The notes beneath the pieces were generated by a model, which did not search any database, was not told the DNA's origin, and was given only the letters and a program-made list of their open reading frames with translations. A stretch of DNA of 30,749 nt from Thermodesulfobacteriota bacterium (GTDB taxonomy: Bacteria; Desulfobacterota; Desulfobulbia; Desulfobulbales; SURF-16): assembly GCA_039715015.1 (NCBI GenBank), contig JBDLIE010000030.1, forward strand, positions 1 through 30,749. The letters are read 5' to 3'. The position numbers and the translations under genes are program-made. Shown in pieces: positions 1 to 30,749 of the stretch (its first letter is position 1; each line of letters begins with the position of its first letter).

Positions 1-25
1 TTAATAACAACACCCTCAAGCACAA

Positions 26-138
26 CTTGATCAACCTTGTGGTCAAGTTCCGGCTTTCAAAATGATGAAATTCAGGCTCTATTACAACGAAAAGTCGCAC
101 AGGTGTTTTTTCAGAAATTGACCACAAGGTTGATCAAG
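26..138. repeat. Perfect 21-bp inverted repeat pair (CTTGATCAACCTTGTGGTCAA at 26-46, reverse complement at 118-138); each arm is itself a quasi-palindrome
   Basis: Read directly from the sequence; 71 bp between the arms. Confidence 0.9.
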
Positions 139-342
139 AAAAAAACAAAATATAGAGTCAAAAAAAAATATTTATTCGACTCTATATTTTCCACCAGATG
201 CTATTTAAAGAACAGGAAGACCATAATTATCCTCCTATAGGGCTGCATCTTAGAAGGAGAAGATCACCTCCAAAAACGGAGAAGAAAATCACCAAAGGAG
301 TGTTGCAACAAGTAGCCCGACAGTAGCCCAGGCCAAAAACAC

Positions 343-377
343 AAAAAAAGGGCTTACGGTAAAAACCGTAAGCCCTT
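343..377 (-). terminator. Intrinsic terminator downstream of tRNA-Pro
   Basis: AAGGGCTTACGGT-N4-ACCGTAAGCCCTT stem (348-377) followed by a T-tract on the minus strand. Confidence 0.8.
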
Positions 378-385
378 GATATAAT

Positions 386-462
386 TGGTCGGGATGAGAA
401 GATTCGAACTTCCGACCACCTGAACCCCATTCAGGTGCGCTACCAGACTGCGCTACATCCCG
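386..462 (-). tRNA. tRNA-Pro(GGG)
   Basis: Reverse complement CGGGATGTAGCGCAGTCTGGTAGCGCACCTGAATGGGGTTCAGG...GTTCGAATC...CCCGACCA; cloverleaf, GGG anticodon, encoded CCA. Confidence 0.97.
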
Positions 463-498
463 GTTGTTCCTGCAAACTCCCGTGAAACGGGAGGATGT

Positions 499-527
499 TT
501 TTTAGCATTTCAAAAGGTGACTGTCAA
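499..527 (-). promoter_or_regulatory. Putative sigma70 promoter of tRNA-Pro
   Basis: TTGACA-17 bp-TAAAAA with an extended -10 TG on the minus strand. Confidence 0.55.
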
Positions 528-588
528 GAAATGTCCGTGACGAAAAAAAAATGCGCTTAAAAAAATATCGAGAAAGGGCAGAAGACTC

Positions 589-996
589 TTATTTATCACC
601 AGCAAGGATCTTTAAGACTGATTTCAAATCATCCTTGATTTCATTTAAGAGAGGGGTCGATTCTGGAGAAGGCGTTGCGGGTGAAGCTTCTTGTTTTTCC
701 TGAATTTCAATAGCGTTACGATGAGAGGCCAGAAACTTACGAGCACCAGAAATAGTCAGGCCATCCTCTTTAAGGAGTTTCTGGAGGCGAAGAAGATTTT
801 CAACATCCCCTCGGCGATAGAGGCGCTGTTTGGAAGATGCCCTTTGGGGCCGGATAAACTGCTTAAATTCCGACTCCCAATAGCGGACAACATGTTGTTT
901 TAGGCCAGTAATCTTGCAGACCTCGCCAATCTTAAAATACCGTTTTTCTGGAATAGAAACGGTGAGGGAACCCTGGCCAAAAGGTTGGTCACTCAT
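589..996 (-). CDS. MerR-family HTH transcriptional regulator
   Basis: IPEKRYFKIGEVCKITGLKQHVVRYWESEF...RLYRR MerR HTH; conserved pheT-ihfA-merR-tRNA-Pro order. Confidence 0.92.
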   Translation of the reverse strand: MSDQPFGQGSLTVSIPEKRYFKIGEVCKITGLKQHVVRYWESEFKQFIRPQRASSKQRLYRRGDVENLLRLQKLLKEDGLTISGARKFLASHRNAIEIQEKQEASPATPSPESTPLLNEIKDDLKSVLKILAGDK

Positions 997-1027
997 GGGA
1001 TGAGATTGGACCTCTGTAAAATTGATA

Positions 1028-1318
1028 CTACCCGTTTATCTGGTCTCGCAGCCCCTTACTCGCCTTAAAGGTTACCATAGAACGCTTGGAAATTTCCATG
1101 GTTTCTCCAGTGCGGGGATTTCTTCCCACCCGCGATGATTTTTTTCTCACGGTAAAGGTCCCAAACTGAACGAGCTTAATGGATTCCTCTTTCAAAAGAG
1201 TTTGACGCAGACAAGAAAATACTGCATCCACGAGCTCACCTGCACTGCGTTGTGATAGGCCGAGATCTTCATTTATAGTTTTAGCCAGATCTTTTCTGGT
1301 TAAATTTGACCGCTTCAT
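1028..1318 (-). CDS. ihfA: Integration host factor alpha subunit
   Basis: FGTFTVRKKSSRVGRNPRTGE HU/IHF signature; directly after pheT. Confidence 0.9.
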   Translation of the reverse strand: MKRSNLTRKDLAKTINEDLGLSQRSAGELVDAVFSCLRQTLLKEESIKLVQFGTFTVRKKSSRVGRNPRTGETMEISKRSMVTFKASKGLRDQING

Positions 1319-1323
1319 ACCCC

Positions 1324-3744
1324 TTACACCTCTCTTAAACGCCCCTGAAAACGGGACAGGACCATATCAACAATCCGCTGGTGAACCTTGGCAACTGCTT
1401 TTTCCTTTAAAGTCTTTTCCTGAGACCTGTATGTAACAGAAATTGCGACACTTTTAAACCCCTGGCTGATATTTTTTCCCTGATAGACATCAAATAATTC
1501 GACGTTTTCCACAAGCTTTTGCTTCTCGTCCCAAATGGCCGCCACCATTTCACCTGTGGCAATGGACTCAGGAACAAGGATTGCCGTATCCCTTTGTACT
1601 GACGGGTATTTAGGCAGGGGTATGAATTTTTTGGGGGCAGGCGGCAAAGCCGTTAAGGCATCAAAATGGATATCTATAAAATAGACATCCTGCTTAACAC
1701 TAAAATTATTTAAACATTGCTTGGTAAAGCGACCAAGATAACCAAAGGTTTTACCGTCCACAACCAAGAGTAAGGCCTGGGACGAATCAACATAGGGGGG
1801 GTGCTGGGCGTCGGCAACAAAATCAACTTGGGCCAACCTCAACTCCTTTATGAGGGAAAGTGCCACACCCTTGGCATCCGAAAAATCAGTGGCCTTCTGT
1901 TCGAAATAAAGCGCCGGTGCCTGGCCATGACGTCTGCCGCTTAACACGATGGACAATCGTGTTTCCTCATGGGGTTGCTTACCGCGACCCTGAGGGGCAA
2001 AAACCTTACCTATCTCAAAGAGCCGGACATCACCATTTTGATGGTTGATATTACGCCTGACATTCTCAAGCAAGGCAGGGAGAAGGGAGCGGCGCATAAC
2101 ACTCTGATCCTCGGTGAGAGGGTTGAGTATCTCCACTGCCTGACGGCGCTCATCATCAGCAGCCAAACCTAGAAGATCCGCATGTTCAGGAGAAACAAAG
2201 CTATAATTAATAGCCTCGTAACATGAGTTGGCCATCAGAATACCAGAAACATCTTTTTTCAGGCTGCGGCCAGCATCGCGGTTCGCAAAACTCATAGGCA
2301 CAACAGGCAAAGTGGTGCCTATCTCATTGTAGCCGTGCAAACGGGTTACCTCCTCGATGAGATCGGCCTCGCGTTCAATATCGATACGAAAACTTGGAGG
2401 CGTAACACCCAGGGTATCCCCATCAATCTGACGGACAGCCATCTCAATTCCGGACAGATAACCGGTAATGTCATCTGCAGTAAAAGCCGTCCCCAGCAAC
2501 CTATTAGTCTGACTTATCCGGAGAGTATACTCAACAGGAGTAGGCACCCCGCCGGCCAGATCAACCCCTCCCTCTTCCACGGTGGCGCCGGCAATGTCGG
2601 TCAAAACCTGGACAAGACGCTCCATGGCCAGCGGTGCCAGTTGGGGATCAACCCCACGTTCAAAGCGGTAAGAGGCATCCGTGGAAAGGTTAAGATTGCG
2701 GGAAGCCTTGCGAACAGAGATGGCGTTGAAACAGGCTGACTCAAGAAGAATTTCCGTGGTCTTGTCATCCACCTCAGAGTTGCCGCCGCCCATGACACCG
2801 GCAACCGCCACAGGGGCCTCGGCGTCACAGATCATCAGCATACTGGGGTCAAGCTCTCGCTCCTGGCCGTCAAGGGTGGTCAATTTTTCACCCTGGCGTG
2901 CTGTACGGACAACAATCTCATTATGAGCGAGCTTGTTGAAATCAAAGGCATGGAGTGGTTGGCCAAGCTCAAGCATGACAAAATTGGTTGCATCAACCAC
3001 GTTATTGATGGGCCGTTGCCCCACACTAATTAATCTCTTCTGTAACCACCACGGCGAAGGCGCTATGGTAACGTTGGTCATCCGCCGCGCCACGTAACGG
3101 GGGCATAGTGAATCATCCTCAATGCTAATTTTGAAAGAGGAACTCCCCTTAAGTTCAGGCAAAGAATCTATTGAAATCGGCAATTTCAAAGGGTTGCCAG
3201 ACATGGCGGCAACTTCACGGGCCGTGCCGATCACTGAGGCGCAGTCTGGTCTATTTGGGGTCAAGTCAACTTCGACCATGACATCATCAAGTCCCAAAGC
3301 CTCGATGATGCTCTGACCTGACTGGCTGACTCCGGTGAGCTCCATGATACCGTCTGCAGCATCGGCAAATCCAAGTTCCTTAGTCGAGCAAAGCATACCT
3401 TCTGAGGCCTGGCCGCGAATCTTGCTCTTTTTAATTTTAAAACCACCGGGCAGGACAACACCGGGCAAGGCAACAGGCACAAAGATACCAGGACGGGCAT
3501 TGGGAGCCCCGCAAACAATACGTTTCTTTTCTTCGCCGACCTGGACATCACAAACCTGCAAACGGTCTGCATCCGGATGGGGATGGGCCTCGACAATCTC
3601 AGCAACCTTGACGTCTTTAAGCTCAGTGAAAATCTGACTGACCGCGTCAACCTCAAGCCCGGCCATGGTCAAACGGTCAGCAAGCTCCTGTGAGGAGTAA
3701 CTGAAATCTGTGTATTGTTTTAACCAGTCTACTGTAAATTTCAT
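1324..3744 (-). CDS. pheT: Phenylalanyl-tRNA synthetase beta subunit
   Basis: HPDADRL, CGAPN, DLTPNRPDC, RFERGVD, DLIEEV motifs; 806 aa. Confidence 0.98.
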   Translation of the reverse strand: MKFTVDWLKQYTDFSYSSQELADRLTMAGLEVDAVSQIFTELKDVKVAEIVEAHPHPDADRLQVCDVQVGEEKKRIVCGAPNARPGIFVPVALPGVVLPGGFKIKKSKIRGQASEGMLCSTKELGFADAADGIMELTGVSQSGQSIIEALGLDDVMVEVDLTPNRPDCASVIGTAREVAAMSGNPLKLPISIDSLPELKGSSSFKISIEDDSLCPRYVARRMTNVTIAPSPWWLQKRLISVGQRPINNVVDATNFVMLELGQPLHAFDFNKLAHNEIVVRTARQGEKLTTLDGQERELDPSMLMICDAEAPVAVAGVMGGGNSEVDDKTTEILLESACFNAISVRKASRNLNLSTDASYRFERGVDPQLAPLAMERLVQVLTDIAGATVEEGGVDLAGGVPTPVEYTLRISQTNRLLGTAFTADDITGYLSGIEMAVRQIDGDTLGVTPPSFRIDIEREADLIEEVTRLHGYNEIGTTLPVVPMSFANRDAGRSLKKDVSGILMANSCYEAINYSFVSPEHADLLGLAADDERRQAVEILNPLTEDQSVMRRSLLPALLENVRRNINHQNGDVRLFEIGKVFAPQGRGKQPHEETRLSIVLSGRRHGQAPALYFEQKATDFSDAKGVALSLIKELRLAQVDFVADAQHPPYVDSSQALLLVVDGKTFGYLGRFTKQCLNNFSVKQDVYFIDIHFDALTALPPAPKKFIPLPKYPSVQRDTAILVPESIATGEMVAAIWDEKQKLVENVELFDVYQGKNISQGFKSVAISVTYRSQEKTLKEKAVAKVHQRIVDMVLSRFQGRLREV

Positions 3745-3887
3745 TGGGAAAGATTTCCTTGCCCAAGGCCGTTGGAAGTGAGCAACAAAAAACTCACCAA
3801 GAAAATGGCCCTGCTTTTAAAACTAAAAAGGTGAAGGTCCTGAGGAGCTTCACCTAAAAAAATACTATCTCCTCTTTATGCCAACCT

Positions 3888-4892
3888 TTAAAATTGGCGA
3901 AGAAAGCGAAGATCATTCTCATAATAAAGACGTATGTCATTAATGCCATATTTGAGCATGGCAATACGTTCAACACCCAGACCAAAGGCAAAACCTGAAT
4001 AGATTTCCGGGTCGTAATCAACCTTTTTGAAAACCTCGGGATCTATCATGCCTGCTCCCAAAATCTCCAACCAGCCTGTCTGCTTACAAACACGGCAGCC
4101 CTTACTGTTGCACATCACGCAGCCGATATCGACTTCGGCACTTGGCTCTGTAAAGGGAAAGAAGCTCGGTCGAAAACGGATGGGTGTGGTTTCATCAAAC
4201 ATCTTGGCGATGAAAACGGACAGGACGCCCTTCAAATCAGCAAAGGAGACGTTGGTATCCACCAGGAATCCTTCAACCTGATGAAACATAGGGGTATGGG
4301 TAATATCGGAATCGCAGCGATACACCTTGCCAGGAGCAATCACCCGCAGGGGCGGCTCCTTGGTTTCCATAACCCGGGCCTGCATGGGAGAGGTGTGGGT
4401 CCTGAGCAAAATTGAATCATCCACATAAAACGTGTCATGCATGTCACGGGCTGGATGATGGGCAGGGATATTGAGGGCCTCGAAATTATAAAAATCAGTC
4501 TCAACATCTGGACCTTCGGCAACCGTAAAACCCAATCCTTCAAAGATCTCGCAGATCTCTTCCATGATTTGGGTAACAGGATGCAATTTGCCCTGAGGCT
4601 GCATCCTGCCTGGCAGAGTAAGGTCTATATCAGAGGCGTCCCCGGCCACCTGGGCCAGGGAGGCTTTCTTTTCATCAAAACGAAGTTGGAGATCCTTCTT
4701 GAGCTCATTGGCCAGTTGACCAAGGCGGGGGCGATCTTCCTTAGGAGCATCGCCCAATTGCCGCATGAGCTGAGTAAAAGGGCTTTTCCGCCCGAAATAT
4801 TTTATCCGGAACGGTTCCAGATCAGCAACACCGGCAATGGCGGCCAGATCACTTGCGCCCTCTTCAGCCAGTTTTTGTAATGCTTCTTCCAT
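3888..4892 (-). CDS. pheS: Phenylalanyl-tRNA synthetase alpha subunit
   Basis: HPARDMHDTF, LRTHTSP, FHQVEG, FPFTEPS, GLGVERIAM. Confidence 0.98.
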   Translation of the reverse strand: MEEALQKLAEEGASDLAAIAGVADLEPFRIKYFGRKSPFTQLMRQLGDAPKEDRPRLGQLANELKKDLQLRFDEKKASLAQVAGDASDIDLTLPGRMQPQGKLHPVTQIMEEICEIFEGLGFTVAEGPDVETDFYNFEALNIPAHHPARDMHDTFYVDDSILLRTHTSPMQARVMETKEPPLRVIAPGKVYRCDSDITHTPMFHQVEGFLVDTNVSFADLKGVLSVFIAKMFDETTPIRFRPSFFPFTEPSAEVDIGCVMCNSKGCRVCKQTGWLEILGAGMIDPEVFKKVDYDPEIYSGFAFGLGVERIAMLKYGINDIRLYYENDLRFLRQF

Positions 4893-4903
4893 GAAATCCA
4901 GCC

Positions 4904-5248
4904 TTAGGAAGCAAGTTTTACTACTTCAGCAAAGGCGTTAGGATCAAGAATTGCCATATTGGAAAGGCTCTTGCGATCAAGCTCGACTTGGGCTTTCTTC
5001 AGTCCGCCCATCAGCCGGGAATAATTGGTGCCATTTATTTTGGCGGCAGCACTGATACGGGCTATCCACAGACGACGAAAATCGCGCTTCTTGTTACGGC
5101 GATCACGATAGGCATAACATAAGGCTTTATCAACCGCTTCAGTGGCGGAGCGGAACAAACGACTCCGGCCTCCACGGTAGCCTTTGGCAAGCTTGAGGAC
5201 TCTATTTCTTCTGCGGCGTGCTTTGAAACCGCGGGTTACTCTTGGCAT
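4904..5248 (-). CDS. rplT: 50S ribosomal protein L20
   Basis: [31 protein letters not shown]. Confidence 0.98.
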
Positions 5249-5423
5249 TGTATTCTCCTTAGGGATTTTTTGGGCAGATCCTCTGCCGTCCCATTATGAA
5301 TAGTTTTGGTTTTTAAGGCCACTTGCTAAAAAAAAGAAATGGATGTCACCTTCATCAGGTCAACGATCCATTCTCCTGGCAACCAATGGCAGCCAACAGC
5401 CTCCTGTAAAAACAGGAAAACTG

Positions 5424-5621
5424 TTACATATATGGAACCATACGCTTGACGGCAGCAGTGCTGCTCGCATCAACGAGACCAGACTTGCGCAGGTTTCTTT
5501 TTCTCTTAGTGCTCTTCTTGGTAAGGATATGGCTGGTATAGGCCTTAGCCCTTTTAACCTTTCCTGAACCGGTTGCTTTGAAACGCTTGGCAGCGCCTCT
5601 TTTTGTCTTCATCTTAGGCAT
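5424..5621 (-). CDS. rpmI: 50S ribosomal protein L35
   Basis: [20 protein letters not shown]...HILTKK. Confidence 0.98.
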
Positions 5622-5639
5622 GGTAATGCTCCTTATCTA

Positions 5640-5748
5640 GTAACTGTTCAGCTACACCCCATCTTTAAACGATCAGGCCTGCTCACATAGGCAGGCTATA
5701 GACTCACAGGTCTGCTTGTTCAAATCTGGGGCATATCTGAACAGTTAC
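5640..5748. repeat. 109-bp MITE/REP-like palindromic element with 12-bp terminal inverted repeats GTAACTGTTCAG...CTGAACAGTTAC
   Basis: Perfect 12-bp TIRs, imperfect internal pairing (CCCCATCTTTAAAC / GTTCAAATCTGGGG); an extra partial end GAACAGTTAC at 5777-5786. Confidence 0.7.
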
Positions 5749-5955
5749 AACCTGAGCTAATGCTTGTCTTCTTGCCGAACAGTTACCTTATATATAAATG
5801 TATAACTGCTTCATTAGCCGTCTTGGCAGCCAGCCCCAAGGAGGGGGCCAGCCAAAAAACAAAACTCTGCAACAGCCAAGGAACCGAAGCAGAGATACCC
5901 TGTAACACATTTTAGCTTTTGGTGAAAGCCAGCAAATGAGGTGAAGGTAAAAAAA

Positions 5956-6501
5956 CTATTTTTTATGGGGGGCGACCATCATTACCATCTGCCGCCCTTC
6001 CATCATGGGCTGCTGGACAATAGTGGCAACATCCTCAAGCTGTACGGCAACCTTGTTAAGAACCTCGCGTCCCAGAGTATCGGCATAGACAATCTCGCGG
6101 CCCCGAAAACGCAAGGTAACCTTCACCTTGTTGTTTTGTCCCAGGAACTTTCTGATATTACGGATCTTGAAGTCAAGATCATGTTTTTCTGTCTTAGGAC
6201 GGAGCTTAATCTCCTTTACCTCAACAACGCTTTGCTTCTTACGGGCCTCAGCCTGTTTCTTGGACTGTTCATAGCGATACTTGCCATAATCCATGATCCG
6301 GCAAACAGGCGGTTTAGCAGTAGGAGATACTTCAACCAGGTCAAGACCGTCTTCCTCAGCCAGGGCAATTGCCTGACTTGTGGGGATAACACCCAGCTGC
6401 TCACCAGCAGCGTCAATGACACGCACCTCCTCAATGCGAATCATGCTGTTGACTCTGGCGCGAACCTCACGCTGTTGTTTTACACTCTTCTTTCTTTTAA
6501 T
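5956..6501 (-). CDS. infC: Translation initiation factor IF-3, probable AUU start at 6501
   Basis: LDLVEVSPTAKPPVCRIMDYGKY, KVKVTLRFRGRE; frame is open 19 codons upstream of the ATG to an ATT preceded by SD GAGGTG. Confidence 0.96.
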   Translation of the reverse strand: MKRKKSVKQQREVRARVNSMIRIEEVRVIDAAGEQLGVIPTSQAIALAEEDGLDLVEVSPTAKPPVCRIMDYGKYRYEQSKKQAEARKKQSVVEVKEIKLRPKTEKHDLDFKIRNIRKFLGQNNKVKVTLRFRGREIVYADTLGREVLNKVAVQLEDVATIVQQPMMEGRQMVMMVAPHKK

Positions 6502-6535
6502 GCCTACACCTCACGTCTTGGTTAATTTTGTGCAT

Positions 6536-8470
6536 TTACCCTTCCAGGCCCTGGCTCTTTTTTGATTCACGGCTGATCAATTCCGTGAATTCTGCCACAG
6601 GCATAGGATCAAGGTTTTTACCGTTTTTGAGACGGACTGTTACCATACCCGTCTCCATCTCTTTATCACCAACAATGACCATATATGGAATCTTGGCCAT
6701 CTGGGCCTCACGGATCTTGAAATTCAACTTCTCATTGCGGACGTCCTTGTTTACCCGCACGCCATTTTTGCGGAGCTGAGCATAGACATCTTCCGCGTAG
6801 GCCAGTTGGTTATCCGTAATATTAAGGACAACGACCTGAACCGGTGCCATCCACAGAGGAAAGGCGCCGGCATAATGTTCAATAAGCACACCGAAGAATC
6901 GCTCCAGGGAACCCATCAAGGCCCGGTGGATCATAATGGGCTGATGCTCCTTGCCGTCCTCACCGGTATAACTGATGGCAAAACGTTCCGGCAGGTTAAA
7001 ATCCACCTGAATGGTGGAGCATTGCCAGGAACGACCAAGGACATCCTTAATCTTGATATCAATCTTTGGTCCGTAAAATACCCCTTCGCCCGGATCGACC
7101 TCATACTTGAGACCTTTTTTGTCCAGAGCGCTCTTCAGGGCATTTGTCGACTGCTCCCAGTTCTCGTCACTGCCCACATACTTATCAGGCTGGGTGGAGA
7201 GATAGATATCATACTCTGTAAAACCAAAGGTCTTTAAGATGTGAAGATTGAGGTCAATGATGTTAAAGATCTCTTCTTCCAGCTGACTTGGCAGAACAAA
7301 GATATGGGCATCATCCTGAGTAAAACCGCGGACCCGCATGAGGCCCTGCAGAGCGCCGGTTCTTTCATAGCGATAGACAGTTCCAAGTTCGCACCAACGG
7401 ATGGGAAATTCGCGATAGCTCCGTTTCTTGCTGGTGTAGATACCGATATGAAACGGGCAATTCATGGGCTTGAGCTGATAATCAACGCCATCGACATCCA
7501 TGGGGGAAAACATATCCTCGGCATAGAAGTCAAGATGGCCGCTGGTGGCCCACAGGTCACGCTTGGCAATATGCGGGGTGTAAAGCAGCTCGTAGCCGTT
7601 CTCGTAATGCTCGTTGCGCCAGTAATCTTCGATGAGTTTACGGGCCAGAGCACCCTTGGGCAGCCACAGGGTAAGTCCGGGGCCGACCTGCTCGTTGATT
7701 GTAAAGAGCTCCAGCTCTTTACCGAGTTTACGGTGATCCCGCTTCTTGGCCTCTTCAATCTGATGGAGATATTTTTTCAAGGCCTTGGGGTCAAAAAAGG
7801 CGGTAGCGTAGAGGCGCTGGAGCATGGGACGTTTCTCGTCACCACGCCAGTAAGCACCGGCCAAACGCATAATTTTAAAGGCCCGCAGAAAACCGGTATG
7901 GGGAATATGAGGGCCGCGGCAGAGATCAACAAATTCACCTTGCCCGTAGAGGCTGACCTCGTCATCGGTGAGTTCTTCAAGTAACTCGACCTTGTACTCC
8001 TGGTTACGCTCCTTGAAAAAAGCAATGGCGTCCTGACGAGACATGGTCTGCCGGGCAAAGGGGAGATTTTGACCGACAATCTCCTTCATCCTCTTTTCAA
8101 TGGCCTCAAAATCGTCGGGAGTAAAGGGTTCCGGACGATCAAAATCATAGTAAAAACCATCGGCGGTGGAAGGGCCGATGGCAACCTTGACATCTGTACC
8201 AAAGAGTTCAACAACTGCCTGGGCCATGACATGGGCTGCTGAATGGCGCAGGAGATCAAGCCCCTCATCACTTGCAGTGGTAATGGGGGTCAACTGCAGA
8301 CTCTGGTCAAGGGCGGTCGTTAAATCCAAGGCCCGGTCATCTGCCATAACGGCCAATGTCTTTTTGCGTTCCTTACTGGAGCACAGGGCTTTTACCGCCT
8401 CCTGAACCGTGGTCCCGGCGGCGAACGATGCGGCATTACCGCCTGCTATGGAAATTTCAATGTCGGCCAT
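6536..8470 (-). CDS. thrS: Threonyl-tRNA synthetase
   Basis: RHSAAH, DLCRGPH, RDHRKLG, KPMNCP, RVRGFTQDD, FYGPKID; start placed at MADIEI (ATG 8470). Confidence 0.97.
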   Translation of the reverse strand: MADIEISIAGGNAASFAAGTTVQEAVKALCSSKERKKTLAVMADDRALDLTTALDQSLQLTPITTASDEGLDLLRHSAAHVMAQAVVELFGTDVKVAIGPSTADGFYYDFDRPEPFTPDDFEAIEKRMKEIVGQNLPFARQTMSRQDAIAFFKERNQEYKVELLEELTDDEVSLYGQGEFVDLCRGPHIPHTGFLRAFKIMRLAGAYWRGDEKRPMLQRLYATAFFDPKALKKYLHQIEEAKKRDHRKLGKELELFTINEQVGPGLTLWLPKGALARKLIEDYWRNEHYENGYELLYTPHIAKRDLWATSGHLDFYAEDMFSPMDVDGVDYQLKPMNCPFHIGIYTSKKRSYREFPIRWCELGTVYRYERTGALQGLMRVRGFTQDDAHIFVLPSQLEEEIFNIIDLNLHILKTFGFTEYDIYLSTQPDKYVGSDENWEQSTNALKSALDKKGLKYEVDPGEGVFYGPKIDIKIKDVLGRSWQCSTIQVDFNLPERFAISYTGEDGKEHQPIMIHRALMGSLERFFGVLIEHYAGAFPLWMAPVQVVVLNITDNQLAYAEDVYAQLRKNGVRVNKDVRNEKLNFKIREAQMAKIPYMVIVGDKEMETGMVTVRLKNGKNLDPMPVAEFTELISRESKKSQGLEG

Positions 8471-8501
8471 GAAGATTCGAACTCTCTTGCAATACCTGAA
8501 C

Positions 8502-8540
8502 AAAAAACTTCGCAACATCAATACAAAATGCTGCGAAGTC
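8502..8540 (-). terminator. Terminator-like hairpin between tRNA-Val and thrS
   Basis: Minus strand ACTTCGCAGCAT...ATGTTGCGAAGT followed by TTTTT. Confidence 0.65.
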
Positions 8541-8546
8541 TAAAAA

Positions 8547-8621
8547 TGGTAGACCCGGGCGGGATTGAACCGCCGACCCCTACAGTGTCAGTGTAGTGCT
8601 CTCCCACTGAGCTACGAGTCT
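8547..8621 (-). tRNA. tRNA-Val(GAC)
   Basis: Reverse complement AGACTCGTAGCTCAGTGGGAGAGCACTACACTGACACTGTAG...GGTTCAATCC...GGGTCTACCA. Confidence 0.97.
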
Positions 8622-8762
8622 ACAAAAATCTATATAACCACCATCCTGCCGGACGGTGATGATTCTAAGAAAAACGCAGAATTAATTACCAGTTCTGAGC
8701 ATTCCTGTCAATGAGAAAAGGCTGATCTTCATTGAAACCAAAAGAGATCTGCCGCTTTGATA

Positions 8763-9362
8763 TTACGCCTTTTTTCGGGCCTCAATGGCCCGGCTCAAAG
8801 TGAGCTCGTCGGCATATTTAATATCCATGCCCATGGGAATACCGCAGGCCAAACGCGTCACCTTGACCTTGGTACCCTGGAGACGGTTGCTGAGATAGGC
8901 GGCTGTGGCCTCTCCCGGCACAGTGGAGCTGGTGGCGATAAGCACCTCTTTGACCTGGTGCTTGCGGACCCGATTGATGAGGGCGTCGACCTTAATTTCT
9001 CCCGGACCGATACCGTCCATGGGCGACAAAACACCGTGGAGGATATGGTACTTGCCCTTAAAAGTTTCTGTTTTTTCAATGGCCATCAGATCGCCGGGTT
9101 CCTCCACCACGCAAACAATGGATGGATCCCGGCGGCTGTCGCCGCAAATATCGCAGGGATCGTGCTCGGAAAAGGCAAAACAGTTGGAGCAAAGGGTAAT
9201 AGCATCATGGAGACCAGCCAGGTCCCGAGCCAGGCCCCTGGCCTCCTCAGACGGACGGCGCAGGAGATGGAGTGCCAGCCTGGTCGCGGTCTTCTGACCA
9301 ATACCGGGAAGCCGTTTAAAATCAGCGATCAGCTTTTCAAGAGCCGGGGGGACAACGTTCAT
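8763..9362 (-). CDS. recR: Recombination mediator RecR
   Basis: LPGIGQKTATRLA HhH, C4 Zn finger, YHILHGVLSPMDGIGP Toprim. Confidence 0.97.
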   Translation of the reverse strand: MNVVPPALEKLIADFKRLPGIGQKTATRLALHLLRRPSEEARGLARDLAGLHDAITLCSNCFAFSEHDPCDICGDSRRDPSIVCVVEEPGDLMAIEKTETFKGKYHILHGVLSPMDGIGPGEIKVDALINRVRKHQVKEVLIATSSTVPGEATAAYLSNRLQGTKVKVTRLACGIPMGMDIKYADELTLSRAIEARKKA

Positions 9363-9510
9363 GGGCGTTTTTTATATTAATCAATCTATGCCAAGCCCTG
9401 GAGGGAAAGGGGGTCTTGGCCGCCAACTCCATCAAGTCGGCAGTTGACAGAAATCAGCTATTCCACAGGTCTTGTTTGAATGCTGCCAACTGCTCACAAC
9501 CAACTATCTT

Positions 9511-9828
9511 TTAACCAAACATATTGGGGATATCGATACCAAGTCCGCCGGTGAGTTTGCTCATCTCGGCCTGAATCATCTCCTTGGCCTGTTTCATGGC
9601 CTCATTTACTGCGGCAACCACCAGATCTTGAAGCATGGCCGGGTCTTCAGAATTGATGACCTCTTTATCAATGGAGAGGGAAACAACCTCATGCTTGCCA
9701 TTGACAACCGCAGTGACCATACCGCCGCCCACCGAAGCACTTACCGTCTTATCAGCCAGTTCCGCCTGCATCTCAGTCATCTTATGCTGAAACTGCTGGG
9801 CCTGTTCCATAATTGCGTTCATATCCAT
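9511..9828 (-). CDS. ybaB: YbaB/EbfC nucleoid-associated protein
   Basis: GGGMVTAVVNGK, LQDLVVAAVNEA; between dnaX and recR; ATG 9828 has SD GGAG. Confidence 0.95.
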   Translation of the reverse strand: MDMNAIMEQAQQFQHKMTEMQAELADKTVSASVGGGMVTAVVNGKHEVVSLSIDKEVINSEDPAMLQDLVVAAVNEAMKQAKEMIQAEMSKLTGGLGIDIPNMFG

Positions 9829-9893
9829 ATCACAACTCCGTTTCTTGAAATGGATGACAAGAGCAGGACTCCCTGCTTTTTCATCCAAATTTA

Positions 9894-11753
9894 TTATCTA
9901 AATTTAGGGCCGGTCCGTATCCCGACCACCTTACCGTCAAAAATCTCGGTTACCATCTGCACCAGGGGGTCAGCGGCCAAGGCCCGCCGCTCCTCCCGCG
10001 GACTGGATCCGTTACCCTCAACGGTATCACCTTCAATGGAACAGACATCTAAACTGAGTTCGGTCTGAAAAAAATCCTGAGCATAGGTGGCAAGGGCCTT
10101 GAGGTTCTCAGGCTGAGAGAGCAACATGCAGTCCGCCGGGTTCTCAAAGCGGATGAACAATTTCTCTCCCTCAAGATGGGGGTTGTCGCAAAGGCGCAGG
10201 GTCTGGGCCATCCAGGCCTTGCGCTCTTTGACATAGCCGATAAAGTTCTGCCATTCACGGACTACATCACGCTTGCGTAGCTCAACCACCACCTTACCGG
10301 TTTTGGTTTCACTTTTTTGCTCTTCAGCAGGAACGGGGGGAGTCTCTTCCACCTCATCTTGCGATGGATTCTCTTTGATACTGATCGGCTCTGGCGGAGG
10401 CGGAGGTGCGCTTGGCAAATCAGCTTGAGGTACTTGCTCGGGGGGGGCAGCGGCCTGAAACTCCGGCTCCGGCTCTTTTGCAATTACCTGCTGTTGGGCT
10501 GCAACTTCTTTACTGCCCCGAAACGACAGCCCTCTTTTTTCAGTTTTTTTTTGTGTTGCAGGTTGAACCTGACCAACAGGAACCACACCGCCGCTTGCTT
10601 TAATCAGGGTATCAAGGCGCTGGGCCAGCTCAGAGGCCGGCATCACTTCGCCCACCTGACTGGCCCGGATAAAGGTCATCTCCAGGGTTAAGCGCGGCTG
10701 GCTTGCATGGCGCAACTCTTCAGCGCCCTGCATGAAGACCTGAAAGAGTTGATAAAGGCTCTCCTTGCTGGTTGCCGAGGCCAAGGCCATCATGTCATCC
10801 AGATCCTGGGCAGCCACATCAAGAAGGCGGTCGGGTTCCCTGCTTGTCTTGCAAACCATGAGACCGCGGAAAAACTCAAGAAGGTCATCGCTGAATCTTT
10901 TTAGATCCACACCAAGAAGATAGGTCTCTTCAAGAATCTCCAAGCAGCGGGCCAGATCACCATCCATGGCAGAGCGAGCCAGGGTCACAAAGACCTGGCG
11001 GTCGACAAGGCCGAGCACCTGGGCCACATCTTCGTCCTTCACTTCCACGGCGCCGGACTCATCTTCCTCGGCAAAGGAAAACATCTGATCGAGAAGGCTG
11101 AGGCCATCGCGCACACTGCCGTCTGCCTCGCGGACGATCATCTCAAGAGCTGTGGGGGAAATAGCCACCTTTTCCGACTGGGCAATCCGTCCAAAAAACT
11201 CACTGAGCGTATCAACCCCTACCCTTTTTAACTCATAGCGCTGGCAGCGGGAGAGAATAGTAATGGGTACCTTATGGAGCTCGGTGGTGGCAAACATGAA
11301 ATAGACATGCTCAGGTGGCTCCTCCAGGGTCTTCAAAAGGGCATTGAAGGCCTCGGTGGTGAGCATGTGGACCTCGTCAATGATGACGATCTTATAACGG
11401 CTGGAGGTGGGGAAAAAACGGATATTTTCTTTGAGTTCGCGAATCTCTTGAATACCGCGATTGGAGGCGCCATCTATTTCTTTAAGATCAACGGCGTTAC
11501 CGGCGGTAATTTCCTGGCACGACTTGCAGGCGTTACACGGCACATCAGGGTCTTTTGACTCGCAGTTAATGGCCTTGGCCATGAGCCTGGCAAGGGTGGT
11601 CTTTCCTACCCCGCGTACTCCGGAAAACAACATGGCATGGGCCACCCGCTTGCGGCGAAGGGCATTTTGCAATGTCCGCACCACGGGCTGCTGACCAACA
11701 ACGTCATGGAATGTTTGTGGGCGCCATTTCCTGGCGAGAACGAGATAGGACAT
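9894..11753 (-). CDS. dnaX: DNA polymerase III subunit tau/gamma
   Basis: LARKWRP, GVRGVGKTT, IIDEVHML, LLKTLEEPP, SRC motif; Pro-rich linker. Confidence 0.98.
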   Translation of the reverse strand: MSYLVLARKWRPQTFHDVVGQQPVVRTLQNALRRKRVAHAMLFSGVRGVGKTTLARLMAKAINCESKDPDVPCNACKSCQEITAGNAVDLKEIDGASNRGIQEIRELKENIRFFPTSSRYKIVIIDEVHMLTTEAFNALLKTLEEPPEHVYFMFATTELHKVPITILSRCQRYELKRVGVDTLSEFFGRIAQSEKVAISPTALEMIVREADGSVRDGLSLLDQMFSFAEEDESGAVEVKDEDVAQVLGLVDRQVFVTLARSAMDGDLARCLEILEETYLLGVDLKRFSDDLLEFFRGLMVCKTSREPDRLLDVAAQDLDDMMALASATSKESLYQLFQVFMQGAEELRHASQPRLTLEMTFIRASQVGEVMPASELAQRLDTLIKASGGVVPVGQVQPATQKKTEKRGLSFRGSKEVAAQQQVIAKEPEPEFQAAAPPEQVPQADLPSAPPPPPEPISIKENPSQDEVEETPPVPAEEQKSETKTGKVVVELRKRDVVREWQNFIGYVKERKAWMAQTLRLCDNPHLEGEKLFIRFENPADCMLLSQPENLKALATYAQDFFQTELSLDVCSIEGDTVEGNGSSPREERRALAADPLVQMVTEIFDGKVVGIRTGPKFR

Positions 11754-11781
11754 AGAAAGAAGGGTCTAAGGCACAAAAAAA

Positions 11782-11883
11782 GATAGCCAGGCACCCCTGC
11801 GGCACACAAAGGGAATCGCTACCGCTGCTTCCTTCCGGACCTGACGGGGTTCGCGAGCCTTTGTTGCACAGGACCCGGCTATC
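11782..11883 (-). ncRNA. ffs: Signal recognition particle 4.5S RNA
   Basis: Domain IV GTCAGGTCCGGAAGGAAGCAGC inside a long hairpin closed by GATAGCC/GGCTATC; upstream of dnaX; ends approximate. Confidence 0.95.
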
Positions 11884-11937
11884 AAAATATTGCATTTTAC
11901 CAGCCTTAAATCAAGCTGACAAAAGTTGGGCCAAATG

Positions 11938-12026
11938 TGGCGGAGAGGGAGGGATTCGAACCCTCGATAGCTATTAACTATACACACTTTCCAGGCGTGC
12001 TCCTTCGGCCTCTCGGACACCTCTCC
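11938..12026 (-). tRNA. tRNA-Ser(GGA)
   Basis: Reverse complement GGAGAGGTGTCCGAGAGGCCGAAGGAGCACGCCTGGAAAGTGTG...long variable arm...GGTTCGAATCC...CTCCGCCA. Confidence 0.97.
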
Positions 12027-12164
12027 GCATCGTTTGAGAGAGCCATGACCTTCTCAAATCGAGGACGACAATCTACCCGGTTGTCTTTCCTTTTGGAAGA
12101 GTTTTTTTTCAGCGCCTCTTTTTTTAAGAAGTGCCTCTGCCGCCACCACTATTTACGCACATCA

Positions 12165-12647
12165 TTATACTGATTTTCGGCGCCGGGCCCGGAAAAAATC
12201 TTTTAGCAGGGCCGAGGCCTCATCAGCCAAAACACCACCCAGAACCTCCAAGGTATGATTGAGCACCTCGTCGCAACCCACACTATAACACGACACCATA
12301 CCACCAGCCTTGGGATCATCGGCTCCATAGACAAGGCGTTTAACCCGGGCCTGCACCAGGGCACCTGCACACATAACGCAGGGCTCCAGGGTCACATAGA
12401 GAGTCGTACCTGTGAGCCGGTAATTACCCAGCTTCTGAGCTGCTTCCCGCAGGGCCAGAATTTCGGCATGGGCGGTTGGATCGTTAAGAGCGATGGGGCT
12501 ATTACCGGCCTGGGCCAGGATCACGCCATCACCATTCACCAAAACGGCACCAATGGGCACCTCACCATGCCGGGCCGACTGGCGGGCTTCCTCAAGGGCT
12601 ATGGCCATAAAGGCTTCATCCACAGAAGGGTCTACCGGCATTACCAT
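12165..12647 (-). CDS. tadA: tRNA adenosine(34) deaminase
   Basis: EVPIGA, DPTAHAE, TLEPCVMC, FFRARR. Confidence 0.95.
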   Translation of the reverse strand: MVMPVDPSVDEAFMAIALEEARQSARHGEVPIGAVLVNGDGVILAQAGNSPIALNDPTAHAEILALREAAQKLGNYRLTGTTLYVTLEPCVMCAGALVQARVKRLVYGADDPKAGGMVSCYSVGCDEVLNHTLEVLGGVLADEASALLKDFFRARRRKSV

Positions 12648-12655
12648 AAGAGAGA

Positions 12656-13570
12656 TTACTCCCCCTTCTTCCGCTTCAGGCGTTTGACATAGTTGGCTGC
12701 CTCCCAGCCGGCAACACAGCCGTCACCAACGGCCTTTGCCATCTGAAAGGGGCGGCCGGCAATATCTCCGGCAGCATAGACACCGGGAATATTCGTCTCC
12801 ATCTTCTTGTTGGTATCAATATAGCTAAAGGTCTCCATGTCAAGCTGGACGCCGATGGAGGTGGCCAGTTCCATGGGGCCTTTGGAGCCAAGTTCAACAA
12901 AAACACCATCCACCTCAAGGCTGGAACCGTCCTCGAGAACAACCCCGGTCACGGCATTTTCGCCGGCAATCTCCTTAAGCCAAGTACCCTGTTTGACAGT
13001 CACCGAGCTTTCGGCAAGAGGCTGACGCATGGCTTCGGAAACGGCGAGCTCTTTGCAGATGAGGGTGACCTCTGAGGCGTATTTGGTCAGGGTGATGGCA
13101 CCGTCAACAGCGGCACTCCCGTTGCCCACCACCACGACCTTGGCATTGCGGTAAAAATTACAATCGCAATCCACGCAATAGCTCACCCCTTTGCCAGCCA
13201 ACTCTTTTTCGCCGGGCACCCGCAATTTCTTCTTGGCAGTACCGATGGCGATGACCACACTGGCAGCGTGGAAACTCTTACCTTCAGAACGGACATGGAA
13301 ACCGCCCTCTTCCGCCTCTACATGCAGAATATCCTCTTCAATTAAACGGGCGCCAAAACGGGTGGCCTGGGCGATACCGATCTCGATCATTTCATGGCCA
13401 TCAGTAACGCCATTCACACAGAGATAATTCTCGACATGGGCCCGATAAATTGCACTGCGCTCCGGCCTGCCGATGATCACCACCGAGGCCTTTTTACGAA
13501 CCGCATGCACTGCCGCCTGCAGGCCAGCCGGACCGGCCCCCATAATTAATACATCCACCGCTTCTGTCAT
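12656..13570 (-). CDS. Thioredoxin reductase-like FAD/NAD(P)-dependent oxidoreductase
   Basis: GAGPAG, GVSYCVDCD (CxxC), VVGNGSAA, TNIPGVYAAGD; start could be GTG 13579. Confidence 0.88.
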   Translation of the reverse strand: MTEAVDVLIMGAGPAGLQAAVHAVRKKASVVIIGRPERSAIYRAHVENYLCVNGVTDGHEMIEIGIAQATRFGARLIEEDILHVEAEEGGFHVRSEGKSFHAASVVIAIGTAKKKLRVPGEKELAGKGVSYCVDCDCNFYRNAKVVVVGNGSAAVDGAITLTKYASEVTLICKELAVSEAMRQPLAESSVTVKQGTWLKEIAGENAVTGVVLEDGSSLEVDGVFVELGSKGPMELATSIGVQLDMETFSYIDTNKKMETNIPGVYAAGDIAGRPFQMAKAVGDGCVAGWEAANYVKRLKRKKGE

Positions 13571-13768
13571 CCCAAACACCTTATCTAAAACTATGTATCA
13601 ATAATAAACTTCTTGATTGGTAGACGATTAACCCCGCCCACTTGCTTGTTTTTTCTATAAAAAAAGTCCATAAATACAATGGCAAAGAGGCTATCATTTT
13701 TGACCTTTTTCATATAAGATGCACCTTACTTACGCCCCCTTTAAATGTCAAAAAGGAAAAGGACCTCT

Positions 13769-16700
13769 GTGAATTTTCTCGCTGATCTCCATATCCACTC
13801 TCCCTACTCCAGGGCCACCAGTAAGAATTCGAACCTGGCAGGCCTGGCAGCCTGGGCCCAGGTCAAAGGCATCAACCTCATTGGCACCGGTGACTTCACC
13901 CATCCCGGCTGGTTTGCTGAATTAGAAGAACTACTCAGCCCTGCGGAACAGGGCCTTTTCCGCCTCAAAGAACCAAATGTGCCCCTCGCCCTGCCCGGCA
14001 CCACCCCAGCCCCCCTTGACATCCGCTTCACCTTGACTGCTGAAATCAGCTCCATTTATAAGCGGCACGACAAGGTGCGTAAGGTTCACAATATCATCTT
14101 CTGCCCGGACCTTGAGTCGGCCCGGGCCTTTAATGCCCGCCTGGCAGCCATCGGCAACATCCAGTCTGATGGCCGCCCCATTTTGGGTCTTGATTGCCGC
14201 GACCTCCTTGAAATTGTTCTTGAGGAGATCCCCCAGGGCTTTCTGGTCCCAGCCCATATCTGGACCCCCTGGTTTTCCCTCTTTGGCTCCAAGTCCGGTT
14301 TCGACACTATTGAGGATTGCTTTGCTGATCTCAGCGACCATATCTTCGCCCTGGAGACAGGTCTTTCTTCCGACCCGGACATGAACCGCTTGGTATCAGC
14401 CCTGGATCGCTTTACCCTGATTTCAAACTCTGATTGCCACTCGCCAGCCAAGCTTGGCCGCGAGGTCAACCTATTTGACTGCGAACTCTCCTTTGCTGCA
14501 ATGCGTAGAGCTCTGGAAGACCCGAGCCAGGGCTTTTGCGGCACGGTGGAATTTTACCCGGAAGAAGGCAAATACCACCATGACGGTCACCGTAAATGCG
14601 GCATCTGCTTTGACCCAATCACCACCAGGGAGCATGACAACATCTGCCCGGTATGCGGCAAGCCACTCACGGTGGGGGTCAATCACCGGGTCATGGAGCT
14701 TGCCGACCGCAACACCCCCCTTTATGGCGACCAGGCCCCTGGTTTTGAAAGCCTCATTCCTCTGCCGGAAATTCTTTCTGAACTCCTTGGCGTCGGCCCA
14801 AACAGCAAGACCGTTTTAAAACAATACGCCCGGCTCATCGGTAAATTCGGTTCAGAGTTTTGCCTGCTGCGCGACACCCCGGTGGAGGATATAAGTAAAG
14901 ACTCCACCCTGCTCGGCGAAGCCATTAAGCGAGTAAGGGAAAGAAAGGTCATCAGACAGGCGGGCTTTGACGGCCAATTTGGCATCATCCATGTCTTTGA
15001 GGAGGGTGAGATCGATGAGTTGGCCGGGGCCCAAAGCCTCTTTGCCGGCCAGAAGGTCAGTCGCAAGAAGAAAAAGCCCCTTAACAAGGTGGTGCCGAAA
15101 CTCTTCACTCCCTTATCAGACAAGAAGAAGCCCAGCCAAGCTCACAAAGGTCCCAAACTAAACAAGTCCCAGAAGGAAATTGTCAGCTGCTCAAACCCTC
15201 ACATTATTGTTGCCGCCGGGCCCGGCACCGGCAAGACATTTACCCTGGTTGAGAGAATGAGCCGCATGCTCAGTGAGGGACAACTCCCGGAAAACCTCTT
15301 TGCCATCAGCTTTACCAATAAAGCGGCCGAGGAAATCAAGGAACGGCTGGCGATTAAGATAGGCGATGGCGCAGCAGGGGTTTTCAGCGGCACCTTTCAC
15401 ACCTTCTGCCTCCAATGGCTTCGCAAGGCCCAACCAGCCCTGGAGGTCATTGGTGACGAGACCAGGCAACTCCTTCTCAAGCAGCTCTTTGCCAACCTCA
15501 ACCAGCAGGAACGCAACCAGATCAGAGCGGAGATCATCAGCTATTTTCACTTCCTGGTCACCCAGAAGCAGGGTCTGCCAAGCTCGGACCAGGTTCAGAG
15601 TTACCTCAACCACCTTGAAGAAATTGTCGCCATTGACCTGGACGCCATTATCCCCACCTTTATTGCCTGCCTGAAGGATGCTGATTTCAAAAAGCTGGTA
15701 ACCGATCAGGTGCGGGCGCTCTGCGTTGACGAATTCCAGGACGTAAACCGGGCCCAGTACAACCTGGTCAGCACCCTGGCCGACAGCGCCGAAGTCTTTG
15801 CCATTGGCGACCCGGACCAAGCCATCTATGGTTTTCGCGGCAGCGACCTCAAATATTTCTTCCAATTCGTGAAGGACAAAGATGCCAAAGAGCTTCAACT
15901 GACAACCAATTATCGATCACGGCCTGAGATCTTAAAAGCTGCCAGCGCCCTTATTGCCAGGAACACCCTCCGAAGCGGCATGGCGCTCACTCCCAAAAAC
16001 AAAAAACCAGGCTCCCTCCACAAACTAGCCCTGGCCAACGCCCAAAAAGAAGGGCAGGCCATTGGCCACGCCATCGAAAAACTGGTGGGAGGCACCAGCA
16101 GTCTCACCGTGGACCAGGAAGGGGCAGAAAGTTTTACCTTTAAAGATATTGCCATCCTCTTTCGCATGGGCCGCCAAGCCGCTATCCTGGCTGCCGAGTT
16201 AGAAAATCTCAGCATTCCCTTTCAGCAAAGCGGTGCCACTCCTTTTTTCATGAAGCCTGAGGTGCGCCCCCTCTATCATTTCCTTCTGTCCGTAACCGGC
16301 AAGGCCAATATGGCCGACACCCTCCTCTTGTTCGGGGCATTAAAGGGAATCGGCCAAACCACCCTTGATCTTCTGGAACAAAAAATCCCGGTAACCAGTC
16401 ACAATATCTGGGACGAGATCACCCATATTGAGATCCCCCATGGCGCCATGGAAAAGATAGCTGCCCTGCACGAGATGATGGCCCTCTACAAAGAAGGGGC
16501 CCAGAAAGACGGGAGCCACGGCCTTGCTCAAGTCGCCCACTTCCTTGGCCTTGACCTTGACCATGCCTTAGTAGAAAAATTCATCAATTTCGCCAGGGCC
16601 CTGGGAGGGATGGAGGCTGTAGCCAATCATTTCATGAGCCATGCCCAAGCCACGGTTTATGATGATCGCGCCGAGGCGGTATCGCTGATGACCATGCATA

Positions 16701-16987
16701 GCGCCAAAGGCTTGGAGTTTCCCGTGGTTTTTATTGCTGGCCTTGAAGAGGGAATCTGCCCCTATATCTCTACCGGCAGCGACCTGGAGGAAGAACGCCG
16801 CCTCTTGTATGTGGCCTTGACCAGGGCCAAAGAGAAACTCTTTTTAACCCGGAGCAAGACAAGACACGGCAAAGACTGCGAGCCATCCCGTTTTCTCAAT
16901 GAGCTGCCGTCAACTCTCTTTACCACTCTTGGAAAACCAGCGGTCAAAAAGAAAAAGAAAAAAGCCGTGCAGTTAAAATTGTTTTAA
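13769..16987 (+). CDS. Endonuclease Q-like PHP nuclease fused to a UvrD/PcrA-type SF1 helicase
   Basis: N-terminal DLHIHSPYS, GTGDFTHP, HIWTPWFS, SDCHS, Cys Zn finger; C-terminal AGPGTGKT, DEFQD, GDPDQAIYGFRG, NYRS, HSAKGLEF, EERRLLYVALTRA; start GTG 13769 or ATG 13745. Confidence 0.9.
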   Translation: MNFLADLHIHSPYSRATSKNSNLAGLAAWAQVKGINLIGTGDFTHPGWFAELEELLSPAEQGLFRLKEPNVPLALPGTTPAPLDIRFTLTAEISSIYKRHDKVRKVHNIIFCPDLESARAFNARLAAIGNIQSDGRPILGLDCRDLLEIVLEEIPQGFLVPAHIWTPWFSLFGSKSGFDTIEDCFADLSDHIFALETGLSSDPDMNRLVSALDRFTLISNSDCHSPAKLGREVNLFDCELSFAAMRRALEDPSQGFCGTVEFYPEEGKYHHDGHRKCGICFDPITTREHDNICPVCGKPLTVGVNHRVMELADRNTPLYGDQAPGFESLIPLPEILSELLGVGPNSKTVLKQYARLIGKFGSEFCLLRDTPVEDISKDSTLLGEAIKRVRERKVIRQAGFDGQFGIIHVFEEGEIDELAGAQSLFAGQKVSRKKKKPLNKVVPKLFTPLSDKKKPSQAHKGPKLNKSQKEIVSCSNPHIIVAAGPGTGKTFTLVERMSRMLSEGQLPENLFAISFTNKAAEEIKERLAIKIGDGAAGVFSGTFHTFCLQWLRKAQPALEVIGDETRQLLLKQLFANLNQQERNQIRAEIISYFHFLVTQKQGLPSSDQVQSYLNHLEEIVAIDLDAIIPTFIACLKDADFKKLVTDQVRALCVDEFQDVNRAQYNLVSTLADSAEVFAIGDPDQAIYGFRGSDLKYFFQFVKDKDAKELQLTTNYRSRPEILKAASALIARNTLRSGMALTPKNKKPGSLHKLALANAQKEGQAIGHAIEKLVGGTSSLTVDQEGAESFTFKDIAILFRMGRQAAILAAELENLSIPFQQSGATPFFMKPEVRPLYHFLLSVTGKANMADTLLLFGALKGIGQTTLDLLEQKIPVTSHNIWDEITHIEIPHGAMEKIAALHEMMALYKEGAQKDGSHGLAQVAHFLGLDLDHALVEKFINFARALGGMEAVANHFMSHAQATVYDDRAEAVSLMTMHSAKGLEFPVVFIAGLEEGICPYISTGSDLEEERRLLYVALTRAKEKLFLTRSKTRHGKDCEPSRFLNELPSTLFTTLGKPAVKKKKKKAVQLKLF

Positions 16988-17067
16988 TTTTATTTCACAG
17001 CTGTATTAATCATTTCCCATACTGTGACGAAAAAATAACACCCCTGCATGAAGATTTAATTCCCCCT

Positions 17068-17553
17068 ATGGACACTCCCCAACAGCGACTTCTGAAAATC
17101 GGCAAGGCTTCGGTTGGCCTTATTGGACTTGATCCTGCCTTGCAAAAGGCCATTGCTGACAATCTCAGCCCCAAAGATGCTGAAAACTTTCTCTTTACCA
17201 CCATTGCCAAACTTAACTATGTCCCGGCCTCAGCCGAGAAAAACTACCGCGCAGCCCTACGACAAGAATTTGAGCGCCGATTGGCCGGGGACGAACTAAC
17301 CAGCGACGTCCTTGAGGTCCGTGTCTTCGGCAGTGGGTGTGTTACCTGTGACAAGCTGGCCGCTATGATGTTTGACATCCTGCAACGGATGAATCTGGTG
17401 GCTGATATTGAGAAAATCTATGATCTTGATGAAATCTGGCGGCACGGGGTGATCAGTCCCCCGGCCTTAAAGATTAATGGCGAACTCCTCTGCCAGGGGC
17501 GGATGCCCACCCCTGCCGAGATCGAACAATGGCTACGGGACCGGCAAGACTAA
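17068..17553 (+). CDS. Thioredoxin-like small redox-active disulfide protein (MTH895-type) with N-terminal extension
   Basis: VRVFGSGCVTCDKL (CxxC), GVISPPALKINGE...GRMP. Confidence 0.8.
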   Translation: MDTPQQRLLKIGKASVGLIGLDPALQKAIADNLSPKDAENFLFTTIAKLNYVPASAEKNYRAALRQEFERRLAGDELTSDVLEVRVFGSGCVTCDKLAAMMFDILQRMNLVADIEKIYDLDEIWRHGVISPPALKINGELLCQGRMPTPAEIEQWLRDRQD

Positions 17554-17570
17554 ATCCTTACTGCTGTTTC

Positions 17571-17606
17571 AAAAAAACAGGCCAAGGCGCTTTCGCGCCC
17601 TGGCCT
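17571..17606 (-). terminator. Intrinsic terminator hairpin, T-tract on the minus strand
   Basis: AGGCCAAGGCGC-TTTC-GCGCCCTGGCCT preceded on the plus strand by an A7 run. Confidence 0.6.
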
Positions 17607-17932
17607 GGTGGGCAGGGTGCTATCCAGGAAGCCCAAAAGAGTCACCTTGCCGCACTACGCAACATCTAGCGAGCTGACCACCAGAAAATACTGCGGCAAT
17701 TCGCCATGCTACACTTTGTCGCACCGCGATAAAATGCCTCCTGTTCCATGGCCATGTCCAATCGGCGTGGCCCCCGGCTAAATCTCCCCAGGAACCACTC
17801 GCTAAAAAACAGTTTGCCGATAAAGCTTTTTGGGAAAAAATGTGATGAACTGCCAGAGACGGGGAGGCAAGGACTAAGACAGGGAAAACAGATATTGGCC
17901 CTTGCTTGGAGAAGCCGCCATCGTACTGGTGA

Positions 17933-18484
17933 CTAGCGCAAAAGACCGAAAAAATGGGGCTGATGAAAATCAGGTCTTTCACCTGGGACAGGATAGGCAG
18001 CTAAATAACAACGCTCCACGCCCTGGCCATGTATGGCGTAGGCATTGGTATGGGTGAAAGGAGTTGGGAGGTGATCTGCAACCAGTTTCAAAGTGGCCTG
18101 CCAGCGGCAACCCACAATCTCGGTTGAGAAATGGCTGGGATGCAGTTTCTTCTTAACCTGGCGGATACCGGCAAGAAGGAGGATAAGATAATGACCGTGG
18201 GGGCCCATTTCCACCTCAAGATAATGGCCATTGGCTGCAAGCAAAAAAAGCTCCACTACTTCATAGTCCCAGAGCCCGTTCAACTCACCCTCCCCACCTG
18301 CTGGTGGAGGGTCACCATAAAAGGGTGCTGCCACAGTTATCGTAAGCTCATCATCAGTCAGTCGAACAGAGAGATCAACGACATCAGCCTGTGCCACAGG
18401 GGAGCCATCCCAAGTCTGGGCAATCTGCAGCTTAACGGTTTCTGCCTTCTTATACTTCGGCAAAAGGAAACTCAGGGTCATCAA
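17933..18484 (-). CDS. UPF0462 / C4orf33-like protein
   Basis: TWDGSPV, APFYGDPP, LWDYEVVELF, YLEVEMGPHG, NAYAIHG, PDFH match the motif order of human C4orf33 as I recall it; start codon uncertain. Confidence 0.75.
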   Translation of the reverse strand: MMTLSFLLPKYKKAETVKLQIAQTWDGSPVAQADVVDLSVRLTDDELTITVAAPFYGDPPPAGGEGELNGLWDYEVVELFLLAANGHYLEVEMGPHGHYLILLLAGIRQVKKKLHPSHFSTEIVGCRWQATLKLVADHLPTPFTHTNAYAIHGQGVERCYLAAYPVPGERPDFHQPHFFGLLR

Positions 18485-19067
18485 GAAGCTTGATCATCCT
18501 CTGCTTCTTGCCGGTCTTGCGGTCATGGAATTCCACCAGAGACTCGATGACATCAATCACCTCATCCTCAGTGGCACCCCGCTTAATCCGTCTTCCCTTT
18601 TTAGGGTTGGGCCCACCTTTACCGCCCACGTAGATCTCATAGCCTTTCTTGCTGGCATGGACGCCAATATCTGTGGTCATCACCCCAGAGCAGCTCAAAG
18701 GACAGGCCGAAAGGGCGATTTTAAACTTAGGCTTGGTATTGGCACGATCCTTAAATCGTTCTAACACCTTGGCATTCAACTCCTCGATATCGACAAGACC
18801 CAGGTTGCAGTGTGGCTGACTCACACAGACCCGAGGCAGGGGAAACTTACCAGGCCCTTTGAAGTCGGCGCCTAAGGGGGCCAGGGCTTTTTTTAGTTCA
18901 TCAACTGCTGACTCCGGCACATTCATCAGACGCAGATTCTGAGCAGTGGAACAATAAATCCCCAAGTCATACTTGGCGGCAAGCTCATGGGCCTTGGCCA
19001 TGATATCAAGGGGTAACCTGCCGGCAGGCAGCAGGATAGTGACGCTTATCTTCTTTTCTTCAGTCAT
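18450..19067 (-). CDS. Small nitrite/sulfite reductase-like protein (siroheme-[4Fe-4S] domain)
   Basis: PAGRL...STAQNLRL ferredoxin-like half domain; C-x5-C (CVSQPHC), PKFKIALSAC-x3-C, DIG, YVGGKGG. Confidence 0.85.
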   Translation of the reverse strand: MTEEKKISVTILLPAGRLPLDIMAKAHELAAKYDLGIYCSTAQNLRLMNVPESAVDELKKALAPLGADFKGPGKFPLPRVCVSQPHCNLGLVDIEELNAKVLERFKDRANTKPKFKIALSACPLSCSGVMTTDIGVHASKKGYEIYVGGKGGPNPKKGRRIKRGATEDEVIDVIESLVEFHDRKTGKKQRMIKLLDDPEFPFAEV

Positions 19068-19338
19068 TATATAGAGAACTCCGATGGTGGTTAGTCTGAC
19101 ACAAGGAGGGGTATAAAGCGCCTTCTTACCAAAATTTAAACAACTGTGCAAAAGGGTATTACACCGGGCAGAGCCAGCTAGTGAATAGGTCTTAATCTTG
19201 TTTTAAATTTTTAACAGTCCTGGAAAATATCTATGGATGAAATTGTTACCACAGAGTACAAGGTGAGCTAGAATTTCATCAAACCTCTTCAAAAGAGATT
19301 CCCCCACTTTCGGTGGGGAGATATATAAGGAGTCCACC

Positions 19339-19764
19339 ATGCCTTACGCCCATAACCCATACGGTGCTGGTGACCGTGCCGTCCGTTCCATTGATCGTAA
19401 TCGGGAAAAGGAACGACGGATCATGCTCAAACTTGCTCAGAAGCATGCCGACGAACTGTCAACCAGACTTGTCCAACGCCTGCTGGACACCCATATTATT
19501 GAAACGGACAATGTAGACGCTATCCGCGAACATTTCAGCAACCTGTTTCAGAAACTGCGTGACATGGACGAATTTGATCTGCAGTTCAAAATCGCGCCCC
19601 TAAGGCAGCTTGCTGCTGATCCGAACTTCCTCACCCTCTATGTTACTCAGCACATCATTGAGGACCTTATTGAACACCCTCAAATTGAAGACATATTCGG
19701 TGATGACAAGGAGATCTTTCTCGCTGTGGATTCCATCATGGACAAGCTGAGACCACCGGAATAA
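19339..19764 (+). CDS. Hypothetical helical protein
   Basis: 141-aa ORF with strong SD AAGGAG and host-like codon use; acidic C-terminus IEDIFGDD. Confidence 0.8.
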   Translation: MPYAHNPYGAGDRAVRSIDRNREKERRIMLKLAQKHADELSTRLVQRLLDTHIIETDNVDAIREHFSNLFQKLRDMDEFDLQFKIAPLRQLAADPNFLTLYVTQHIIEDLIEHPQIEDIFGDDKEIFLAVDSIMDKLRPPE

Positions 19765-19792
19765 ATTTCTCTTTCTCGACCCAGGAAAATCC

Positions 19793-19832
19793 CAAAGGCC
19801 ACGAACACTTTTTAGTCACTTCGTGGCCTTTG
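19793..19832 (+). terminator. 13-bp perfect hairpin between the hypothetical gene and the radical SAM gene
   Basis: CAAAGGCCACGAA-N14-TTCGTGGCCTTTG; weak U-tract. Confidence 0.5.
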
Positions 19833-19875
19833 CTGTTTATCATTTCTGCCAATTCAAACGTCTTTCCCGCTTTCC

Positions 19876-21180
19876 ATGTCTGTTGCCGCAAATGACATCC
19901 ACCCGCGCCGCATGCCCCACCTTCTCTATGCCAACGGCAAGGGCGAGATCCTCGACCTGCCCGACCTTGAGATGGCTGGCAGGGCCGGGCGCTGGTTCTT
20001 CAGGCCCGAATTGACAGACATTATCCCCTTACCGGAAAACAGCGACATCTTTGTCCTGCCCAACAGGATGCCCATTGGTTTTGATCCAAAAACCGGCGAT
20101 CCCGTCCTTGTTCAGGAAAATCCAGACAATCGGCGCGATGGCATCCAGTCAGTGGCGGCCTTTATGGCCCCGGCCCACACCGCCATCTACACTGCAGCCT
20201 ATGAGAAGGACCAAACTAACCCAACCAACCTCCCTCTTTTCGCCTATACGGCTGTGGGTTGGCTTGACGGCAAATTCTGGGTCTGCGGTTTCCGCAGTGA
20301 CACGGACACGCGCCAGGAGTTTGACCAGATCTCCCAGGAGAAAATCCGCAAGAAGACCAATAAGAGCCTGCAGAAATATAAAAAGAACAGGTTAATCCAG
20401 CATCTCGGCAAATGCTCTCTGACCTATGGCTGCCCGGCTGCCAAGAACCTTTTTCTCGGCCGCTATGAGGCCCCCCTGCCCTGCTCCCCAGCCTGTAATG
20501 CCAAATGCGTGGGCTGTATCTCCCTGCAACCTTCCGGCTGCTGCCCCTCCACCCAGGAAAGGCTGAAATTTGTGCCATCCCCTCAGGAGATTGCCGAAGT
20601 AGCCCTTAACCATCTGGCCAAGGTCCCCCACGGCGTGGTGAGCTTCGGCCAGGGTTGCGAGGGCGAACCCCTGCTCCAGGCCGAAACCATTGCAAAGGCG
20701 ATCCGCCTGATCCGCAAAAAAACATCTGCCGGCACCATTAATCTCAACTCCAACTCCAGCCTGCCCGAGGCTGTTGAACGTTTGGCGGCCGCCGGCCTTG
20801 ATTCTATGCGGGTCAGTATGAATTCCGCCCGCAAGGGTTGCCACACCCTCTATTATCGCCCTGAGGGGTTTAATTTTAAGAATGTTCTGGAATCGATCCT
20901 GGCCATGAAAAAGGCGGGTAAATTTGTATCGCTTAATTATTTTATCCTGCCCGGCTTCACCGATGATCCGGATGAGTTTACTGCTTTTTGTGACCTTGTT
21001 GATCTCTATCGTCCCGATCTTATTCAACTTCGCAACCTGAACATGGACCCGGACTGGTATTTTGATGTTGTCCAGCATCCGGCCCGCCAGAAACCTATGG
21101 GTGTACAAAACTGGCTTCATGAGGTAAAAAAACGCTTTCCGGATCTCAAATTCGGTTACTTCAACCCGGCATTACGTTAA
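19876..21180 (+). CDS. Radical SAM protein of unknown function
   Basis: CNAKCVGC (Cx3Cx2C), SFGQGCEGEP (GGE-like motif), RVSMNS. Confidence 0.92.
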   Translation: MSVAANDIHPRRMPHLLYANGKGEILDLPDLEMAGRAGRWFFRPELTDIIPLPENSDIFVLPNRMPIGFDPKTGDPVLVQENPDNRRDGIQSVAAFMAPAHTAIYTAAYEKDQTNPTNLPLFAYTAVGWLDGKFWVCGFRSDTDTRQEFDQISQEKIRKKTNKSLQKYKKNRLIQHLGKCSLTYGCPAAKNLFLGRYEAPLPCSPACNAKCVGCISLQPSGCCPSTQERLKFVPSPQEIAEVALNHLAKVPHGVVSFGQGCEGEPLLQAETIAKAIRLIRKKTSAGTINLNSNSSLPEAVERLAAAGLDSMRVSMNSARKGCHTLYYRPEGFNFKNVLESILAMKKAGKFVSLNYFILPGFTDDPDEFTAFCDLVDLYRPDLIQLRNLNMDPDWYFDVVQHPARQKPMGVQNWLHEVKKRFPDLKFGYFNPALR

Positions 21181-21229
21181 TTTTTGGTCGTTAGTTAATT
21201 AAAAGACCATCCACATAAGGTTTTCGCAG

Positions 21230-22978
21230 ATGGAAAAGAGAATCATCACCCTGCAAGATTGTTTCAAGCATTACACCTATGACCAGGACAAGGTTTGTTC
21301 ACCGGAAGAAACCGTGGAACGCTTCAAGGCCCGCTTAAGGGAACAGAAGCTCGATGTCCTTAAAGAGGTAAAACGGATCGACAATGGCCGTCTGGACATT
21401 CCTGTCTATTTCAGCGTCTGCGGCAAAGACGCCCTGGAGACCATCGGCAACAAAAAACAGATGGGTAAAGGTTCCACCCCTGAGCAGTCCCGGGCCTCGG
21501 CCTGTATGGAGCTTGGCGAACGGTTCAGCTTCTTTGCCTTTATGAAGAACCCGGACAATTTCATCCATGACACCTATGCCGGGGTCAAAGCGGCGGGCCA
21601 CCCTGTCCTGCCCCTTAAGAAATGGCTGGCCTCGGTGCACGACGAGACCACAAGCGTTGAGACCCTGGAAAAGCTGATCGCAGACATCCCCATCCAATGG
21701 GTGTGGGCCAATAACCTCACCAAGGGCGAAGAGACCCTGATGCCCTTTAGCTGGTTCTATGCCATTAACGAGTTCAATGGCCCTTCTGCCGGCAATACCT
21801 ATGAGGAGGCAGTGAGCCAGGGGTTGTCCGAGATTGTCGAGCGCCATGTCTGCGCCGTGGTCAGTTACGAGAAAAAGAATACCCCCACTATTGATCTGGC
21901 CTCTGTCAAAGATCCGGTGGCCCGGGAGCTCATTGAGAAATTCACCAAGAACGGCGTCCAGATCTATCTCAATGATTTCACTTTAGATACCGGCATCCCA
22001 ACCGTGGCCGCCCTTTGTATCGACCCGGCCACTTTCCCGGAAAAGAGCGAGATTGTCTACACGGCAGGCACCACTCCTAACCCGGAGAAAGCCTTAATCC
22101 GCGCCCTTACCGAGGTGGCCCAGCTGGCCGGTGATTTCGATTCCGGTTCCAACTATGTGGCAAGCGGCCTGCCTAAGCCCCTGGCCATGGATGAGGTGCC
22201 CTATATCACCAGTCCCGGCATGTCCATCACCATCGATGAAATGGTGGACCTTGCTGATGACAACATGAAGGTGGAACTGGAAAACTGTATCGCAGCCTTA
22301 AAGCGTCTTGATCTGGATGTCTTTGTGGTTGATGTGGCCCATCCCGGCCTCAAGATCCCGGCCATCTATACCATTATCCCTGGCTGCCATTTCCGGGAGC
22401 GCTCCCGGATCAGTAATGTCGGCCTCTTTGCCGCCAAGCTGGTGAGCGAACGCATCAAAGACCCGGAGGCCTGCGCCCAGCAACTTATGCAGATGCAGGA
22501 GATCCTGCCGGACGCCTATTATCTTGAATTTTATCTGGCCCAGAACCTGATCAGCCTCGGTCTCCTTGAAGAGGCCCTGACGCATCTGGAAAGGGCCCTT
22601 ACTTTGAACCCCGAAGAAGAGGACATCCCGTATATTTACTCCTTCCTGGGCGACAGCCTTAAGGCCCTGGGCCGTTACGATGAGGCCATTGCCACCATTG
22701 ACAAAGGCAGGCAGTATGATGATGAGAGACCCGACTTCCATAATATTCTTGGAGTCTGCTATTTCAAGCTGGAACGCTACGAAGATGCCATCGAACGTTT
22801 CCACCGCGCCGTCCACCTGCACCCCTCCTCGGCCATCGACTATGCCAACCTCGGCGTTAACTACCGCAAGATAGGGAACAACGAAGAGGCGGTGAAATTC
22901 TTCGAGCTCGCCCTCTCCCTTGATTCAAGTATCGACTTTGCCGCAGCTCAACTAGCGGCTATGAAGTCAGAGGCGTAA
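21230..22978 (+). CDS. YcaO-family ATP-dependent backbone-activating enzyme with C-terminal TPR repeats
   Basis: QMGKGSTPEQSRASACMELGER, NGPSAGNTYEEAVSQGLSEIVERH, ALIRALTEVAQ; about 4 TPRs in the last ~150 aa. Confidence 0.92.
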   Translation: MEKRIITLQDCFKHYTYDQDKVCSPEETVERFKARLREQKLDVLKEVKRIDNGRLDIPVYFSVCGKDALETIGNKKQMGKGSTPEQSRASACMELGERFSFFAFMKNPDNFIHDTYAGVKAAGHPVLPLKKWLASVHDETTSVETLEKLIADIPIQWVWANNLTKGEETLMPFSWFYAINEFNGPSAGNTYEEAVSQGLSEIVERHVCAVVSYEKKNTPTIDLASVKDPVARELIEKFTKNGVQIYLNDFTLDTGIPTVAALCIDPATFPEKSEIVYTAGTTPNPEKALIRALTEVAQLAGDFDSGSNYVASGLPKPLAMDEVPYITSPGMSITIDEMVDLADDNMKVELENCIAALKRLDLDVFVVDVAHPGLKIPAIYTIIPGCHFRERSRISNVGLFAAKLVSERIKDPEACAQQLMQMQEILPDAYYLEFYLAQNLISLGLLEEALTHLERALTLNPEEEDIPYIYSFLGDSLKALGRYDEAIATIDKGRQYDDERPDFHNILGVCYFKLERYEDAIERFHRAVHLHPSSAIDYANLGVNYRKIGNNEEAVKFFELALSLDSSIDFAAAQLAAMKSEA

Positions 22979-23052
22979 AAGATAAAGCCCCTGCCTCTTT
23001 AACGCCGCCAATTCAGGGTGAAAAGGTAACAAAAAAAAGCAAGGAACGTATT

Positions 23053-23487
23053 ATGGCCACAGTTGAAGCAATATGTATCAGCCCCAAAAAGGGCATTGTC
23101 AAAAAGGCCGTTAGCGAGGCTGTCTTTGAAAAAGATTTCGGCATTGCCGATGATGCCCACGCCGGCAAATGGCACCGCCAGGTATCGCTTCTGGCTGCCG
23201 AGAGTATCGATATCGTCAAAGAGAAGCTACCAACCTTAAAGGACGGCGCCTTTGCCGAGAACATCATCACCAAGGGCCTTGATATTACCGCCATTAAGGT
23301 GGGTAACCAGCTACAGATCGGTGATGCCATTGTCCTTGAGATCACCCAGATCGGCAAAAAATGCCATAACGACGGCTGCGCCATCAAAAAGGCCACCGGC
23401 GACTGCATCATGCCCAAAGAAGGCCTCTTTGCCAAAGTGGTCGAAGGCGGCACCGCCAAGGTTGGTGATTCTATCCAGTTGAAATAA
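23053..23487 (+). CDS. MOSC domain protein
   Basis: DAHAGKWHRQVSLL, GAFAENI, LEITQIGKKCH, CIMPKEG. Confidence 0.92.
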   Translation: MATVEAICISPKKGIVKKAVSEAVFEKDFGIADDAHAGKWHRQVSLLAAESIDIVKEKLPTLKDGAFAENIITKGLDITAIKVGNQLQIGDAIVLEITQIGKKCHNDGCAIKKATGDCIMPKEGLFAKVVEGGTAKVGDSIQLK

Positions 23488-23531
23488 GCAGTTTCCATCC
23501 TTGCGCACAACAGTATCGGCTTCCATGTATC

Positions 23532-23573
23532 AGGGCCGCAGGCAGCAACAATCTGCCTGCGGCCCTTTGTTTT
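23532..23573 (+). terminator. Intrinsic terminator after the MOSC gene
   Basis: AGGGCCGCAGGCAG-N7-CTGCCTGCGGCCCT followed by TTGTTTT. Confidence 0.85.
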
Positions 23574-23645
23574 GCATAGATGTGGACGCTCAAACTCAAC
23601 GACCTTCAAGAAAACTTAATAATTTCAACACACGAAGCTCATCTG

Positions 23646-23680
23646 CTCCTTAAAAACTCCTAAGCACTTCTTAAAACTCC
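23646..23680 (+). promoter_or_regulatory. Tandem 10-11 bp direct repeats (CTCC/CTTC followed by TAA or TTAA) upstream of the porin gene
   Basis: CTCCTTAAAAA-CTCCTAAGCA-CTTCTTAAAA-CTCC. Confidence 0.5.
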
Positions 23681-23762
23681 ACCTGTAGATTACGTTTCAG
23701 AGAAAGGAGCTGGCCCAGAGCCAGTTATTCAATAACACCTGAAAGATTAAGGAGTTTAGGAG

Positions 23763-25001
23763 ATGAAAAAGTTTGTTACCTCAGCTGCACTTTGTGCAAC
23801 TACCCTCTTGGCAGTTAACACAGCATCGGCGGCAACAGCCACCGAACGTGAAATCCTCAAAAAGCTTGAATTCCTGCAGAATAAAATTGCCGCCCAACAA
23901 GAGCGTATTACCTATCTTGAAGATAAGGTTGGCAAAAATGACAAAAACGCATCTTCCGATAGCTCTGTAATCACTCTGGCCAACAAGGCCATTGACCAAT
24001 TGAAAATAAAAAGTGACCTCCGTGTTCGTTACGAAAGACGTGACCATGACGAACCTCAGGGGGAAGATGAAGGACGGGACAGATGGCGCACCCGTTTTCG
24101 CCTGGGTGGTGTCTGGAAGAACAAAGCAGAAAAATGGGAAGTGGGAGCCGGCCTGGCAACAGGCGGCTCCAGTGCCACCAGCACCAATGCTACCTGGTCA
24201 GAAAACGAATTTTTTGAAACCAGTGATATCCGTCTCGATTATGCCTACGCTAAGCATAAATGGAAAGACTTCTCAATTACTCTTGGGCAACAGAAAGACC
24301 CCTTTGCCAAAAGCTGGATCTATCTTGATAGCGATGTCCGCCCAGCAGGTCTCACTCTTCATTATGGCCAGAAACAAGGTGTGTTTATAACTGCTGGGTC
24401 TTATGCTCTGCGCTACTATAAAGCAGGTAATGACGCCAACACAGCTATGCTTTGGCACGGCCAGACTGGCTGGAAAGGTAAAGCAGGCAAAGTTTCTTAC
24501 ACGGTTGCCGGTGGTTACCAGGTCTATGATGGCGTGTTCTCTAACCATGAGGCGCCAAACCCAGATTATGATTACGAGATCGCCGATCTTTACGCCACGG
24601 CCAGCGTGCTTGCAGGCATTGCCAAACTTTCCTTTTATGGACATATCTGGACCAACCTTGGTGCTGATGGCAATGACGGCCAAGGTGTCTTAGGCAGCAC
24701 CTTGAATCCCGAAGATGAGGATATGGGCTGGATTCTTGGCATGAAAGCCAAGATGGGACCGGTCAAACTAAGCTATGCCTATGCTGTGGTTGAGGCTGAC
24801 TCTCTCTATGGGGATCTTAAAGATCAAGATTTTGGTGACGGACTCTCAGATACTGATGTCAAAGGTCATAAGCTCGGCGCCTCATACAGCTTCACCAAAA
24901 ATTTCTCAACAGGCGTAACAGCCCAATTCTACGAAGCAAACGAGCGTAGCGACGAGGAAGATGTCGATCTCTACCAGCTTGACTTTAAATATAAGTTCTA
25001 G
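23763..25001 (+). CDS. Putative outer-membrane porin with N-terminal coiled coil
   Basis: Signal peptide (ASA), coiled coil, DLRVRYE...RTRFRLG beta strands, C-terminal aromatic YKF; SD AGGAG. Confidence 0.88.
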   Translation: MKKFVTSAALCATTLLAVNTASAATATEREILKKLEFLQNKIAAQQERITYLEDKVGKNDKNASSDSSVITLANKAIDQLKIKSDLRVRYERRDHDEPQGEDEGRDRWRTRFRLGGVWKNKAEKWEVGAGLATGGSSATSTNATWSENEFFETSDIRLDYAYAKHKWKDFSITLGQQKDPFAKSWIYLDSDVRPAGLTLHYGQKQGVFITAGSYALRYYKAGNDANTAMLWHGQTGWKGKAGKVSYTVAGGYQVYDGVFSNHEAPNPDYDYEIADLYATASVLAGIAKLSFYGHIWTNLGADGNDGQGVLGSTLNPEDEDMGWILGMKAKMGPVKLSYAYAVVEADSLYGDLKDQDFGDGLSDTDVKGHKLGASYSFTKNFSTGVTAQFYEANERSDEEDVDLYQLDFKYKF

Positions 25002-25053
25002 TTTTTCAAAAGATATTCTCTCTCCTACCGGAGTTCCCCTAATTCCAGCTTTA

Positions 25054-25086
25054 AGGGGGCATGGAAAGTCCATGCCCCCTTTTTTT
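25054..25086 (+). terminator. Intrinsic terminator after the porin gene
   Basis: AGGGGGCATGGA-AAG-TCCATGCCCCCT followed by TTTTTT. Confidence 0.88.
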
Positions 25087-25106
25087 ATTATTTCGTCTAA
25101 CGCACT

Positions 25107-25295
25107 CTAAGCCGACATAGGTTCTCCAGGAGTCTGACCAATGTCAAAAACATCATGACAGGCAGGACAGATAAAAAGCCATTTCAGGACCCCATTCTCT
25201 CTCTTGAACATGGAATGAAAGCCATCCTCATAACCGCATGAGGGACAGATTTTGAATTCATCGCCCATTGCCACTTCTCTAATTTCATAATCCAT
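25107..25295 (-). CDS. Small Zn-ribbon (CPxCG) protein
   Basis: CPSCG...CPAC pairs; SD GGGGAG. Confidence 0.78.
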   Translation of the reverse strand: MDYEIREVAMGDEFKICPSCGYEDGFHSMFKRENGVLKWLFICPACHDVFDIGQTPGEPMSA

Positions 25296-25531
25296 AAATT
25301 TTCTCCCCTAAAAATGCTTAATCTGCATCAACCTTCAGGTAATGTCCATATTATCTCTGCAAACACCCACTCTCCTACTGTTTTCTTTCTGACCCAATCA
25401 GAATACAAATAAGGTCAAGATGAGTAGAACCCCCTCCCCTTATCAATTTCCCCTTTCCTCAGAGAAAAAATATCCTTCGGCTGTACATGCACACTTTCTG
25501 CCTTATAGTCTATGGCATAAGGAGAAACGAC

Positions 25532-25981
25532 ATGCCCCATTTCGGCCTCATGGATGAAAATAAGATGCAGGCAGACGAAGCCGCCCTTATGCGGGCCAAA
25601 CTTCACTTTCGTTGCGGCAAACGCAGGGTACGCGAAGGCAAACTCGCAGATGGAATTAGCACACTCTATGATGCGCTGTTATCAAGCATGCGCTGGTACG
25701 CTCTTAAGAATGAGGCCATCCACGCCGAAATACATCGACAAGGCGAGGACATCCTGGAAAATGATGTCAGGCTCCAGCAACTCATTGCTGCTTACGGGGC
25801 CTGGCCTGCTGACCTGAATTTCCAAAAGCTGCTGGCCCTGGTCAACACGGCCTTGAGCAACAACGTCCAGGATCTTGATCGTGATTTATTTATCAATCAG
25901 ATTGAAAACCTGCTGACAGGCCTTGGGGTACTCCCCTTTGATGAGGCGGCGCTGCCACCGGAAGACCCTGCCACTTTTTAG
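25532..25981 (+). CDS. Hypothetical protein
   Basis: ATG 25532 with SD AAGGAG; 149 aa, predicted helical. Confidence 0.8.
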   Translation: MPHFGLMDENKMQADEAALMRAKLHFRCGKRRVREGKLADGISTLYDALLSSMRWYALKNEAIHAEIHRQGEDILENDVRLQQLIAAYGAWPADLNFQKLLALVNTALSNNVQDLDRDLFINQIENLLTGLGVLPFDEAALPPEDPATF

Positions 25982-26073
25982 CCTTCCTGCCAGAGTCTCT
26001 TACTCCTCATTCCTGGCTGCTACGGCGACCAAGGAACAATTCACCCCTCTGTTTTTTTAAGCACAAGCAACCA

Positions 26074-26102
26074 TTGACATAAAATAAGTTAGGTCCCATG
26101 AT
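26074..26102 (+). promoter_or_regulatory. Putative sigma70 promoter of sodN
   Basis: TTGACA-17 bp-CATGAT. Confidence 0.55.
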
Positions 26103-26211
26103 AACAAAAAGGACATTTTTGTCCTTCCCTGCCATTTATGACCAGGCAGGAAATAATTTCGGCGAATAGGCCCGTAAAGCAAACTTTCATTTTTAAAAGG
26201 AGAAGAACGTC

Positions 26212-26658
26212 ATGAAAAAAAACATAGTGCCCTTTGTTCTTGGTGTTGCCGCACTCTTTTTTACAGCTACCAATGCCAGTGCCCATTGTGAAATCCCATG
26301 CGGCATTTATGATGATGGGATGCGCTTTGAAATGATCTTTGAACACATCACCACCATTGAAAAATCGATGAATCAAATCATGGCCCTGGAAAAGAAGGAG
26401 CACCATAACAGCAACCAGCTCATCCGCTGGGTGACAAATAAGGAGCAGCACGCCGACAAGCTCCAGGAAATAGTCAGTCAATACTTTCTTACCCAGAGAA
26501 TTAAACCTTCGGCCAGCAAGTACAACGACAAACTTGCTGTTCTCCACCAGATGCTGATTGCAGCCATGAAGTGCAAGCAGACGACTGACCTTGGCCATGT
26601 TAAAAAACTGCGGGAATTAAACAGCAAATTCAAGGCCCTCTACCTGGCCGGCAAATAA
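26212..26658 (+). CDS. sodN: Nickel superoxide dismutase precursor with Sec signal peptide
   Basis: Ni-hook HCEIPCGIYD immediately after the ASA cleavage motif; NQLIRWVTNKEQHA, YFLTQRIKP. Confidence 0.93.
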   Translation: MKKNIVPFVLGVAALFFTATNASAHCEIPCGIYDDGMRFEMIFEHITTIEKSMNQIMALEKKEHHNSNQLIRWVTNKEQHADKLQEIVSQYFLTQRIKPSASKYNDKLAVLHQMLIAAMKCKQTTDLGHVKKLRELNSKFKALYLAGK

Positions 26659-26679
26659 AGAGGAAATCTTCAATTACCA

Positions 26680-27273
26680 ATGTCCCTTCTTGCAGCAAGC
26701 ATCCTCCTCTTTCTGGTCATGGACCCTTTTGGCAACGCCCCGGTGTTTCTGTTGCTGCTCAAAAGGGTCCCGGCCGCCAAGCGGCAAAGAGCCATTCTCC
26801 GCGAGCTCTTTATCGCCCTGTCCGTGCTCATCTTTTTCCTCCTCACCGGCCCCTTGCTTCTCCAGGCTCTCCATATCTCCGAGCCATCGTTGCGCATTGC
26901 CGGCGGTATTATCCTCTTTTTGATTGCCCTGCGGATGGTCTTTGACAGCGGATCGATTTTCCCGTCCGAATCACCTGAGGAGGAGCCCTTTATCGTGCCC
27001 ATGGCAATCCCGCTCCTGGCAGGGCCATCTGCCATTGCCGTGGTCATGCTTCTCACCGGGCAAGAACCAGGCCGATGGCTGGAGTGGCTCGGCTCCTTAC
27101 TCTTGGCATGGGGGGCAACCAGCGTTATCCTTTTCTTTTCAGCCAAGCTTGACCGCTTCATCGGCCCCAAGGGCATGAAGGCCCTCCAACATCTTATGGG
27201 CCTCATTCTCACCGCTCTGGCGGTTGAGATGTTTATGCAGGGTCTTCTCAGCATTCTTAACCTTCAGCCATAA
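26680..27273 (+). CDS. MarC-family inner membrane protein
   Basis: VMDPFGNAPVF, IAGGIILFLIA, IVPMAIPLLAGPSAI. Confidence 0.92.
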   Translation: MSLLAASILLFLVMDPFGNAPVFLLLLKRVPAAKRQRAILRELFIALSVLIFFLLTGPLLLQALHISEPSLRIAGGIILFLIALRMVFDSGSIFPSESPEEEPFIVPMAIPLLAGPSAIAVVMLLTGQEPGRWLEWLGSLLLAWGATSVILFFSAKLDRFIGPKGMKALQHLMGLILTALAVEMFMQGLLSILNLQP

Positions 27274-27289
27274 AGGCCATCAATCCCAA

Positions 27290-28402
27290 ATGGCATTACC
27301 CCCCTTTTCACAATACCTGCAGGGCATGAAAAAGCAGGCACAGAATGCCGAGCTGATTGTTATGGGCAACCAAGGCGCCGACCTGGACTCCATCTCCTCG
27401 GCCCTGGTCTTTGCCTGGTATCTGGCAGGGAGGCAGGCCACAAAAATCCCCGTGGCCCTGATTGCCGTTCCCCGTCACAAACTCAGGCTGCGGCCGGAGG
27501 CTGCATTTGTCTTTGCAGCGGCGGGAATTAATCCAGAAAACCTGCTCTTTGTTGATGATGTTGATCTTCAAGCGTTAGTCGCAGCTGGGACTGAGATTGT
27601 CCTGGTGGACCATAACCAGCTGGCTGAGGATTTCACCAATTTGGAACACAGGGTAACGGCTGTTATTGATCATCACCATGACGGGGGGGGCTTTGCCCAT
27701 GCTGCGCCTCGGATCATTGAAAAAGTTGGCTCAACCGCTACCCTGGTTGCTGAACTTGTTTTGAAAGAAGATAGCGCCATGGATTCTGCTGCTGCCAGAC
27801 TTCTGCTCAGCGCTATCCTTCTCGATACTGCTAACCTCGATGGCAAGAGTGGCCGTTGCACCAAGCGGGACCAGGAAGCCGCCTTGCAACTCCTTGCCAT
27901 CTGCGGCGAAGAGCAAGACTCCTTTTATCAGCACCTGAACTTGGCCCAGTATGACCTGAAGGGTCTCAGCAGCCAGGAACTTTTGGGAAGGGATTATAAG
28001 CAATGGTCTTGCCCGGTTGGCAGATATGGGATGAGTACGGTTTTGCTGTCTCTTGCTGATTGGCAGCAACGGGAGGCGGAGTTGGTTAAGGCAATTGCTC
28101 AGTTTGCTTTAAAAAAAGAGCTGAGTGTTCTTATTGTGATGCTGGCGAGCCAGAGCCCTGATTTCCAAAGGGAGGTTATTCTTTTTTGCCGGGAGAAAGG
28201 GCTTCACGATAAGCTTGCAGCTCATCTGGGTAAGCAGGAGCTGGATTTATGTTCTATCACTGAAGGCCAGGAGGTTGGGGGCGAGAGAGGTCTTGTGAGC
28301 CTGTATAGTCAGGGGAATGTTTTAATGTCTCGCAAGAAGCTGCAGCCGATTGTCCACTGCTTTCTTGCCGGCTGTAAAATTCCTCACCACAGCTTACATT
28401 AA
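27290..28402 (+). CDS. DHH/DHHA2 phosphoesterase, PPX1/prune-type exopolyphosphatase or Mn-pyrophosphatase
   Basis: MGNQGADLDS, LVDHN, IDHH, VGSTATLV, ILLDT, RDYK, SRKKLQP. Confidence 0.88.
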   Translation: MALPPFSQYLQGMKKQAQNAELIVMGNQGADLDSISSALVFAWYLAGRQATKIPVALIAVPRHKLRLRPEAAFVFAAAGINPENLLFVDDVDLQALVAAGTEIVLVDHNQLAEDFTNLEHRVTAVIDHHHDGGGFAHAAPRIIEKVGSTATLVAELVLKEDSAMDSAAARLLLSAILLDTANLDGKSGRCTKRDQEAALQLLAICGEEQDSFYQHLNLAQYDLKGLSSQELLGRDYKQWSCPVGRYGMSTVLLSLADWQQREAELVKAIAQFALKKELSVLIVMLASQSPDFQREVILFCREKGLHDKLAAHLGKQELDLCSITEGQEVGGERGLVSLYSQGNVLMSRKKLQPIVHCFLAGCKIPHHSLH

Positions 28403-28552
28403 CTTCTTTTCCCTCAACAACCTTATGCTCCTTTTCGACCGCCGAGCTGCTCCTTGTCTAAAAAAGAGCCGAGCCAGAGAAGTGGGCGACAAGGACACTC
28501 CAGCATCCCTGGCCTTTGGCACCACTCGCCTGCCGCCGGGCAAGGGGCATTG

Positions 28553-28615
28553 CCCTTCGACAGGCTCAGGCGCCGGTCTGAAGTACCAAGTTCGTACCCT
28601 GAGCCTGTCGAAGGG
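28553..28615. repeat. REP-like palindrome CCCTTCGACAGGCTCAGG...CCTGAGCCTGTCGAAGGG
   Basis: Perfect 18-bp inverted repeat with a 27-nt spacer between convergent genes. Confidence 0.85.
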
Positions 28616-28683
28616 TGCCCAGCTCCCTGCTCGTTCAGGGCTGAATGGGGAAAAAGCAAGGGCTGTCTACATCTCTCCTGCTG

Positions 28684-28926
28684 TTATCCAATGATCAGCA
28701 GAGCCACATATGGAGCAACATTGAAGACCAGGAAAACCATTTTGAAGAACCCGAGTAACGAGTAAATGACAACGTCAAAGGTTTCTCGGGGAATGGGAAA
28801 CAGTATGCTTTGGGTGCGGTACACCAAATCCGGGGCCAGTGCACACATGGCAATCCAGAAAAACAACAAGGTGCCGTTCATGATGGTACACCACATAAAG
28901 AAACTGGTTAGTGTTTGAGTATCCAA
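28684..28926 (-). CDS. Small two-TM membrane protein (DUF6868-like)
   Basis: TTG start with SD AGGAGG; FFMWCTIMNG...FNVAPYVAL. Confidence 0.75.
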   Translation of the reverse strand: MDTQTLTSFFMWCTIMNGTLLFFWIAMCALAPDLVYRTQSILFPIPRETFDVVIYSLLGFFKMVFLVFNVAPYVALLIIG

Positions 28927-28985
28927 GAGGCTCCTCCTTTTCTGGCCTGGTGGGCAGACTGCTTAAAAGCGTTTATTGCCAAAGT

Positions 28986-30308
28986 TTACTTGTCTTTGCC
29001 GGCGTATAGATCCGCCCTTGTAAGAGGAAGGCCGGATGCCCCTTTGGTGGAATGCTTAGTTGCAACGACCTGGCAAATATGCATTGACCCGGCTGTAAAC
29101 CCGAGAGAGACTCCGGCAAGATACAGCGCCCACATACGGAATTTTTCCAGGCCCACAAAGTTGACAGCTTCTTCTTTGCGCTCCATGAGTCTTCTGTACC
29201 AATGACGCGCAGTGAGGCCATAGTGTTCGCGCCAAGCTTCAACATCATGTACTTCAAAGCCGTTAATTTCAAGCAGGTCTACAGTATGGCCGACACTATC
29301 TAATTCACTTCCCGGGAATATATATTTCAACAGCAAACGACGCTCGGGCCGGATCTTGCGGGCTGCCCGCTTTGTGCGTTTTGCATGGCGAGAAATTCCG
29401 TGGTTTAACAAAATACCCCTGTCCCGAAGAAGAGATTTAATTTTTTGAAAATATTTTGGCATGTTGGCAATGCCGATGTGCTCGAACATACCAATGCTGG
29501 AGATTTTATCATACGTATCTTCAAGGGTTGAGTAATCCCGGAGTTCGATTTTTATGCGTTCCTCTAGGCCAAGTCTTTTAACCTTAGCAGTTGCAAAGTC
29601 GAACTGTTTTTGAGACAAGGTGACACCATGCGCCTTGACGCCATAGTGTTGAGCAGCATGACAGATAAGCCCTCCCCAGCCACAGCCAATATCGAGGAAT
29701 TTTTCCTCCGGCTTCAGGCGCAATTTTTTGCATATCATATCGAGCTTGTCATATTGGGCTTGATCAATTGAGTTGTCGGGATCAGTGAAGTAACCGCAGG
29801 AATATTGCATCTCGTTGCCGAGGAACAAGGCATAAAAATCGTTGCTTATATCGTAATGAAATTGAATAAATTCTTTGTTGTCCCTTTGTGACTCTTTTCG
29901 CCCTACTTCGTCATCGCGATATTCATGCTGGACGCTTATTTCTTCAGAAAAGGTGAGTAAGAGCGGCAGGGCTTGTTTGAGAAGGAATAATTTGTTTATT
30001 TTTTTTAACTTCTTTTTAGGTCGTTTTTCCCGGGCAACCGCCACGAAATCAATAAGATCGCCATGAATATCTATATATCCGTTTACATAGTGCAAGAGCA
30101 GGTTCTCATGCGTCGGTCTGCGTAAGAGGGCACCTATCACTCCTGGTCCGTTAATGGCAATAAAAAAATCAGGATCGACATTCTTACCCAAGGGGACCAG
30201 GGACCCATCCCAGAGGCGTATGGAAAAGCGGGCATTGATTATTTCGCCGACATACTCAAAGATTTTTCGTGCGCTAGCCAATTTTTTTTCGTCTGAAAAA
30301 AAGGTCAT
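28986..30308 (-). CDS. Cyclopropane-fatty-acyl-phospholipid synthase family SAM methyltransferase
   Basis: HYDISNDFY, YSCGYF, LDIGCGWG, SIGMFEH, YIFPG, HYGLT. Confidence 0.92.
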   Translation of the reverse strand: MTFFSDEKKLASARKIFEYVGEIINARFSIRLWDGSLVPLGKNVDPDFFIAINGPGVIGALLRRPTHENLLLHYVNGYIDIHGDLIDFVAVAREKRPKKKLKKINKLFLLKQALPLLLTFSEEISVQHEYRDDEVGRKESQRDNKEFIQFHYDISNDFYALFLGNEMQYSCGYFTDPDNSIDQAQYDKLDMICKKLRLKPEEKFLDIGCGWGGLICHAAQHYGVKAHGVTLSQKQFDFATAKVKRLGLEERIKIELRDYSTLEDTYDKISSIGMFEHIGIANMPKYFQKIKSLLRDRGILLNHGISRHAKRTKRAARKIRPERRLLLKYIFPGSELDSVGHTVDLLEINGFEVHDVEAWREHYGLTARHWYRRLMERKEEAVNFVGLEKFRMWALYLAGVSLGFTAGSMHICQVVATKHSTKGASGLPLTRADLYAGKDK

Positions 30309-30395
30309 ATTGATCCCGGTTATGAATTAGAGGTTATGCAACTATCCAATGCCTCATTAATCAGCTGTAATATTATACGAGTTTTGTATTTGTCA

Positions 30396-30467
30396 TTCTA
30401 ACGGAGCAGGTGAGACGCGGTAAACGGGCAAGCGTTTATCCCGTCTAACCCGACCTGATTGTTAGCG
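30396..30467 (-). mobile_element. Integron attC recombination site
   Basis: Minus strand CGCTAAC-AATC-AGGTCGGG...CTCACCT-GCTCC-GTTAGAA: R''/R' cores, L boxes with one extra base, inner stem AGACG/CGTCT and TAAACG/CGTTTA. Confidence 0.8.
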
Positions 30468-30749
30468 TCATTTCTTTAACACGTTCTATAGCCGAAAATG
30501 TTTCATTGGCAATCACTGCTAACTCTTCATTTAATTCATTCGCTTCTTCCTCAGTCAGTGGAGGATTATGTGACTGTGGCATTATAATTAACAAATCATC
30601 GATATCGCATGTTGGTGCAAATTTTAGCCACAGTTCCTCTAGAAATGAGAAATCATTATTTATCAATTTATTAGACGCTTGTTCGGTTAATGCCGCCCAA
30701 TCATTTATCCCACGCCTCACAAATAAAGCATGAGCTTCGAATAATTTAT
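30445..30749 (-). CDS. Partial hypothetical protein (5' end beyond the window), likely a gene cassette
   Basis: Frame is open to the window edge; AT-rich; 3' end runs into the attC. Confidence 0.7.
   Translation of the reverse strand, partial: KLFEAHALFVRRGINDWAALTEQASNKLINNDFSFLEELWLKFAPTCDIDDLLIIMPQSHNPPLTEEEANELNEELAVIANETFSAIERVKEMTLTIRSG

Follow-up and report, generated by a model that had tools for sequence, protein, structure and literature searches.

A YcaO-TPR protein co-inherited with the Dsr pathway in Desulfobacterota and DsrC as its possible thioamidation target

The window analyzed here is the whole stretch of 30,749 nucleotides of a Thermodesulfobacteriota contig. The part under study contains the following features, all encoded on the forward strand.

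19339-19764, + strand: gene for a hypothetical protein of 141 aa, which goes with the radical SAM gene in Desulfobulbales
19876-21180, + strand: radical SAM (rSAM) gene, 434 aa (Pfam Radical_SAM, E 7.6e-16)
21230-22978, + strand: YcaO-TPR gene of the DVU2210 family, 582 aa (Pfam YcaO and TPR), encoding a candidate DsrC thioamidase
21785-21844, + strand: ATP/Mg-binding motif S186-x6-E193-x3-Q197-x3-E201-xx-E204-R205, spaced as in DVU2210 (PMC7774982)
22154-22180, + strand: conserved YcaO-TPR segment with L314-P315-K316, from the orthologue alignment
22517-22972, + strand: four TPR helix pairs and a capping helix, aa 430-581 (Pfam, AF2 model)
23053-23487, + strand: MOSC gene, 144 aa (Pfam MOSC, E 2.7e-12)
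23532-23566, + strand: intrinsic-terminator-like hairpin of 14 pairs, 11 of them G-C, followed by a T run

An earlier, sequence-only reading had described three co-oriented genes separated by gaps of 49 bp (rSAM/ycaO) and 74 bp (ycaO/MOSC) and closed by a terminator at 23532, all of which was confirmed from the ORFs and a hairpin scan. The hairpin has the longest stem among 21 terminator-like sites in 17000-26000 (shuffle mean 10.5). The 141-aa ORF at 19339-19764, overlooked at that time, is a fourth co-oriented gene and accompanies the rSAM gene more constantly than ycaO does; its product belongs to unnamed Atlas clusters, mainly from Thermodesulfobacteriota.

The same reading had combined rSAM, YcaO-TPR and MOSC into one modification system, with MOSC replacing TfuA as sulfur donor and the rSAM enzyme adding a second modification. 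Besides the co-orientation, the short gaps and the single terminator, this is favoured by six close relatives in which all three genes adjoin (L002, L031-L035), by an rSAM gene within ~9 kb of ycaO in 8 of 20 loci of the own order, and by one distant genome (L125) with rSAM, ycaO and dsrC in succession. However, two loci with a YcaO identity of 86-87% (L036, L037) have neither neighbour, and among 80 metagenomic loci MOSC was never found near ycaO and rSAM only five times. Outside the order, rSAM adjoins ycaO in 1 of 50 loci, though 32 of these 50 genomes encode it. Across 221 genomes of the phylum, rSAM occurs without YcaO-TPR in 54 and YcaO-TPR without rSAM in 30, a poor profile overlap (Jaccard 0.36). 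Considering this differing distribution and rare adjacency, rSAM was rejected as an obligate YcaO partner, and its proposed role as second modifier found no support; it is an orphan, order-level neighbour rather than a conserved partner. The rSAM protein carries C207xxxC211xxC214, further invariant cysteines C180, C186 and C261, and an N-terminal beta-rich region of ~150 aa. Pfam gave PF04055 only, with no B12-binding, SPASM or RRE domain, fold and PDB searches returned generic barrel matches (BlsE, NifB; TMq <=0.42), and its Atlas clusters extend to Bacillota and Bacteroidota.

The MOSC protein matches positions 163-305 of NF011069 (E 4e-56), the MoaC/MOSC fusion, so that the homologue of the C-terminal half of the fusion stands alone here. 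Its orthologues follow moeA, moaA or moaC; relocation to a site behind ycaO is peculiar to this lineage. In loci from other genera, a Pfam scan of 56 of 73 candidate ORFs, excluding some alternative frames and the locus from the same genus, found a moeA/moaA/moaC/mog-type gene immediately in front of MOSC in 19 of 29 cases, while MOSC lies near ycaO in 1 of 50 MOSC-carrying genomes of the order, the same-genus one. MOSC was therefore rejected as a dedicated sulfur donor, its synteny tracking Moco genes and not ycaO; the stand-alone MOSC is usually a Moco-operon gene, relocated here. Neither synteny nor a shared phylogenetic profile binds the three genes, and the neighbourhood analysis returned both outcomes named beforehand as speaking against a single system, namely rare adjacency and MOSC accompanying Moco genes. 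The trio is thus a local arrangement, no conserved unit, and a joint system, largely refuted by synteny, is very improbable.

Within the 582-aa YcaO-TPR protein, Pfam YcaO spans aa 78-386 (E 5.4e-77). Both the PF02624 score of 259.7 bits (gathering score 25.7) and YcaO structures as top Foldseek matches place it in the YcaO superfamily. In NCBIfam, TIGR00702 scored above its cut-off and TIGR03266 gave the top score, yet below cut-off. The statement that the ATP-binding motifs are kept and that about four TPRs follow at the C-terminus was borne out, with the motif Sx6-7Ex3Qx3ExxER complete at S186-R205 and an AF2 model (pLDDT 93.9) showing four helix pairs and a capping helix at 430-581. These TPRs are predicted to form a recognition or dimerisation module. 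As a separate observation, family f35 has related TPR arrays on a protein of their own, encoded next to dsrAB and a B12 radical SAM gene.

All 71 orthologues share N183, G184, G188, N189, E193, Q197, E201, E204 and R205. At position 186, by contrast, 40 of them have S, 30 have A and one has C. Of the downstream segment, L314 and P315 are conserved in 68 and K316 in 70 of these sequences. Possibly this clade-specific GLPK loop imitates the DsrC arm and controls access to the active site; the conserved 4-mer common to enzyme and DsrC was sought post hoc, and 348 of 20000 shuffles produced one as well. When YcaO-TPR (71-row alignment) and its own DsrC (50-row) were modelled as a complex, both runs scored 0.00, controls not being folded; this score counts neither for nor against an interaction.

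DVU2210 of D. vulgaris Hildenborough (PMC7774982) resembles the window protein in its YcaO and TPR domains, its similar length (coding span 1728 bp) and an ATP motif of identical spacing and similar position. Desulfovibrio-type motifs among our loci fall in the same clade, orthology being inferred from such features rather than from an alignment with DVU2210 itself. It differs in overlapping DVU2209 in DvH and in lacking an rSAM or MOSC neighbour. DVU2210 has been characterised only by a molybdate phenotype, its native target being stated as unknown (PMC7774982).

Among characterised YcaO enzymes, the McrA-glycine thioamidase (TIGR03266; M. jannaschii 6PE3/6PEU, M. kandleri 6CI7; PMC5589413) provided the top NCBIfam score, and the M. 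jannaschii protein was both the best PDB sequence match (E 4.3e-25) and the best fold match (E 2.4e-18). Like YcaO-TPR, it is inherited together with a central energy enzyme in the manner of a housekeeping gene, and some methanogens also lack TfuA. YcaO-TPR is nevertheless no equivalog, scoring 150 bits where the cut-off is 365 and sharing ~24% identity, and it is bacterial, carries fused TPRs and is not expected to meet an McrA-type substrate. E. coli YcaO, the uL16-Met82 thioamidase (NF040716; 4Q84-4Q86; PMC13063428), is likewise acidic, works without TfuA or precursor, has a C-terminal TPR region and modifies a folded protein, the modification having long been mistaken for oxidation (PMC13063428). 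Here too YcaO-TPR stays outside the family (59.3 bits versus 700; 16-18% structural identity), and it is confined to Dsr-bearing genomes whereas E. coli YcaO ranges broadly over Pseudomonadota. With the RiPP azoline YcaOs (SagD/TruD/LynD; TIGR03604) it has the fold and ATP site in common, at a score of 111 against a cut-off of 219.

The absence of TfuA from the window, as claimed before, holds genome-wide: PF07812 had no match in the entire genome (99.99% complete), the control being positive in M. acetivorans. A TfuA-YcaO system of the thioamitide or MCR kind was rejected on this ground. E1-like/RRE, precursor, protease and exporter genes were not recognised as conserved neighbours of YcaO-TPR in 110 clustered stretches (relatives' ORFs of at least 60 aa), and a RiPP (LAP/TOMM) cluster was rejected for want of conserved co-clustered partners and with TIGR03604 below cut-off. 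Viral contigs contained no relative among 35 pattern matches. The genomic features are those of protein-thioamidating enzymes of the McrA/uL16 type, i.e., no precursor, E1 or RRE partner and a conserved, usually single-copy, co-inherited gene. Because the best sequence and fold match is the McrA-thioamidating YcaO and conservation is housekeeping-like, a folded protein is the probable target, which supports the earlier suggestion to this effect.

YcaO-TPR is present in 118 of 121 genomes of its own order, usually as a single copy. In the 221-genome profile, dsrA is present in 76 of the 77 genomes with a full-length YcaO-TPR, and the YcaO-TPR gene occurs in a single one of 104 genomes without a dsrA match; a Pfam YcaO search of genomes lacking dsrA added no family members, only distant YcaOs in 4 genomes. 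Of 50 loci outside the order, 13 have a canonical dsrC on the same strand no more than 300 bp away. They are distributed over 8 families, with dsrC upstream of ycaO-TPR in f28 and downstream in the seven others. Overall this amounts to 13 of 70 loci, with none among 20 own-order and 80 metagenomic loci (53-88% identity); in the present genome dsrC resides on contig C10, away from ycaO. Furthermore, two f41 genomes carry ycaO-TPR upstream of dsrAB at a distance of ~4 kb, and 4 genomes have divergent YcaOs next to dsrAB. Within this phylum, the gene is thus almost limited to dsrAB genomes and recurrently linked to dsr, as is a Dsr accessory gene, and represents a conserved companion of the Dsr pathway.

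This linkage could instead reflect shared ancestry and high sulfide, with YcaO-TPR being a housekeeping modifier of a ribosomal or universal protein such as uL16. The acidic pI (4.9; family median 5.2; EcYcaO 4.4), the TPR region also found in EcYcaO and an EF-G gene nearby in f42, f59, f71, f77 and some relatives agree with this, and a TfuA-less thioamidase might persist only where sulfide is plentiful. However, 41 genomes that have dsrA and are presumably sulfidogenic yielded no YcaO-TPR, dsrC adjacency recurs in two arrangements, and similarity to the EcYcaO family is weak, leaving such a role a small probability.

DsrC carries the sulfur that passes between DsrAB and DsrMKJOP during dissimilatory sulfate reduction. 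All 50 YcaO-TPR carriers examined have GP-G-[KR] in this protein, and 24 of the 26 non-carriers with dsr have GP-A-K, the varying residue being Gly90 (Gly89 in D. vulgaris) within the PSGPGKGAC motif. Kinship confounds this profile, as both proteins may simply be inherited vertically. The distribution of carriers agrees more closely with the DsrC tree (one 100/99 split) than with the DsrAB tree. The DsrAB tree, quickly built and not bootstrapped, places 7 non-carriers among carriers and one carrier among non-carriers. In one 7-genome order, Gly is found in 5/5 carriers and Ala in 2/2 non-carriers (one of them a single-contig genome). The latter two belong to the carrier-type clade of DsrC, and of 7 diagnostic columns only position 90 shows the non-carrier state in them; this nested Gly->Ala switch is a single event. 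Counted against a DsrC connection, G150 and G243 retain a sister paralogue without TPRs and a divergent YcaO. Five dsr-positive genomes without a YcaO match keep the Gly (including the single-contig G214 and the 100%-complete G033), so that loss of YcaO does not force the exchange.

The explanation we prefer, at a little short of an even chance, is that YcaO-TPR is a stand-alone thioamidase driven by ATP and that it probably acts on DsrC, at Pro-Gly-Lys within PSGPGKGAC. In the chemistry of the family, a nucleophile attacks, ATP phosphorylates the backbone carbonyl oxygen and the leaving group is eliminated to yield C=S (PMC13063428). The TPRs would hold folded DsrC, and free sulfide, abundant in these cells, would be the sulfur source, which would make both TfuA and a carrier unnecessary. 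Rather than being essential, the thioamide would fine-tune the stretch that immediately precedes CysB and the mobile C-terminal arm, and the rSAM and MOSC genes would be unrelated neighbours.

Alternatively, YcaO-TPR may serve the Dsr pathway by modifying DsrA/B, DsrK, DsrD or Apr/Sat, with DsrC uninvolved or acting as a sulfur donor replacing TfuA/ThiS. The dsrA profile would be the same, ycaO-TPR and divergent YcaOs stand beside dsrAB in several families, sulfur-incorporating genes (HcyBio with NIL-ferredoxin, Thi4-like) are among the neighbours, and TfuA-less YcaOs require some sulfur route (PMC13063428). We regard this as unlikely, though to be taken seriously, as the carrier label tracks the type of DsrC and not of DsrAB, and both the nested switch and a published +16 Da shift concern DsrC itself.

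This shift stems from Table 1 of PMC3125180, where the native D. vulgaris DsrC peptide LK*EVYELFPSGPGK is annotated as 'Trimethylation+Oxidation' in all 3 rows. The peptide contains no Met, Cys or Trp and spans the DsrC glycine; its +16 Da is unexplained and unlocalised. Thioamide (+15.9772) and oxidation (+15.9949) differ by 11 ppm on this peptide (11-15 ppm including missed-cleavage forms), and the stated mass tolerance of 100 ppm (PMC3125180) is wider than that. The total of +58 would equally fit carboxymethyl, acetyl plus O, or oxidation of Tyr, Pro or Phe, and no spectrum of DsrC could be read from Figure S7. The sequence records, not coordinates, of four DsrAB-DsrC PDB entries give plain Gly at the position equivalent to Gly90. 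DVU2210 is dispensable for sulfate respiration (PMC7774982) and non-essential (PMC10102598 Table S5), and it did not appear in the interactome supplements of PMC5083090 (all files but one) or PMC3125180. No paper naming YcaO and DsrC together was found, most subscription papers and bioRxiv supplements lying outside coverage; the thioamide, thioglycine and YcaO literature searched held no paper with DsrC and no markers separating thioamide- from azoline-forming YcaOs.

DsrC could also be the target of another chemistry, such as cyclodehydration, amidine formation or transient phosphorylation near the Cys-bearing arm. The YcaO product varies with the nucleophile (PMC13063428), TruD/LynD were the second-best sequence matches, and DsrC offers Gly-Ala-Cys and Gly-Cys motifs. 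Since the trisulfide needs both DsrC cysteines as thiols, the published shift is +16 and not -18, and no E1-like partner was recognised beside ycaO-TPR, we consider this quite improbable.

Extending the thioamide reading to the phylum, most Desulfobacterota DsrC might bear an overlooked backbone thioamide at Pro-Gly-Lys before the catalytic arm, installed by YcaO-TPR and possibly with the GLPK loop as arm mimic and gate; we hold this slightly more tentatively than the assignment of the enzyme.

At the level of the window, the original idea is corrected in that MOSC and rSAM are passengers. YcaO-thioamidated folded proteins known to date are McrA and uL16 (PMC13063428). If our interpretation is true, DsrC would be the third and the sulfate-reduction counterpart of the MCR thioglycine, and DVU2210, whose molybdate phenotype is unexplained, would gain a function. 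A mechanistic study used A. fulgidus DsrC produced in E. coli (PMC10861901), where such a modification could not appear. A DsrC thioamide could bear on the dynamics of the DsrC arm and on inhibitor specificity, and would represent an overlooked modification of a protein of a global cycle.

ORF calling in the window confirmed the cluster outlined by the sequence-only reading, i.e., three co-oriented genes with gaps of 49 and 74 bp, closed by a terminator-like hairpin at 23532-23566. Domains were assigned by profile search. The ATP-binding motif of the YcaO, noted as kept, is intact (S186-R205), and the predicted structure is consistent with the claimed ~4 C-terminal TPRs, being modelled as four TPR pairs plus a cap. 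The missing TfuA was confirmed genome-wide (3.0 Mb, 99.99% complete), with zero TfuA matches and one single YcaO.

Features of the window
13745-16987: TIGR00375-like domain fused to a UvrD/PcrA helicase, 1080 aa
18450-19151, minus: small half protein resembling nitrite/sulfite reductase, standing alone (NIR_SIR_ferr + NIR_SIR) and encoded divergently from rSAM and the 141-aa gene
19339-19764, plus: 141-aa gene, fourth co-oriented gene, 5' of rSAM
19876-21180, plus: radical SAM protein (rSAM)
19876-20330: N-terminal region of the rSAM family (~150 aa), predicted to be beta-rich in a confident model, no Pfam match
21230-22978, plus: YcaO with TPRs (YcaO-TPR), 582 aa
23053-23487, plus: MOSC protein

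The proposal that these three genes form one modification system did not survive comparison, as the synteny is not conserved among relatives and metagenomic loci. The trio is adjacent in a same-genus genome and five named relatives (YcaO identity 88-93%); two relatives at 86-87% have neither rSAM nor MOSC beside ycaO. Among 80 metagenomic ycaO loci (53-88% identity; ≥1.5 kb of upstream sequence in 60, ≥0.6 kb of downstream sequence in 62), MOSC was near ycaO in none and rSAM in five, adjacent in two. MOSC occurs in 50 of 60 genomes searched within the order and adjoins ycaO only in the same-genus one. Of the 29 other loci listed, 19 have it directly 3' of a molybdopterin-binding gene or of moeA, moaA or moaC, which speaks against a partnership with YcaO. 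The same applies to rSAM, whose distribution differs from that of YcaO-TPR: of the 221 phylum genomes, 101 encode rSAM (47 together with YcaO-TPR, 54 without), and 30 genomes with full-length ycaO-TPR (carriers) lack it. Within the order, 8 of 20 loci place it no more than ~9 kb from ycaO (adjacent in two), the 141-aa gene being its steadier neighbor; outside, adjacency is rare (1/50 loci), though 32 of these 50 genomes encode rSAM. The window's rSAM protein gave no match to B12, SPASM or RRE domains and only generic matches in fold searches, and look-alike clusters are also known from Bacillota and Bacteroidota. Taken together, the three-gene system is highly improbable. The rSAM family has three extra invariant cysteines (C180, C186, C261), and the block of NIR_SIR half protein, 141-aa gene and rSAM recurs in several Desulfobulbales loci.

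YcaO-TPR itself is present in 118 of 121 order genomes. The phylum survey (221 genomes, completeness ≥92%) returned 90 genomes with a match; leaving out 11 TPR-only matches and two genomes with a TPR-less paralogue alone yielded 77 carriers. Of these, 76 encode dsrA, the one carrier among 104 genomes without a dsrA match being G296 (95% complete; dsrC present); 41 dsrA-positive genomes are non-carriers. Counts are given instead of P values, because kin genomes are not independent. A Pfam search of the same 221 genomes revealed no missed family members. A quick tree recovers the family as a single clade (SH-aLRT 99), its sister being a TPR-less group of ~485-aa proteins. A universal target such as uL16, which in folded form is thioamidated by EcYcaO with ATP and Na2S without TfuA (PMC13063428), appears unlikely.

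In three genomes ycaO-TPR appears split in two by frameshift or assembly error (G115:C2:206300-208014; G055:C1:5352-6842; G236:C39:839-2493); G115 and G055 retain the DsrC glycine discussed below. Related fusions exist outside the phylum, since two longer relatives (P0299 and P0300; 675 and 859 aa) come from an Elusimicrobia MAG.

Neighborhoods of ~20 kb around ycaO-TPR were compared for 50 of 69 carriers outside and 20 of 118 within the order, preferring long contigs. With the generic cluster c4 (13 families) set aside, DsrC was the neighbor most widely spread by family (18 loci, 12 family labels). Of the 50 outside-order loci, 13 have canonical dsrC ≤300 bp from ycaO-TPR and co-oriented with it; dsrC precedes ycaO-TPR in five f28 genomes and follows it in families f42, f49, f59, f71, f74, f86 and f91. 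It was within 300 bp in 0/20 own-order loci, near ycaO-TPR in 0/80 metagenomic loci, and lies on another contig in the window organism. Another Dsr protein as target, or DsrC as sulfur donor, is less probable than DsrC as target. In two f41 genomes ycaO-TPR lies ~4 kb upstream of dsrAB. More divergent YcaOs flank dsrAB in G184, G239, G273 and G300, and in four genomes YcaOs of two divergent clades (~437 aa; 550-690 aa with N-terminal extension) lie within ~2-8 kb of dsrAB.

Further neighbors were recorded. In f35 and f54 lineages without YcaO-TPR, a ~580-aa TPR protein, its C-terminal TPRs ~40% identical to those of YcaO-TPR, is encoded beside a B12-binding radical SAM gene; the pair, which in f35 precedes dsrABD-N-C by ~1.1 kb, is possibly another Dsr-modifying system. 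A lysine-methyltransferase-like gene (Methyltransf_16/PrmA) lies directly 5' of ycaO-TPR in f49, and DVU2209 and DVU2210 overlap in D. vulgaris; the methyltransferase-like gene is a candidate source of the Lys trimethylation reported on DsrC, ApsA and ApsB. In f47 (L076, L079, L090) ycaO-TPR runs with HcyBio (homocysteine sulfur-incorporation), NIL-ferredoxin and Thi4-like genes, and in f40 (L127-L130) a NIL-ferredoxin gene follows it. A RimK-like ATP-grasp gene is convergent downstream of, or near, dsrC in the window's genome and four other families. In Desulfobulbales and f49, putative queD/queE-like genes, named from sequence, are repeatedly encountered 3' of ycaO-TPR.

Loci of these neighbors
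Divergent YcaOs near dsrAB: L171:9592-10905, L172:7999-11440, L173:3334-4653, L174:12591-14243
TPR protein/B12 radical SAM (f35, f54): L138:7750-16460, L139:7752-16409, L140:4007-5293, L137:9213-10961
Methyltransferase-like gene (f49): L121:10782-11633, L122, L123:10815-11534
RimK-like ATP-grasp gene: L191:6489-7259, L092:6152-6931, L095, L097, L098
queD/queE-like genes: L106, L108, L111, L117, L119-L122

DsrC was compared in 79 sequences (50 carriers, 26 dsr-positive non-carriers and, kept apart, three genomes with divergent YcaOs only; 30 of 42 non-carrier/divergent matches were obtained as loci). All 50 carriers show GP-G-[KR]-G, and 24 of the 26 non-carriers GP-A-KG. In the DsrC tree a 100/99 split separates these 24 from the rest; in the DsrAB tree (quick method, 41 rows) seven non-carriers fall among carriers and the reverse holds for one carrier, so ycaO-TPR tracks DsrC type more closely than DsrAB type. 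Vertical inheritance of both YcaO-TPR and DsrC would look no different. The contrast is clearest in a seven-genome order with Gly in 5/5 carriers and Ala in 2/2 non-carriers. The latter two nest in the carrier-type DsrC clade and, of seven diagnostic columns, show the non-carrier state only at position 90, besides V67I and Cys71 in columns failing the diagnostic filter; this switch is one event. As counter-cases, G033, G064, G098, G214 and G268 keep the Gly with no YcaO match, G214 being a single contig and G033 100% complete. A conserved GLPK loop of YcaO-TPR matches the DsrC arm, which, noticed post hoc and with a shared 4-mer in 348 of 20000 shuffles, is only a lead.

The analysis shows for YcaO-TPR an intact catalytic motif and the YcaO fold, a distribution restricted to Dsr-bearing genomes, linkage to dsrC outside the window's own lineage, and covariation with the DsrC Gly. 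We tentatively propose DsrC as its target, thioamidated at Pro89-Gly90 or Gly90-Lys91 (own numbering), the sites being suggested by analogy with uL16, modified at Met82 preceding Gly83 with G83A a poor substrate (PMC13063428). As in this family generally, ATP would activate the backbone carbonyl for a sulfur nucleophile (PMC13063428), likely cellular sulfide; the TPRs probably serve to hold the folded target or to dimerize. The proposed mode of action resembles that of the McrA and uL16 thioamidases, while profile scores place YcaO-TPR in neither family. In methanogens, YcaO and MCR are inherited together, with TfuA absent from some taxa (PMC5589413).

Published proteomics touches this proposal. 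In PMC3125180, whose peptide table covers methylated peptides only at 100 ppm tolerance, the native DsrC peptide LK*EVYELFPSGPGK is assigned 'Trimethylation+Oxidation' in all three rows given; the accessible supplements hold no readable DsrC spectrum. Thioamide mass shifts are readily mistaken for oxidation (PMC13063428), and by mass calculation the nominal +58 also fits carboxymethyl or acetyl+O. Chemistry other than a thioamide on DsrC is improbable.

The accessible parts of two studies with A. fulgidus DsrC (PMC10861901; bioRxiv 10.64898/2026.08.25.746951) mention neither YcaO nor thioamide, those of PMC8319347, PMC6470260 and PMC4215793 and the supplements of PMC5083090 name no YcaO-TPR target, and no paper in the literature searched treats YcaO and DsrC together. 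DVU2210 is described as a YcaO-TPR of unknown target, with normal growth of the deletion on sulfate and relief of molybdate inhibition by its loss or S195R solely in Δsat (PMC7774982); it is non-essential (PMC10102598). The family is known as DVU2210, with no function assigned, and the searched papers make no link to DsrC. Since ycaO-TPR can be lost, the effect of a DsrC thioamide would be modulatory.
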